Notes under the pieces: generated by a model
Told to the model about the DNA's origin: nothing
The model's database searches: none
The model's input: the letters and a program-made list of their open reading frames with translations, nothing else
Translations under genes and position numbers: made by a program
Part shown: positions 1 to 64,000 of the stretch, piece after piece
Position numbering within the stretch: position 1 is the first letter of the stretch
Layout: the number at the start of each line of letters is the position of its first letter
Assembly (NCBI GenBank): GCA_034530875.2
Contig: JAVRCJ020000004.1
Location: 224,001-288,000, forward strand
Direction of reading: 5' to 3'
Length of the DNA stretch: 64,000 nt
Source of the DNA: Nostoc sp. DedSLP01
GTDB lineage: Bacteria > Cyanobacteriota > Cyanobacteriia > Cyanobacteriales > Nostocaceae

Positions 1-1
1 C

Positions 2-148
2 TGTGCATTATACCTGCGGCATAATGCTTCCGAACCTTGGCGATCGTATAAAGAGTTTCCACAATATGTTCTACCCGATCCGCCCGGTTTTTCAGAAGGA
101 TACGCTACATTTTTAGCCCTTCTCAAAAAGAAGTGGCAAGCTGTATGA
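2..148 (+). CDS. 3' end of a small hypothetical protein (partial, runs off window start)
   Basis: Frame 2 is open from the window edge to TGA at 146-148 (CALYLRHNASEPWRSYKEFPQYVLPDPPGFSEGYATFLALLKKKWQAV); below the ORF-track size cutoff. Confidence 0.45.
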   Translation, partial: CALYLRHNASEPWRSYKEFPQYVLPDPPGFSEGYATFLALLKKKWQAV

Positions 149-161
149 GACAGCCAGAATA

Positions 162-285
162 GGCGTTGCAGAACAGGGGGATGAATTTAGGCAGGCTCTT
201 GAAGCAGTGCTTTGCGTATTTTCCCACGCCACTTGCTACGCTACCCCGCGGTAACCGCGAGTCCGCGAGCGTCATTGGTGAATTT
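162..285. repeat. Composite of Nostoc small dispersed repeat fragments
   Basis: GGCGTTGCAGAA at 162 resembles the terminus at 9761; CCCACGCCACTTGCTAC near 223-239 recurs at about 42187-42203. Confidence 0.5.
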
Positions 286-305
286 TGAATTGGTATCACT
301 CCTGT

Positions 306-1130
306 TCAGCTACTTAAACTTTCACGGGTTGTTTTGCGGGTGTAGGCGTTCCAAACATCGAGTTCTGATGCTGGACGGCTGTTAAGCATGGCTTTGGTTG
401 CTTCTGTCAAACCTTGGGCAAGAGTGAAATCTGCCCCAGCAATACTTTGAAGATAGTCCATCTCTGCGTTACTGAGGTCGCTTGCTCGCAAATCTGTACC
501 GCGCAAATCGGCTCCAGTTAACCGAGCATTGCGCAAGCAAGCCCCTGTTAAATAGGCTTTACTCAAGTCAGCACCGCTTAAAGCCGCACCTTGTAAATTA
601 GCTCCAGTCAAGTCAGCGCCGCTGAGGTAGGCTCCCCGCAGATTAGCTCCTTGCAAATCTGCATTGCGTAAAAAAGCTGTATTGAGAAAAGCACCATTCA
701 GACTAGCACCCGGCCCCACTGCTCCTGAAGTCTTGTAGTTATATCCTTCAGGCCATTTTGTCTGTGCATCATAACGCGCTACTTGGAATTTAGCTCCCTC
801 CAAATTTGCACCACTGAGATTTGCTTGTTGGAGGTCTGCACGGTTTAAATAAGCTCCCTGCAAATTCGCTCCACTCAAATCAGCACCCCGCAGGTTAGCA
901 CCTCGCAAGTCGGCTCCACTGAGATTTGCATTACTCAAGACCATTTGGCTGAGGTCGGCTCCTAGTAGCTTGGCTTGACTCAAGTTAGCTTGTCTTAAAT
1001 CAACTCCCCGTAAATTGAATTCGTTCAAGTCTAATTTTTCTAGAGGAAGCCCTGCTTTGAGGGCTGTTAAGATTTCTGGAGTCGGACTGGGGCGTTCTCT
1101 AGTCAGAAATTGAATTTCAGTATTTGTCAT
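306..1130 (-). CDS. Pentapeptide repeat protein
   Basis: Long runs of A(D/N)LxG-type pentapeptides. Confidence 0.9.
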   Translation of the reverse strand: MTNTEIQFLTRERPSPTPEILTALKAGLPLEKLDLNEFNLRGVDLRQANLSQAKLLGADLSQMVLSNANLSGADLRGANLRGADLSGANLQGAYLNRADLQQANLSGANLEGAKFQVARYDAQTKWPEGYNYKTSGAVGPGASLNGAFLNTAFLRNADLQGANLRGAYLSGADLTGANLQGAALSGADLSKAYLTGACLRNARLTGADLRGTDLRASDLSNAEMDYLQSIAGADFTLAQGLTEATKAMLNSRPASELDVWNAYTRKTTRESLSS

Positions 1131-1294
1131 TAGGCGATGGAAGTAGAAGTTTTTGAGTTATTCTACACTTTAGCTAAATTGGGTATTCATCTCATTACTC
1201 AGACTCAAACAAAATACATGTAGGGGTCGGAAATAATTAGCGATACAGAAGATTTTGCGCAGGTATTGTTTTAAAAAACGGGGTTTGAAAATAC

Positions 1295-1876
1295 ATGCAT
1301 ATAATTGCACCTTTGTCAATGATTGACTTCTTTCGTAAGAGCGAAGGCACATGGTTTACAGAGCGTTCCGTTCATCACTTTGACTCAGCCGCAGATGAGT
1401 CGGGTGAGTCGAATTTGATTGTTACAGTCATCGAAAAAGACGATCCTAAAATTCAAGAAGTCTGTAAAGTCCAGGGAATAGATCCTGCTAAAGCAACTGG
1501 GGGTGCTAGCTTTGCATGGCAAGCTAACCTAGACACGAGGCCGCCAAACACCGACCATGCCGCCATTTTGGTTGACATTCCCGACGATGAAACCGGGCGT
1601 TCTGGGAAATTAATCCGCAACCAAGGCTATGTTGAGAGCATTCCTGTTGTCAGCCGATATCGATTTGCTGATGATGGGCTGCTAACGATTAACACTGATT
1701 ATGACAATAACCAGGGACAAGAACGCTGTTGGTTTGTAACGGATGATTTTCGTGTCAGAGTTAGTACCGTGCGAATGATGAACGGAGTTAACCTGATGAC
1801 TTATTGTTCTGAGCGTCGTTGTGTTTCCCAACAAGTTCTAGAGGAAATGCTCGCTCGCAATCATGCTAGGGCATAG
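1295..1876 (+). CDS. cpeU: CpeS/CpcS-family phycobiliprotein lyase, CpeU-like
   Basis: FFRKSEGTWFTERSVHH N-terminus, ERCWF and YCSERR C-terminus; adjacent to pebAB. Confidence 0.7.
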   Translation: MHIIAPLSMIDFFRKSEGTWFTERSVHHFDSAADESGESNLIVTVIEKDDPKIQEVCKVQGIDPAKATGGASFAWQANLDTRPPNTDHAAILVDIPDDETGRSGKLIRNQGYVESIPVVSRYRFADDGLLTINTDYDNNQGQERCWFVTDDFRVRVSTVRMMNGVNLMTYCSERRCVSQQVLEEMLARNHARA

Positions 1877-1986
1877 GGAGTAGGGAATAGGAAATAAGGA
1901 ATGGGGACTGGGTAAACTTTACAATTACCAATTGCCAATCCCTAATCCCTAATCCCCACTCACCACTCCCTACTCCCCATTCCCCA
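1875..1986. repeat. STRR heptamer tandem repeats
   Basis: TAGGGAG/AATAGG and CCCTAAT/CCCCACT runs; similar runs at 2870-2936, 10690-10760, 34140-34300, 35480-35617, 45810-45845, 45993-46012, 49040-49200. Confidence 0.8.
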
Positions 1987-2073
1987 TTAAGGAATGTTGC
2001 TTTGTTTCTAAGAAATGAGACGTGCACGATCCACATCCTTTATTTTCATGCAAGGGTTAATGAGTCATGCTGT

Positions 2074-2802
2074 ATGTATAAGCCTTTCCTGGAATTTTTA
2101 GAAAAAGAGCTATTTGAACGGTTTGATTTACAAAGTAGGGACATTCCCCCTGGTTTGGAATTCAAAGTTAGCGATCGCGGCAGAAACCCAGCAACCATCC
2201 GCAGTTGGTGTCACCAATGTCAACAGTTGCGAAAAATTCGCTATACCTACATCGATGCTGGGGAGAGCGCCCAAATTTTCAACAGCGTGATTTATCCCAA
2301 TTATCATTACGATTTACCTTTGTTAGGGATTGATTTTTTATCCTTTGGTAAAATTAAAAACCTAATTGTCCTTGACTTTCAGCCATTGTTTCAAGACGAA
2401 GATTATCAGAAAAAATACATACTTCCGCTTAAATCTCTACATGACAAATATCCAGATTTGTCGCAAAACTTAGAAATGAAGTTTTACGATGCTAACCAGT
2501 ATTTTTCTAAGTACCTATTATTTGCTAAAACAGATGCTCAAACAGTAGCAACACGAGTTTTTGCAGCGTTCCAGGATTATTTAAACTTGTATTGGCAAAT
2601 ATTAGCTGATACTCAACCGCTTGCAGATCCCGAAGATATCCAGCGGATTGTCAAAGCTCAAAAAGATTATGACCAATATAGTGCAGACCGCGATCCCGCA
2701 TCTGGTCTATTTAGCAGCTACTTTGGTCATGAATGGGCAGAGCGTTTTCTGCATGAATTCTTATTTGAAGATGCTGTGCCTTTAGCAGTTAGTAAACGGT
2801 AA
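2074..2802 (+). CDS. pebA: 15,16-dihydrobiliverdin:ferredoxin oxidoreductase
   Basis: Ferredoxin-dependent bilin reductase motifs (IRYTYIDAG, LDFQPL, YSADRDPA); start moved to ATG 2074 (MYKPF). Confidence 0.92.
   Translation: MYKPFLEFLEKELFERFDLQSRDIPPGLEFKVSDRGRNPATIRSWCHQCQQLRKIRYTYIDAGESAQIFNSVIYPNYHYDLPLLGIDFLSFGKIKNLIVLDFQPLFQDEDYQKKYILPLKSLHDKYPDLSQNLEMKFYDANQYFSKYLLFAKTDAQTVATRVFAAFQDYLNLYWQILADTQPLADPEDIQRIVKAQKDYDQYSADRDPASGLFSSYFGHEWAERFLHEFLFEDAVPLAVSKR
2171..2178. repeat. HIP1 octamer GCGATCGC (example; many copies across the window)
   Basis: Also at 2980, 2994, 3682 and many later positions. Confidence 0.95.
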
Positions 2803-2949
2803 GGGCAGAGGGGCAGAGGTCTATGGCAGGAACCCCTTACGCGGGACGGGGGGCAGAGGGGAAAATTTCTAACTCCTAACTCAGCACTCCTAATTCCCAG
2901 TCCCTAATCCCTAGTCCCCAGTCCCCAGTCCCCAATCTTTATATATCAA

Positions 2950-3693
2950 ATGACACTTTATCAGCCATTTCTCGATTATGCGATCGCCTATATGCGATCG
3001 CGTTTAGATTTACAACCATATCCGATTCCTGAAGGATTTGAATCTAAGGTTGCTACCGTAGGTAAAGGCAAGAACCAACAAGAGGTTCTGACCACTAGTT
3101 ATGCTTTTCAAACTACAAAACTACGGCAAATTCGAGCAGCACACGTACAAGGTGGTAATTCCCTCCAAGTACTGAATTTTGTGATTTTTCCACACCTGAA
3201 CTATGACCTACCCTTCTTCGGGGCAGATTTGGTGACGTTACCAGGAGGACACCTCATCGCCTTGGATATGCAGCCGCTATTCCGAGATGACTCAGCATAT
3301 CAAGCAAAGTATACCCAGCCAATTCTGCCTATTTTCCACGCTCATCAGCAGCACCTAACTTGGGGAGGTGATTTTCCAGAAGAAGCACGACCCTTCTTTT
3401 CTCCTGCTTTTTTGTGGACTCGTCCCCAAGAAACTGTCGTGGTGGAAACCCAAGTATTTGCTGCTTTTAAAGACTATCTCAAAGCTTATCTCGATTTTGT
3501 AGAGCAAGCACAACCTGTAACTGATTTTGAAAGCTTGGCAAATATCGAACAAGCACAACTACGATACCTACGATATCGAGCCGAAAAAGACCCTGCACGC
3601 GGCATGTTCAAGCGTTTCTATGGCGATGAGTGGACTGAGGAGTACATTCATGGCTTTTTATTTGATTTAGAGAGAAAATTAGCGATCGCATAA
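2950..3693 (+). CDS. pebB: Phycoerythrobilin:ferredoxin oxidoreductase
   Basis: [21 protein letters not shown] and [11 protein letters not shown] motifs; follows pebA. Confidence 0.93.
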
Positions 3694-3810
3694 GTAAATC
3701 CACACCAATAAAAAGAACTTCAGCAAATTAATTTATCGATGAAGATTGCCCTCTTCCACGCTGCCTGAAGTTGTAACAGTGACACAATTCTCTAGTTAGG
3801 AGAGTGGCGT

Positions 3811-3939
3811 AAATAAGCTTGAGTTAAGATTTTTTAATAAATAGATGTTAAAGACGCAATAAATAGTTGTTTCCACAAAAGATTGATAATTGTAGAGACA
3901 GCGATTTATCGCGTCTTTTGCCTTAACCTAACCCTATTG
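3811..3939. mobile_element. Degenerate MITE with Nezha-like termini and an internal REP-like inverted repeat
   Basis: AAATAAGCTTGAGTTAAG ... CTTAACCTAACCCTATTG imperfect TIRs; internal AAGACGCAATAAAT / ATTTATCGCGTCTT IR; no clear TSD. Confidence 0.5.
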
Positions 3940-4396
3940 CAAGCGTCCAACCGTTTGCCACGCGTTATGAATGAAACATCGTTAATTTAATCCCTTTACC
4001 GTTGCCTGTGTTTATTAAAAGCACTATTCCATGGGGGAATCGTATTTATACTTAGACAAATGTTTATGTTAAGTTAAATTAACAAAAAGACAAGGTAACA
4101 TAATAATTTTTAATAAAACAAAAGGCATCATCATAGTATAAAAATAATTTGAAAGGCAAAATAACAGTACAAGGTTGATGGGGTGCTGAATCTAGCGGAT
4201 TTTCTGGTCTCTCATATTAAGATGAAGTTTTGTAACAAAAGTTTTAATCCGAAACCCTAGAGATCGTAGACTTATACCTTGGATGTCCGTTATGAACCTT
4301 TCGTAAATGGTCAAGCGGTCTGACATCAAAAAGAAGGCTGAACCATTCAGTTTCGATCAAATAATTCTTAACCAAGCCAATTAGGAGTTTAACGCA

Positions 4397-4918
4397 ATGG
4401 TTTTAGATGCATTTGCAAAAGTAGTTTCCCAAGCCGATACACGTGGGGAATATCTCACCGATGCACAATTGGATGCTTTGAGCGAACTAGTCAAAGATGG
4501 TAACAAGCGTGCAGATGCTGTTAACCGCATTACCAGCAATGCGTCTGCTATTGTTGCTGCTGCGGTACGCGACCTGTGGGCAGAACAACCCCAATTGATC
4601 GCTCCTGGCGGAAATGCTTACACCAGCCGTCGCGCTGCTGCTTGTATCCGCGACTTGGACATCATCCTGCGCTATGTTACTTATGCAATCTTTGCTGGTG
4701 ACTCTAGCGTATTAGACGATCGCGCTCTCAATGGTTTGCGCGAAACCTACTTGGCATTGGGAACTCCTGGAGCTTCCGTTGCAGTTGGAATTCAAAAGCT
4801 CAAAGATGCTTCTCTGAAGATTGTTAACGATCCAAATGGCATCACCAGAGGAGATTGCAGTGCATTAGCAGCTGAAATCGCTAGCTACTTCGATCGCGCT
4901 GCTGCTGCTGTTGCCTAA
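4397..4918 (+). CDS. cpcB: Phycocyanin beta subunit, sulfur-depleted (cpcB3-type)
   Basis: PGGNAYT..RR.AAC.RD and GDCS motifs; RBS AGGAG; only 2 Cys and no internal Met. Confidence 0.97.
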
Positions 4919-5007
4919 TCTAGGCACTGTTGCTCTTGAGTGAAATAATTGTCCGCAAGACAAAACAGAATTTCAACAAAAAAGTTTGTTAAAGGGAAGT
5001 ACCAAAA

Positions 5008-5499
5008 ATGACAAAAACACCTCTAACCGAAGCAATTTCAGCAGCTGACTCTCAAGGCCGTTACCTCAGCAGCACCGAACTTCAAGTAGCTTTTGGTCGT
5101 TTTCGCCAAGCGCCAGCTAGCTTGCAAGCAGCAAAATCCCTGAGCGCTAATGCGTCTCGCTTGACTGAAGGTGCAGCTCAAGCTGTATACAACAAATTCC
5201 CTTACACCACACAACAACAAGGCCCCAACTTTGCACACGACCAACGTGGTAAAGCTAAGTGTGTGCGTGATGTCGGCTACTACTTGCGGATTATCACCTA
5301 CGCTTTAGTTGTTGGTGGCACAGGTCCCTTGGATGATTTCTTGATTTCCGGCTTAGCTGAAATCAACAAAACCTTCGACCTGTCTCCTAGCTGGTACATT
5401 GAAGCTCTCAAGTACATCAAAGCTAACCACGGTCTCAGCGGCGACCCAGCTGTTGAAGCCAACTCCTACATCGACTACGTAATCAATACTCTGAGCTAG
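5008..5499 (+). CDS. cpcA: Phycocyanin alpha subunit, sulfur-depleted (cpcA3-type)
   Basis: [32 protein letters not shown]; 1 Cys and no internal Met. Confidence 0.97.
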
Positions 5500-5511
5500 A
5501 GTGTTTCTTTA

Positions 5512-5573
5512 GCCCGGAGAGGAAATCAGCTCTTATGACAAAGAAGTTCTATGAGTTGCTTACCTCTCCGGGC
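5512..5573 (+). terminator. Stem-loop after cpcA (partial terminator or mRNA stabiliser)
   Basis: GCCCGGAGAGG ... CCTCTCCGGGC 11-bp stem followed by a T-rich tract. Confidence 0.75.
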
Positions 5574-5668
5574 AGTTTTATTTTCAAAAGACTGTTAACT
5601 GTTAAAAGATTAGAAAAATCCTTTCTAAAAAGTTTTCAGTTTTGTAGTTAAAACTGAGGAGGTTAAGG

Positions 5669-6481
5669 ATGGTAGCTTTGGGACAAGCGGCAAGGCTGGG
5701 AATTGAACCATTTGAAAACTCAGGAGTAATAGAACTACGTCCTGATAGAACAGAAACAGACATAGCAGTAGCGATTCGTGCAGCTTACCGCCAAGTTTTA
5801 GGTAATGCATACCTACTAGAAGGCGAGCGTTTGGAAAGTGCTGAATCATTGCTACGGCAGGGTACAATTTCAGTCCGGGGTTTTGTATTGGCTATTGCTC
5901 AATCGGAACTCTATCGGGAGAAATTTTTCTACTCCAACTCACAAACTCGGTTTATCGAGTTGAATTATAAGCATTTATTAGGTCGCGCCCCAGAAGATGA
6001 GTCAGAAATTTCGTACCATGTTGAGTTATACAACTCAGAGGGTTACGAAGCTGAAATTAATTCTTATATTGACTCATCAGAATATCAAGAAAACTTTGGC
6101 GAAAATATTGTCCCCTACTACAGAGGTTTTAAAAGCCAAGTAGGGAAGAAAAATGTTGGCTACGGCCGGCTATTTCAACTGTATCGGGGTTATGCGAATA
6201 GCGATCGCGCTCAAGGACAAAAACAAGGAAAGCTAACCTGGGAAATAGCTAAGAATCTAGCTTCACCTATCTATCCAGTATCTTCTGGAGCCTTAACTGG
6301 TCTTTCTACAGGGGATCGTGGAGAAGCATATCGCATTAGATTCCTACAAGCAGCTTCTCCCAATTCAGCTGTAGTACGGCGGGGTACTGCCGAGTTGATA
6401 GTTCCCTACGAGCAACTTTCCAGTAAATTGCAGCAGCTAAATCGCAAAGGTAGTAAAGTGATTAGCATCAAAGCTGTGTAA
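5669..6481 (+). CDS. cpcC: Phycocyanin rod linker (CpcC/CpcH-type), no internal Met/Cys
   Basis: AYRQVLGN and [13 protein letters not shown] linker motifs plus C-terminal CpcD-like domain. Confidence 0.9.
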
Positions 6482-6715
6482 GTAAAGAATAGAGTTAGAG
6501 GAATAAATATAGAGGCGATTAATCGCATCTATACCGGAGTATGTAAAAGGCTCCAGAGATAGGGAGAAAAGAGCAGAAGCAAAAAACTTTTCTCTCTTAT
6601 TCCCTCGTGCGCCACTCTCGGGGAAGCTAAAGCCACATCTTCTTTATTCTCTAGTCTCTATTATTTGCTTTCCTGGCTAATACCAATTACCTATTACTCA
6701 AGGAGAATTTTCAAG

Positions 6716-7585
6716 ATGACGATTACAACAGCAGCATCCCGGCTGGGAGCAGAACCTTTTATTGGTAGCGCCCCTGTGGAATTGCGTCCAAATGCGACTA
6801 AAGAAGATATAGAAAGAGTAATTTCTGCCGTCTATCGTCAGTTGTTGGGCAACGATTATATATTGGCAGCTGACCGCCTCATCAGTGCCGAATCGATTTT
6901 GCGCGATGGCAAAATCACCGTGCAAGAGTTTGTGCGTCAAGTAGCTAAATCAGAACTCTACAAAAAGAAATTTTTCTACGACAACTTCCAAACTCGCGTC
7001 ATTGAACTCAACTATAAACATTTGTTGGGTCGTGCGCCTTACGATGAGTCTGACGTAGTTTATCACTTAGATTTGTACCAAAATCAAGGCTACGATGCTG
7101 ACATTGATTCATATATAGATTCGCCAGAGTATCAAGCCAACTTTGGGGAAAATATAGTACCTTATTATCGCGGTTTTGAAACTCAAACAGGGCAAAAAAC
7201 CGTGGGATTTAGCCGTATATTCCAACTTTATCGCGGCTATGCAAGTAGCGATCGCTCCCAACTCAAAGGCAAATCTTCTCGTTTGGCTAGCGAATTAGGC
7301 CGCAATGCTGCATCTGCTGTAATTGCTCCCTCCGGCGGTCCCTCAGGCTTTGCTTATGTTGCTCCCGCCAAAGGCGTTACCCCCAACAGTACTTTCGGTG
7401 GTGCAGGAACTTTTGGTAAACAAGGCAGACTCTACCGCGTTGAAGTAGCAGCTGTTTTTGGAGCTGGATATCCTAAGACTCGCCGCGTGAATCAAGCTGT
7501 AATCATACCTTATGAAGAACTATCTAGCTACTTCCAAAGAGTAGTAAAACAAGGTGGTAAAATCGCCAGCGTCACACCACTTTAA
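6716..7585 (+). CDS. cpcC: Phycocyanin rod linker (CpcC/CpcI-type), no internal Met/Cys
   Basis: [11 protein letters not shown] start after AGGAG RBS (ATG 6716); linker motifs; [10 protein letters not shown] end. Confidence 0.92.
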
Positions 7586-7699
7586 AGTCATTGGTTATTA
7601 GTCATTGGTCATTAGTCATTGGTTGTTTTTAAGCAACAAACGATAAAACAGAAATGGCAAATGACTAATAAAAACTTGGAATGAATTTTGAGGTGATTT

Positions 7700-7936
7700 A
7701 TGGTCGGACAATTAACTGCTAGTAGTACCAGTAATCGTTACTTCCGCTATGAAGTAGTTGGTTTACGTCAAAATGAAGAAACTGATAAAACCAACTATCC
7801 AATTCGTTCTAGTGGCAGTGTATTTTTCACTGTGGCTGAGAATCGGATGAATCAAGAAATGCAGCGGATTACTCGTTTGGGTGGCAGAATAGTTAACATT
7901 CAGCCATTGAGTTTTGAGTCGAAAACAGATAGCTAA
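7700..7936 (+). CDS. cpcD: Rod-capping linker
   Basis: R.FRYEVVGLRQ..ETDK..YPIR.SGSVF ... RMNQEMQRITRLGG. Confidence 0.95.
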   Translation: MVGQLTASSTSNRYFRYEVVGLRQNEETDKTNYPIRSSGSVFFTVAENRMNQEMQRITRLGGRIVNIQPLSFESKTDS

Positions 7937-7956
7937 GAGAGTAAATCTTCCTTCTG

Positions 7957-8802
7957 ATGAATTCTAATCCGCAGAAAATTGAAGATTTATCTCCTCCAGG
8001 GGACTCACCTGGAGGCGAGCAACTAACTGTAGAACAAGCGATCGCAAATCTCCAAAGTGCAGATTTGGGCTTGCGATTTTATGCTGCTTGGTGGTTGGGT
8101 CGGTTTCGCATATCCGAACCAGCTGCGGTGACACTACTGATTCAAGCTTTAGAGGATGAAGCCGATAGAACGCCAGAAGGCGGATATCCTTTGCGGCGCA
8201 ACGCAGCTAGAGCTTTGGGAAAAATCGGCGATCGCCAAGCAGTAATGCCCTTAATTGCTTGTTTAAGCTGTTCGGATTTTTATGTCCGGGAAGCAGCAGC
8301 ACAATCTTTAGATATGCTAGGCGATAGAGTTTGTATTCCTGGACTGATGGAGCTACTAAAAGCGGGTTTGCAGGGAGAACAACTAAAATCGCAGCAGCCA
8401 GATTTATCCCAACCTTACGACGCCATATTAGAAGCCTTGGGAAGCTTGCGGGCTACTGAATCGATTCCTTTTGTCAAACCATTTTTAGAGCATCCCATAG
8501 AACTGGTGCAATATGCTGCCGCACGAGCTATGTATCAGTTAACCCAAGAACCAGTTTATGCAGAACGCCTGGTAAAAGCTTTGAAGGGTGACAAATTGCA
8601 ATTGCGTCGAGCTGTACTATCAGACTTGGGAGCAACTGGCTATCTACCCGCAGCTGAGGCCATAGCCGAGACTCTAGCAGAAAATAGCCTCAAACTAATC
8701 TCCCTTAAAGGATTGCTAGAACATCAAGTCAATAACACAGCAAATAGCACCTTATCACCAGGTGCGATAAAAGTGATGAATTTGATGGACTCGTTATTGT
8801 AG
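7957..8802 (+). CDS. cpcE: Phycocyanin alpha-subunit PCB lyase CpcE
   Basis: RFYAAWWLG, GGYPLRRNAARALG, ENSLKLISLKG; HEAT-like repeats. Confidence 0.93.
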   Translation: MNSNPQKIEDLSPPGDSPGGEQLTVEQAIANLQSADLGLRFYAAWWLGRFRISEPAAVTLLIQALEDEADRTPEGGYPLRRNAARALGKIGDRQAVMPLIACLSCSDFYVREAAAQSLDMLGDRVCIPGLMELLKAGLQGEQLKSQQPDLSQPYDAILEALGSLRATESIPFVKPFLEHPIELVQYAAARAMYQLTQEPVYAERLVKALKGDKLQLRRAVLSDLGATGYLPAAEAIAETLAENSLKLISLKGLLEHQVNNTANSTLSPGAIKVMNLMDSLL

Positions 8803-8865
8803 TCATAATTCCTTAGCGTGCAGTTGCGATTAATACTTAAATATTAAAGATTAATCGTGCATCAA

Positions 8866-8900
8866 CCCCTAGCTCTAATTTTGTAATTAGGGCTAGGGGG
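8866..8900 (+). terminator. Stem-loop between cpcE and cpcF
   Basis: CCCCTAGCTCTAATT / AATTAGGGCTAGGGG inverted repeat followed by TTT. Confidence 0.5.
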
Positions 8901-8949
8901 TTTATACATCATGCAACTACGGATAACTTAAGCTACAATTGGCTGACCT

Positions 8950-9690
8950 ATGATGACTCGTGAAATGATTATGGATAACAGCGAACTTGCCAAGATATTG
9001 ATTCGTGCTGTAGAAGAAGCAGATTCATCAGATCGCTTGTTAGATGCAGTTCAAGAATTAGCAGCAGCTCGGATAGAGGAATCTGTTCCGACTTTAATTG
9101 CAGCTTTGGGCTACAATAATCCGGGGGCGGCGGTAGCGGCAGTAGATGGATTAATTGCGATCGGAGAACCCGCAGTTGCACCGCTATTAGAACTGATTGA
9201 TGATTACAACTATGGGGCTAGAGCCTGGGCAGTTCGTGCCTTAGCGGGAATTGGGGATTTACGGGCATTGGACACTTTGTTAGAGGCAGCAAAAACCGAT
9301 TTTTCCTTAAGCGTGCGACGCGCAGCAGCTAGGGGATTAGGCACATTGCGCTGGTATCAGCTACCATCTGAAAAACTCGAATCTGTTCAAACTCAGGTAA
9401 TAGATGCGCTAGTATTAATTTCTCAAGATCCAGAGTGGGTGGTGCGCTATGCAGCAGTTACAAGTTTAGAAACCCTAGCAATCGCAATCGCAACTACTTT
9501 ACCTGACCAAGCCTCACGCATTAAAGAGCAACTTCAGCAAATCTTTGATACAGATGCAGATCTCGGAGTTCGTACCCGTGTCAAGTTTGCCCAGCAAAAA
9601 ATTCAGCAGCCACAGCATCAACAAGTATTTGCACTTAAAACAAAACAAGAAGAAACTGAAGTGCCTCATCGTGGAGGAGGCAGACGCTAA
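8950..9690 (+). CDS. cpcF: Phycocyanin alpha-subunit PCB lyase CpcF (true start may be 8965 or 8971)
   Basis: LGYNNPGAAVAAVDGL, YNYGARAWA, SVRRAAARGLG, DPEWVVRYAA. Confidence 0.93.
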   Translation: MMTREMIMDNSELAKILIRAVEEADSSDRLLDAVQELAAARIEESVPTLIAALGYNNPGAAVAAVDGLIAIGEPAVAPLLELIDDYNYGARAWAVRALAGIGDLRALDTLLEAAKTDFSLSVRRAAARGLGTLRWYQLPSEKLESVQTQVIDALVLISQDPEWVVRYAAVTSLETLAIAIATTLPDQASRIKEQLQQIFDTDADLGVRTRVKFAQQKIQQPQHQQVFALKTKQEETEVPHRGGGRR

Positions 9691-9760
9691 TAATTTCTGA
9701 CCTTGCCAATTTCAATTGTCTAGAATACAAATCTGTGGTCAGTGTTTATTAAAAGTTTCA

Positions 9761-9872
9761 GGCGTTGCTGATTTCATGTATGAAAACGATTATGCATGAT
9801 CTCAAAATCCTTGTAGAGACGTTGCAATGCAACGTCTCTACGTATGTATTCATATCCCAATTCAGCAACGCC
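9761..9872. mobile_element. MITE-like element with nested REP palindrome
   Basis: GGCGTTGCTGA ... TCAGCAACGCC TIRs; internal GTAGAGACGTTGCA-A-TGCAACGTCTCTAC at 9813-9841. Confidence 0.75.
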
Positions 9873-9885
9873 AAAATTTCCAGTT

Positions 9886-10536
9886 TCATATTCTAGAAAA
9901 ATACTGAATTTCCTGTTGAATATTGCTGCGGGCAAATGGTTCGGCAAACTCCAACATTAAAGGCGTAAAGTAGATATGCGGGCGCTGCAAAAATCCTTCT
10001 AAAAACTGCCGTCGCCCCGCGATATATTCAGCTTCTGGCACCCAGGCATATTCTTGGCGAATGGCATTGGAATATTGTGGATAATCAAGTGGATTAATCG
10101 CTAAAATCGCTAAATCTGCGTCAATGAGGACTTGGCTATCACAATCATTCGCCACTGCTTGGTGATTTTTAGTGTCCAGAATCAAGTGGCTGACGGTAGT
10201 TATAGTACTTTCTGGAATGACCAAATGACTTAGTAATTCAAAAGCACAGTCTGCACTTTTTTCTTCATTATCTCGAGCTTTAGTGTCATACACGACATCA
10301 TGAAACCAGCCAGCAAGTAAAACAGCAGGTAAGTTGTTTGTGTAGCCTTGTAAAATCTGGACTGTGCTGAGGACATGATGAATGTGTTCGAGTGTATGGT
10401 AATAGCGATCGCTTGTAGAGTAAGCTGCAACCAAGTGATTAAAGACCTTATCAGCCGCTACTTGGTCAACGCCAAAAGGTTCGAGTGTGCGTTGCCAATT
10501 AGAAAATAAGATACGCGTGAGGTTTTCTGTAGACAT
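9886..10536 (-). CDS. Predicted HD-superfamily metal-dependent phosphohydrolase (COG4339-like)
   Basis: RYYHTLEH, WFHDVVYD, DNEEKSA, DADLAIL, IRQEY motifs. Confidence 0.8.
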   Translation of the reverse strand: MSTENLTRILFSNWQRTLEPFGVDQVAADKVFNHLVAAYSTSDRYYHTLEHIHHVLSTVQILQGYTNNLPAVLLAGWFHDVVYDTKARDNEEKSADCAFELLSHLVIPESTITTVSHLILDTKNHQAVANDCDSQVLIDADLAILAINPLDYPQYSNAIRQEYAWVPEAEYIAGRRQFLEGFLQRPHIYFTPLMLEFAEPFARSNIQQEIQYFSRI

Positions 10537-10835
10537 AGCGTTAGTATCCTCACTCCTGGTATGACTGAGCTAAACTCTTGTGCTGCAACATCTGTCCAAT
10601 CGAGTTAAAAATAGATCAACAAAAGGATAACACTTCTAAGTGGTTGATAGGGCGTGGGGCATCGGCCATTGGGTATGGGAAAGGGAAAAGGAGGGATCTT
10701 TCGTTTACCCCTTACCCTTTGCCCCTTACCCCTTGCCCCATGCCCTATGCCCTATGCCCCAATATAATTAAAGCGTCAAAATAGAAGACACAGGTTTGAT
10801 AAAAAACCTTGCCTTAATTCAGGAGCTTATTATCA

Positions 10836-13820
10836 GTGGTATTACAAGTACAAACAAGCACCTACGAAGCTAAAACCCAAGAAATTGCAAAACAACTTCT
10901 AGCAGCTACCCAAGAAAATCGTTCGTTTTTTGCTTCCTTGCGAGATCAAATGCGTTGGGATGATAAATTACTAGCTTGGGCAATGAGTAATCCTGGGCTG
11001 CGGGTGCAATTATTTCGGTTTATAGATACGCTACCTGCTTTGCACAGTAAGTCAGAAATCGCTTCGCATTTACAAGAATATTTAGGCGATGAATCTGTAG
11101 AATTACCGTCAGCTTTGAAGGGACTCTTAAACTTTGCTAACCCCGATTCTGTACCGGGACAAGTTGCTGCGACAACCGTTGCAACAGCAGTTGAAACTCT
11201 CGCTCATAAATATATTGCTGGGGAAAATATTAAACAAGTCATCAAAACAGTTGAACGACTGCGAAAAGAAAAAATGGCTTTCACCATTGATTTACTTGGT
11301 GAAGCAGTAATTACTGAAGCGGAAGCGCAATCTTATCTAGAACGCTATCTAGAATTAATGCAACAATTGGTAGAGGCATCGAAGAATTGGCCAGCTATCC
11401 CAGCTATTGATGAGGCTGATGGCGAACCGCTACCAAAAGTGCAGGTTTCTGTTAAGTTAACGGCGTTTTATTCGCAATTTGACCCATTAGATGCTAAAGG
11501 TAGTGAAGAGAGAGTAAGCGATCGCATCCGCATTCTTTTACGTCGTGCTAAAGAATTAGGCGCAGCTGTGCATTTTGATATGGAACAGTATGCCTATAAG
11601 GACATAACTCTGAATATCTTGAAAAAGCTGTTACTGGAAGAAGAGTTTAGGCAACGCACAGATATTGGTATCACAATCCAAGCATATCTGCGTGATAGTG
11701 AGGAAGATGTTAAAAGCGTAATTTCTTGGCTAAAACAGCGCGGTTATCCTCTAACAATTCGTTTGGTCAAAGGCGCATATTGGGATCAAGAAACTATTAA
11801 GGCAGCCCAGAAGCACTGGCCGCAGCCAGTTTACAATGATAAAGTGGCAACTGATGCTAACTTTGAAGCCATCACTCAGTTATTGCTGGAAAATCATCAA
11901 TATGTGTATTCTGCCATTGGTAGCCATAATGTGCGATCGCACGCTCGTGCTATAGCGATAGCTGAAAGTTTGAATGTCCCTCGCCGTCGGTTTGAGTTGC
12001 AAGTCCTCTACGGTATGGGTGATAAAGTTGCCAAGGCGTTGGTTGATAGGGGTTACCGGGTGAGAGTTTACTGTCCTTACGGGGAATTGTTACCTGGAAT
12101 GGCGTATTTGATTCGGCGGTTGTTGGAAAATACGGCTAATAGTTCTTTTTTACGGCAGAATTTGGAGAATAGACCGATTGAGGAATTGTTGGCTGCGCCT
12201 GTTGTTGATGATTCTCACGCAGAGGCGCTGAGGCGCAGAGAGGAAAACGGAGGTTTTGTTGGGGCAGCGGATACGGATTATGCTGAGGAGGAGGGGAGAA
12301 GGAAGGCGACCAAAGCTTTTGAGAGGGTGCGTCAGCAGTTGGGGAGGAGTTATTTGCCCCTGATTAATGGGGAGTATGTTAAGACGGCGGAATTTGTTGA
12401 TTCTCTTAATCCTTCTAATTTTAGTGAGGTAGTTGGGAAAGTCGGGTTAATTAGCGTCGAACAAGCCGAACAGGCGATGCAAGCTGCGAAGGCGGCGTTT
12501 CCTGGATGGCGGAAAACACCTGTTGAGGAACGCGCTAAGATTCTGCGAAAAGCGGCTGATTTGATGGAGGAACGCCGCGCTGAACTTGCAGCTTGGATGG
12601 TTTTGGAAGTTGGAAAACCTGTTAAGGAAGCTGATGGAGAGGTTTCGGAAGCGATAGATTTTTGTCGTTACTATGCTGATGAGATGGAACGATTAGATAA
12701 AGGTGTGATTTATGACATACCTGGTGAAACTAACCGTTATATTTACCAGCCACGAGGAATTGCTGTGGTGATTTCTCCTTGGAATTTTCCGTTGGCGATC
12801 GCTTGCGGTATGACTGTTGCAGCCTTGATAACAGGGAATTGTACTCTTCTAAAACCTGCGGAAACATCTTCTGTAATTGCTGCCAAACTCGCAGAAATCT
12901 TGATTGATGCTGGTTTTCCTAAAGGTGTATTTCAATACGTACCAGGTAAGGGTTCCCAAGTCGGCGCTTATTTGGTAAATCATCCAGATACTCATGTAAT
13001 TGCTTTTACTGGTTCCCAAGAAGTAGGGTGCAGAATTTACGCAGATGCGGCAACGCTAAAACCCGGACAAAAGCACATGAAGCGAGTAATTGCAGAAATG
13101 GGCGGTAAGAATGCAATTATTGTGGATGAGAGTGCTGATTTAGACCAAGCAGTTGTCGGCGTAGTGCAGTCAGCATTTGGTTATAGCGGACAAAAATGTT
13201 CTGCTTGTTCGCGGGTAATTGTACTGCAACCAATTTATGAAACCTTTGTGCAGCGGTTGGTGGAAGCAACAAAATCTCTGAACATTGGGGAAGCAGAGTT
13301 ACCTAGTACGCAAGTCGGGCCAGTAATTGATGCCAATGCCCGCGATCGCATCCGCGAGTATATTGAAAAGGGTAAGGCAGAAGCAAAATTAGCCTTGGAG
13401 TTACCAGCACCGGAACATGGATATTTTATCGGGCCTGTGATTTTTAGTGAAGTCTCGCCAGATGCAGTAATTTCTCAGCAAGAAATTTTTGGGCCTGTGC
13501 TGGCGGTAATTCGAGTAAAAAATTTCCCAGAAGCCTTAACAGTCGCCAACGGGACTAACTTCGCGTTGACTGGAGGTCTTTATTCTCGAACACCTTCCCA
13601 CATTCAACAAGCACAGACAGAATTTGAAGTCGGGAATTTGTACATCAACCGCACCATCACAGGTGCTATAGTTGCACGCCAACCCTTTGGTGGGTTCAAA
13701 CTCTCGGGAGTGGGTTCTAAAGCCGGAGGCCCTGATTACCTATTGCAATTTTTGGAACCACGCGCAGTTACAGAAAATATTCAGCGCCAAGGTTTTGCAC
13801 CAATTGATGGAGTTGATTAA
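10836..13820 (+). CDS. putA: Bifunctional proline dehydrogenase / P5C dehydrogenase
   Basis: PRODH motifs (RLVKGAYWD, YLIRRLLENTAN) plus ALDH motifs (PWNFP, AEMGGKN, GQKCSAC, EIFGP); GTG start with RBS. Confidence 0.95.
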   Translation: MVLQVQTSTYEAKTQEIAKQLLAATQENRSFFASLRDQMRWDDKLLAWAMSNPGLRVQLFRFIDTLPALHSKSEIASHLQEYLGDESVELPSALKGLLNFANPDSVPGQVAATTVATAVETLAHKYIAGENIKQVIKTVERLRKEKMAFTIDLLGEAVITEAEAQSYLERYLELMQQLVEASKNWPAIPAIDEADGEPLPKVQVSVKLTAFYSQFDPLDAKGSEERVSDRIRILLRRAKELGAAVHFDMEQYAYKDITLNILKKLLLEEEFRQRTDIGITIQAYLRDSEEDVKSVISWLKQRGYPLTIRLVKGAYWDQETIKAAQKHWPQPVYNDKVATDANFEAITQLLLENHQYVYSAIGSHNVRSHARAIAIAESLNVPRRRFELQVLYGMGDKVAKALVDRGYRVRVYCPYGELLPGMAYLIRRLLENTANSSFLRQNLENRPIEELLAAPVVDDSHAEALRRREENGGFVGAADTDYAEEEGRRKATKAFERVRQQLGRSYLPLINGEYVKTAEFVDSLNPSNFSEVVGKVGLISVEQAEQAMQAAKAAFPGWRKTPVEERAKILRKAADLMEERRAELAAWMVLEVGKPVKEADGEVSEAIDFCRYYADEMERLDKGVIYDIPGETNRYIYQPRGIAVVISPWNFPLAIACGMTVAALITGNCTLLKPAETSSVIAAKLAEILIDAGFPKGVFQYVPGKGSQVGAYLVNHPDTHVIAFTGSQEVGCRIYADAATLKPGQKHMKRVIAEMGGKNAIIVDESADLDQAVVGVVQSAFGYSGQKCSACSRVIVLQPIYETFVQRLVEATKSLNIGEAELPSTQVGPVIDANARDRIREYIEKGKAEAKLALELPAPEHGYFIGPVIFSEVSPDAVISQQEIFGPVLAVIRVKNFPEALTVANGTNFALTGGLYSRTPSHIQQAQTEFEVGNLYINRTITGAIVARQPFGGFKLSGVGSKAGGPDYLLQFLEPRAVTENIQRQGFAPIDGVD

Positions 13821-13831
13821 AGTATAGAATT

Positions 13832-13854
13832 AGGTGGGGAAACCCACCTTTTTT
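13832..13854 (+). terminator. Rho-independent terminator after putA
   Basis: AGGTGGG-GAAA-CCCACCT followed by a T-run. Confidence 0.7.
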
Positions 13855-13880
13855 AAAATGTTATAACTCGAGGGAGTTTG

Positions 13881-14324
13881 ATGAGTAATTTAGTAATCAA
13901 AGTTGCTAAAATACCTGAGGATTTTCCAGCGATCGCTGCAATTAGAAAATCAGTTTTTCAGGACGAACAAGGGGTAGATGACGCCTTAGAGTTTGATGGC
14001 AACGATGAAATATCTGACCATTTAATAGCTTATTTAGATGATAAACCTGTGGGTACTACCAGAATTAGATATTTAGATGACCAAACTGCTAAAATAGAAA
14101 GACTTGCTGTCTTATCTAGATTTAGAGGTCAAGGTATTGGTAAGAAAATCACAGAAAATGCACTCTTGTTTCTAGCTAGTAAAAATATTCGAGAAGTTGT
14201 AATTCATGCTCAAGATTATGTCAAAAGTTTATATCAAAAATTGGGCTTTGTAGAAGAAGGAGAAATATTTGAAGAAGTTGGTATTCCCCATGTAAAAATG
14301 AGGAAACCTTTGCAGTTACCATAA
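13881..14324 (+). CDS. GNAT acetyltransferase (ElaA-like)
   Basis: IRKSVFQDEQ, KIERLAVL..FRGQGIG, YQKLGF, GIPHVKM. Confidence 0.9.
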   Translation: MSNLVIKVAKIPEDFPAIAAIRKSVFQDEQGVDDALEFDGNDEISDHLIAYLDDKPVGTTRIRYLDDQTAKIERLAVLSRFRGQGIGKKITENALLFLASKNIREVVIHAQDYVKSLYQKLGFVEEGEIFEEVGIPHVKMRKPLQLP

Positions 14325-14461
14325 TTTAAAATTTGCCGATCCAATTAAATTATAAAAACTATTTTTATTAAAAAATAAAATGCGAGATGGCTATAATATC
14401 ATCTCACATTTACCAAATTTATTATTATTCTCTGCTTATAATAATGAAGCACTCATTACTA

Positions 14462-16510
14462 TTAAGCAGTTACATAAAAATTGTTATTGCTTAGTGAGAC
14501 TCCACCATATAGTTGTGCGAATTTTACCTGAGTAAACGCACCTCCCCTACCATCTTGGTCAAAGTACAATGCACCTGTAGCGTCATCATAGATAATTCGC
14601 TGAGTGGTAGTGGTTGCAGATGTTCCAAGGGTGAACTGATTAGCTGCAAGCCAACCTGTTGATAACCCACCACCAAAACCAGCAGCCGATACCTGAATCA
14701 ACTCATTAGTAGCGTTGAAGTCATAAATACTATCAACGCCATCATAGAAGCTATTAAAGCCAAAGCGATCGCCACCATTTCCTCCATAAAGCGTATCATT
14801 ACCATTTCCTCCATAGAGGGTATCATTACCGTTGCCACCCTTGAGAGTGTTATTACCAGATGCGCCAGAGGCAGACAAGATATCACTGCCATTGCCCCCA
14901 TCAAGTAAATTATTGCCTGTTGAAGTGTCAACATTTAAAGTATCGTTCCCAGCACCACCCTTGAGGGTGTTATTGCCTAAAGCCGTGCAATAATAATCTG
15001 TTTCACCTAAGTCTTTGTAGAAGCCAGAAGCAGAGAGATAATCATTGCCATCGCCCCCATCAAGTAGATTATTGCCTGTTGAAGCGTCAACATTTAAGGT
15101 ATCGTTACCAGCACCACCGTTGAGACTGTTGTAGCCAGAAGCACCGTAATCATTGTTGGACAAGTAAGAACTGTCAGAGGCAGAGAGATAATCATTATCA
15201 TCTCCACCAAATAGTAGGTTATTCCCTTTGGACGAGTCAACATCTAACGTATCGTTACCACCACCACCGTATAAGGTGTCATTGCCTTGAGATATATATA
15301 TTCTTGCTCTTGAAACAAAGCCAGAGGCAGAAAGATAATCATTGCCATCGTCCCCAAAAAGTAGGTGATTCTCTTTGGAAAAGTTAACATTTAACGTATC
15401 GTTACCAGCACCACCTTTGAGAGTGTTATTCCCTGAGATACTATCGGGATCGGGACTAAAATCAGCATTGGCCGTGAGGTAATCATTGCCATCGTCCCCA
15501 ACCAGTAGATTATTGCCTGTAGAATAGTTAACATTTAAGGTATCCTCACCAGCACCACCCTTGAGGGTGTTATTGCCTAAGGTAAAATAAGCTTCTAGAG
15601 AATCATTGCCATCGCCCCCAAACAGTAGATTATTGCCTGTAGAATCGTTAACATTTAAGGTATCGTCACCAGCACCACCGTTGAGAGTATTCTTTCCAGA
15701 AGCGTTATAGTTGTAGAAGTACCTAGAGGCACTTAGGGAATCATTGCCATCGCCCCCAAATAGTAGGTTATCAGCTGTTGAACCGTCAACATTTAAGGTA
15801 TCGTTACCAGTGTCACCGTTGAGGATGTTATTCCCCTCGCTATCAACGAGATAATCATTCCCTGCATTGCCAATGAGAGTATCATTGCCTACGCCACCAC
15901 GTAGCAGGTCGTTACCACCCTTGCCAGCGATGCGGTCATTACCGCCTTGACCATTAATCACATCATCTGAGTTGTCAAAGCCAATGACATAGTTATTCAA
16001 GTCGTTAAAGAAAGTGACTGTGTTTTTGCGGGATAGGCTTTGTTGAGTGGAGTTAGCATTGACGACATCAAAGCTGTCAGTAATGCTGGTTTGTCCATTA
16101 AACAAGATATTGCCTACTGTAGATAGGTTATCTAGGTTTTCCAGGCTAAAATTTTGCAGGATGACTTTGGAATTAGACCATCCTTCAAAGGTAATTTCTA
16201 GATTTTTACCATTCTGTCTCAGGAGTAGATTTCGAGGAATCAAGCTTTCCTCAACAAATTTGATGGTATCAACTTCGGCAATGACTGCTGCTGAGGGATT
16301 TGAGCTTTTACCTACGCCACCAAAATTTGTGATGGTATCAGTGCTGCCATAGAAGTTGTAAACAAATGTATCCTTGCCACCGCCACCAGTCAGAGTATCG
16401 TCGCCTCCATTGCCTGTGATGGTATCGTTACCTGCTTTGCCGTTAATTGTGTCGGCGCTGTTAGTTCCCAGTAGGGTATCGTTACCCTTGGTTCCAATGA
16501 TATTTGCCAT
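14462..16510 (-). CDS. RTX/hemolysin-type calcium-binding repeat protein
   Basis: Many GGxGxDxL nonapeptides in larger repeating blocks; C-terminal LYFDQDG..G domain typical of type I secreted proteins. Confidence 0.88.
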   Translation of the reverse strand: MANIIGTKGNDTLLGTNSADTINGKAGNDTITGNGGDDTLTGGGGKDTFVYNFYGSTDTITNFGGVGKSSNPSAAVIAEVDTIKFVEESLIPRNLLLRQNGKNLEITFEGWSNSKVILQNFSLENLDNLSTVGNILFNGQTSITDSFDVVNANSTQQSLSRKNTVTFFNDLNNYVIGFDNSDDVINGQGGNDRIAGKGGNDLLRGGVGNDTLIGNAGNDYLVDSEGNNILNGDTGNDTLNVDGSTADNLLFGGDGNDSLSASRYFYNYNASGKNTLNGGAGDDTLNVNDSTGNNLLFGGDGNDSLEAYFTLGNNTLKGGAGEDTLNVNYSTGNNLLVGDDGNDYLTANADFSPDPDSISGNNTLKGGAGNDTLNVNFSKENHLLFGDDGNDYLSASGFVSRARIYISQGNDTLYGGGGNDTLDVDSSKGNNLLFGGDDNDYLSASDSSYLSNNDYGASGYNSLNGGAGNDTLNVDASTGNNLLDGGDGNDYLSASGFYKDLGETDYYCTALGNNTLKGGAGNDTLNVDTSTGNNLLDGGNGSDILSASGASGNNTLKGGNGNDTLYGGNGNDTLYGGNGGDRFGFNSFYDGVDSIYDFNATNELIQVSAAGFGGGLSTGWLAANQFTLGTSATTTTQRIIYDDATGALYFDQDGRGGAFTQVKFAQLYGGVSLSNNNFYVTA

Positions 16511-17336
16511 AACTTTTTTCTGTCCAATCGATTTTTTCAGTAACTTCAGTTCTCAATCCGCTGTTGAGGCTGTTTTAGAGCACAATGAACTGACCGAGAA
16601 CTGAAGCTTTCGGCATAGTTATCTCACCTTTGAGAGTTTGCAATTTTTCTCAAAGATTTACTTTGTTGAATAGCTTGTAAGTAAGACTTATCCAACTAGA
16701 GCATTTTTCATTTCAATGAGGTACATAACTCTAGCCTCTCTTCCCCGCCAATATCCACTTTGCTCAATTGGAGAAATGCTGTATCTACGACTATCTAAGT
16801 CTTAAGCACTGTCAAATTACTGAGTATGTGAATTCACAAAAATAGGCCGTTTCAAGATTTTATCGACTGTGTTTGATTGAGTAGCTATTGCTAAAAAATC
16901 ATCGACAAATCAACTTTGAATGCTTGAAATCCACACTTCATATTTGTTTTTTTGCCAGTGCATAAGTCTTCTATTTTGAAAATAGGGAATAGCTTACAGG
17001 GGATAGGCAAAGGTATTTTTCTGCTCTCATTGTGAGCCATTGCCCCTAATTATTGAGCTTGAAAATAGGAAACATCTATAAATAACATGATAATTACTAG
17101 ATACTAATTATTTTCTGAGATGTCTATATTTCAAGATAAATCTTTGCATAATCTTCACATTTTTGTCGAAAAAATGTATATAAAACTATTGTAATTTTTG
17201 TAATCTTTATATTTTTAGATGATTGCACCGATGCAGGGTTACAGTATACCTTAAGGATGAAGAATATCGAGCGGTCGCTAGGTATGATTTTACACTACCC
17301 TTTATGGTTAAAAATATAAATGCGATCGCCAATTAT

Positions 17337-19130
17337 TTAAATTGGTGTTTGACTCATGTCTAAATCATCCTCCTTATCCTCCAAATACATCTGATTTGGT
17401 AGAAATAAAGTAAACTTGCTACCTTTTCCCAAAGTCGATGTAACCGTCACATCTCCACCGTGCAAACGTGCTAATTTGCGTGTCAAAGCTAAACCCAAAC
17501 CCGTGCCTTCGTACTTGCGATTTAACCGACTGTCAAGCTGCTTAAACGGTTCAAATAGAAATTGAAATTGACTTGAATCAATACCAATCCCTGTATCTGA
17601 AACTATAAATTTCATCCCTTGCGGAACTTTTTTGACTACCAGCGATACCTCACCCGCTGGGGTGAATTTAACGGCATTGCTGAGCAGGTTAAGTAGCATT
17701 TGCTTGATACGCCGTTCATCGGCAATGCAAATATCCGCTTTGGGATCGATTTCACATCTGATTTGCAATCCCTTTTCTAAGGCGCGATCGCGTACTGTTG
17801 ATATGGCATAATTACATATCTCTGAAACTGACAAAGGTAAAAGCAATAATTCTTCTTTGCCTGCTTCCACCTTAGATAAATCTAAAATATCGTTAATTAC
17901 TGCTAGTAATTGTTCGCCACTACTATATATACAATTGATATATTCCTTCTGTTTTTCATTGAGAGAGCCAACTATTTCTTGTTGTAGTAATTGCGATAAA
18001 CCCATAACCGCATTTAGAGGCGTCCGCAATTCATGGCTCATGGTTGCTAAAAATTCACTTTTGGCTCGACTGGCTGCTTCTGCTGCTTCTTGAGAAGCGC
18101 GTAGCTTCAACTCTGTTTGCTTGCGTTCGGTAATGTCCTCAATCATCGCTAAAAAAAACTCAGGTTTACCGTTGCTATCCCGAATCGCAGAAACCGAAAT
18201 ATGAGTCCAAATTAAGCTACCATCTTGATGCAGGCAACGTCTTTCCATCTCAATGCGATTTTTTTCAGCCGGTTGCTCTTTAATTTCAACCTTTGAAGTT
18301 TTCTTGGAATTTGTGCTGCTTCCTGACACCAATTGTTTATAAATTTCTAAATCGCCTTTTTGCGTGTAAATGTAATTTGTAAAACGTTTGCCATGTAACT
18401 CTTCTCGGCTATATCCCAAAATCTCACACAATGCGGCATTAGTATCGACTATTTGCGCTTTCATATCTATCAGCGTAATCCCGATAGAAGAACACTCAAA
18501 AACGGCTCTAAATCGCGCTTCACTCTGTCGCAATGCTTCCTGTGCAGCATTCCGCTGACTCGCTTCTATAGCCAAGCTCACGAAATCTGCAATTGAACCA
18601 GCAAAAGTTTCTTCTTCTAACGTCCATTGGCGACCTTCGCCTACGTGTTCGTGGCAGACTACGCCTACTAAACGACCTTCTAACCAAATCGGTGCGTCCA
18701 GCAGAGATGTGATGCCAAGAATATAAAGATAAGACTCCGATAATTCTTTAGTTCTAATATCGTTTATAGCATCATTTACAGCAATACTACGTTCCTGTTC
18801 TAAAGCCTGAAAATAAGCAGGATAATTAGTTTTCAAAATAGAGTTACCAGAGGTATGCTCCTTGGTCTTTACATCGTATAAATCGATGCATTCCATTTTT
18901 GAGCGCTCTTGATTATATAACCACACTCCAACTCGCTCAACTAATAGCGTCTGAGCCGCAGTTTCTGTGATTTCTCTTAAAGCTGCATTTAGATTTCCTT
19001 GCTGGAATGTCTTGCTCCTTGCCAGCTGCACCAAGCTCTGGCTTTGTTTTCGCCGAGTATCTTCTTTGCTTTGTAAACCCTCTTGGGCTTCGTTATACTC
19101 TGTAATATTTCTCGCCGTGACCACCTGCAT
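17337..19130 (-). CDS. GAF-PAS sensor histidine kinase
   Basis: GAF (SLLDAPI, VVCHEH), PAS/PAC (EDITERK), H box [28 protein letters not shown]. Confidence 0.92.
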
Positions 19131-19597
19131 TAGTTGTCCTCAAGAAGAAATAATTTGGTCTCGCAGTTCTACGTAAAAAGTAGAACTATCTTTGTATAAC
19201 TACAATTACTTTGTATGATTTTTCATAACCGGAAAGTATATTTGTCTTAATCAAATTTTTTTATTTTGGAATGACGAGTTCCAAACTAGAATTTGCCAAT
19301 CACTTCTTTAAGTTTGTATCAGTCATTTTGCCCCAATCGATGGTAATTGGCATTTAAAATCATTTAACTATCAAGTAGTATAGTATTTTTAAAAGTTAGC
19401 TTGTACAGCCAATGTAATTATTACATCACTTAATTCTCCGAATTGCTACTTTGATACTAAAGGATACCCTTCCTTAAATTTAGATTCTTAATTAGTCATT
19501 ACTAGCAGAATACCCTTGAATTCGCCTACAGAAAGATATCTAATGACTCAAATTTTGCCAAAATTAAGTTAGTGATAGCTGTTACAAAGGTAGAGAC

Positions 19598-20524
19598 ATG
19601 ATAGATACTAATTTAAGAATTGTTTCTCTAATTCCGGGTGGAACAGAGATTTTAGCCGCATTAGGATTGGTTGATGCTATTGTAGGGCGATCGCACGAAT
19701 GTGATTATCCCCCAGAAATCCAAGATCGCCCCATTTGTACCCAAGCACGCTTAAACTCGAATGCTTCTAGCAGCCAAATTCACGATGAAGTGAACAATTT
19801 GCTGCAATCTGCTCTTAGTATCTATCAAATTAAAACAGATGTTTTAGAAAAGTTACAGCCTACCCACATTCTCACGCAAGACCAGTGTGATGTCTGTGCT
19901 GTCAGCTTTCACGAAGTCGAAAAAGCAGTTGCTACTCTTGTTGAGAGTCAACCGCAGATTATTTCTTTACAACCCAATATTCTCAGGGATATTTGTGATG
20001 ACATTGAACGAGTAGCCAATACTTTCGGCGTAGACTCGCTCAAAGTATTAGAAAATTTAGAAGCTCGCATTAAAATTTGCGAACAAAAAATTCAAGGACT
20101 TGCTTTAAATGAACTGCCCACTGTAGCTTGCATTGAGTGGATAGATCCTTTGATGACAGCGGCAAATTGGATTCCGGAATTAGTCAACTTGGCAGGAGGG
20201 CAATCTCTATTTAGTGTCGCCGGTCAGCCTTCTCCTCAGTTACCCTGGGAAACACTATTGGCAAGTAATCCAGATATAATTGTTTTTATGCCTTGCGGTT
20301 TCGATCTAAATCGCACGCGCCAAGAAGCCCAGCTGTTAACTCAACTTCCAGAATGGGAAAAACTGCACGCCACCCAAACTGGTAGAATCTATATCACTGA
20401 TGGCAATTCTTACTTCAATCGTCCAGGGCCGCGATTAGTAGATTCTTTAGAAATTTTGGCAGAAATTATACATCCAGAAATTTTTGAATACGGCTACAAA
20501 GGAACTGGTTGGCAACCCTTGTAA
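19598..20524 (+). CDS. BtuF-like (cobalamin/Fe-siderophore family) ABC substrate-binding protein
   Basis: RIVSLIP..TEIL, GRSHECDYP, QDQCDVCAV, YFNRPGPRL. Confidence 0.8.
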   Translation: MIDTNLRIVSLIPGGTEILAALGLVDAIVGRSHECDYPPEIQDRPICTQARLNSNASSSQIHDEVNNLLQSALSIYQIKTDVLEKLQPTHILTQDQCDVCAVSFHEVEKAVATLVESQPQIISLQPNILRDICDDIERVANTFGVDSLKVLENLEARIKICEQKIQGLALNELPTVACIEWIDPLMTAANWIPELVNLAGGQSLFSVAGQPSPQLPWETLLASNPDIIVFMPCGFDLNRTRQEAQLLTQLPEWEKLHATQTGRIYITDGNSYFNRPGPRLVDSLEILAEIIHPEIFEYGYKGTGWQPL

Positions 20525-20528
20525 AGAA

Positions 20529-20561
<33 letters not shown>

Positions 20562-20735
20562 TATTAATTATTAATTTGTGTGTCAGTAAGTGATTTGGTT
20601 TAAAAACTTGACGCTTTACGATTCGCGAATAGATAGCTTTAAGGCTCCCATCAAATCATAGGTTTGGTGATTCTAAATAGCACGTCTTAATTTCCCACCA
20701 AGAATGATTCTGAATTCTGATTTCTGATTTCTTGT

Positions 20736-21038
20736 TCAAGGTGTTTGTTCAGAATCAGATGATGCTTCATTGTTAAATAACAATAGGCGTGCGGCGAGAA
20801 TGGCAAATCCCACAGCAGCGATCGCTTTCATGAAGCGTGCGGGTAATAATTCTGCTACTGCTCCTCCTGCTAATGCTCCCAATAAGCTTGTCAATATTAA
20901 TGCTGCTGCTGTGCCAAAAAATACAGCCCGCGGAGATTGGCAACGCCCTGAAAGTGCGATCGCTGCTAGCTGACTTTTATCACCTAATTCTGATAAAAAA
21001 ACTGTTATAAAACTTAATCCAAGAAGATGCCAATCCAT
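20736..21038 (-). CDS. TMEM165/GDT1 (UPF0016) half-protein
   Basis: ELGDKSQ motif and three hydrophobic segments. Confidence 0.88.
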   Translation of the reverse strand: MDWHLLGLSFITVFLSELGDKSQLAAIALSGRCQSPRAVFFGTAAALILTSLLGALAGGAVAELLPARFMKAIAAVGFAILAARLLLFNNEASSDSEQTP

Positions 21039-21105
21039 ATTTTTAAGAGGGAGAGATAAGGGGCACAGAAGCAGAGGGGGCAGAGGGGCAGGGGAAAACT
21101 AATGA

Positions 21106-21543
21106 CTAATGACCAACAAATACATCCCAAAATAACATTAGAGAAATCAACAACAACATCACGCCTGCTGATTTTTCTACAGTTTTCGGGCTGAGTCGGT
21201 TGGCTATCCAACTACCTAAAAGTACGCCTAATAAACTGGTGCTTATCAGGGCGGCCGCAGAGCCGATAAATACTATCCAGGGTGAATGAGATTCCGCACT
21301 CATTAATAGTGTCGATAGCTGAGTCTTATCTCCAATTTCTGCTAAAAAGATGGTGATAAAGGTTGTCCCAAAAACTACTAGCGCTGATTCCCGTTTTTGA
21401 GGACTCTTAGCAACTACAGGCTGAACTGGCTGAGTAATCGTAGCAGTTAAGTTCAAATCAGTGCTATCTTTCAGTTCTAGCTCGATCTCAGATGAAGATA
21501 TGGCAGAAACGCCTAAAGGTGCAGAGTCTAGTTTCACAGGCAA
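21106..21543 (-). CDS. TMEM165/GDT1 (UPF0016) half-protein
   Basis: EIGDKTQ motif; paired with the downstream half. Confidence 0.88.
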   Translation of the reverse strand: MPVKLDSAPLGVSAISSSEIELELKDSTDLNLTATITQPVQPVVAKSPQKRESALVVFGTTFITIFLAEIGDKTQLSTLLMSAESHSPWIVFIGSAAALISTSLLGVLLGSWIANRLSPKTVEKSAGVMLLLISLMLFWDVFVGH

Positions 21544-21637
21544 TAGTTTTGTTTCTAGGTTGTTTTCATATTTCTATCATATTCTCAGATTGTTGTAATA
21601 AATTGCAACTCCACATAAAAAAAAGCCGATCGAAGTG

Positions 21638-21988
21638 TCAAAGCCCGACAGCTTTATCGAAGCGTAGTATCTCTAAACTGCGATCGCCGTATACTCCTTC
21701 TATTTGCTGACGACAGCAGTCAATGGCAAAATCATTGAGTTCTTCTGGTTCAATCCCATACATGTCTTCAAAGATTTCTGACTCCACGCGGCAGAAGCGC
21801 GGACGGTTGGTGTAGATACGGCACTCCCGCGTAGCATGGTCAAAATTAATGCACCATCCTCCTTCACCTACCATACTGAGATAAAGTTCTAGTTCTGGCG
21901 GTGAGAGATACTCATCCAAATCTGGACGCTCTGCGGGATCGAGATGACAGCAGGCTCCACATTGCTTTACACATTGCCAATTTGACAT
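21638..21988 (-). CDS. YkgJ/FliB-family Cys-cluster protein
   Basis: CxxxCGACC, WC, CRIY..RPRFCR. Confidence 0.85.
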   Translation of the reverse strand: MSNWQCVKQCGACCHLDPAERPDLDEYLSPPELELYLSMVGEGGWCINFDHATRECRIYTNRPRFCRVESEIFEDMYGIEPEELNDFAIDCCRQQIEGVYGDRSLEILRFDKAVGL

Positions 21989-22241
21989 ATAGGGTTAGGG
22001 ATTGGAATTGGTGATTGGGCATTGGCCAAACACAGCATTGGTATTGAGTATTATAAAGTACTATTTTTAATCTTATTCCCCAGTCCCTAGTCCCCAATCC
22101 GCGATACCTCACATTTTATGTTTTTTCTTGTAATTTTGTTAAGTAAATTAAATCCTGCTGCCCGCGGCCAGATATGATCGATCGCGGGTTTCCTAACTAA
22201 GTTATTGAATTTTTTAAACAGTTAGCAGGAGAAGAGAAAAA

Positions 22242-22385
22242 ATGTTTGACGCTGTGGGTGATTTATTTAACGCTTTTACCAGCATCAATTGGGAAGTTAT
22301 TTTCCAATTACTGTCCGTAGCGCTAATCGTGATTGCTGGGCCAGCGGTAATCTTTGTGCTGGCATTTCGTAACGGTAACCTTTAA
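22242..22385 (+). CDS. psb30: Photosystem II subunit Psb30 (Ycf12); absent from the ORF track
   Basis: 47 aa [55 protein letters not shown]. Confidence 0.93.
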
Positions 22386-22470
22386 GAGTTCACAGTGCTG
22401 AGTGCTGAGTGCTGAGTACAAGAAAATTTGGGAATTTAAAACGCATAACTCAAAACTTAAAACTCAGAAC

Positions 22471-24570
22471 TCATAACTCAGCACTAGGTACTGATAATGC
22501 TTGAAGGGCTGCCTGGATAATACCCTCATACTGTGGTTGAGAAATATCAACTTCTTTAGCGTCTTGACGATTAGTACCAAGCAAACCATTTAGTTTTCCT
22601 GGTTGCATAGCTAAGACTTTGCCTTCAGGATTTTTAATTCTTAATTCTGCTGCCAAGCCATTTTTATAGAAACCACAAGTATACTGTCGCTGCTTGTATT
22701 CAAAAGTGGTGCTTGAAGAGGTAGGCGGCGAAACAAATAATTTCTCCAGCACAATTGGTAATCTCGCACCAACTAACTCTAACTCGATGCTGGTGTTACC
22801 GTTAAAGTGATTCTCTCGCAGTTTATAAGCAACATCAACTCGTGATGGTAGACGGAAGTAATCGCGCCAACGCCAAGCGATCGCTTTAATTTTATACTGT
22901 TGACCGTTAACAGTTTGACCAAGTGTCAGTTTAATGTGACCCTTGCCAACGATTTGTTGTTCGACTATTTGCACGTTAGGCGTCCAGAAGATGGGATCGG
23001 GATTGTCGATACCGCAAGGATGGAGAGCGTTAAGCTGTTGATAAAGCTGCCGGTCGATTTGATTTAGGTTGACTTCGGCATCAATTTTCAGCAGAGGTTT
23101 GAGATGTTGTGGTTCAAGACAATTATTGGCAAATTCAATCAAACGCGATCGCAACGCCTGTAAATTTTCTGCTGATAAAGAAAATCCACCGGCTGCTTTA
23201 TGTCCGCCAAATTTGCCTAGTAAATCGTGACAAGCTTCTAAAGCTGCAAACACGTTAAACTCTGGAATTCCTCGTGCGGAACCGCGTATGTGTTGTTCAT
23301 CTTCATAAGTACCAATGAACACAGGCACGCCGTAGCGTTCCACCAAACGAGAAGCGACAATACCGATAACGCCGTGATGCCAATTGGGTTGCACAACAAC
23401 TAATACACGGTCTTGCTGTAGAGACATAATATAGTGCGTTTCGACAACAGCGATCGCTTCTTGTTCAATTTGCTCGCACATCTGCTGGCGACTAACATTT
23501 ATTTGTTCGCACTGCATTGCTCTTTCCAGCGCCACCCCCATATCATCTGTAGTTAGCAGTTCAATCACAGTCTGGGGGTTACCTATCCGACCAATGGCAT
23601 TAATTCGCGGCCCTAAACGAAAGCCGATATCCTCAGGCTTCAAGGATTTTGAATTTTGGATTTTGGATTTTGGATTAGCAATTTTCTCCCCTGCTCCTTC
23701 ATCTTCCCTCGCCTGGACTCCAGCTACTTGAATTAATGCCTGAACTCCAGCTAAGTTTGATTTCGGTAAATGCTGTAAACCGCGTTTTACCCAGCGGCGA
23801 TTGACGCCAGTTAAGGGAGCTAAATCTGCGATCGTTCCCAGTGTAAAGAGTGCTAGCATCGGTTTAATTAAGCCTTTGGTTTCACCTAGCTGTTGTGCTA
23901 GAGACACTGCCAAAATATAGGCAACACCAACACCAGCAACACCCCGATAAGGTGAGGATTCTGCTATGAGTTTGGGGTTGAGGATAGCATTTGCTGGCGG
24001 TAGTTTTTGAGGAATGTCGTGGTGGTCGGTGATAATAACTGCAAGACCGAGTTCTCTAGCTCTAGCTACTGGGTCAAATGCAGAGATGCCATTGTCTACA
24101 GTGAGAATTAACCCTACACCTTCGCTATGAAATTCTTCAACTATACGTTTATTAATACCGTAGCCTTCGTGCATCCGGCTGGGAATAGCATAATCTACTT
24201 GTGCGCCTAAAGTGCGGAGACTACGCAAAAGTAAAGCAGTACTAGTCATGCCATCAGCATCGTAGTCACCACAAATAGCAATTTTTGTTTGAGAGGCGAT
24301 CGCATTTTGCAATAACTCCACGCTAATCGCCAAATCTGGAAATTCCTCCAAGGGTGAAGGTAAAACTAAAGACTCTGGTTCTAAAAATTCTCTTGCTGCT
24401 TGTGGCGTTTCGATACCGCGATTAATTAACAGCTGGCTGATGATGGGTGAAAGATTAGTCTCAATCGCTAGCTTTTGAGCTACTTGAGTTTGTTGCGGAT
24501 AAATCTGCCAACGCTGATTGGGTAGGGATCTGGTTTGTTTTAACGATTCAGTTAAAGGTCGGTCTGACAC
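22471..24570 (-). CDS. recJ: Single-stranded-DNA exonuclease RecJ
   Basis: GDYDADG, TVDNG, TDHH, LGTIADL, PRINAIGR, GSAR, GGHKAAGG. Confidence 0.95.
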   Translation of the reverse strand: MSDRPLTESLKQTRSLPNQRWQIYPQQTQVAQKLAIETNLSPIISQLLINRGIETPQAAREFLEPESLVLPSPLEEFPDLAISVELLQNAIASQTKIAICGDYDADGMTSTALLLRSLRTLGAQVDYAIPSRMHEGYGINKRIVEEFHSEGVGLILTVDNGISAFDPVARARELGLAVIITDHHDIPQKLPPANAILNPKLIAESSPYRGVAGVGVAYILAVSLAQQLGETKGLIKPMLALFTLGTIADLAPLTGVNRRWVKRGLQHLPKSNLAGVQALIQVAGVQAREDEGAGEKIANPKSKIQNSKSLKPEDIGFRLGPRINAIGRIGNPQTVIELLTTDDMGVALERAMQCEQINVSRQQMCEQIEQEAIAVVETHYIMSLQQDRVLVVVQPNWHHGVIGIVASRLVERYGVPVFIGTYEDEQHIRGSARGIPEFNVFAALEACHDLLGKFGGHKAAGGFSLSAENLQALRSRLIEFANNCLEPQHLKPLLKIDAEVNLNQIDRQLYQQLNALHPCGIDNPDPIFWTPNVQIVEQQIVGKGHIKLTLGQTVNGQQYKIKAIAWRWRDYFRLPSRVDVAYKLRENHFNGNTSIELELVGARLPIVLEKLFVSPPTSSSTTFEYKQRQYTCGFYKNGLAAELRIKNPEGKVLAMQPGKLNGLLGTNRQDAKEVDISQPQYEGIIQAALQALSVPSAEL

Positions 24571-24603
24571 AATTAAATCTTAGAAGTTTCCATTCTGATA
24601 ATA

Positions 24604-24632
24604 GCGATGCCTGCGGCGCGCTACGCCTACGC
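24604..24632. repeat. Small dispersed repeat at a HIP1-like site
   Basis: GCGATGCCTGCGGCGCGCTACGCCTACGC: HIP1-like halves GCGA and CGC around a GC-rich insert. Confidence 0.6.
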
Positions 24633-25292
24633 CTCTATCGCTTTTACCAAAACCCATCTTCGGCACAATGCCCAAAAATTTTACAATTCTTATAAGTATT
24701 TTTACTCTAGTATTTTTATAACTTTAATCTACCAAACTTTACAAAAAGCAGAAAATAGTATCTATCTTAGGTTTGATTATTAAGACTGACTTTAATATTA
24801 TTTATAATTTTATCTTTTTTAGCGTCATAAAACGAGAAAAATAACATCTATCTTGAGTCTAATTGTGAAAATTTTATTTTTATTTTATTTTTATTACAAC
24901 AATGTTAAAAGTTTTTATGTAACTAAACAATTATATTGAAAACGCAACTTAGTTAAGAACTAGGTGCGAAATACGTTACATAACTTAATTTTTTTTAAAT
25001 GCATCTAGATTGCTATTGCTTGAAATAGTAATTGTTGCACTGATAGCAGGTAACAGGGAACAGGGAACAGACTTGAATATCTCTTTGTGTCTGGGTTTTA
25101 CAGTCATCTAGCTTATTGCTTGAACTGCTATGTATGCAGTTTGCAAGTAAATAAAGTGCAGAACGTAGAACTCAAAGTCATATATTTACAGTGCTTTACT
25201 TCTGAGTGTTGACTCGGAAAATTGTGCTGTAAATAGAGGCTTGTATCAAGAAAAAATCCTTTGCAAACAACAAATCCAGGGTTTAAAAACTA

Positions 25293-25856
25293 ATGATGAA
25301 TAAGAGTAATAACCAGTCTAATTCTAGGACTCATGTTGCACCTAAACTAGAAGCATCTTTGATTAGAACCTTTCTTCAAGAATCAGAAGGAAATTGGTCT
25401 TCTGAACGACGCTATTATGCCTTACCGAATGGCAAAGTTAAGGAAATAAAAAAAACAGTCGCGATGCGGTTTCTAGAAGGAGGAAGCCCGGAATTAGCTG
25501 AACTAGCAAAACTGCACGAATTGGATGAAAATGCTGTAATGAGTTGTGGTTCTTACGTCGAGTGGAACAGTGTAGATACAACAACAGGTGAAGAAGGTTC
25601 TAAACGTTGGACAGTGCTTGGTTCCTTAGGAACAACTATGTATTTTGGTCGTAATTTTCCGATACCTAAGCTAGTAGTGGCTGAATATTATTTTCGAGAT
25701 CCCAAAACCATATATTTGTGGACGCATGAAAACGGCGCTCTTTTCGAGGAAGAATTAAAAATGGTTGGTAGAAATTATCGTACCCGACAAACTGTTATTT
25801 CTCGTGGTGGCGTGCAACAGATGATTGCTCAATATATGGAAAAGCTGATTGCATAA
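25293..25856 (+). CDS. Divergent CpcS/CpeS-family (CpcV-like) bilin lyase
   Basis: F.QESEGNWSSERRYY, FEEELK..G.NYRTRQT.ISR.G...MI.QY.EK. Confidence 0.7.
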   Translation: MMNKSNNQSNSRTHVAPKLEASLIRTFLQESEGNWSSERRYYALPNGKVKEIKKTVAMRFLEGGSPELAELAKLHELDENAVMSCGSYVEWNSVDTTTGEEGSKRWTVLGSLGTTMYFGRNFPIPKLVVAEYYFRDPKTIYLWTHENGALFEEELKMVGRNYRTRQTVISRGGVQQMIAQYMEKLIA

Positions 25857-25952
25857 CTTATCAGCTTTCTGGGATTTAGGGTTTATTTTTAGTATTTTGG
25901 AGTTTTTAGTTATGAGTTATGAAAGTAAAATTTGTTTCATAACTCATCATTT

Positions 25953-26378
25953 CTAAAGCACGTTGATTCTACCATCATCCATAATATACAAGGAGCGATC
26001 GCCAGGAGAACGCCAAGTTGGACGCAGTTCCAGCCGCAGCGTGCCAAAGTCGGGTTTTGAGACAATTGCTTGTAATGACAAACCCGTTTCGCTCCAAAAT
26101 ATTAAAGATGTATTCGGCTCTGTACCTTCTATTTGTTCTAAATTTAATTTCTGTCCTGGACTCAAAGATATTGCATCAGTCGCGGAGGGTTTTTGGACTT
26201 TAATTAAATTCGGCGTGCTATTTACAACTTGAACTCGGATGTGTTGTCCCGGAGTAAACTGAATTGGACGGGAACCACATTTAGAGGCACATGTTCCAGC
26301 TAATGTACTAGTGGGGTTATTAATAGATGCCGTGAGAACGGTAACTGCAATTAAAGCAAAAGACAGAGGCTTAAACAT
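25953..26378 (-). CDS. Hypothetical exported protein
   Basis: Signal-peptide-like N-terminus, CASKC motif. Confidence 0.7.
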   Translation of the reverse strand: MFKPLSFALIAVTVLTASINNPTSTLAGTCASKCGSRPIQFTPGQHIRVQVVNSTPNLIKVQKPSATDAISLSPGQKLNLEQIEGTEPNTSLIFWSETGLSLQAIVSKPDFGTLRLELRPTWRSPGDRSLYIMDDGRINVL

Positions 26379-26580
26379 GATACACAGTATAAGTACTTAA
26401 CTAAAATTTTACTCTTAGTTAAGTACTCTAAGCCTCAGCATATTTTCCAGAATTACAGCAGAACTCACAATTCAGGAGTCAGAATTGATATCAGTCGTCA
26501 GAATTCAGTTGGATATTCTGTATGGCTGGTGTCTACTAATTGATTTTGATCCCTCAATTGTGAATTCTGAATTCTTATTT

Positions 26581-27408
26581 TTAACCAAAACGTCCGCTGA
26601 TATAGTCCTCCGCTTCTCTAGTTTGAGGAGAATTAAACATTTGCAGCGTAGGACTGAACTCGACTAATTTTCCGCGGCGTTTGCCATGTTCGTCAATTTC
26701 TGTATTGAAGAACGCGGTGAAATCTGCAACTCTAGAAGCTTGCTGCATGTTGTGAGTCACCATAACGATAGTATATTGCTCCTTGAGTTCTAAGCACAAT
26801 TCTTCTACTTGACGGCTAGAAATCGGGTCGAGAGCAGAGCATGGTTCATCCATTAATAATACATCTGGCTTCATAGCGATCGCTCTGGCAATACAAAGCC
26901 GTTGCTGTTGTCCGCCAGATAATGCAGTACCCTTTTCTTTGAGTTTGTCTTTGACTTCATCCCAGATAGCGGCGCGTCTGAGGGAATTTTCTACCAATTC
27001 ATCGATATTACCTTTATAACCGTTAGAACGCGGGCCAAAAGCAATATTTTCGTATATTGACTTGGGGAAAGGATTCGGTCTTTGAAAAACCATTCCCACT
27101 TGACGGCGTAATTTTACAGAATTAATATTGGGGTCGTAAATATTGCGATCGCGATAATTCAATCTACCTTCTACCTTCGCTCCAGGGATTAAATCATTCA
27201 TTCTATTGAAGCAACGCAGTAAGGTACTTTTACCGCATCCTGAAGGGCCAATAAAAGCAATAATTTGTTTTTCTGGAATCTTCAAATAGACATCTAAAAG
27301 TGCCAGGAATCCGCCATAGTATACTTTTACTCCTTCAGCATTAAATACTGTATTTGTTTGTTCTAGTGTGGCGCTATCTCGTTGATTTCTGCTATTGCTA
27401 TAGGTCAT
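26581..27408 (-). CDS. pstB: Pst-family ABC ATPase
   Basis: [48 protein letters not shown]; start ATG 27408 with GGAG RBS. Confidence 0.93.
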
Positions 27409-27489
27409 TTTGTGTATCTCCAAATCCTCAAAAAAATTAGCCAATTAGCTTTCAATTATCTTTATCAATGCTGAATTATTACCATTTAT

Positions 27490-28389
27490 TTAATGTGTAG
27501 AGAAGCGTTGTCTGATATAAATTGCCACACCATTTAACGCTAAAATCAACAATAACAACGCAATAATTGTGGCTGCTGCTGCATCAGCAAAACCTGGTTC
27601 CGGACGAGTAATATAACTGTAAATTTGAATGGGTAATGCCATAAACCTTTGAAACAAACCAGGATCGAAGGTGAGAAAACCCACAGCACCTACAACAATT
27701 AGAGAAGCTGCATCACCAATAGCACGGGATACAGAAATAATTACTCCAGTCAAAATACCAGGAATTGCATAGGGTATGACATGACTGCTAATAGTTCGCC
27801 ATTTGGTTACGCCTAAGCCATAAGAAGCATTTCGCAAGGAATCTGGGACAGCGCGAATTGCTTCTCTAGCCGTCACAATGATTACTGGTAAAGACAATAA
27901 AGATAAAGTCAATGCACCAGAAATCAAAGCGGGGCCAAATCCCAGCAAATAATTGAAAACTCCTAAACCCAGCAATCCATAAACTATAGAAGGTACACCC
28001 GCTAGATTGCTAATGTTAATTTCAATAATTGCTGTCCACCAAGCTTTAGGTGCGTATTCTTCGAGATATAAAGCTGCTCCCACACCAACTGGAACAGTTA
28101 CTAAAATAACAAGTATTCCTAAAAGAATACTACTAATAATAGCAGGACGAATGCCACCTTGGTCGGGGAAACGAGAAGGCGTTTCTGTAAGAAAGCCAGG
28201 TGATAAAAATCTGCCTAATCCATCTCGGAGAATATCAAAAAGTAACAATGCTAGGATAAATAAACCAACAAGTAATCCTAATAAAAAAATGAATTCAAAT
28301 ATCTTTCCTAGCGTTTCTCTCTTCTCAACATTGTCAGTAAATTCTGCTGCCGAATCCCAAGACTCATCTCTTTGATAACTTGTAGCCAT
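27490..28389 (-). CDS. pstA: Pst-family ABC permease PstA
   Basis: YLEEYA, NLAGVPSIVYGLLGL, EAIRAVP, SRAIG. Confidence 0.9.
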   Translation of the reverse strand: MATSYQRDESWDSAAEFTDNVEKRETLGKIFEFIFLLGLLVGLFILALLLFDILRDGLGRFLSPGFLTETPSRFPDQGGIRPAIISSILLGILVILVTVPVGVGAALYLEEYAPKAWWTAIIEINISNLAGVPSIVYGLLGLGVFNYLLGFGPALISGALTLSLLSLPVIIVTAREAIRAVPDSLRNASYGLGVTKWRTISSHVIPYAIPGILTGVIISVSRAIGDAASLIVVGAVGFLTFDPGLFQRFMALPIQIYSYITRPEPGFADAAAATIIALLLLILALNGVAIYIRQRFSTH

Positions 28390-28394
28390 GCTTA

Positions 28395-29336
28395 TTACTC
28401 GTATTTTTCTTTAAAGCGATTAGCAATCCAATAACTAACAATATTTAAAATTAGTGTAATTACAAACAACACAGCGCCCACAGCATATAATGTGTTGAAA
28501 TTGAGACTGCCACGCGGACTGTCTCCACCAGAAATTTGTGCCATGTAAGCTGTCATTGTTTCTATTGATTCTGCAAAATTAATCGTCAGTTTGGGTTGTT
28601 GTCCAGCAGCAATTAGTACTGTCATTGTTTCACCAACCGCACGAGAAATACCCAAAATAATTGAAGCGATAATTCCAGAAAGTGCTGCTGGGAGGACTAC
28701 TTTAAAGATGGTTTCCAGTTTAGTGATACCAATGGCATAAGCTCCTTCTCTTAAAGAACGTGGAACAGATCGAATCGCATCTAAGCTAATAGAACCAACT
28801 GTAGGAGTAATCATTACGCCCATCATTAATCCGGCACTTAAGGCGTTGAAGATTTCTAAAGGGATCAAATTTCGGAGTAATGGCGTCACGAATAATAATG
28901 CAAAATATCCATAGACTACCGTTGGCACTCCTGCTAACAGTTCTACTGCCGGACGTAAAATTGCTGCTACTTTCGGTTGAGCATATTCACTCAAATAAAT
29001 GGCGGAGGACAAGCCTAAAGGAATAGCCACTGCCATAGCGATCGCAGTAGTCAACAAAGTACCATTAATCAAAGGCCAGATACCAAAATGTTTCTCTGCA
29101 AATAGAGGCGTCCACTTAGTATCGAGAAAGAATTGAGCAAAGGAAACTTCTTTAAAAAAAGCAAATGTCTCCTGAAAGATAATTACGACAATACCAAAGG
29201 TAGTCAAAACCGAAACTAAAGCACAAGCAAATAAAATCGCCGCCACAATTTTTTCTGAGATATCTTCAGATGCATTTTTCTCTAGTGACTGTCTAGATAA
29301 TAAATAAGGATCTTCTTGAAAATTCTGATTTGCCAT
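28395..29336 (-). CDS. pstC: Pst-family ABC permease PstC
   Basis: IYLSEYA, ELLAGVPTVVYG, SRAVGETM. Confidence 0.92.
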   Translation of the reverse strand: MANQNFQEDPYLLSRQSLEKNASEDISEKIVAAILFACALVSVLTTFGIVVIIFQETFAFFKEVSFAQFFLDTKWTPLFAEKHFGIWPLINGTLLTTAIAMAVAIPLGLSSAIYLSEYAQPKVAAILRPAVELLAGVPTVVYGYFALLFVTPLLRNLIPLEIFNALSAGLMMGVMITPTVGSISLDAIRSVPRSLREGAYAIGITKLETIFKVVLPAALSGIIASIILGISRAVGETMTVLIAAGQQPKLTINFAESIETMTAYMAQISGGDSPRGSLNFNTLYAVGAVLFVITLILNIVSYWIANRFKEKYE

Positions 29337-29350
29337 AAATAGTAGTTTAT

Positions 29351-30352
29351 TTAAATAAACTTTGTAATCGGTTCGCCAGGTTTGGCTTTTTTAAATTTTG
29401 TCCCAGTTTCACCCCTATTAAATTTTTCTTTGGTTTTGATATATGCTTCATCAGGTAATGCAACATAACCAACGCTATCTACCCATTTCCAAGAATTGTC
29501 TAGATAAAAATCTACAAATTCTTTCACTGCTGGTTTAGTATCTAAGGATTTTTTACTCACATAGATAAATAGAGGTCGAGATAAAGGTGTGTAGATATTT
29601 TTAATCACATTATCCACAGGAACTGGTTTTTGACATTTTCCTAAAGGACTTTCTACACCAACTAAATTCAGTTTTTCTTGGTTTTGAATGTAGTAAGATA
29701 TACCCACATAGCCTAATGAAAATTCATCTCCTGATACACCTTGTACCAGCAAATTTTGATTGTGGCTGGGAGTGTAGTCTGTACGGCCGTTCTTAGCTTT
29801 GCCAGTCACAGCTTGAGTCATATAATCAAACGTCCCAGTATCAGAAGCCGGAGCATACAGCTTAAGTTTTTGATTAGGAAATTTGGGATTTACTTGATTC
29901 CAACTTAATATTTTGCTGTCTGATTTAGCACTCCAAATCTTGTCTAATTCTTTAATAGTTAGACATTTAGCAAAGTTATTTTTACGATTGGCAATCACGG
30001 CAATGCCATCCAAAGCTATAGGCAATTCAACAAAGTCAATATTCTTACTTTGACATTTCTTAATTTCTTCATCTCTAATGGTACGAGAAGCACCAGCTAT
30101 ATCAATATCACCATTACAAAATTTACTGAAACCGCCACCAGTACCACTTGAGGCTACACTCACTTTAGCTTCGGGTTTGCTTTTGCCATATTCTTCTGCA
30201 ACTGCTAAAGAAATAGGAAAACCTACAGCGGCACCATCAATACTTACTTGACTTTTCAATTCTTGTCCGCTGTTACAAGCACTAAGACTACCGACAAGAA
30301 GCGTTATAGAAGTTAGCAAGAGGCTATTTTTGAATCGGTGACGAAAGGTCAT
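29351..30352 (-). CDS. pstS: PstS-family substrate-binding lipoprotein with altered binding motif
   Basis: Lipobox LSAC, SSGTGGGF.KFC, ASR, YTPLSRPLFIYV; usual IDGSST reads IDGAAV. Confidence 0.85.
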   Translation of the reverse strand: MTFRHRFKNSLLLTSITLLVGSLSACNSGQELKSQVSIDGAAVGFPISLAVAEEYGKSKPEAKVSVASSGTGGGFSKFCNGDIDIAGASRTIRDEEIKKCQSKNIDFVELPIALDGIAVIANRKNNFAKCLTIKELDKIWSAKSDSKILSWNQVNPKFPNQKLKLYAPASDTGTFDYMTQAVTGKAKNGRTDYTPSHNQNLLVQGVSGDEFSLGYVGISYYIQNQEKLNLVGVESPLGKCQKPVPVDNVIKNIYTPLSRPLFIYVSKKSLDTKPAVKEFVDFYLDNSWKWVDSVGYVALPDEAYIKTKEKFNRGETGTKFKKAKPGEPITKFI

Positions 30353-30439
30353 AAATTATCAATTGAGGTAAAGTAACACAAGATGCCTGATAGTGTTTAT
30401 CTATTTGCATCTAGAAAATACTGCACTAAAAACTAATAC

Positions 30440-31597
30440 TTATGCTTTTTTGCCAGCTACAGCTTTATCAAAAATCGCGCCATCTCCAAAAAACTTTTTC
30501 TCGATATTATCCCAGCCGCCTAAATCTTGAGACGTAAATAATGTATCTACTTGCGGATATTCAGATAATACTTCTTGGGAAACAATGGGGTTAACAGGAC
30601 GATACTGTAATTTAGCAAATTCTCGTTGAGCTTCTGTTGAATAAAGGTAATCAACAAATGCTTGTGCAACTTTTCTTGTCCCGTGCTTATCAACGTTTTT
30701 ATCAACTACAGCTACAGGATTATCAATAGAAATATTGAGTTTTGGTACTACATAAGGGAGTTTTTTTCCAGCCTTTTCTGCCAAAATTACCTCATTTTCG
30801 TAGGTAATTAAGACGTCTCCTTGACCTTTTTGGAAAAACAAATCGCTAGCTTCACGAGCATCTTTTGCTAGTGGAGGAGTGTTTTTATAGACTTTGGTGA
30901 CATAATCTAATGCTGTTGTTTCGTCACCTCCGGCTTGAGTCACCGAACCCCATAAAGCTAAGAATTCCCAAATAGCAATACCAGAGGTTTTTGGGTTAGC
31001 TGCAATCAGTGTCACCCCATCTTTTGTTAAGTCTTGCCAAGTATAGATATTTTTGGGATTACCTTCGCGAGTGACGATAGTAGCAACAGATCTGCTGACG
31101 ATACCATTTCTAGGAGATTTGATTTCCCAACCTGGTTTAATTAAACCTGCTTGTTGAATTTTATTTACATCCAGAGGAAGCGCTAAATGTACGATATCTG
31201 CTTCTTGAGAACCGTCAATAACAGCAGCAGTTTGAGCGCCAGAACCTCCATAACTTTGTTCAAATATGATGTTTTGGTTGTGTTCTTGCTTCCACTTTTC
31301 GACAAATTTTGGAATTATTTGGTCGTGAGCTGCTTTAGTAACGGAAAAAGAAACCAGCCTCAGCTTGAGATCGGCATTATTAGCGGAACTGCTTCCCGAA
31401 CAGGAGGCAACCAACATGCTCAAAACAGCACCTATGAGTAACAAACTTGCGAAACTCTGGATAGTACGTCCATTCAGCCAATTTCTAATTCGGCGTTGGT
31501 ACGAAAATTTCATAAGTTCCAAAGTTTTCTTGCGAGAATTCTGCATTACTTGAGCTAGGTATTTCCCTATTTCTGTCCGTTGTTGCGGCTTGCTCAT
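30440..31597 (-). CDS. sbp: Sulfate/thiosulfate-binding protein family lipoprotein
   Basis: SYGGSG, ANPKTSG, DAREA, YENE, ISIDNPVAVVD, GGW; lipobox VASC; mature part lacks Met/Cys. Confidence 0.88.
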   Translation of the reverse strand: MSKPQQRTEIGKYLAQVMQNSRKKTLELMKFSYQRRIRNWLNGRTIQSFASLLLIGAVLSMLVASCSGSSSANNADLKLRLVSFSVTKAAHDQIIPKFVEKWKQEHNQNIIFEQSYGGSGAQTAAVIDGSQEADIVHLALPLDVNKIQQAGLIKPGWEIKSPRNGIVSRSVATIVTREGNPKNIYTWQDLTKDGVTLIAANPKTSGIAIWEFLALWGSVTQAGGDETTALDYVTKVYKNTPPLAKDAREASDLFFQKGQGDVLITYENEVILAEKAGKKLPYVVPKLNISIDNPVAVVDKNVDKHGTRKVAQAFVDYLYSTEAQREFAKLQYRPVNPIVSQEVLSEYPQVDTLFTSQDLGGWDNIEKKFFGDGAIFDKAVAGKKA

Positions 31598-31615
31598 TCA
31601 AATCACCCCTAAAAC

Positions 31616-31641
31616 TACGGTATTTCTAGACAGATACCGTA
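31616..31641. promoter_or_regulatory. Palindromic operator-like site upstream of sbp
   Basis: TACGGTAT-N10-ATACCGTA perfect inverted repeat 19-44 bp before the sbp ATG. Confidence 0.6.
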
Positions 31642-31911
31642 AAAAGAATTATAGGGTATATACAACAATAATTTTCATCTAGCTTTAATTTTTTTTAATG
31701 TAGCTATAGGTATTTTTAGATAGGTACGCCCTAAAGCTACAGGAATGCTCAAAGGATGTTTGTGTTGTGTGTCTGAGCAAGAGAAGGAAATTTAACAAAT
31801 AGAGCAAAGACTAGTAAAGATACTCATCACAGTACGCTGACACAACTTAGATATTAGCATTTAAAGACATAGCTAGCTGTAAATTAACTTGACGCCGATC
31901 GCTCGTAATAA

Positions 31912-32850
31912 TTATTGATTTGCTTTTTGTTCGCTAGCTTGCTCTACTCGCTGCCACAGTTCGCGGTCTTCTCGATAAATGCTTAATGCTGCCATCGCAT
32001 CTTTTGCATCGATGTCTTTTCCTTGAGCCACTAGTGAAATGAGAAAATCTAAACCTTGATTTTGTCGCAGCATCGCAATTGCTAATAACAATGTGCGGCG
32101 AAATTCTACCTTTCTTGTTTGCTGCCAACAACTTTTGAGTAACTCGAATGCTGGCTCTAATCGAGATTCGCCCAACGCTAATGCTGCTAATTCACAGATT
32201 CGATCTTCTGGGTGAAAAAGAAAACTAGCAACTAAAGCTAGTGAATCGGTGGGAGCTAGTTGTAACAAAGCCGTGAAACATTCCTCCATTACCTGTGGTG
32301 CTTTATCGCCAATGCGGGTTTTCAAACGCAGCAGAGGTACGCCTTGGGGATTTCCTGTATAAGCGATCGCTTTTGCAGCAGCGACCCTTGCTTCTGGTTT
32401 GGGATCGGCTAGGAGATCGGCTAATTCGTTCATTACATTTGAGTAGTTCATTCTCACCAGACCCAAAGCGCATATCCCGCGAAGATGAGCAGCAGTATCT
32501 TCTTGACCTCCCCATACTGGCTCCATCTGCACGTGTCGAATACCTTGGAGAAAAAGTTTTTCATCGCTGTATTCCAAGCGATACAGTGTTTGTGCTATTT
32601 CCTTCTTAGCAAGACAATTTTGGTCTACTTGGGTGGGTTTGACCATCATGCGAGCAAAAGCTTCTACAAGATCGGCAATCAGCGCAGTAATATTAGATTC
32701 ACCAACTATCTTGGCTGCTTGGGCAACAGCCATAGAATGTTTACTCTTGAGGACTTGGCGTAAAATTGCGATCGCTTCCTCGCTAGTGGGTTGCTCTCGA
32801 ATTTGGGCAAGAATAGATAAAGTTTCTTCTAGCTTTCGTGATTTTGGCAT
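31912..32850 (-). CDS. HEAT-repeat protein
   Basis: LLADPKPEARVAAAKAI and ELAALALG helical repeats. Confidence 0.75.
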   Translation of the reverse strand: MPKSRKLEETLSILAQIREQPTSEEAIAILRQVLKSKHSMAVAQAAKIVGESNITALIADLVEAFARMMVKPTQVDQNCLAKKEIAQTLYRLEYSDEKLFLQGIRHVQMEPVWGGQEDTAAHLRGICALGLVRMNYSNVMNELADLLADPKPEARVAAAKAIAYTGNPQGVPLLRLKTRIGDKAPQVMEECFTALLQLAPTDSLALVASFLFHPEDRICELAALALGESRLEPAFELLKSCWQQTRKVEFRRTLLLAIAMLRQNQGLDFLISLVAQGKDIDAKDAMAALSIYREDRELWQRVEQASEQKANQ

Positions 32851-32893
32851 ATATTATCCCACTTCCAAAAGCTCTGTTTTGATAACCTTACAC

Positions 32894-34129
32894 CTATAAC
32901 AGCAACTGCCAATAATTTGCAGCTTGTGTCAGATTCATTGATAAAAGCTGAGGATTTCCCAAATCTAAAACATCTTCAGGATTTGTTGGCACAATTTCCA
33001 GACATTTGATAATTTCTTGAGCGATCGCTCTTGCTAATGGTGGCGGAACTGCATTTCCTACCTGCCTTGCACCATGCCATTTAGTAATATGAAAACGAAA
33101 CCAATCGGGAAACCCATGTAATCTTGCCATTTCCCTGACTGTAATGCAGCGAGGCTGACTATAATGAATCGGCCTTGGTGAAGTATGTGCGCCGTGAGCA
33201 GCATCAGTTCCGGCTCTTAAAGTGTTGGCTATGCCCTCTTTTGCCAGTTTGAAAAAGTGAGAAATAGGTTCTTTTTTTCCCTCTTCTGTAGCGAGAAATC
33301 TAGCCCTTGAAATCTGTGAATGATTAGTTCTCATACTAGAAGTCAAAACAGAAGGATTCCAATTTCTCCTATAGCCAAAATACCAGCTTTTATCATCTAA
33401 ACATCTCATTTCTTGTGCGTAGCTGCTGGGATTTTTCCACTTTTGTGTTTCTACCCAATCGTTAAATAATAACTCTTCAAAATCTTCTACTTCTGGTAAA
33501 TCTCCAAGGGCATCCCAACAAGTAGGAGTAGGAAAAATAGAACTAGCTAATTTAGTAGATGGAGTAGGATATTGAGGCAAGACAAAACCTTTCTTTGCAC
33601 CAATGATAAATAATCTTTCTCGCCTTTGTGGTACTCCATAATCAGCAGCATTCAAAACTTTCCACGGTAAACGGATTTGATAGCCATTTTTGCTGAAAGT
33701 TTTAATTAGTTCAGACAAAAAACGTTTATGTTTCCCTACTGTTAAACCTTTAACGTTTTCAAATACAAAATAAAAAGGTTCTAATTCTAAGACAATTCTA
33801 ATAAAATCTTTGACTAAAAAATTTCTGGGGTCGTCTAATGCTCTGCGGCCTATATAAGAATAACCTTGACAAGGCGAACCAGAAATTATAGTTTCAATAT
33901 TTTGGTTGCCAATTCCAGTCCTTTCCCGAATTTCTTTGCCTGTTAATTCAGTTATCGAACAAGGTAATACAACACAATGGGGGAAATTAAATTTATGAAC
34001 GACTGCATGAACTGGATCGATTTCAACAGCAGCTTTCACATCAAAACCAGCTTGTTCAAATCCTAAACTTAGCCCTCCTGCACCAGCAAATAAATCTATT
34101 ACTATTGGTCTTTTTAGCTGCTGTTTCAT
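32894..34129 (-). CDS. Solitary C5-cytosine DNA methyltransferase, M.Ssp6803I-like (probably CGATCG)
   Basis: DLFAGAGG, PCQG, FENV, QRRER, GNAV motifs; TLRAGT and PRPIHY TRD recalled from the Ssp6803I family; start moved to ATG 34129 because the upstream extension is STRR-derived. Confidence 0.85.
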   Translation of the reverse strand: MKQQLKRPIVIDLFAGAGGLSLGFEQAGFDVKAAVEIDPVHAVVHKFNFPHCVVLPCSITELTGKEIRERTGIGNQNIETIISGSPCQGYSYIGRRALDDPRNFLVKDFIRIVLELEPFYFVFENVKGLTVGKHKRFLSELIKTFSKNGYQIRLPWKVLNAADYGVPQRRERLFIIGAKKGFVLPQYPTPSTKLASSIFPTPTCWDALGDLPEVEDFEELLFNDWVETQKWKNPSSYAQEMRCLDDKSWYFGYRRNWNPSVLTSSMRTNHSQISRARFLATEEGKKEPISHFFKLAKEGIANTLRAGTDAAHGAHTSPRPIHYSQPRCITVREMARLHGFPDWFRFHITKWHGARQVGNAVPPPLARAIAQEIIKCLEIVPTNPEDVLDLGNPQLLSMNLTQAANYWQLLL

Positions 34130-34283
34130 TTTTTCTTCTGGGCATAGGGCATTGGGCAAGCAGGAGGTGTGGGAGGATAGGGAAGAAATCTTTCCCCCCA
34201 CACTCCCCACACTTCCCCATCTTCTCATCTCCCCCCTAGTCCCCACACTCCCCTATTACCTCATCTCCCCATCTCCCCACTCC

Positions 34284-35453
34284 CTATTCCCTATTCCCTG
34301 GTAACATTGCTAAAATTTCTTGAGCAGCCCGATCGCAAACGCCAATTTCTCCCAAATTTTGCTGCATTTCTTGATAATCCGCCAAAGTTTGCTGTTTTCG
34401 GCTGATATTAAGTAATAGTTCCATTGCTGCTTGAATAATATTCTCTGCTGTAGCTTGTTCTTGTAAAAATTCTGGCACAATTTCCTTCATCACTACCAAA
34501 TTGGGTGGCGATGCAAAAGTTATGGAACCTTTGAGGAATTTACGAGCTATCCAAGCAGTCACGGGATTTAGGCGATAAACTACAACTTGCGGCACGTTTA
34601 ACAAGGCAAGTTCTAAGTTGACGGTACCAGATTTGGTAATGGCTAGATCGGCAGCAGCAAAAACTTCTTTTTGTTGACCTGATAAAACTGTAGCCTGCAA
34701 ACCATAACTTTGAATTGCCTCTTCAATTGGCTGTCTGTAGATTTCCAGAGAGAGGGGAATCCAAAAATGAACTTCGGGTAATTTAGCTTGAATCGTTTGG
34801 GCAGCTTCAAAAATGATTGGTAAAAGATATTTTAATTCTTGGCGGCGAGAGGCGGGGAGAAGAGCGATCGCAATTTGTTCTGGCGAAATCCCCAGCGTTG
34901 CACGCGCAGCTTGACGACTGGGAGCATCTTGCATCCGGTCAACTAAAGGATGCCCCACCCAACTAACTTTTGCCCCTTGCTCGCTATAATAACGGGCTTC
35001 TTCTGGAAAAATTGCTAAGAGTTTGTCTGTGAAACCAACAATTCGGTTAGTGTTACGCAAATTCAACGACCAAGCCCATTCTTGAGGAGCAATGTAATAT
35101 ACCACAGGCACTTGTGGTAGATTTTTTTGCATAAATGTGCCGATCCCCAGATTTGGACTCATGTAGTCAATTAATATTACCAAGTCTGGTGGATTTTGTT
35201 TTAGAGAAGCGATCGCCCTTCGTTGCACCTGGAGAGTCGGCAAAATATAAGGCAGCCCTTCCAAAATACCCATTGAGCCAATACTACTAGTATTGCCCAG
35301 CAGAGTTGCTCCAGCCTCCTGCATTTTTTCGCCACCCAGCGCCAAAATCTCTAATTCCAACCGCATCTCTACAGCTTGACGCTTCAGTGCTGTAATTAGC
35401 AGCGACCCTTGCAAATCGCCAGATACTTCGCCAGTGCTGATAAATATCCGCAT
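34284..35453 (-). CDS. lpxB: Lipid-A-disaccharide synthase
   Basis: STGEVSGDL, YYIAPQEW, VGHPL, LLPASR, KSGT. Confidence 0.95.
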   Translation of the reverse strand: MRIFISTGEVSGDLQGSLLITALKRQAVEMRLELEILALGGEKMQEAGATLLGNTSSIGSMGILEGLPYILPTLQVQRRAIASLKQNPPDLVILIDYMSPNLGIGTFMQKNLPQVPVVYYIAPQEWAWSLNLRNTNRIVGFTDKLLAIFPEEARYYSEQGAKVSWVGHPLVDRMQDAPSRQAARATLGISPEQIAIALLPASRRQELKYLLPIIFEAAQTIQAKLPEVHFWIPLSLEIYRQPIEEAIQSYGLQATVLSGQQKEVFAAADLAITKSGTVNLELALLNVPQVVVYRLNPVTAWIARKFLKGSITFASPPNLVVMKEIVPEFLQEQATAENIIQAAMELLLNISRKQQTLADYQEMQQNLGEIGVCDRAAQEILAMLPGNRE

Positions 35454-35617
35454 TTGATAATTCAAGTTTTAAAAGTCAGGAGTTAGAAGTTCGGAGTGAG
35501 GAATTAAAAGTGAGGAGTTAGAAGTTGAGAGTGAGGAGTTAATAGTTAAAAAATTTAATTTATCAACTTAATATTTCATAACTCCTAACTCATAACTCCT
35601 AACTCCTAACTTCTAAC

Positions 35618-36436
35618 TCACGATTCATCACTTGCGCCTTTTTTTGTCTTCCCAGGAATCAACCCGCGTCTTCCTGGCATCTGAGAAAGTAGCAGGAAGC
35701 GGCGGAGATGTTGTAACTCTTCACTATCCCCTAATAATTCCAGTTGTTCCAAGGCATTCTTAAAGGACAGACCAGAACGGTAGAGAATGCGGAAGGCTTT
35801 TTTGAGCATTTGTAAATCTGCTGCGTCCATACCAGACCGTTTAAGCCCCACAAGATTAAGAGTTCGTACCCGCGCCGGATTTCCCTCGACCAGCATAAAT
35901 GGCGGTACATCCCGGTCAATACGTGCCATACCGCCTACCATTGCCTGTTTGCCGATATGCACAAATTGATGCACGCCTAAGACCCCACTCAGCCTAGCGC
36001 GCGACTCTATATGTACGTGGCCTGCCAACGCCACAGAGTTAGCAATTACTACCTGGTCTTCAATTACACAGTTATGAGCTACATGAGCGTAAGCCATAAG
36101 CAAGTTACCATCACCAATCACTGTCGCTTCACCAGCACCAGTAGCCCGGTTAATGGTCACGTACTCGCGAATCAAGTTGTTATCACCAATTTTGACCCAG
36201 GTTGGTTCCCCTACAAACTTGAGATCCTGGGGTTCCATACCGATAGCTGCTCCAGTAAAAATCTGATTTCGCGCCCCAATTTCACAAGGCCCCTCTAGCA
36301 CTGCATGAGCGCCAATAATTGTTTCAGGGCCGACTTTGACATGCGCTCCAATCACAGCATAGGCACCGACTTGCACTGTATGGTGGAGTTCCGATTTGGG
36401 ATGAACTACAGCAGTTGGATGAATAAGCGTTTTCAA
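35618..36436 (-). CDS. lpxA: UDP-N-acetylglucosamine acyltransferase
   Basis: Hexapeptide repeats, PQDLK, HVAHNC, VHQF; TTG start with GGAG RBS. Confidence 0.95.
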   Translation of the reverse strand: MKTLIHPTAVVHPKSELHHTVQVGAYAVIGAHVKVGPETIIGAHAVLEGPCEIGARNQIFTGAAIGMEPQDLKFVGEPTWVKIGDNNLIREYVTINRATGAGEATVIGDGNLLMAYAHVAHNCVIEDQVVIANSVALAGHVHIESRARLSGVLGVHQFVHIGKQAMVGGMARIDRDVPPFMLVEGNPARVRTLNLVGLKRSGMDAADLQMLKKAFRILYRSGLSFKNALEQLELLGDSEELQHLRRFLLLSQMPGRRGLIPGKTKKGASDES

Positions 36437-36726
36437 GGGTAGAATCTCCAGAACTGTCTTAATAAGCCAGCGCCAACGGTGGTTTTTCAGGCAGTGCCTT
36501 GCTCTGTGTAAAGAGTTCTAGCGGCTGCTGTTCCATTGAAGCGACTGGCGTTGCTGAACTTGAGTGTTTCAGCGAACGAAAGTGTCGGGCAAAGCAAGTT
36601 GAGTGTGAGGGCGGCGAAAATCAAGAAATAATAAGATGCTGTTGTGGATTTTTTTTGAAACTGTTATCCTGATCGGGATTCAGTAGGGCAGTTCACGGCT
36701 GTAGCCCTGACCACGAAAGCAAACTT

Positions 36727-37239
36727 TTAGTTAACTAAGGAAAACATCAATTCGCCTTCACAAGCGAGTTGACCGTCAACTTCGGCAATACCTTGCATTT
36801 TACCGAAACGACGTTGTTTTACCCATAACAGTTCCACTGTCATTACTAGTCGATCGCCCGGTACGACTTGCCGACGAAAGCGGACTTTATCGATACCAGC
36901 AAAAACGAACAGTCCACCTTCAACCTGAGACATTTGAGTTAAGACAATGCCTCCGACTTGTGCCATTGCTTCCACAATTAGCACTCCTGGCATCAGCGGG
37001 CGTTCGGGGAAATGACCTTGGAAACAGGGTTCGTTAATTGTGACATTTTTAATGCCAACAGCTTTTTGACCTGGGACGTAATCAGTAATTTTGTCTACCA
37101 GTAAAAATGGGTAGCGGTGGGGTAGGAGTTGCTGAATTTCTTCAGATGTGAAAGTTGTTTTAATCTCATTTGTGTCTTGTTGTTCGGTAGATACAGGTGT
37201 AGTGCGATCGCTGCTATTCACTTGAGTAAGGATTGACAT
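36727..37239 (-). CDS. fabZ: 3-hydroxyacyl-ACP dehydratase
   Basis: [30 protein letters not shown]. Confidence 0.97.
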
Positions 37240-37335
37240 TAGCGGTGTAGTTGATTTTTAATCTGGTAATTGAGTAAGCGTAGATTGAAATCGTTATCAA
37301 TCTAGGATTTTTAGCTTTCAGAACCAATCCAAACT

Positions 37336-38181
37336 CTAAAACCCTAAATCTAAAATTTTCTTGGCCAGTTGAATGTGTAAATTGTGGCTGGCTTTATACG
37401 CTAAGAAATGAGCAACAGGAAAATTTCCTAGTAAACTCAAATCTCCCACTAAATCCAAAATTTTATGACGGACTGGCTCATTTGCAAATCTTAATGGTGG
37501 ATTTAGCCACCCTTGCGGCCCGCAAACTAGTGCATTATCCAAACTACCACCTTTAATTAACCCTGTTGTTTGTAAGTGTTCTATTTGATGCAGTAATCCA
37601 AAAGTACGAGCTGGAGCAATTTCTGCTGCAAAGCTAGCAGAAGCATCTTCTAGATTACCCGTTAGCGACCAACTATGCCATTGGTTGCCAATTGCAGGCA
37701 CGTCAAAATCGATACCATAACTAAAGCGGGTTTCCGGTGCTGGGATAGCACATACACAGGCATCTTCTTGATAAACGCATATTGGCTCTTTAATAACCAA
37801 GGGTTCGCGGTTCTCTAGTTGTGGTACTAAGCCAACCTGGGCAATATTCGCTGTCCACTCCTTTGCCGAACCGTCCAAAAGTGGAACTTCCGGCCCGTTA
37901 ATTTCAATGCGGGCGTTATCTACGCCCATAGCCGAAAGTGCTGCCAATAAATGTTCTACTGTGCGAACATATACCTCACCCTTACCCAATTGGGTTGAGA
38001 GAACAGTGCGATCGACTGCCGCAACTTGGGCTGGAATTATTGGCATATCCGGTAAATCTACCCTGACAAAGTAGCGTCCACTACTGGTTTCAGCTGGTAG
38101 TATCCGCACTTGTGTAGTTACACCGCTATGCAATCCCACTCCAGTTTGCGTAATTTGCCCCGCTAGAGTGTGCTGTTGCAT
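37336..38181 (-). CDS. lpxC: UDP-3-O-acyl-GlcNAc deacetylase
   Basis: [27 protein letters not shown]; start moved to ATG 38181. Confidence 0.95.
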
Positions 38182-38395
38182 AGGCGAAAACTCAATATAT
38201 TTCGTTGAGTATCGTTCATAGTTAGTCTGTTTTGGTAAAACCCCTGATATTCGTTCGCAAATGTCATTTATCCCTTTATCGGAACAGTATTGAGGCAAAC
38301 GCCAAAATTAGCAAGCTAATCCGAAAAAATTATGAGCTAAGAGTGAAGAGTGAGGAATTAAAACTCATAACTCCTAACTTGTAACTCCTAACTAC

Positions 38396-40987
38396 CTAGA
38401 ATCTTTCGCCAATACCGAAATTAATCCGACTATCACCATCATCATTGATACCGTAGTCAATGCGAATTGGCCCTAAGGGAGACTGGACGCGAACGCCGAG
38501 GCCATAACCGTAGCCAGTGCCGTTTTTGTTCAGTATTTCCGCGGGTCTGGTAGTAGTTCCCAAGTCACTACCAATGTCAAAAAATAGTGCGCCGCTAACT
38601 ACTGAAAAAACTGGAAACCGATACTCAACTGACGCTTGCACGTAACTGCGTCCGCTACTTAATGCTCCTTCTTCATAACCCCGAACCGAGTTGCTACCGC
38701 CAATGGTAAAGGCTTCGTAAGGGGGCAAGTCACCAAGGACTGTTCCTGCTTGGAGATTAAATGCTAGGGTTTGTGCCCCTTTACTGAGGCGAATCAACTG
38801 TACGGGGAAATATTGACTGTAGCTACCCCGTAATCTGGTAAGTAAAATATTACCCGATCCTATGGGTACAGACTGATCGATCCCGAAGCGGAGATAAGAA
38901 CCGCTAGTGGGTTGGAGGGGATTATTACGAAGATCCCGCTGTACCCCCAGTTGTAAAAGTAAGAGATCGTCTTGACCTGTATCCGACTCAGTTAATGGAG
39001 TGGTGACTAACTGTTTGCCAGGAAGAAGATTTCCATTATCGTCAGTGATACGGTTTCCATTCTCGTCGATAGGCTGTTCGTCTTCATTGAAGAGTGCCGC
39101 ATCTCTTCTCTGGTTGCCATCACCATCTTCACTGGTAACTCGTTGATACTGTAAACCTGCTGAGGCAGTCCACACTGAACTCTTGTAGGGATTGGCGGAT
39201 AGGGGACGGGTAAAAGTGACGCCACCACCTAAACGGACGATACGGGGACGATCCTGAGCATCTGTATCTACTATGGGATTATCTGGATTAAACGTTCTAA
39301 GATCCCGATCTTGGCCATCAAAAATCAGCGAAATGGAACTGCGGCGGAAAAGGTTCGTTGTATAGGAAGTCCGGTAAGGATCTCCAGCAATCCAAGGGTC
39401 GGTAAATCGCACGTCAAACAGCAGTTCCCTTTCTCCCACCTGTACTTCTGCTCCCAGTTTTTGATTTCTGCCATTCAGGTTTTGCTGTTGATAGCTAACT
39501 GTACCAAAAAGTCCGCTAGCAGAACTAATCCCTGCCCCAGCAGCAATGGAACCGCTGCTGCGTTCGGCTACATTTACTACTACATCCACTTTGCTGGGGT
39601 CGGTACCAGGGTCGAGGGAGACATTCACATCCTCAAACAGCCCCAGCCCATACACGCGCTGTAGGTCTTTTTGGACTGTATTGCGGTTGAATACTTGTCC
39701 TGGCTTTAATTCCAATTCTCGCGTAATGATGTATTCTTGGGTGCGTCCGCGAATTGGTTGTCCTTTTTCGTCTGTTTCCTGACCATCTTTGTTGCGGAAC
39801 CGGACTCGAATGTTTTCTACTACCCCTTCTGCTACCTGCAAGGTAACTACTCCGTTTTCAGAGACTTGGGGCGCTCCAATGACGTTGGCTAGTACGTAAC
39901 CTTGGTCTTGATACCGCTTGTTTAACTGCTTGATTCCTTCTTGTAGATCGCGGAGGTTGAGGATTTTACCATACTGTTCGCGGAATACTTCATCTACAGT
40001 GTTAGCTGGTAGTACCGAGGGAACACCAGTACCAGGATTAGCTTGGATTTCTACCTTGGTCAAAACGGGGTTGGGCTGCACGACAAAACTGACCCGTACT
40101 CCCAAGGGCGTATCTTCTGGCGATGCTTGAACGTTGGAAAAGAAGCCAGTACCAAAGATGGCGTTAATATCTTCTTGCAGTTGGCTGCGGGTTGTGGTTC
40201 TTCCTGGCTGGGTACGAATGACTCTGTAAACTTGTTCTTCGAGTTCTGGTGCTAATTGCCCAGTCTGGGATCTAACCACTACTTCCGATACGAGTACCCG
40301 GGGATCGGTACTTTCTGGGGCTGCGCCTGGTTGTGTATTTTGCGGAGTACTACCTGGGGCTGCGCCTGGTTGTGTATTTTGTGGAGTACTTTCTGGGGCT
40401 GCGCCTGGTTGTGTATTTTGCGGAGTACTACCTGGGAATGGGGCTGGTGTTCGTTGTTGACTATCTGGAAATGGAATGTCGGGAGTAGAGGATGGCTGTT
40501 GAGTATCTTCGGGAGTTGTAGGTTGTACGGGTTCTGTTGCAGGGGCGGTATTCTCGGGGACTGGGGTGGTTTCAGGAGTTGGCGAAGGCGTTGGTTGTTG
40601 AATATCTGGGGCTGGAATCTCTAGGGCAGGGGATGGCTGTTGAGTGAGGTTGCTGTTATTTTGAGACCTTTGTACGGTTGCTGCCATTGTGGAGGTTGGT
40701 ACTATCGTCTCTGGTATGGCGATCGCCTTTGTTTTTTTACCAGGGAAAACTGCGACAACACGGGACTGGAGGTGTTGTGCCTCTGGAACCCCTGTGAGAT
40801 TAAGTTGAGATTCTAAATGACTAGAGTTAACCTGAGCAGTGTCTTTTTCTGGCTGTTGATTGGTTTCTAGTGTCAAAACTTCTGTTGTTTGTTTTGCACT
40901 GTCCGCGGTTTGGGCATTTGCACTCAGTGAGCCGCCCAAAGGCACTGCAATTGCTACTGCTGTCAGCAATACGGGAGATAAACGCAT
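38396..40987 (-). CDS. bamA: Omp85/BamA outer-membrane assembly protein
   Basis: Signal peptide, Pro-rich region, POTRA domains, SVRGY motif, C-terminal FGIGERF. Confidence 0.93.
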   Translation of the reverse strand: MRLSPVLLTAVAIAVPLGGSLSANAQTADSAKQTTEVLTLETNQQPEKDTAQVNSSHLESQLNLTGVPEAQHLQSRVVAVFPGKKTKAIAIPETIVPTSTMAATVQRSQNNSNLTQQPSPALEIPAPDIQQPTPSPTPETTPVPENTAPATEPVQPTTPEDTQQPSSTPDIPFPDSQQRTPAPFPGSTPQNTQPGAAPESTPQNTQPGAAPGSTPQNTQPGAAPESTDPRVLVSEVVVRSQTGQLAPELEEQVYRVIRTQPGRTTTRSQLQEDINAIFGTGFFSNVQASPEDTPLGVRVSFVVQPNPVLTKVEIQANPGTGVPSVLPANTVDEVFREQYGKILNLRDLQEGIKQLNKRYQDQGYVLANVIGAPQVSENGVVTLQVAEGVVENIRVRFRNKDGQETDEKGQPIRGRTQEYIITRELELKPGQVFNRNTVQKDLQRVYGLGLFEDVNVSLDPGTDPSKVDVVVNVAERSSGSIAAGAGISSASGLFGTVSYQQQNLNGRNQKLGAEVQVGERELLFDVRFTDPWIAGDPYRTSYTTNLFRRSSISLIFDGQDRDLRTFNPDNPIVDTDAQDRPRIVRLGGGVTFTRPLSANPYKSSVWTASAGLQYQRVTSEDGDGNQRRDAALFNEDEQPIDENGNRITDDNGNLLPGKQLVTTPLTESDTGQDDLLLLQLGVQRDLRNNPLQPTSGSYLRFGIDQSVPIGSGNILLTRLRGSYSQYFPVQLIRLSKGAQTLAFNLQAGTVLGDLPPYEAFTIGGSNSVRGYEEGALSSGRSYVQASVEYRFPVFSVVSGALFFDIGSDLGTTTRPAEILNKNGTGYGYGLGVRVQSPLGPIRIDYGINDDGDSRINFGIGERF
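40308..40436. repeat. 39-bp coding tandem repeat, about 3.3 copies
   Basis: Encodes STPQNTQPGAAP(E/G) three times. Confidence 0.9.
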
Positions 40988-41115
40988 TTTACTTATGATT
41001 CCTCTTCACAACCACACACACCATCACAAATTAGTCATTAGCCAGTGATTTTTAGTTTTTCACAAAGGACAAATGACAATCCATACGACTTTAATTAATT
41101 TTTCCCCATTCCTAT

Positions 41116-41853
41116 TTAATTATTACTCTCTACTACTTTTAGTACTCGCTGTAAAACCTCCTGGTAAGCATCCTCTACATTTCCTAAGTCTCGGCGAAAG
41201 CGGTCTTTGTCCATTACTCGACGTTCTGAGTCTTGTTCTGTACTATCCCACAAACGGCAGGTGTCGGGGCTAATTTCATCTGCCAAGAGCAACTGCTGTT
41301 GTGAGTCCAAACCAAATTCTAGTTTGAAGTCTACTAGAGTAATGCCGCAGCGCTGCCAAAAGTCAATGAGAAATTCATTGATTTGCAATGCAAGATGTGT
41401 AATTGCATCCACTTGTTCCGGCGTAGCTAGTTCTAGCAGGTACAGGCGATCGCGTGTTAACAAAGGATCTCCTAATGGATCGTTTTTGTAATAAAACTCT
41501 ACCAAAGGCTGTTTCAGAATTGTACCCACTGGTAACCCTGTTTGCTGAGACAGACTCCCAGCAGCAATATTTCTCACCACTACTTCCAAGGGTATAATCT
41601 TTACTGCTCTTACCCGCATCTGGTTAGGAGCAGGGCTATCAATAAAGTGAGTCTTGATCCCATTTGCCTCTAACTGTTTAAAAAGCTGGCTGGAAATACT
41701 GCAATTAATATTTCCTTTTCCTTGAATACTCCCACGCTTTTGCGCGTTAAAGGCTGTGGCATCATCCTTAAAATCAGCCAATAAGATTTGTGGATCGTCC
41801 GTTTTGTAGAGAACTTTCGCTTTTCCTTCGTATACCTTGGAATTAACAGACAT
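41116..41853 (-). CDS. purC: SAICAR synthase
   Basis: YEGKAK, FKDDATAFN, PLEVVVRN, DFKLEFG, DEISPDTCRLWD. Confidence 0.97.
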   Translation of the reverse strand: MSVNSKVYEGKAKVLYKTDDPQILLADFKDDATAFNAQKRGSIQGKGNINCSISSQLFKQLEANGIKTHFIDSPAPNQMRVRAVKIIPLEVVVRNIAAGSLSQQTGLPVGTILKQPLVEFYYKNDPLGDPLLTRDRLYLLELATPEQVDAITHLALQINEFLIDFWQRCGITLVDFKLEFGLDSQQQLLLADEISPDTCRLWDSTEQDSERRVMDKDRFRRDLGNVEDAYQEVLQRVLKVVESNN

Positions 41854-42118
41854 AGTAGCTGGTAAAGTTTTAAACGATGGACAATTTTTGTCCTTTAAGG
41901 CTTAACCATTTTATCTTTAGTTACCAACCATTAGCTATTGGCGATCGCCGATTGGCAACTCAAGGCTAAAGGTTGAGAGTTAGTAGTTTGACAATACACC
42001 TTTAGCGAGTTTAAAACCACCAAATCTGTCGTGAGAGAGAAAATAATATTTTCTATTGGAGGAAAAATCTCATATCCAAAATTGAATAATTCCCTAGCCG
42101 TGGGACTGGATAGTAGCA

Positions 42119-42326
42119 CAATACGCTTCGGTTAAAGGCTTTATCTGTTCAGATAGGCAGAGGAGGCTGTGCGCCCTTGGTGGTTCCCACGCCACTTGCT
42201 ACCCTGCGGGAACGCTTGCAGCGAACAAGCCGGGAAACCCCTCCAACGCAGTGGCTCCCCGTTGTAGCAACTGCCGTGGAGCAGAGGAGACAGGGGGGAG
42301 AAATAAAGCTTAACTCAACGGTATTG
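42119..42326. mobile_element. Nezha-like MITE carrying nested small repeats
   Basis: TIRs CAATACGCTTCGGTTAA / TTAACTCAACGGTATTG; flanks GATAGTAGCA and GATAGTAGTC (8/10 direct repeat). Confidence 0.75.
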
Positions 42327-42848
42327 GATAGTAGTCTATAAAAGTAAAAATCGTTCTAGGAATCTAGTTTTTGGATCGATGGCTAGCGATCGCAAGTCTA
42401 TTACTCAAAATTTACAATTAGAGCTCTAACTTTTAGCAGAAGCCAGTTGAAATTACTAATGGTAGGTTGTTCATACGTAATTGATTTAAGTGAGTTGTAA
42501 TTATTTTTGCAAAAATAAAGTTGAGTAGTATATTTTAATACTTGAAGAATAAGAATTTTTAGCGAAGTAAATTACAATCGAAATTTCATAAATTAAGATG
42601 AAATAAATTGGTAATTGAGGAAAAATTAAAGATTCTCTCTAGTCACTTGAGTAGGAACTTTCTTTGTAAGGTTGCCAGTGAAAGTGTTTCAGGATTTATC
42701 CTCTAGTTTCAATATCTGAATCGACCAATTCCCCCATCATTCAGTTGCAAATGGAGTTCAATGATTCAGTTTCCCTAGCCTGGTAAAAGTAGAGATTGGG
42801 GTAACTAATGATTCAGGTTGCAAGATTTAAAAAGGAGAACTTATATAA

Positions 42849-43121
42849 ATGGAGAGAAAAATAGTGAATAAGGATGATTTTCTCTATCCTCGCGGCCGCT
42901 ACTACGGTCAAGTAAAGCCAGAAAACTTAGTTTTTAATGCTAATCTACAGGAATTTGCCCAAAAGGTAAGTTATATTTGCAACTTAGAAACAGGTGGAAA
43001 ACTCCCTCCGGGTGAAGCTTACGACCAAATAAAGGACTTATGGAAACAGTTAAAGCGCTCAAAAAAAGAACTCAGAATTGGGGAAGATCCATTTCAGGGT
43101 AACGAGGAGATTGAAGATTGA
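42849..43121 (+). CDS. Conserved cyanobacterial hypothetical protein
   Basis: FLYPR..Y.G...PENLVFNANLQEFAQKV.YIC.LETGGK; AGGAG RBS. Confidence 0.85.
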   Translation: MERKIVNKDDFLYPRGRYYGQVKPENLVFNANLQEFAQKVSYICNLETGGKLPPGEAYDQIKDLWKQLKRSKKELRIGEDPFQGNEEIED

Positions 43122-43169
43122 AGCAAAGATGCACTAAATAACTAACGACCGATGACTAATGACTAATGG

Positions 43170-45788
43170 CTACTTAGCCAGCATTGTCCAAGTACCATCC
43201 CAAGATTCTGGAGGTGGTGTTTGTAAGTACTTACAACTACGTTCTAGATGCATATTTACAGCTTGGTCTTGAGGTTCGATCCGTTTAGCAGTTTCAAAAC
43301 AAGCGATCGCCTGCGAGAAATTACGCGATAAATAAGCTGAACGTCCAGTATGATAATGAAATAAAAACTCTTGGGTGTTAGCATCCAAAGGAATACTGCG
43401 ATCGCCAATTAGCTCGTAGATATTCACTGCCTGGTGTTTACCTTTGACTCGAATTTTATCTAACTGGCGCACCCAAATGCGATCGCTGCAAAGCTGGTAA
43501 GTAAATTCACTTAAAAGAATATCACAACCATATTCCTTAGTAACTCCTTCCAGGCGCGAACTTAAATTTACGCCGTCTCCAATAACGGTGTAATCCATAC
43601 GCTTGCGAGAACCAATATTACCTGAAACTACTTCCCCAGAACTAATACCAATACCAATACGTATTTCTGGCTGTGCTTCGATAATTCGCCGCTGGTTAAA
43701 TTCCTCTAAGCGTTGTCGCATATCCAACGCTGATTGTATGGCCCTCCAAGCATGATTTTCTGTAAGTGGTAGGGGCGCACCGAATACTGCCATTAAAGCA
43801 TCACCGATAAATTTATCGAGTGTGCCTTCATAGTTAAAAACTGCCTCTACCATTGTTTCAAAATACTGATTCAGCAGCGACACCACTTCCGCCGCGCCGA
43901 GATTTTCTGTAAGTGTTGTGTAGCCGCGGATATCAGAAAATAAGATGGTGACTTCTTTACGTTCGCTGACCATTAAACCATCTTCCCCCAAAGCCATAAC
44001 TTGTTCGACTACATGGGGCGTCAGGTAGCGCGACATGGTAGTTTTCATGCGTTTTTCCTGACTGATGTCTTCCAAAACCACTAAACCACCACGGACGCCA
44101 CCTTCTGGGTTAGTCAGGGGATTAACAGTAAGATTGATACTGCGTTCTAATATTTGCACGCGATCGGATGTGAGAAACTGAGATTTGGGAGTTAAGGGGT
44201 GATTCCAAGGAATAAAAACATCGGGATCGTGGCGATCGCGCACTGCTAAACTTAAGTACTGAGTTTTGGATGCCGAACCCTGAGTAAAAATCAAGACTGG
44301 ACACGGGATAAACGCCCCGCTATCGCTAACAGCATTCACAACTTGATACAAGCCCACAATCAAACTTTGTTCTGGCACATAATGTTTAGCTCCAGTTGTT
44401 AAACTATCCTCCAGCCGCATTTGCAGATTTTCAATCGGCACAACTTCCCAAACTCGGCGTCCAATCAAATTTTGTTCCCACAAAAGCTTGTTGCTTTTGG
44501 TATTCGCATCTCCTATGGGACAACCCAATAACTCCAAGGCAGCATCATTAATTGTGACTATTTTTCCTGCCATATCTGTAGAAATTACTGCATCAGAGAG
44601 ACTTTGTAAAATGTCTTTTTGATACTGTTTTTCTAGTAGCACATTTTCAAACAGCCGAGCATTTTCCAAAGCAATTCCTGCCTGGATATTAAAAGCCCGC
44701 ATAAACTCTTCATCAGAAGCAGTAAAGCTGCTTTGTTGCTTATTAATTAATTGCGTTACTCCAATTAATTCATTTGCAGAATTAAAAACTGGCAAACACA
44801 AAATATTGCGAGTTACATATCCAGTTCTTCGATCTGTAGTTGGGTCAAAGCGGGGGTCTTTGTAAGCATCAGGAATATTTAGAGCTTTACCAGTAGAAGC
44901 AACATAGCCAGCAATACCACGATTAGCCGGAATCCTAATTTCGATTAAATCTGTCCCATCTGCTGCCGCGACTTTCGTCCAGAGTTCGCTCATCTCTTTA
45001 CGATATAAAAACAGCGTGCTGCGGTCTGCTTGCATTAGAATTCGAGCTTGTTCCATGACTATTTGCAAGGTCGCTTCTAAGTCCAGACTTTGCCCTAGAG
45101 TTTGAGTTGCCCGCAGCAAAGCCGTTGCTCCTCTTTGATTGCGGGCAGCTACATAAAAAGATTGACAGCTTTCGAGAATAATTCCAATAGAAGCAGCAAA
45201 ATTGCGAAAACGTTCTTCATCTTCAAAATTAAATGGAATATCGCCAGTTTTATTAGCTAGTTGTACTACAGCCACAGTTTGGTTTTTGCTACTAATGACT
45301 GGCATACATAAAATATTACGAATCTTATAGCCCATTTGTTTTTCCAATTCAGGGCTAAATAGGGGATGAGTAGAAGTTTCAGATATATTTAAATATTGAC
45401 CAGTACTAGCAACATGACCGGGAATACCCACTGTAATTGGAGTACGAATTTCTAAAAACTTTTGAGTATTATCTTGGGGAACTTTTGACCAAAGTTGACC
45501 TTTGTCATGGTCAACTAAAAAAATAGCTGTATGTTCTGCTTGGAGGATTTGACCAATTTTGAGCGTAATTGCTTCTAGAACTTTTTCCAACATAGTTTCT
45601 AGAGCTTCATTATTAATTAGTTCAATGGCTCTGAGAAATTGTTGAAATTCAGCTGTTATAAAGTCGAGTAAGCAAACAAATTCATTAACAGATAAATCTT
45701 TAACGCGACGTAATAAGGCGTGAGTACGATTAACTTGAGTGAGTTCAGTTAATGTAGCCAAGACGCTGCCAGAGTTAGGGAGTGTCAT
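43170..45788 (-). CDS. cyaB1: Class III adenylate cyclase (GAF-GAF-PAS-CHD-TPR), CyaB1-like
   Basis: Two GAF domains with NK..F...DE, PAS, FSDIRGYT, DKFIGDA, YTVIGDGVNLSSRLE. Confidence 0.9.
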   Translation of the reverse strand: MTLPNSGSVLATLTELTQVNRTHALLRRVKDLSVNEFVCLLDFITAEFQQFLRAIELINNEALETMLEKVLEAITLKIGQILQAEHTAIFLVDHDKGQLWSKVPQDNTQKFLEIRTPITVGIPGHVASTGQYLNISETSTHPLFSPELEKQMGYKIRNILCMPVISSKNQTVAVVQLANKTGDIPFNFEDEERFRNFAASIGIILESCQSFYVAARNQRGATALLRATQTLGQSLDLEATLQIVMEQARILMQADRSTLFLYRKEMSELWTKVAAADGTDLIEIRIPANRGIAGYVASTGKALNIPDAYKDPRFDPTTDRRTGYVTRNILCLPVFNSANELIGVTQLINKQQSSFTASDEEFMRAFNIQAGIALENARLFENVLLEKQYQKDILQSLSDAVISTDMAGKIVTINDAALELLGCPIGDANTKSNKLLWEQNLIGRRVWEVVPIENLQMRLEDSLTTGAKHYVPEQSLIVGLYQVVNAVSDSGAFIPCPVLIFTQGSASKTQYLSLAVRDRHDPDVFIPWNHPLTPKSQFLTSDRVQILERSINLTVNPLTNPEGGVRGGLVVLEDISQEKRMKTTMSRYLTPHVVEQVMALGEDGLMVSERKEVTILFSDIRGYTTLTENLGAAEVVSLLNQYFETMVEAVFNYEGTLDKFIGDALMAVFGAPLPLTENHAWRAIQSALDMRQRLEEFNQRRIIEAQPEIRIGIGISSGEVVSGNIGSRKRMDYTVIGDGVNLSSRLEGVTKEYGCDILLSEFTYQLCSDRIWVRQLDKIRVKGKHQAVNIYELIGDRSIPLDANTQEFLFHYHTGRSAYLSRNFSQAIACFETAKRIEPQDQAVNMHLERSCKYLQTPPPESWDGTWTMLAK

Positions 45789-45852
45789 GGGAATTTTGGT
45801 TACCAGAGATTGGGGACTGGGGACTGGGGGCTGGGGATTAGGGAATAGGTAT

Positions 45853-45943
45853 TAGACTTGTTGCAGAAGTCGGGAAAAGGGGGAAAGGTTTGCTATTTTC
45901 CCTTTTCCCACCTTTTACAAAAGTGCTTTTTGCAAAAGGTCTA
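45853..45943. mobile_element. Short TA-bounded MITE
   Basis: TAGACTTGTTGCAGAAG ... CTTTTTGCAAAAGGTCTA imperfect TIRs, internal GGGAAAAGGG/CCCTTTTCCC IR. Confidence 0.6.
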
Positions 45944-46011
45944 TTTGAGATTAGGGAGTAGGAACTGAATTCTACCTTATACCCAATTCCGAGTCCCCAG
46001 TCCCCAGTCCC

Positions 46012-47133
46012 CTATTGTTGAGAAAATACGACTTTTTGATAGTAATCTTGTAGCTGGGAAGTAGCAGCTGCCCAACCCCATCTTTCTGCTTCTTTACGAG
46101 CGTTTTGACGGATGATGTCTCGTTGTTGTTTCTGTTCTAAGAGGCGGACAGTAGCGGACAAGGCGTCTTGAATATCTGCTTTTGGGTCAAAAAGATATCC
46201 ATTTACCCCATCTGTCACAATATCGGGAATTCCTCCAGAACGCGCTGCTACCACGGGACAGCCGGCTGCCATTGCTTCTAGCAATACCAAGCCCAGTGTT
46301 TCTGTTCGGGAGGGAAAAATAAAGGCGTCAGCACTAGCAAAGGCAGAACCTAACGCTTGCCCCATGAGATACCCAACGAAATTAGTGTTTGTGCCAGCAA
46401 AGTGTTTTTCTAGTGCTTGGCGGTGGGGGCCATCGCCAACTAATGCTAATCTGGCTTCGGGAATTGCTTCTAAAATTGGTTTGATGCGCTCAATTTCTTT
46501 TTCAGCGGAAAGACGTCCAACGTAAAGTAGTAGAGGGCTTTCTGGATGATTTTGCGATAGACGCGATCGCATCTCTACACTAGCTAAATCGGGATGAAAT
46601 AATTCTGTATCCACCCCACGCTGCCATAAATCTACTCGTTCAATACCGTGTGCTGACAGTTCCTCCATCATCGCTGTAGAGGTACACAGATTCAAAGCTG
46701 CTTGATTGTGACCGGCTTTAAGCAGTTCCCAAAGCAGCCCTTCTAACATCCCCAAGCCATAATGCTGGAGATACTGGGGCAGATGGGTATGATAAGACGC
46801 TACCAGGGGTATTTTGAGCATTTTGCTGTAAAATATGCCAGCTAAACCCAAAACTGCTGGATTCACGACATGAATAATATCTGGCTGAAACTCTTCTAAG
46901 GCGTCACCAATGGCTGGGCGAGGAAGCGCCATTTTTAGTTCTGGATACAATGGCAGAGGAAAGCCAGTAACGCCGTAAACTTTAGCGCCTTTGTGTTCTG
47001 TAATGCCTCCATCAGGGGCAACCACCAGCACTTGATTGCCATTACGTTGTAGATGGTCAACGGTGTGGCGCAGGCGCGTTACAATGCCGTCAACCTTGGG
47101 CAAAAAGGTTTCGGTGAATAGAGCAATTCTCAT
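46012..47133 (-). CDS. sqdX: Sulfoquinovosyldiacylglycerol synthase (GT4)
   Basis: MRIALFTETFLPKVDGIVTRL, SYHTHLP, ETLGLVLLEAMA; near sqdB. Confidence 0.92.
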   Translation of the reverse strand: MRIALFTETFLPKVDGIVTRLRHTVDHLQRNGNQVLVVAPDGGITEHKGAKVYGVTGFPLPLYPELKMALPRPAIGDALEEFQPDIIHVVNPAVLGLAGIFYSKMLKIPLVASYHTHLPQYLQHYGLGMLEGLLWELLKAGHNQAALNLCTSTAMMEELSAHGIERVDLWQRGVDTELFHPDLASVEMRSRLSQNHPESPLLLYVGRLSAEKEIERIKPILEAIPEARLALVGDGPHRQALEKHFAGTNTNFVGYLMGQALGSAFASADAFIFPSRTETLGLVLLEAMAAGCPVVAARSGGIPDIVTDGVNGYLFDPKADIQDALSATVRLLEQKQQRDIIRQNARKEAERWGWAAATSQLQDYYQKVVFSQQ

Positions 47134-47139
47134 ATAAAA

Positions 47140-47784
47140 CTATTCAGTCCAGGCAGATAATCCCAGCTTTTCTTGCGTTTTGGTATCAAAGACAGAGTAA
47201 ACTGTCTCCCGTGGTGTAATCAATTCTTCACAGCCAGATTTAATGTTTTGCCGCTGCTTTTGTACAAAGTCTGAGATATCCTCAATGTCCACAATCCAAT
47301 CTTTGGCGTAAGCAACTAGCACTTGAGAGCGTAACCCTAACTGAATAGCGCGTCGCTCTAATTTCGCTCCTGATGGATGATGGTCTGGATCCCATTGCGA
47401 GCGCACTTGTGAGTCCTTTAGCGCTGTTTCCCACGTACTTCTGTGGGGATAAAGTTCTGGAATAAAGCTAGAATGAACAGCCACCCTTAAAATTTCATCA
47501 AAAGCCAAACGCTTAATCCAAATAGCTAGCACTACCTCTTGTCCAGTTTTTGTACCCCATCCAGAACGATACATCATCCAGAGGAAGTTAGGTTTAATCC
47601 AACTCATACGCTCAAAATTGAATTCACCACCAAAATAACCATAAATGGCGGCGAACTCACCAATCACTGGGCGATATGCTTGATAAACAACAATTGACTG
47701 GTCGTCATATTGCGCTAAAATATGGCGACCAGTTTTCGGCCAGCGACTCACTTGAGTTAAATAGGGTTCTGTTATCAGCTGCAC
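47140..47784 (-). CDS. DUF4291-like protein
   Basis: AQYDD.SIVVYQAY, RMSWIKPNFLWMMYRSGWG.K, QWDPDH, RRAIQLGL; GTG start. Confidence 0.8.
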   Translation of the reverse strand: MQLITEPYLTQVSRWPKTGRHILAQYDDQSIVVYQAYRPVIGEFAAIYGYFGGEFNFERMSWIKPNFLWMMYRSGWGTKTGQEVVLAIWIKRLAFDEILRVAVHSSFIPELYPHRSTWETALKDSQVRSQWDPDHHPSGAKLERRAIQLGLRSQVLVAYAKDWIVDIEDISDFVQKQRQNIKSGCEELITPRETVYSVFDTKTQEKLGLSAWTE

Positions 47785-47795
47785 CGGAGTTTAAG

Positions 47796-48962
<1,167 letters not shown>

Positions 48963-49203
48963 TTACTCGCTGATAGCTAAATCTATCAGGTTTCTGTCCC
49001 CTGTTAATCATCATTCTGAAAGAGATGTCGATTTTCGGCATGGGACATTGGGCATTGGGAAAGGGTAAGGGGGAAGGGGTAAGGGGGAAAGGGGAAACGG
49101 GAAAGATTAAATTTATTCCTTTTACCTTTAACCTTTTCCCCTGCTCCCTGCTCCCTGCTCCCTGCCCCCTGCCCCATCTCCCCATACCCTGCTTGCCCAT
49201 AAT

Positions 49204-49734
49204 TCAAGACTTGGGAATCCGATACTGCTGGGCAATGTAATAAAACAAACGGTAGTATTTTGAAAATTCTTGGCTGTTGCTTCGTCCTTGGAAGTAGTAT
49301 TTAACTTGATTTTGAGTTAGTGTCAGCGTCATTGAAGTTGTCTGGCGATCGCTTTCTACAACTAGCACGCCAGATATTCCTTGAGCAGTCTCAAAGTTGG
49401 GTTGTATCTTTTTCACTGGCTCTCGCTCTTGGTCAAGCGAATTTAATAGCTGTTGGCTTGCCCAGCCCCGAATTTCTGCTGACTTGTTTTGATCTGAAAT
49501 AAAGGTAATGCCATCATTATTTTCTGGCGCTCTCAAGGAACTCCAATTACTGGGATATGGAAACTCAAAACTATAGCGAGAATTGCTATAAGTTCTCCAA
49601 GCGATCGCTTCGGCGTTAAAATCAGTCGCACTACAACCCCACACGATTGTCAACAGGGCTATGACCCTGCTAAAGCTGGTGGCAAACGGATAAATTTTTT
49701 GCCCCAAACTACAAGTTTTACGAGCAGTAACCAT
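49204..49734 (-). CDS. Hypothetical exported/lipoprotein, PsbP-like N-terminal motif
   Basis: Hydrophobic segment ending VWGC; W.TY.N.RY.FEFPYP..W. Confidence 0.6.
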   Translation of the reverse strand: MVTARKTCSLGQKIYPFATSFSRVIALLTIVWGCSATDFNAEAIAWRTYSNSRYSFEFPYPSNWSSLRAPENNDGITFISDQNKSAEIRGWASQQLLNSLDQEREPVKKIQPNFETAQGISGVLVVESDRQTTSMTLTLTQNQVKYYFQGRSNSQEFSKYYRLFYYIAQQYRIPKS

Positions 49735-49946
49735 TTACATTACGTATTTCGCCAAAGTCACTGATTTTATACAAATACCAGAAACTCAAATCGATACCTT
49801 CGCTAATTTACAGGTTATTGTTCCCAAATTAAGAAACTGCACCATAAAAGCTCTCATCAGAAATTCAATACTCTTTCAGAATATTTACTATTCTCTTTTT
49901 AGTTCTCAGTAGAGAAGCTTATAGAAGGTGCTTTATCACACAAATT

Positions 49947-50726
49947 ATGTACAGCGCATCTCCGCTATCTGAGCCAACTTTGGAGCTTGTTCACATCCAA
50001 ACCAACACATCTTTGCAATTTCCAGCAAATCTTTCTGTAATTTGTATCGGTAAGCCAAACGACCAACAACCACCAGATATTGATGTTTCTGGTTTACCAG
50101 ATTCGGATGTGGCATCTCGTATCCATGCCAAAATTTGGCGAAATAGAGATGAATACCATATCACCGATGTGGGCAGTTCTAATGGTACGTATGTTAACGG
50201 CGCAAAACTTCAACCTCAAGTTTTTTGTCCGCTGCATCCAGGAGACAAAGTTTCCCTTGGGCAGGGAGATAAAATAACCTTCATGTTTAGGGTGCGGCAG
50301 CACTCTGTATCTACCACACAAAACTCTGCCCCAACAAAAATTACAGCACCAACTATCAGTAACGCAGAGGACGAGCGAATAATCCTTGTTAGCAAGCTTA
50401 TTGGATTAGGGCTAATCCTCGCAGGCATTACATTTTTAAGTACAAGTATTTATGTCAGCGTCTACTTACGCAGCACACCTGGGATTTTCCTTTGTATTGG
50501 AGGCGTAGTAGCTCTCAATTGGGGCGGGCGCGATAATCGGAAACTGGGATGGGTGCTAATTGGCATAGGAATCGCTCTATTTATCGCTAGCGGTGTTGTC
50601 ATCGGCTCAGTGTCACTCTTTTCAATGCTAGTGTCATTCGCCGCAATTTCTTGTGGATATCAGTTGTTCGCAACTGGCAAGGTATTCAACTTTAATCCAC
50701 TGACACTCCAATTAATTAAAAAATAA
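49947..50726 (+). CDS. FHA-domain membrane protein
   Basis: IGKPN...PPDID, SRIHA, D.GSSNGTYVNG; four C-terminal hydrophobic segments. Confidence 0.85.
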   Translation: MYSASPLSEPTLELVHIQTNTSLQFPANLSVICIGKPNDQQPPDIDVSGLPDSDVASRIHAKIWRNRDEYHITDVGSSNGTYVNGAKLQPQVFCPLHPGDKVSLGQGDKITFMFRVRQHSVSTTQNSAPTKITAPTISNAEDERIILVSKLIGLGLILAGITFLSTSIYVSVYLRSTPGIFLCIGGVVALNWGGRDNRKLGWVLIGIGIALFIASGVVIGSVSLFSMLVSFAAISCGYQLFATGKVFNFNPLTLQLIKK

Positions 50727-50814
50727 GCAAGTCACAGAATCTTTGCTCGATCGCTAATTCCCATTATCGAAAAAATCTCGGTATGGCTAGCGTTCGGCAG
50801 TATTCGAGCGGCAA

Positions 50815-50832
50815 AATGTAAATAAATGTAAC
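50815..50832 (-). promoter_or_regulatory. HLR1 (RpaB-binding) motif
   Basis: Minus strand GTTACATT-TA-TTTACATT matches (G/T)TTACA(T/A)(T/A)-N2-(G/T)TTACA(T/A)(T/A). Confidence 0.6.
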
Positions 50833-50860
50833 GATATAGCCGTCAAAACGTTTTGCTGTC

Positions 50861-50889
50861 TTGACAAAGAATAGAAGAACCGATAACTT
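50861..50889 (+). promoter_or_regulatory. Sigma70-type promoter of the ycf46 operon
   Basis: TTGACA-N17-TAACTT. Confidence 0.6.
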
Positions 50890-50925
50890 GATATACATAC
50901 CCGGGTAAGACCGTTAAAGAGTTAT

Positions 50926-51279
50926 ATGCAAACGCAAACTAAGCAAAAGGTCACTTTGTATTTATCGCCAGAGTTGCACAGGAAACTGAAGATTCGTTCA
51001 GCAATCGATTGCCAAGCAATGTCAGAGATCGCAGAACGCGCCCTCATTTTTTATCTGTCTAATTCTGAATTAGTTGATGAAGTCGAAGCTTCATCTTATG
51101 GGCGGACTCATAGAGTTTATTCCTGCCCAACTTGTAATAGCTCACTAGTCTTACGCGATGGGGAACTAGTTACCTTGGGCAATCAACCAGGAGTAATCGG
51201 TCAAGAACATCTTTCTATTGATGAAATTAATGAAGATGAAACCCATCCTAAGGGTGAGGAAGAGTTGGTTCCTTGCTAG
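50926..51279 (+). CDS. Conserved hypothetical protein (RHH-like N-terminus, CxxC knuckle); first gene of the ycf46 operon
   Basis: KVTLYLSPELHRKLKIRSA...MSEIAERAL, CPTC. Confidence 0.8.
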   Translation: MQTQTKQKVTLYLSPELHRKLKIRSAIDCQAMSEIAERALIFYLSNSELVDEVEASSYGRTHRVYSCPTCNSSLVLRDGELVTLGNQPGVIGQEHLSIDEINEDETHPKGEEELVPC

Positions 51280-51371
51280 ATAGGAATGATGAATGAACAA
51301 TTCATCATTCGGTTGCCTTTACTAAAAGCAATGTCTCTACTGTCTCTATTAGGTCTCAAGTAGGTCGATGT

Positions 51372-52883
51372 ATGAAAGAAGAGCTCAATATTTTAATTCA
51401 AGCTCAATACCCTTTAATCTACCTTGTGACCTCCGAGGAAGAACGGGCTGAGCAAGCAATTTCCACTACTGCCCAGATGTTGAAGCCTCAGCGCCGAGTA
51501 TTTGTTTGGACAGTAACGCACGGCATTGTTGAGTACGGTCAACCCCGGAATGTCACCCAGCATAATACCGTATCTCCAGAGGCGGCGATTGAGTGGATTA
51601 TCCGGCAAAAAGAACCTAGTATATTTATTCTTAAAGATCTACATCCATTTATTGATGCGCCTGCAACCACAAGATCGTTACGCGATGCGATCGCCAGCTT
51701 CAAAGGTACCCAAAAGAACATCATTTTGATGTCCCCAATGCAGCAAGTACCAATAGAACTGGAAAAAGAAGTTGTAGTTCTCGACTTTCGCTTGCCAGAT
51801 ATGGCTGAGTTGAATAAAGTATTAACTTATCACTTAGATCAACATCGTGGGCGGCGGTTAACAACCGAGGCTAGAGAAAAACTTCTTAGAGCAGCTTTGG
51901 GTTTAACCAAAGATGAAGCAGAAAAAGTCTATCGAAAGGCGCAGGTAACTACAGGGCGCTTGACAGAAGATGAAGTAGATATCGTTTTATCTGAGAAAAA
52001 GCAACTGATTCGGCGCAATGGTATCTTAGAGTACATTGAAGAAGATGAAACCATTGATGCTGTAGGTGGGTTAGAGGAGCTAAAAAAATGGCTCAAGCAG
52101 CGTTCTAACGCTTTCACAGAAAGAGCGAGAGAATATGGTTTGCCTCAACCAAAAGGGATGTTAATTTTGGGGGTTCCTGGTTGTGGTAAGTCATTAATAG
52201 CTAAAACTACTTCTCGCCTGTGGGGTTTACCACTGTTGCGGTTGGATATGGGGCGAGTCTATGACGGCTCAATGGTGGGAAGAAGTGAAGCAAACTTGCG
52301 TAACGCCCTAAAAACAGCAGAATCTATATCCCCAGCAATTTTGTTTATCGATGAATTAGATAAATCCTTTGCTGGTAGTGCAGGCTCCTCCGATTCTGAT
52401 GGGGGGACTTCAAGTAGAATTTTTGGTTCTTTCCTCACATGGATGCAAGATAAAAAATCTCCAGTGTTTGTGATGGCAACCGCTAACAGAGTAGAACGGT
52501 TACCTGGAGAATTTTTGAGGAAAGGACGCTTTGATGAAATCTTCTTTGTGGATTTGCCAACTCCAGAAGAACGTCAAGATATATATAAGATTCACCTCAC
52601 CAAGCGTCGGGAAGACATCTCTCGATTTGACCTCGAGCAATTAGCTAAGATGTCCGATGGCTTTTCTGGGGCAGAAATTGAACAAGCGATCGTTGCGGCG
52701 ATGTATGAAGCTTTCGCCCAAGATCGGGAGTTCACACAACTAGATATTATTGCTGCGCTGAAGGCAACATTGCCGCTGTCTCGAACGATGCAAGAACAAG
52801 TAACGGCTCTGAGAGATTGGGCCAGACAGCGAGCGCGTCCCGCAGCATCCTCCGTTGCTGAATATCAGCGAATGGAGTTTTAA
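51372..52883 (+). CDS. ycf46: Ycf46-family AAA ATPase
   Basis: TSEEER, ILKDLH, GVPGCGKS, FIDELDK, ATAN, RKGRFDEIFFVDLP. Confidence 0.92.
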   Translation: MKEELNILIQAQYPLIYLVTSEEERAEQAISTTAQMLKPQRRVFVWTVTHGIVEYGQPRNVTQHNTVSPEAAIEWIIRQKEPSIFILKDLHPFIDAPATTRSLRDAIASFKGTQKNIILMSPMQQVPIELEKEVVVLDFRLPDMAELNKVLTYHLDQHRGRRLTTEAREKLLRAALGLTKDEAEKVYRKAQVTTGRLTEDEVDIVLSEKKQLIRRNGILEYIEEDETIDAVGGLEELKKWLKQRSNAFTERAREYGLPQPKGMLILGVPGCGKSLIAKTTSRLWGLPLLRLDMGRVYDGSMVGRSEANLRNALKTAESISPAILFIDELDKSFAGSAGSSDSDGGTSSRIFGSFLTWMQDKKSPVFVMATANRVERLPGEFLRKGRFDEIFFVDLPTPEERQDIYKIHLTKRREDISRFDLEQLAKMSDGFSGAEIEQAIVAAMYEAFAQDREFTQLDIIAALKATLPLSRTMQEQVTALRDWARQRARPAASSVAEYQRMEF

Positions 52884-53023
52884 AAGCTTTCCTCTGCCAT
52901 CCCAGGGGGAAAGGCTAGCTTTAAGGCTAGCAGTTATGAAAAAAGCCGCCTCCTGCTAAGTGCGGCTTCGTCCAAAACAAACCGTTGTCGTATTTCTCAA
53001 TCTTCTCATTGGAGGAAACCCAA

Positions 53024-53374
53024 ATGTCTCACTTTAGCACCCTGCGTACCAAGATCACCGATGCCGAAATCCTCAAAGCTTCCTTGCGCGACCTCGGTAT
53101 CAGCGTAAAAACTGAAGCTGATGTACGTGGTTATAACGGTCAGCGCGTTCGTTCCGATATCGTTGCCGTATTGGAAGGCGAATATGACCTCGGCTGGTCT
53201 CGCAACAGCGATGGTTCTTTTGACCTAATTGCTGACCTGTGGGGCGTTGCTAAGAAGCACAACCAAACCGAGTTGATCAACTCCATTAACCAAAAATATG
53301 CTGTTAACAAGACCTTGGCTGAAGTAAAACAGCGCGGTCTACAAAACGCCAATGTGAAGTTGGTATTACAATAA
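53024..53374 (+). CDS. ycf35: Ycf35 / DUF1257 protein
   Basis: MSHFSTLRTKI start after GGAGG; VRGYNGQ, YDLGW, LIADLW. Confidence 0.88.
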   Translation: MSHFSTLRTKITDAEILKASLRDLGISVKTEADVRGYNGQRVRSDIVAVLEGEYDLGWSRNSDGSFDLIADLWGVAKKHNQTELINSINQKYAVNKTLAEVKQRGLQNANVKLVLQ

Positions 53375-53403
53375 CCATTTCTCTGCGCGTTCCCAAAGCT
53401 GCA

Positions 53404-53442
53404 CGGGTTAACCAGGCATTAGCGGTTAGCCCGCTTTTTTTT
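53404..53442 (+). terminator. Rho-independent terminator of the ycf46 operon
   Basis: CGGGTTAACC ... GGTTAGCCCG followed by T8. Confidence 0.8.
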
Positions 53443-53689
53443 AGGGACTGGGATTTATTTCTCAGCCCCTAATTTTTTAACTCTAATTGGCATCCACCGA
53501 CTGAAGTTTAAGCAAAATTATATAGTTTCTACTAACAAGGGACAAAAAGTTACAAAAAAACACCGAGACTTAAAATTTCAAAGAAAAACTATGTCTCGGC
53601 TATGTCTCACATTCTATCTCGGCTCGAAATCGGAAAAATTTTCACCTGAGATAGATTCTGCAATTAATGGGAATTTAAATTAGGTTGAG

Positions 53690-54604
53690 CTACTTACAAC
53701 AGGGCAATAGAGGTTTGTTGACAACTTCTTTAATGTCTACAGAATTTAACAAATCTTCCCAATATTTTTGGACTTCGGGATCGTTAGGGCGTTGGCTGCG
53801 TAAGTTAGCTATAGTTCTTAGAGAGTCTTCCCAAAATCCAGCGGTGGCATACAAAACTGCACGTTCCAAGTCTGTGTTTGTTTGTTTGAGTTCCAGTGCT
53901 AGATTTTCATCTTGCGATCGCACTATTTTACCTTCTATATACGAATCTTTATCCCGGTTGCGAAGATCGCAAATCATTGAAAAAGTCCAACTATATTCTT
54001 TTCCTATTTGCAGAGATGATTTATCAGCAGGTACAGTTACACGAACAATACCATTTTGTCCCACAGGCTTAAAAGTTTGCTTATACAATGGGTCAATACT
54101 CTCATCATCCTGCAAAACAAATTCTAGTGCTTCTACTTTTGTAGACGTTTGAGGAATATAGAAATAAAATGTAGGATGTTCTGCTGTAGTTAGTTGAGCT
54201 TCCTTATCTGTTGGTATCAGAGGAATGATAGATTGTCCCGTTTCAAAACAACTGCCTCGCGTTCCTGCCGATCTCACTCTACCAGGTATACCTGGAACGA
54301 AGGCAATACGATTTCTGTTATTACCACGTTGAATATAACCTGTAACATTTCTAATTGCAGTAGTAGCATATTTATCTCCAGGACGTAGGCGTTCTGCTTG
54401 TCGAAAATATCCTAAAGCTTTTCGATAATTTCTGCGTTTGGTTTCACTATAACCAAGTCGCATATATTGGGTATAAGCAGCTCTAGCTTGTGCGAGTTGG
54501 TAAACCGACTCACTTGCCAATACCTGAGTTCTAGTAAAAGGTTCTAACGGGAGAAATGCTAAAGTAGCAAACAGCCAAATTACCCAAAATTTATATTTCT
54601 TCAT
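53690..54604 (-). CDS. DUF928 protein with N-terminal TPR-like segment
   Basis: Signal peptide, YMRLGY..T..RNY..AL, GTRG.C, PTFYFYIP, Y.WTFS.IC, YATAGFWEDSL. Confidence 0.8.
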   Translation of the reverse strand: MKKYKFWVIWLFATLAFLPLEPFTRTQVLASESVYQLAQARAAYTQYMRLGYSETKRRNYRKALGYFRQAERLRPGDKYATTAIRNVTGYIQRGNNRNRIAFVPGIPGRVRSAGTRGSCFETGQSIIPLIPTDKEAQLTTAEHPTFYFYIPQTSTKVEALEFVLQDDESIDPLYKQTFKPVGQNGIVRVTVPADKSSLQIGKEYSWTFSMICDLRNRDKDSYIEGKIVRSQDENLALELKQTNTDLERAVLYATAGFWEDSLRTIANLRSQRPNDPEVQKYWEDLLNSVDIKEVVNKPLLPCCK

Positions 54605-54954
54605 AATCTATATCCAATTGTAGGATGCGGCTTGGTCTTGTATAAGACAAGAGCTTAAGTCTGAAAGTAACAAGAGTTTATCTCAACTACTTTGTGTTCA
54701 AAACCAAGCAGCTTTGTGAATCAATTCTTAGATTTTAAATTGCTAATAATTCAGAATCCAGAAGTTAAAATTAATAAAATTTCAAGACTCAAGCTGAATA
54801 ATATGAATAAAAGTAAGAAGCGAGAGTTCCTTTATTATTTTTAATAAATTATAGATTCTCACTTACGAATAGTTACGTTATCTTTACTTAACGATGTTAT
54901 TAAACACCGCAGATATGTTTCAATTAACTGAGCAATAAGCTGCACATACCAAAC

Positions 54955-55081
54955 CTGACTTTTCACAGGAAGTCCTCAAACCCTCGTTAAGGCTGGGGGT
55001 AGGGTGTAGAGAAAACAAGAAAGCCTGACTACACCCTATACCCCACACCCTCTGACTTTTCCACATACCGTGAAAAGTCAG
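54955..55081. mobile_element. Intact 127-bp MITE with 9-bp target duplication
   Basis: Perfect 12-bp TIR CTGACTTTTCAC/GTGAAAAGTCAG; ATACCAAAC at 54946-54954 and 55082-55090. Confidence 0.9.
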
Positions 55082-55294
55082 ATACCAAACCTATCATCCG
55101 GGATTACGAGTAAATGGGGTTAAATAGGCTAAGCTGCTGAGTACGGCGATCGCTCGACTCCGAACAGCTAAGTAGCATTTTTAATAATTATCCTGAGGAA
55201 AATACTGTCGGCAAGGCATTACTTCATAATTGCAAACTAGATAAAGTTGGAGTGTAGCAAATCAATATAATCAATTGGAATTTGAAGATTATAT

Positions 55295-56461
55295 ATGAAT
55301 TATTTTGGCAAAATTCCCTTAGCTTGGTTGCAACTGACTCGCTATAAGCTGCGGCTTTTGGTAGCGATTATCGGAATTGCATTTGCAGCAATTTTGATAT
55401 TTATGCAATTGGCTTTTTTAGATTGCCTCTACGAGAGTCAAACAGCCCTACACAGTCGGCTAGTGGCTGATTTGATTTTAATTAACCCTGAAATGAAAAC
55501 TTTAGCTAACACCGCAGATTTTTCTCGGCAATATTTATATCGCACGCTCAATTTTAGCGAAGTTGACTCTGTTAACTACGTGTATTACGGAAAAAATTCT
55601 TTTCAATATGGCAATCTCAGGGGCAGCAAAGGAATTATTATCTTAGGCATTAACCCAGATAATTGCCCCTTTAAAATTGCCAATTTCGATCGAGTTGCTC
55701 ATTTGTTGAGGGCTAGGGGTGTGATTTTATTCGATCGCAACTCTGATTTCAAAGAATATGGTAACATTGTCAACGATTTGGCAACCGCAAAATCAATTAC
55801 AGCAGAAATAGCGAATCGGCAAGTTTGGATTAGTGGTTTAGTAGATTTTGCTGGTGCTTCCTTTGCCGATGATGGTAATATAATTACCAGCACTACAACG
55901 TTTAATTATTTGTTACCCGGACGTTCGGCAAATAATATTACAATCGGGTTGGTAAAGCTTAAAACTGGTGTTAATCGAAAAGCGATCGCCAAACAAATCA
56001 GCACTCAACTTCCTGCTAGTGTTAGGGTAATGACACAGCAAGAATTTATTGATTATGAAAAGCATTATTGGGCTACCAGCGCTCCCATTGGATTTGTATT
56101 TAGTACTGGAGTCGCCGTTGGATTTCTGGTAGGAGTAATAATTGTTTATCAAATTCTATATGGAGAAGTCTCAGATCATTTACCAGATTACGCCGTTCTT
56201 AAAGCCAGAGGCTATAAACATCGTTATTTTTTAAATGTTTTATTTCAGGAAGCACTCATCTTAGCAGTATTAGGTTATATTCCTGGATTGATAGTTTCTC
56301 TGGGATTCTATGAAATCGTCAAAGAGGCTACTGCTTTACCGATGCACATGACATTTCCTAGAGCATCATTAGTACTTTTACTAACAATTTTTATGTGCTT
56401 TATATCCGGGAGTATTACGATGAATAAATTAAAAGATGCCAATCCAGCAGATTTGTTTTGA
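55295..56461 (+). CDS. DevC-family ABC exporter permease (FtsX/MacB-like)
   Basis: IPLAWLQL, GIAFA..LIFMQL, VIIVYQILY..V.DHL.DYA.LKA.GY, ANPADLF. Confidence 0.9.
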   Translation: MNYFGKIPLAWLQLTRYKLRLLVAIIGIAFAAILIFMQLAFLDCLYESQTALHSRLVADLILINPEMKTLANTADFSRQYLYRTLNFSEVDSVNYVYYGKNSFQYGNLRGSKGIIILGINPDNCPFKIANFDRVAHLLRARGVILFDRNSDFKEYGNIVNDLATAKSITAEIANRQVWISGLVDFAGASFADDGNIITSTTTFNYLLPGRSANNITIGLVKLKTGVNRKAIAKQISTQLPASVRVMTQQEFIDYEKHYWATSAPIGFVFSTGVAVGFLVGVIIVYQILYGEVSDHLPDYAVLKARGYKHRYFLNVLFQEALILAVLGYIPGLIVSLGFYEIVKEATALPMHMTFPRASLVLLLTIFMCFISGSITMNKLKDANPADLF

Positions 56462-56511
56462 AATTGGGCATAGGGCATTATGAAGAATTAATAACTAATG
56501 ACTAATAACTA

Positions 56512-57975
56512 ATGAATAATGACCAAACAATTATTTCTATTGAAAATCTCAATTACTTTTTTGGAGAGGGCGAACTCCAAAAACAAGTTTTATCTGATAT
56601 TAATCTAGAAGTTAAAGCTAAAGAATTTGTAATTTTAACTGGCCCTTCCGGTTCGGGAAAAAGTACATTACTCAGTTTAATTGGTTGCCTGCGTTCTGCT
56701 CAAAAAGGAAGTCTCAAGATTTTGGGACAGGAACTAAATGGTGCTACCAGAGAGCAATTAGTCCGAATGCGGCGGAATTTTGGTTATATTACCCAATCAA
56801 GTAATTTGTTGGATTTTTTAACAGTTCAGCAGAATATTCAGATGTCATTGGAATTGCAACCAGATTTCTCACCTAAAGAAGCCCGTGTCAAAACAGTAGC
56901 AATACTAGAGGCTGTTGGATTAGCCCAGAAACTTGATGCTTATCCAGCAAATCTTTCTGGGGGACAGAAGCAACGAGTCGCCATAGCCAGTGCTTTGGTA
57001 ACTCAACCCAAGTTGGTACTCGCTGATGAACCTACAGCATCTTTAGATAAGACATCAGGACGTAATGTAGTATCATTAATGCATCGTTTAGCCAAAGAAC
57101 ACAACAGTGCTGTTCTCATGGTTACTCATGATAATCGCATACTCGATTTGGCAGATCGGATTGTTAACGTTGAAGATGGCAAGTTGGGTTTAGCTTTAAA
57201 TCAAGAACTTTCGCTGGTGTTACCTGGTTTTGATGAAGGCTTGCTACAAAAAGCAGGCACTAAACCAACAGTTTTGACTTATCAATCAGAAGAAATAATT
57301 GTTCGCCAAGGTGACCCAGCCACTAAATTCTATATTCTTTTAGAAGGAGAAGTAGATATTTTCCAAGAATCGCCTCACGAACCGCCTCGTTTGATAAATC
57401 ATCTCAGTCGTGGGAGTTATTTTGGCGAAGTGGGTTTGCTTCTAGACGGTAAACGTTCAGCAACAGTAAGCGTTGCTAAAGATTCAGAAGTCAAAGTCAT
57501 GGTAATTGAGGAAGAACTTTTCCGGCTTTTCCTTGGTAACTCTGAATTAACCAAAGCTGATATTGCGCGTCGCTTGCATCACCGTGTGATGACAAGTCAT
57601 CTCTCAAACGCACTACCCAATGTCGAACCATCGGAGATTGTAGCAGTTGCATCCCAAGCAAAGGCAATTAGATATGGAGCCAATTCTATTATTGTTAAAG
57701 AAGGTCAAGTAGCTGAAAAATTCTATCTCATATTACAAGGAGAAGTTGAAGTATTAGCGAGTGAACTGACATCATCTATCCTCAAAACAGGGGATTATTT
57801 TGGTAATCCACAGTTGGTCAATGGTGAAAGTTATCCCTTTACAATTCGAGCCGGAAATACTGAGGTAGAATTGATGATAATCGAACGAGAAAGTTTCTGT
57901 AATTTGATTTTTAAATCAAATACAAATCAAGAAACTGTTGCTTCCGTACTTCGTCAACGATTGATGAATTTTTGA
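56512..57975 (+). CDS. DevA-family ABC ATPase fused to two cNMP-binding domains
   Basis: GPSGSGKST, LSGGQKQR, LADEPT, VTHD; then IVRQGD...YFGE...RSATV and a second IVKEG...YFG repeat. Confidence 0.88.
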   Translation: MNNDQTIISIENLNYFFGEGELQKQVLSDINLEVKAKEFVILTGPSGSGKSTLLSLIGCLRSAQKGSLKILGQELNGATREQLVRMRRNFGYITQSSNLLDFLTVQQNIQMSLELQPDFSPKEARVKTVAILEAVGLAQKLDAYPANLSGGQKQRVAIASALVTQPKLVLADEPTASLDKTSGRNVVSLMHRLAKEHNSAVLMVTHDNRILDLADRIVNVEDGKLGLALNQELSLVLPGFDEGLLQKAGTKPTVLTYQSEEIIVRQGDPATKFYILLEGEVDIFQESPHEPPRLINHLSRGSYFGEVGLLLDGKRSATVSVAKDSEVKVMVIEEELFRLFLGNSELTKADIARRLHHRVMTSHLSNALPNVEPSEIVAVASQAKAIRYGANSIIVKEGQVAEKFYLILQGEVEVLASELTSSILKTGDYFGNPQLVNGESYPFTIRAGNTEVELMIIERESFCNLIFKSNTNQETVASVLRQRLMNF

Positions 57976-57981
57976 GTTTTA

Positions 57982-58758
57982 TTAATTAGAATCTTGAATA
58001 AAAAATCCTGTGGTAGTGAAAAGCATTAGCAAACCCAAAAACAAAGAAACTAAAAACGATAACAGTGTATTTTCTAATTTTCTAAAACAAGCTACAACTA
58101 TAAAGATAAACAAGAAACCATTAAAAAACAGAATTCTTAGCCTATGCCATTTTAGTACCCTTCCTTTTAGGGCTATTAAATTCTCTGATATAATAGCCCA
58201 ATCATCAACTATAAAAAATAGTCCCCATGAGGTTACTTTTAGTTCTAGTAGAGATTTAGATAAAAAAACAAAAATCCAAAGTAATAAAATAATAAAAACA
58301 TAAATCGCATTCTGGCATAATATAAGCAGAGTAATACTCGTATCATCCATTAGGGATTTTATATTTTGCAAATCAGGGTAATTATCAGTTAATTTTTTAT
58401 GAATATCTAAAAATTTATCTTCTGTAAGATTATAAAGACTTCTAAAAAAATTGAAAGATAATAATATGCTTGTAAGCCTTAAACCTAAAGTTCCTTGCGA
58501 TATTTCTTTTGTGTAAAACTCTAAAGTAAAAAATTTTTGTAATAGTAAGTTACATACAAGATATACCAATAAAAAACACGAAAAACACATTCATATACTA
58601 ATAGTTGGTAAAGCAATAGCTCCTGCCACAAAAGTCTCTGAATCTTTAAAAAAATTTGAACGATATCTAATCAGCATTACCAAAAAAAAGATTATACCAC
58701 CTACGAAACTTATCTTTTTACAAATCTCAAGTCCTAGTAAGTAACTATTTTCTGCCAT
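57982..58758 (-). pseudogene. AT-rich polytopic membrane protein interrupted by one in-frame TGA
   Basis: ATG 58758, 55 sense codons, TGA at 58593-58591, then the same frame continues as the 202-aa ORF. Confidence 0.6.
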
Positions 58759-59201
58759 AGCGCTTTAATTTAAATAATCAATTATTCTTCAGTACATATT
58801 TGCATAATCTTTCAATAACTAATCAGAAAATTTATTTAGAAATATAAAATATAACAAAAGTCTTTAGTTTATAAACTAAATTCATCATTTTTTCAATCTC
58901 AATGAAATTTTATTTTCTTTTAGAAAACTAAAAACTTTTGTGATAGTTTCTATTGCCACGGTTTCTACACTCACCGCTACCCACCCACTTTGCTCCACTT
59001 TATAAACCAATATTTGTGACTGAAATTTGCCTTAGTAAGAACTGAAAACTAGATTATTACGTTTATGCTTTATATTCTTAGCTCCAAGCAAACTACATCC
59101 GCTAGTCACACAGAATTTAATTTCTTTTTTTGGTGACTAATGCCAATATTGCTGTTTTGTTAACCACTTCTGACCGCTGAATTCTGACTCCTGAATTATT
59201 A

Positions 59202-60353
59202 TCAAATTTGAATCGATGCTCTTACCTGTAGCTTATTTAATTTTTTCACTCGATCGCTATCATTAGGCTCGAGACGAATTTTGATTTTTACTATTCTTAC
59301 ATCTGCTCTGGCAGAGGGGTCATCATTAATGATTCCTGGCTTTTCAATTTGCAATCCAATGCGATCGACAATTCCTTTAATTTCGCCAGTGAATCCGCCA
59401 TACTCGCTGACAATGGTTGCAGGTTGATTTACTTTAATGTACTTAATATCGCTTTCGTAAACTTCAGCCATTACATACATTTGTTGTGTTTGGCCAATAT
59501 CAACAATGCCATTACTGCCGACAACTTCACCAATTTTGGCGTTGACACTTAAAATTTGCCCTGCTACTGGTGCTTGGACGTATGTACTTTCCATATCAAC
59601 TTTTGCTTTTCGCAATTGAGACAAGGACTCATCAAACTCTGCTTTGGCTACGAGGATATCCGTTGGCTTCACATTTTTGAGGCTTTCCAGAGTTGCTTGA
59701 GACTCTTTGACGCGTTCTTTACCTGTACTAACTTGTTCGTTGAGGTTTGCTATTGCTTCGTGGAACTTTTGTTTCTCAATCTCTAATTGCAAACGTTTGG
59801 TTTCGGTATCAGCTTTAGAAACAGCGCCTTGTTGGGACAGAACTTTATATCGTTGATAATCATTTTCGGCTTTGCGTACTTCTATTAGCTGACGGGCAAT
59901 AACTGTTTTCTGAACCTTTATGCCTTCAAGTAATTGAGCTTTCATTTCTGCAACTTTTTGACGTTGGGCTTCAATTTGACCAACCTCTTCACCAGCCTGC
60001 ACCTGAACTAAACGCGATCGCGCTACAATCGCTTTTGCCTTAGCATTTTCTACAGCCGCTTGCTGCTGATTAAAGTTGTCCATAATCGCAATGATTTGGC
60101 CTGCTTTAACCACATCGCCTTCTTTGACGCGCAGTTGCGCCAAACGCTGGTTGGAGGACGGAGCAGACAAATGAATGATATCTCCTTGAGGTTCCAAGCG
60201 CCCCAAAGCTGTTATATGAGTTATGGCTTGTTGATTACTGGAGATTTCTTGTAGATTGCTTTCGTTGGTGCTGAAATATCTACGTGAATTCAGGGCTAAA
60301 ATAGTACAAACACCAACAACACCAGTGCATAAAATCAAACCGATCGCTTTCAT
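59202..60353 (-). CDS. DevB/HlyD-family membrane fusion protein
   Basis: ITALGRLEPQG, V.EGD.VKAGQ.IA, coiled coil, APVAGQIL, AEVYESDI. Confidence 0.9.
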   Translation of the reverse strand: MKAIGLILCTGVVGVCTILALNSRRYFSTNESNLQEISSNQQAITHITALGRLEPQGDIIHLSAPSSNQRLAQLRVKEGDVVKAGQIIAIMDNFNQQQAAVENAKAKAIVARSRLVQVQAGEEVGQIEAQRQKVAEMKAQLLEGIKVQKTVIARQLIEVRKAENDYQRYKVLSQQGAVSKADTETKRLQLEIEKQKFHEAIANLNEQVSTGKERVKESQATLESLKNVKPTDILVAKAEFDESLSQLRKAKVDMESTYVQAPVAGQILSVNAKIGEVVGSNGIVDIGQTQQMYVMAEVYESDIKYIKVNQPATIVSEYGGFTGEIKGIVDRIGLQIEKPGIINDDPSARADVRIVKIKIRLEPNDSDRVKKLNKLQVRASIQI

Positions 60354-60573
60354 TTTCAGTATATAATTTAGCTTTCGTAGATACTTATTTTGCCCATTAT
60401 CTTTACGAGTTAAATAATGTTCAGGGGAAAATCTCAGTTTTAGCGATCGCTACTGCAATTCAAAAAATATTGACAATACATCAAAAATTCAATATGGAGC
60501 AGCTAAATATCATAGTGGAACCATATTTTGCAAGGAAATTTTATAATTCTTAATTATTTTTAATTAGTTCTTT

Positions 60574-60674
60574 TTAAGTGTCTTAAGTGTCTGCTAATTA
60601 CTAGCTTAACTATCTTAAGTGTCTTAAATGTCTTAAGTGTCTGCTAACTACTAGCTTAACTGTCTTAAATGTCT
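60574..60674. repeat. Higher-order tandem repeat (9-bp units inside a 50-bp period)
   Basis: CTTAA(G/A/C)TGT units; block 60581-60630 is repeated from 60631. Confidence 0.85.
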
Positions 60675-60965
60675 ACTTTATTTTATCTTATTGGCTATTG
60701 CATTTTATTTATAAAACTGAGATTATTTTAAGGTTTCCCTCACGATTTTAATATTAACTAAAGTAAGCAATTTCATAAAAACAGATAGAAGATATTTTAT
60801 TTTTAGTAATTCATCATACATGAAAATTCAAAGTTATCAAATCAAAAAGATGGCGAATAATTTGATTCAATTTTGGGGAGGTGTCAGAGCGATCGCTGAG
60901 CCTTACTGGTATCCCCCAGAGTTATGGGGAAGTGCATTTTCTGCATACGTTTGAGAATCAGGGTG

Positions 60966-62684
60966 ATGCTTACTAAACAGCAAAGGAAACTAATTACTTA
61001 TAAAAAGATTAGGATTTATGAACGAACTTATAAACTACCTATTCTTAAAAGCAGCAGATTAAAAGTCGTTCAACAAAAAATTAAAGAGCGCCGAAGATTA
61101 ATTAAAGAAGGCATTTGCTATTATCAATTTTGGGGAATAATTAAATTTAAAAAAGTAATTAGTCAAGATAAAATCTTCCAAGAAAGTCAATTATTAATAA
61201 AAGATTATACTTATCTAATTGATTTTTTGGATAAGTATAAGGAGAGTTATCAAAAATTTTTACTAAAACTGACTGATGATTTAAAAAAGCTATTTATTCA
61301 AAAATACTTAGAAATAAAAAGCTTAGACCGTGAAAGACAAGTACTCGAAATTAAAAATTCTCAAAATCCTCAAATCCTCGACGAATTAAAACACGAAAAG
61401 CAAGAAAATTTTAAAGCGCTTTTATTGCTAAGTAATGCTTGCTTTTTGATGTTAGAAAAAATAAAATTACTTAGCGAGGGACTGAAAACATTAGCAGAAG
61501 ATACTAAAAATCAAAAACAAATTGTCCAGCAAGTAGCTAAAGATTTACAAGTTTATCAAGAAATTCATGAATATCAAATTAAAGCCCAAAAAGTTCGCCA
61601 AGAAATAGTAGAAATTGCCGAAACTGCAATTAATTTTGAAAATTATTTACAAGATTATTTTAATCCCTTTCAATCATTAATAGATGAAGTAGTAAAAGTA
61701 GATGAGGACTTTTACTCAACTGTTGGAGATATTAAAAATTTAGTAGATAATATTTTAAAATCTGAGTCTAATGTCTTAATCCCTAAAGAAACTGATGGCA
61801 TTTCTGAAACTTTTTTAGATTTCATGGTATCAAGCTATGAAAAAAAGGAAAGATTAAAAGATGCGTTTATTCAATGTAAGTTATTAGATTGGCAAAATAA
61901 TAATTTGGACTTAGATAATAGTCACTTTTCTTTAGGTAAGGAAATTGATTCAATATCTAATTATATCTCCAAGCAACTTTTCGAGCAAAGAAAAAATATA
62001 GACATACCTGAAACAAGTTTTGTTTCTATAACGCCTATTGCTGCCGTTGAAAAAACCGAATTAATCGCACCAACTAATCAAGATGCTACACTAATTCAAG
62101 AATCTGAAAACAATATTGATTATACCAAACTGCGCAATTTGCTCAGCCAATATCAGTGGAAAGAAGCTGACATTGAAACCACTAAATTAATACTAAAAAT
62201 CTTAGGTAAAAGTTATTGGGATGAAGTTTATCAACAAGATATAGAGAACTTTTCTTGTAAAGACCTCCAGATGATTAATCAACTCTGGCAAGAATACAGT
62301 CATGGTTATTTCGGCTTTAGCGTTCAGCAAAGTATTTGGAGCGAAATAGGGGGTCAAGTAGATTATGAAACAGAAAAAAGACTTGGCGATCGCCTTGGCT
62401 GGCGAAAAGAGGGAAAATGGTTAGACTACGAGCAACTCACTTTTGAATTATCTCCTACCACACCGATAGGACATCTACCAGTGCAATGGTTACACTACCA
62501 TCAAGACACATTTAATTTATATCCATCATCTACCGAACGCCTTTCAATGGCAGCATGGCGCGTTCAATCTTGGTTAATTTGGCAAATGCACTTATTCTTA
62601 TCTCGTGTCAAAATCTGTAACGAGACTTGCTTATGTGTTAAGAAGAAATCTATTTGGCATAAACAAAATTACAGTAATAAATAA
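60966..62684 (+). CDS. Coiled-coil protein with C-terminal GUN4-like domain (start uncertain, 60924 or 60966)
   Basis: DYTKLRNLL...WKEAD.ET, I.QLW..YS.G.FGFSVQ..IW, DRLGWR, GHLP. Confidence 0.8.
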   Translation: MLTKQQRKLITYKKIRIYERTYKLPILKSSRLKVVQQKIKERRRLIKEGICYYQFWGIIKFKKVISQDKIFQESQLLIKDYTYLIDFLDKYKESYQKFLLKLTDDLKKLFIQKYLEIKSLDRERQVLEIKNSQNPQILDELKHEKQENFKALLLLSNACFLMLEKIKLLSEGLKTLAEDTKNQKQIVQQVAKDLQVYQEIHEYQIKAQKVRQEIVEIAETAINFENYLQDYFNPFQSLIDEVVKVDEDFYSTVGDIKNLVDNILKSESNVLIPKETDGISETFLDFMVSSYEKKERLKDAFIQCKLLDWQNNNLDLDNSHFSLGKEIDSISNYISKQLFEQRKNIDIPETSFVSITPIAAVEKTELIAPTNQDATLIQESENNIDYTKLRNLLSQYQWKEADIETTKLILKILGKSYWDEVYQQDIENFSCKDLQMINQLWQEYSHGYFGFSVQQSIWSEIGGQVDYETEKRLGDRLGWRKEGKWLDYEQLTFELSPTTPIGHLPVQWLHYHQDTFNLYPSSTERLSMAAWRVQSWLIWQMHLFLSRVKICNETCLCVKKKSIWHKQNYSNK

Positions 62685-62696
62685 TTAGAAAAAATT

Positions 62697-63149
62697 ATGA
62701 GTAATACTGAACTTTCTGACATAGATATAGAAATTTTATTTTATGGCAAATGGCGCTTGAATACGTCTTGGGAAAAAGTCACTATTACATTTAAAGATGA
62801 TATGACTTACGAGCAAAGCAAAGTTAAAACATTTTTTTTCCATAAACCTTTAGAACTGCTAACAGGTAACAAATTTACTGGTGTATGGTATGTAAATGAC
62901 AGAAGATTGTATTTAAATCTTAAAGCTATTCCTGATTCCTTTTTTAATTTACAGATACCGCTAGTATTTAAGATTTCTATCGGAGATGTAGTAGCTAGTT
63001 TAGGTTCTGTATTTATAACAGAAAAATATGAAGTCGTTGAAATTGATAGTTCTAAATTTACGCTCAAGAATCAAGAAGAATCAGTTTTTGGCACAAAAAT
63101 AAGAGGTTTTTATGCACCTAATATGCCAAACTATAGTATTCCTAAATGA
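62697..63149 (+). CDS. Hypothetical protein
   Basis: 150-aa ORF 12 bp after the GUN4-domain gene; GKW and TGVW motifs suggest a beta-rich fold. Confidence 0.65.
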   Translation: MSNTELSDIDIEILFYGKWRLNTSWEKVTITFKDDMTYEQSKVKTFFFHKPLELLTGNKFTGVWYVNDRRLYLNLKAIPDSFFNLQIPLVFKISIGDVVASLGSVFITEKYEVVEIDSSKFTLKNQEESVFGTKIRGFYAPNMPNYSIPK

Positions 63150-63328
63150 TTCGTGAAATTTCTGATTGAGGTAGGGAGTAGGGAATTCGGCTTTTCAATG
63201 TGTAGGTTGTTTTTTCACCAAATCAAGGCTTCTTTCCCATTTCCTACTCCCTGCCTATCGCGCTTGCGCTGCGCTTCGCGCACCACACAAATAATTTTCA
63301 GTAATCAAACCTGATTACTATATATTAG

Positions 63329-64000
63329 TTAAACACCAACAGGAGTAGGTGCAACAAACTTAGTATATCGCTCGATGTAAAATTCATCGGGACTAGCGAT
63401 CGCTTTTACAGAATCACGCTCTTTGAGAGCTTGCTCCCATTGTCTCAGACGCCTAAATTCAGTTGGTAGAGCAAAGCTACGATAATGTTTAAGCGCACCC
63501 CAGCGTTCAAACCACGGGAAAAACGTAAAATCAACCAAACTGACGGATTTACCAAACCAGTAAGGGCCTTCTCCAGATAGTTTTCCTAAACCTTCATTTT
63601 CAATAAATTCCAAATGTTTGTATATTTCCTGCTTCGCTTGTTCTTGTTTTTGAACATCAGAACTTCGTAGCAGGTCATAAAAAGCAGAAACAAATCTGGT
63701 ATTAGCAAAATCTATCCAAATACGAGCTTGCGCCTTAGCAATAAGATTGCTGGGTAACAGAGGTGGATTAGGAAACACCTCATCTAGATATTCGTTAATA
63801 ATTGCTGACTCCCAAACTCGCTCATTATTATGAACGAGCGCCGGAACTTTGCCATAAGGCGAAATATTCCTAAAGCCTTCTGGTGGATTATCTAAATCAA
63901 TCTCAATTAAATCGAAATCAATGCCTTTCTCTTGAAGTACCAAGCGGGTACGGTGAGCATAAGGGCAAACAACTGCACTGTATAGTTTGATTTCAGCCAT
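63329..64000 (-). CDS. Glutathione S-transferase family protein (omega-like CPY active site)
   Basis: CPYAHR, PYGKVP.L, ESAIINEYLDE, SLVD. Confidence 0.92.
   Translation of the reverse strand: MAEIKLYSAVVCPYAHRTRLVLQEKGIDFDLIEIDLDNPPEGFRNISPYGKVPALVHNNERVWESAIINEYLDEVFPNPPLLPSNLIAKAQARIWIDFANTRFVSAFYDLLRSSDVQKQEQAKQEIYKHLEFIENEGLGKLSGEGPYWFGKSVSLVDFTFFPWFERWGALKHYRSFALPTEFRRLRQWEQALKERDSVKAIASPDEFYIERYTKFVAPTPVGV

Follow-up and report, generated by a model that had tools for sequence, protein, structure and literature searches.

A Pst-family transport system of Nostocaceae that may import a sulfur anion under a putative 26-bp operator

In a 64,000-nucleotide stretch of the Nostoc sp. DedSLP01 genome (the window), we analyzed a five-gene unit in which a paralogue of the sulfate-binding protein precedes pstS, pstC, pstA, and pstB genes; the genes and products of this unit are called variant below (Table 1). 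On balance, its features favor an importer of a sulfur anion (methanesulfonate from the dimethylsulfone route, thiosulfate, sulfite, or sulfate) that would have been made from a Pst system by changes at two hydroxyls, an acidic loop, and a permease helix, would be carried by roughly one in three Nostocaceae genomes, and would be controlled by a previously undescribed 26-bp operator, perhaps recognized by an Rrf2 protein resembling CymR. The variant occurs in many filamentous cyanobacteria. A sulfur compound is probably imported, because key phosphate-gripping residues are lost and the control element is common to sulfur-scavenging genes.

Table 1. Features of the variant unit (window positions) and related loci elsewhere (locus labels)
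Feature	Position	Strand	Description
-10-like hexamer TATAAT	31648..31653	-	presumed operon promoter
26-bp palindrome TACGGYA-N12-TRCCGTA	31616..31641	.	presumed repressor operator of a sulfur-starvation regulon, 18-19 nt before the sbp ATG
variant sbp	30440..31597	-	sulfate-binding-protein paralogue, TIGR00971 above cut-off, own clade, no adjacent cysTW
variant pstS	29351..30352	-	333-aa S-type (SphX-like) PstS paralogue; central gene
codons A41-A42-V43-G44	30221..30232	-	replace SphX S15-S16-T17-V18
codons H197-N198-Q199	29756..29764	-	replace acidic E-D-D; Q199 = SphX D173 by offset
variant pstC	28395..29336	-	permease; RAVGE Arg and Glu kept = E. coli PstC R237/E241
variant pstA	27490..28389	-	permease; Arg kept = E. 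coli PstA R220
variant PstA G225-D-A-A-S229	27703..27717	-	replaces GETAP one turn past the anion-binding Arg; coordinates computed from ORF end
variant pstB	26581..27408	-	ABC ATPase, TIGR00972 above cut-off, motifs intact
cysE / Rrf2 / cysK with degenerate palindromes	L130:46-1562 (G000:C19), L220-L223		candidate CymR-like regulator
ORFs behind perfect palindromes (see text)	L124:4476-5312, L125:3483-4525, L143:1848-2882, L135:353-1117		possible novel sulfur-scavenging enzymes

The anion pocket of the variant PstS

By sequence and predicted fold, the central protein is a member of the S-type PstS subfamily. It scored 251.6 bits against TIGR02136 (S-type/SphX PstS; curated cut-off, 206.6) and fell far below the cut-off of 205 for the D-type, E. 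coli-type family TIGR00975 (47.1 bits). With its AlphaFold model (pLDDT 84.3), the top Foldseek matches were all phosphate-binding proteins of the type II periplasmic binding fold, and the nearest solved structure was 4JWO, a possible phosphate-binding protein of Planctomyces limnophilus (E-value 6.7e-73 by sequence; TM 0.73/0.85 and 42% identity to the model). A conserved Cys26 follows a signal-like N-terminus. The D-type features were absent, with S89 at the position of the LBHB Asp and P168 at that of the charge-balancing Arg. The S-type hallmarks, Ser (S89) at the D-type LBHB Asp position and an Asp-Arg pair (D115 and R259), were present. The functional triad of the subfamily was missing, its Thr/Ser being replaced by V43 and the Ser two residues earlier by A41; therefore, annotating the protein as phosphate-binding should await a test.

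Seven pocket residues of SphX (T45, S63, D89, P142, S146, G147, and T148) correspond to T71, S89, D115, P168, T172, G173, and T174 of the variant with a constant offset of 26, and therefore SphX S15, S16, T17, and D173 would correspond to A41, A42, V43, and Q199. Alignment to C. perfringens PBP-1 agrees directly (S11-T12-S13 = A41-A42-V43). By these two mappings, the changed residues lie in the anion pocket, as the sequence-only reading had supposed. The available text of the SphX study lists the side chains of S15, T17, T45, S63, S146, and T148 as phosphate ligands, together with five backbone amides and a water near D173; it describes D89-R231-T17 as a triad and reports that the T17A substitution abolished phosphate binding and that sulfate gave no DSF response (PMC13614923). 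The S16 side chain is not among the ligands listed in that text. In PBP-1, the phosphate oxygen O4 is contacted by the S13 OH, S13 NH, S59 OH, and S11 OH groups; the S13 hydroxyl is the proposed proton acceptor, and O4, touched by both hydroxyls that are lost in the variant, is probably the protonated oxygen, according to the sections available (PMC5381212). An S13A substitution in PBP-1 reportedly weakened phosphate binding only ~30-fold, and T148 may compensate. The same three residues hold phosphate in SAR11 PstS, as far as the accessible text describes (PMC12421899).

Four of the six SphX side-chain ligands are kept in the variant, and the equivalents of S15 and T17 are gone. Among the 206 distinct clade-range sequences, position 41 was Ala or Gly and position 43 was Val in 203 of 204 each; position 42 varied (A 192, T 6, V 3, S 2, and L 1 of 204); and N198 stood for Asp in all 206, with Q199 in 200 of them. 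Because positions 41, 43, and 198/199 are fixed and position 42 varies, the fixed losses comprise two hydroxyls at one oxygen and the acidic loop. Residues T71, S89, and T174 were found in 205/205 sequences and D115 was also invariant; together with N198, the first three behave as would be expected of a pocket in use. All 121 top homologues carried V43 and G44, with Ala or Gly at position 41. The exception among the clade-range sequences, P0314, is a near-canonical sister sequence; it reads GSATT at the N-terminal motif, yet is 67% identical to P0151, and may be an intermediate toward the variant pocket.

These results bear on most of the sequence-only reading. All of its quoted motifs occur in the translation (IDGAAVGFPIS, SGTGGG, GASR, PASDTGTFDY, and YTPSHNQN), including GTGGG and ASR, which it had described as kept. 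Its consensus DGSSTV was correct: all 18 canonical matches from cyanobacteria at loci L014-L030 carry [IV]DGSSTV[FYA]P, and, with the query and 15 gap rows set aside, SST was found in 127 of the 154 domain rows covering this position among the top 150 representatives of 50% clusters. Among these 150, the motif [AG]AV occurred solely in P0151, the clade's own representative. The claimed loss of N-terminal hydroxyls is fixed in the clade at positions 41 and 43 but not at position 42, which varies and whose SphX equivalent is not a listed ligand. The replacement of the acidic loop by YTPSHNQN was confirmed, whereas SDTGT in place of DSGT proved to be a conservative Ser-to-Thr change (SphX S146 = T172) with D171 kept. 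The tandem-domain matches P0152-P0155 were rejected as clade members on the basis of their canonical motifs; P0152-P0154 each have two S-type PstS domains in tandem, both canonical.

Gene order, permease changes, and distribution of the variant

The order sbp-pstS-pstC-pstA-pstB was observed in 77 of 80 loci, which are not independent because most are from Nostoc; of the remaining three, two lie at a contig edge and one is without intact pstA/pstB ORFs. The variant sbp stands beside pstS in 79/80 loci, median gaps within the unit are 5-84 nt, and the neighbors beyond the five genes vary. For pstB, an in-frame TTG is present at position 27444. All four Pst components either exceed the cut-offs of phosphate-specific families or match these families best. 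The CysT/CysW permeases and CysA of a sulfate importer were sought in the unit and not found, its permeases reaching 19-32 bits against cut-offs of 240-329; the cysTW genes of the source genome are on another contig. In G304, G331, G340, and G360, sbp-pstS stands apart and the variant pstCAB genes are kept in trans. The variant Sbp forms a clade separate from the cysT-linked SbpA (10 of 14 rows; support, 100/99), with its changes in the helix after the GGSG loop. A third solitary sulfate-binding paralogue of the source genome (L133:5359-6546, G000:C31) has SYQGYGSQ for SYGGSGSQ and a long branch. Upstream of the unit, between lpxB and a HEAT-like gene, lies an ORF that is cytosine DNA methyltransferase-like by its motifs (window 32894-34246, minus strand), found in 10/80 loci.

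The permease has co-diverged with the variant PstS. Variant PstC proteins are 78-91% identical among carriers and 52-60% identical to the SphX-linked PstC. In PstA, D226, A227, and S229 were found in 15/15 variants, against E, T, and P in 12/12 SphX-linked and 2/2 D-type proteins. In E. coli, pore arginines bind phosphate and a PstA E224 mutation had no effect on transport, according to the parts of the report available (PMC12976172).

In a PstS tree of 56 rows (three skipped), the variant formed a single clade (21/21 tips; FastTree support, 1.0; stem, 0.44). The median dN/dS of 0.078 over 79 pairs, a rough count, and the synonymous variation of codons 41-44 across the 80 loci show purifying selection on the variant pstS at the codon level. 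Decay or sequencing error as the source of the variant pocket was ruled out by conservation, the low dN/dS, and the synonymous codon variation. The variant was found in 13 of 301 genomes sampled across the phylum and in 54 of 151 sampled across the family, and its named sources are cyanobacteria. Two D-type pst operons are present in the source genome, from which canonical SphX is absent; several other carriers also hold canonical SphX; the accessible part of PMC7564538 includes a table on two ordinary pst operons. A second subgroup of the variant pstS, 61-64% identical and with the motif DGG[TSVL]VGY, precedes pstCAB without sbp. In G206 (L172:8144-8755) and G234 (L173:8581-10246), independent-looking deletions removed pstS together with part of pstC; the system therefore appears dispensable in some strains. 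What is left in G206 is an in-frame fusion of the beginning of pstS with the end of pstC.

The upstream palindrome and its association with sulfur genes

The palindrome was present in 85/89 upstream regions, and in 82 of these 85 a TA[TC]AAT box ended 0-10 nt before it, a position that would suit a repressor acting over the transcription start. Perfect sites in the source genome numbered six at a spacer of 12 and 0-1 at spacers of 9-11 and 13-15; with up to one mismatch, 5 of 10 sites were at sulfur genes (the variant sbp-pstS operon, ssuD, ssuA, a tauD-like gene, and ssuA/LLM) compared to 0 of 19 for spacers of 8-11 and 13-16, although these own-genome counts are partly circular because the pattern was widened to TACGGYA-N12-TRCCGTA after own-genome matches. 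In 67 other genomes, which are out-of-sample, 31 perfect sites were detected, six of them at the variant operon or its remnants. The other 25 comprised 18 at sulfur genes (five at ssuD, two at ssuE, four at sfnG or sfnG-like genes, two at ssuC, two at ssuB-like genes, and one each at a tauD-like gene, metY, and an sbp pair), about five of which score below family cut-offs, and seven without a clear sulfur link. Over the 68 genomes, a reversed-pattern control gave 4 sites versus 37. One-mismatch sites precede sbpA-cysT in G188 and G252. Perfect sites also precede the sbp-less pstS copies of G360 and G340, at distances of 217 and 345 nt, and the palindrome-pstS link is thus independent of sbp.

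The association is incomplete. In 11 of the 40 loci tallied, either no site lay within two mismatches or the 5' part was missing; the best site at the sbpA-cysTW operon of the source genome had 4 mismatches; just 6 of 23 sulfur genes of this genome, some internal to operons, had a palindrome within 450 nt; and half of its sites are not at known sulfur genes. A strict two-box Pho pattern was found in 0/89 upstream regions, and a three-box Pho score (maximum, 24) was non-separating, with 19 and 20 for the ordinary pst operons of the source genome, 20 for the variant operon, and 14-21 for background. In PMC1906773, Pho boxes are tabulated (Table 1 there) for three pst/sphX units of A. variabilis, which could not be matched to the variant pstS gene. 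A generic promoter/terminator scan performed at chance level.

A 3-mismatch palindrome lies in front of an Rrf2 gene between cysE and cysK in the source genome and in 4/5 others, making the Rrf2 protein a candidate regulator at the palindrome and a possible CymR-like master of Nostocales sulfur genes. CymR-type Rrf2 repressor regulons occur in Bacillota, and the cysE-Rrf2-cysK arrangement would be a parallel, with binding to the palindrome putative. Separately, perfect palindromes precede genes for a dienelactone-hydrolase-family protein, a DUF1932 oxidoreductase, and an aldo-keto reductase, and also an unassigned oxygenase-like ORF (Table 1).

Sulfur genes also adjoin the operon. It lies between sfnG-sfnB and ssuD-ssuE in G393, G418, G392, and G416; ssuE is upstream in G361, G419, and G338; ssuD-ssuE is 2.4 kb upstream in G305; and in G318 the operon, with a one-mismatch site, is flanked by metY on one side and by a phycocyanin pair poor in Met and Cys on the other. 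Across genomes, ssuD was found in 47/54 carriers versus 18/97 others (12/13 versus 13/55 in a first, overlapping sample) and sfnG in 16/54 versus 2/97, a co-occurrence inflated by kinship and genome size (carriers are mostly 7-12 Mb). Seven of the 54 carriers are without ssuD; five of these were checked for an LLM monooxygenase (E-value 1e-30), and none was detected in the draft genomes G327 and G154, nor was ssuA found in G327, which weakens a sulfonate-only reading. CysT was present in 13/13 carriers tested, and the source genome has seven ssuA-like genes. Sulfur-sparing composition was looked for in the operon proteins and not seen, Cys plus Met being higher in the variant PstS than in the D-type copies.

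Several other observations concern these regions. A cpcB, cpcA, and two-linker gene set (window 4397-7585, plus strand) encodes proteins with the initiator Met only and 2, 1, 0, and 0 Cys; it includes the sole phycocyanin beta gene above cut-off in the assembly, is without the palindrome (best, 4 mismatches), and presumably resembles the sulfur-sparing cpc3 type. Methionine salvage is represented by an mtnB-like gene and an adjoining ORF resembling mtnD, found repeatedly in the vicinity of sbpA-cysTW and of the second pstS subgroup and in some cases accompanied by palindromes with 2 mismatches (L192, L194-L196, L199, and L132:609-1319). Two genes recur beside ssuD and sfnG (L122:2072-4173, L206-L209): one for a PhnD-like binding protein, the other for a 416-aa protein that had no Pfam match at E 1e-8.

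Possible ligands, related systems, and implications

We propose that an SphX-type PstSCAB duplicate moved into a sulfur-starvation regulon and was retuned there. Upon sulfur shortage, a repressor would leave the palindrome at the transcription start, and the five genes would be transcribed together, as suggested by their order and short gaps. By the mapping, the variant PstS retains a Venus-flytrap fold and, as hydrogen-bond donors, T71, S89, T172, T174, and five backbone NH groups (nine in all), with Ala/Gly and Val mapping to where the protonated oxygen of phosphate is held and the nearby acids gone. From the retained donors and the lost hydroxyls and acids, we infer a three-oxygen anion with an apolar, soft, or missing fourth group. 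This anion would pass to the variant PstC-PstA, in which the two-arginine anion site is kept and the adjoining helix changed, and PstB would power import; the variant Sbp would probably be an extra sulfate receptor serving CysTWA in trans.

Induction of the operon by sulfur starvation is very likely, and some sulfur anion, all readings taken together, is the likely substrate. The narrower proposal of a sulfur-starvation importer for a three-oxygen anion whose fourth group is apolar or absent comes close to an even chance; within it, a small sulfonate such as methanesulfonate is doubtful when taken singly, thiosulfate equally so, and sulfite or another such anion distinctly improbable. A ligand without a donatable proton would fit the pocket. 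As sfnG and ssuD serve a methanesulfonate pathway, methanesulfonate suits the context of these genes, but not the carriers without desulfonating enzymes. Thiosulfate suits a pocket given more room by the S to A/G and V to G changes, and also the weak donors that remain and the pairing with Sbp. S89 and the V43 NH would still face the O4 position, where a methyl group would be less suited than sulfate or thiosulfate. Sulfate suits the lost acceptor, yet would duplicate CysTWA, and SphX did not respond to it. The suggestion of the sequence-only reading that one oxygen is replaced or absent gains from the finding that both fixed losses contact a single oxygen of PBP-1, but sulfate fits almost as well. 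Of its candidate ligands, the sulfur members are supported by the upstream sbp, the shared operator, and the altered PstA, and phosphite and methylphosphonate are not favored. The three-oxygen proposal is supported by the two D-type pst operons already covering phosphate; against it, T174, D115, and R259 are retained, as are the arginines on which the phosphate specificity of the E. coli permease depends.

Sulfur starvation might instead switch on a low-affinity importer of phosphate, a phosphate ester, or thiophosphate, but such an importer is unlikely. It could feed polyphosphate or allow sulfolipid to be swapped for phospholipid, and it would account for the match of all four components to phosphate-specific families, the four retained SphX side-chain ligands of six, the D115-R259 pair, both permease arginines, the residual binding of PBP-1 S13A, and the absence of canonical SphX from the source genome. 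However, two ligands of one oxygen were lost together with D173, T17A alone abolishes binding in SphX, the closer relative, several carriers hold canonical SphX as well, and the PstA GETAP motif, invariant in 14/14 phosphate permeases, is changed in 15/15 variants. Loss of the proposed proton acceptor (T17/S13) could instead have left a donors-only SO4 2- site, so that the variant Sbp and PstS both deliver sulfate; O4 retains two donors (the V43 NH and S89), acids near the site are lost, sbp is co-located in 79/80 loci, and carriers without ssuD exist. Such a second sulfate importer is quite unlikely: it would be redundant, because CysT is present in 13/13 carriers tested, the S15 hydroxyl would help sulfate binding while its loss would not, SphX shows no DSF response to sulfate, and one subgroup is without an adjacent sbp.

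It is improbable that the variant PstS has no tightly bound substrate and serves for docking, sensing, or capping while Sbp feeds PstC-PstA-PstB. The T17A phenotype predicts loss of binding, Sbp branches separately and is altered in the helix past the GGSG loop, and pstS is deleted in two genomes; but the remaining pocket residues are invariant (T71, S89, and T174 in 205/205; N198 in 206/206), pstSCAB exists without an adjacent sbp, and both deletions also cut pstC. Import of reduced phosphorus (phosphite or methylphosphonate) or of another non-sulfur oxyanion is very improbable: the pocket geometry argument is equally valid for P-H or P-CH3 at the O4 site, but no ptx/phn catabolic gene was noticed, by sequence starts, among the 40 commonest neighbor clusters of the 80 loci, and the operator and neighbors are sulfur-linked.

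Returning to sulfur-anion import, the variant would probably work like the Sbp/CysP or SsuA systems, built from Pst parts. The Sbp/CysP-CysTWA and SsuABC/TauABC systems have the same proposed job, ssu shares the upstream element, and the variant Sbp exceeds the TIGR00971 cut-off; those systems are present separately, however, and here the binding protein and permeases are of the Pst family, far below the CysT/CysW cut-offs. SphX of Synechocystis PCC 6803 shares the subfamily, the fold, and adjacent pstCAB with the variant, which keeps the equivalents of T45, S63, T148, G147, P142, D89, and R231, with S146 as Thr, but has A/G, A, V, G, and Q for S15, S16, T17, V18, and D173. SphX is under Pho boxes (PMC1906773), whereas the variant cluster lies under a palindrome common to sulfur genes. 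Unlike the variant, 4JWO keeps GSSTV, DTASGT, and an SNDDN-type acidic loop. PBP-1 (4Q8R; PMC5381212) and SAR11 PstS (9JWY; PMC12421899), as described in the accessible text, have an S-type pocket in which S41/T61, S59/S83, G130/G174, and T131/T175 are matched in the variant, but both keep three N-terminal hydroxyls, the range of the SAR11 protein being widened by a larger cavity. E. coli PstSCAB (9K3S/9K3X/9K3Y; PMC12976172, sections available) has the same five-subunit architecture and shares PstA R220 and PstC R237 and E241, but has E224-T-A-P where the variant has D-A-A-S, and a sulfate-binding gene stands in front only in the variant cluster. A search of largely open-access papers found no published description of the pstS clade, the palindrome, or a cyanobacterial CymR-like counterpart.

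All these genes are labelled as phosphate transporters, an annotation that would need correcting, and because of these labels their transcripts may be misread as phosphorus stress. The palindrome would provide a handle on sulfur-scavenging control in heterocyst-forming cyanobacteria. Anabaena (Trichormus) variabilis ATCC 29413 encodes a protein, ABA19671.1, that is 81% identical to the variant PstS. Strict phosphate selectivity is usually exemplified by PstSCAB; if the proposal is true, a natural switch to a sulfur anion would show which few residues carry this selectivity, in both receptor and pore.
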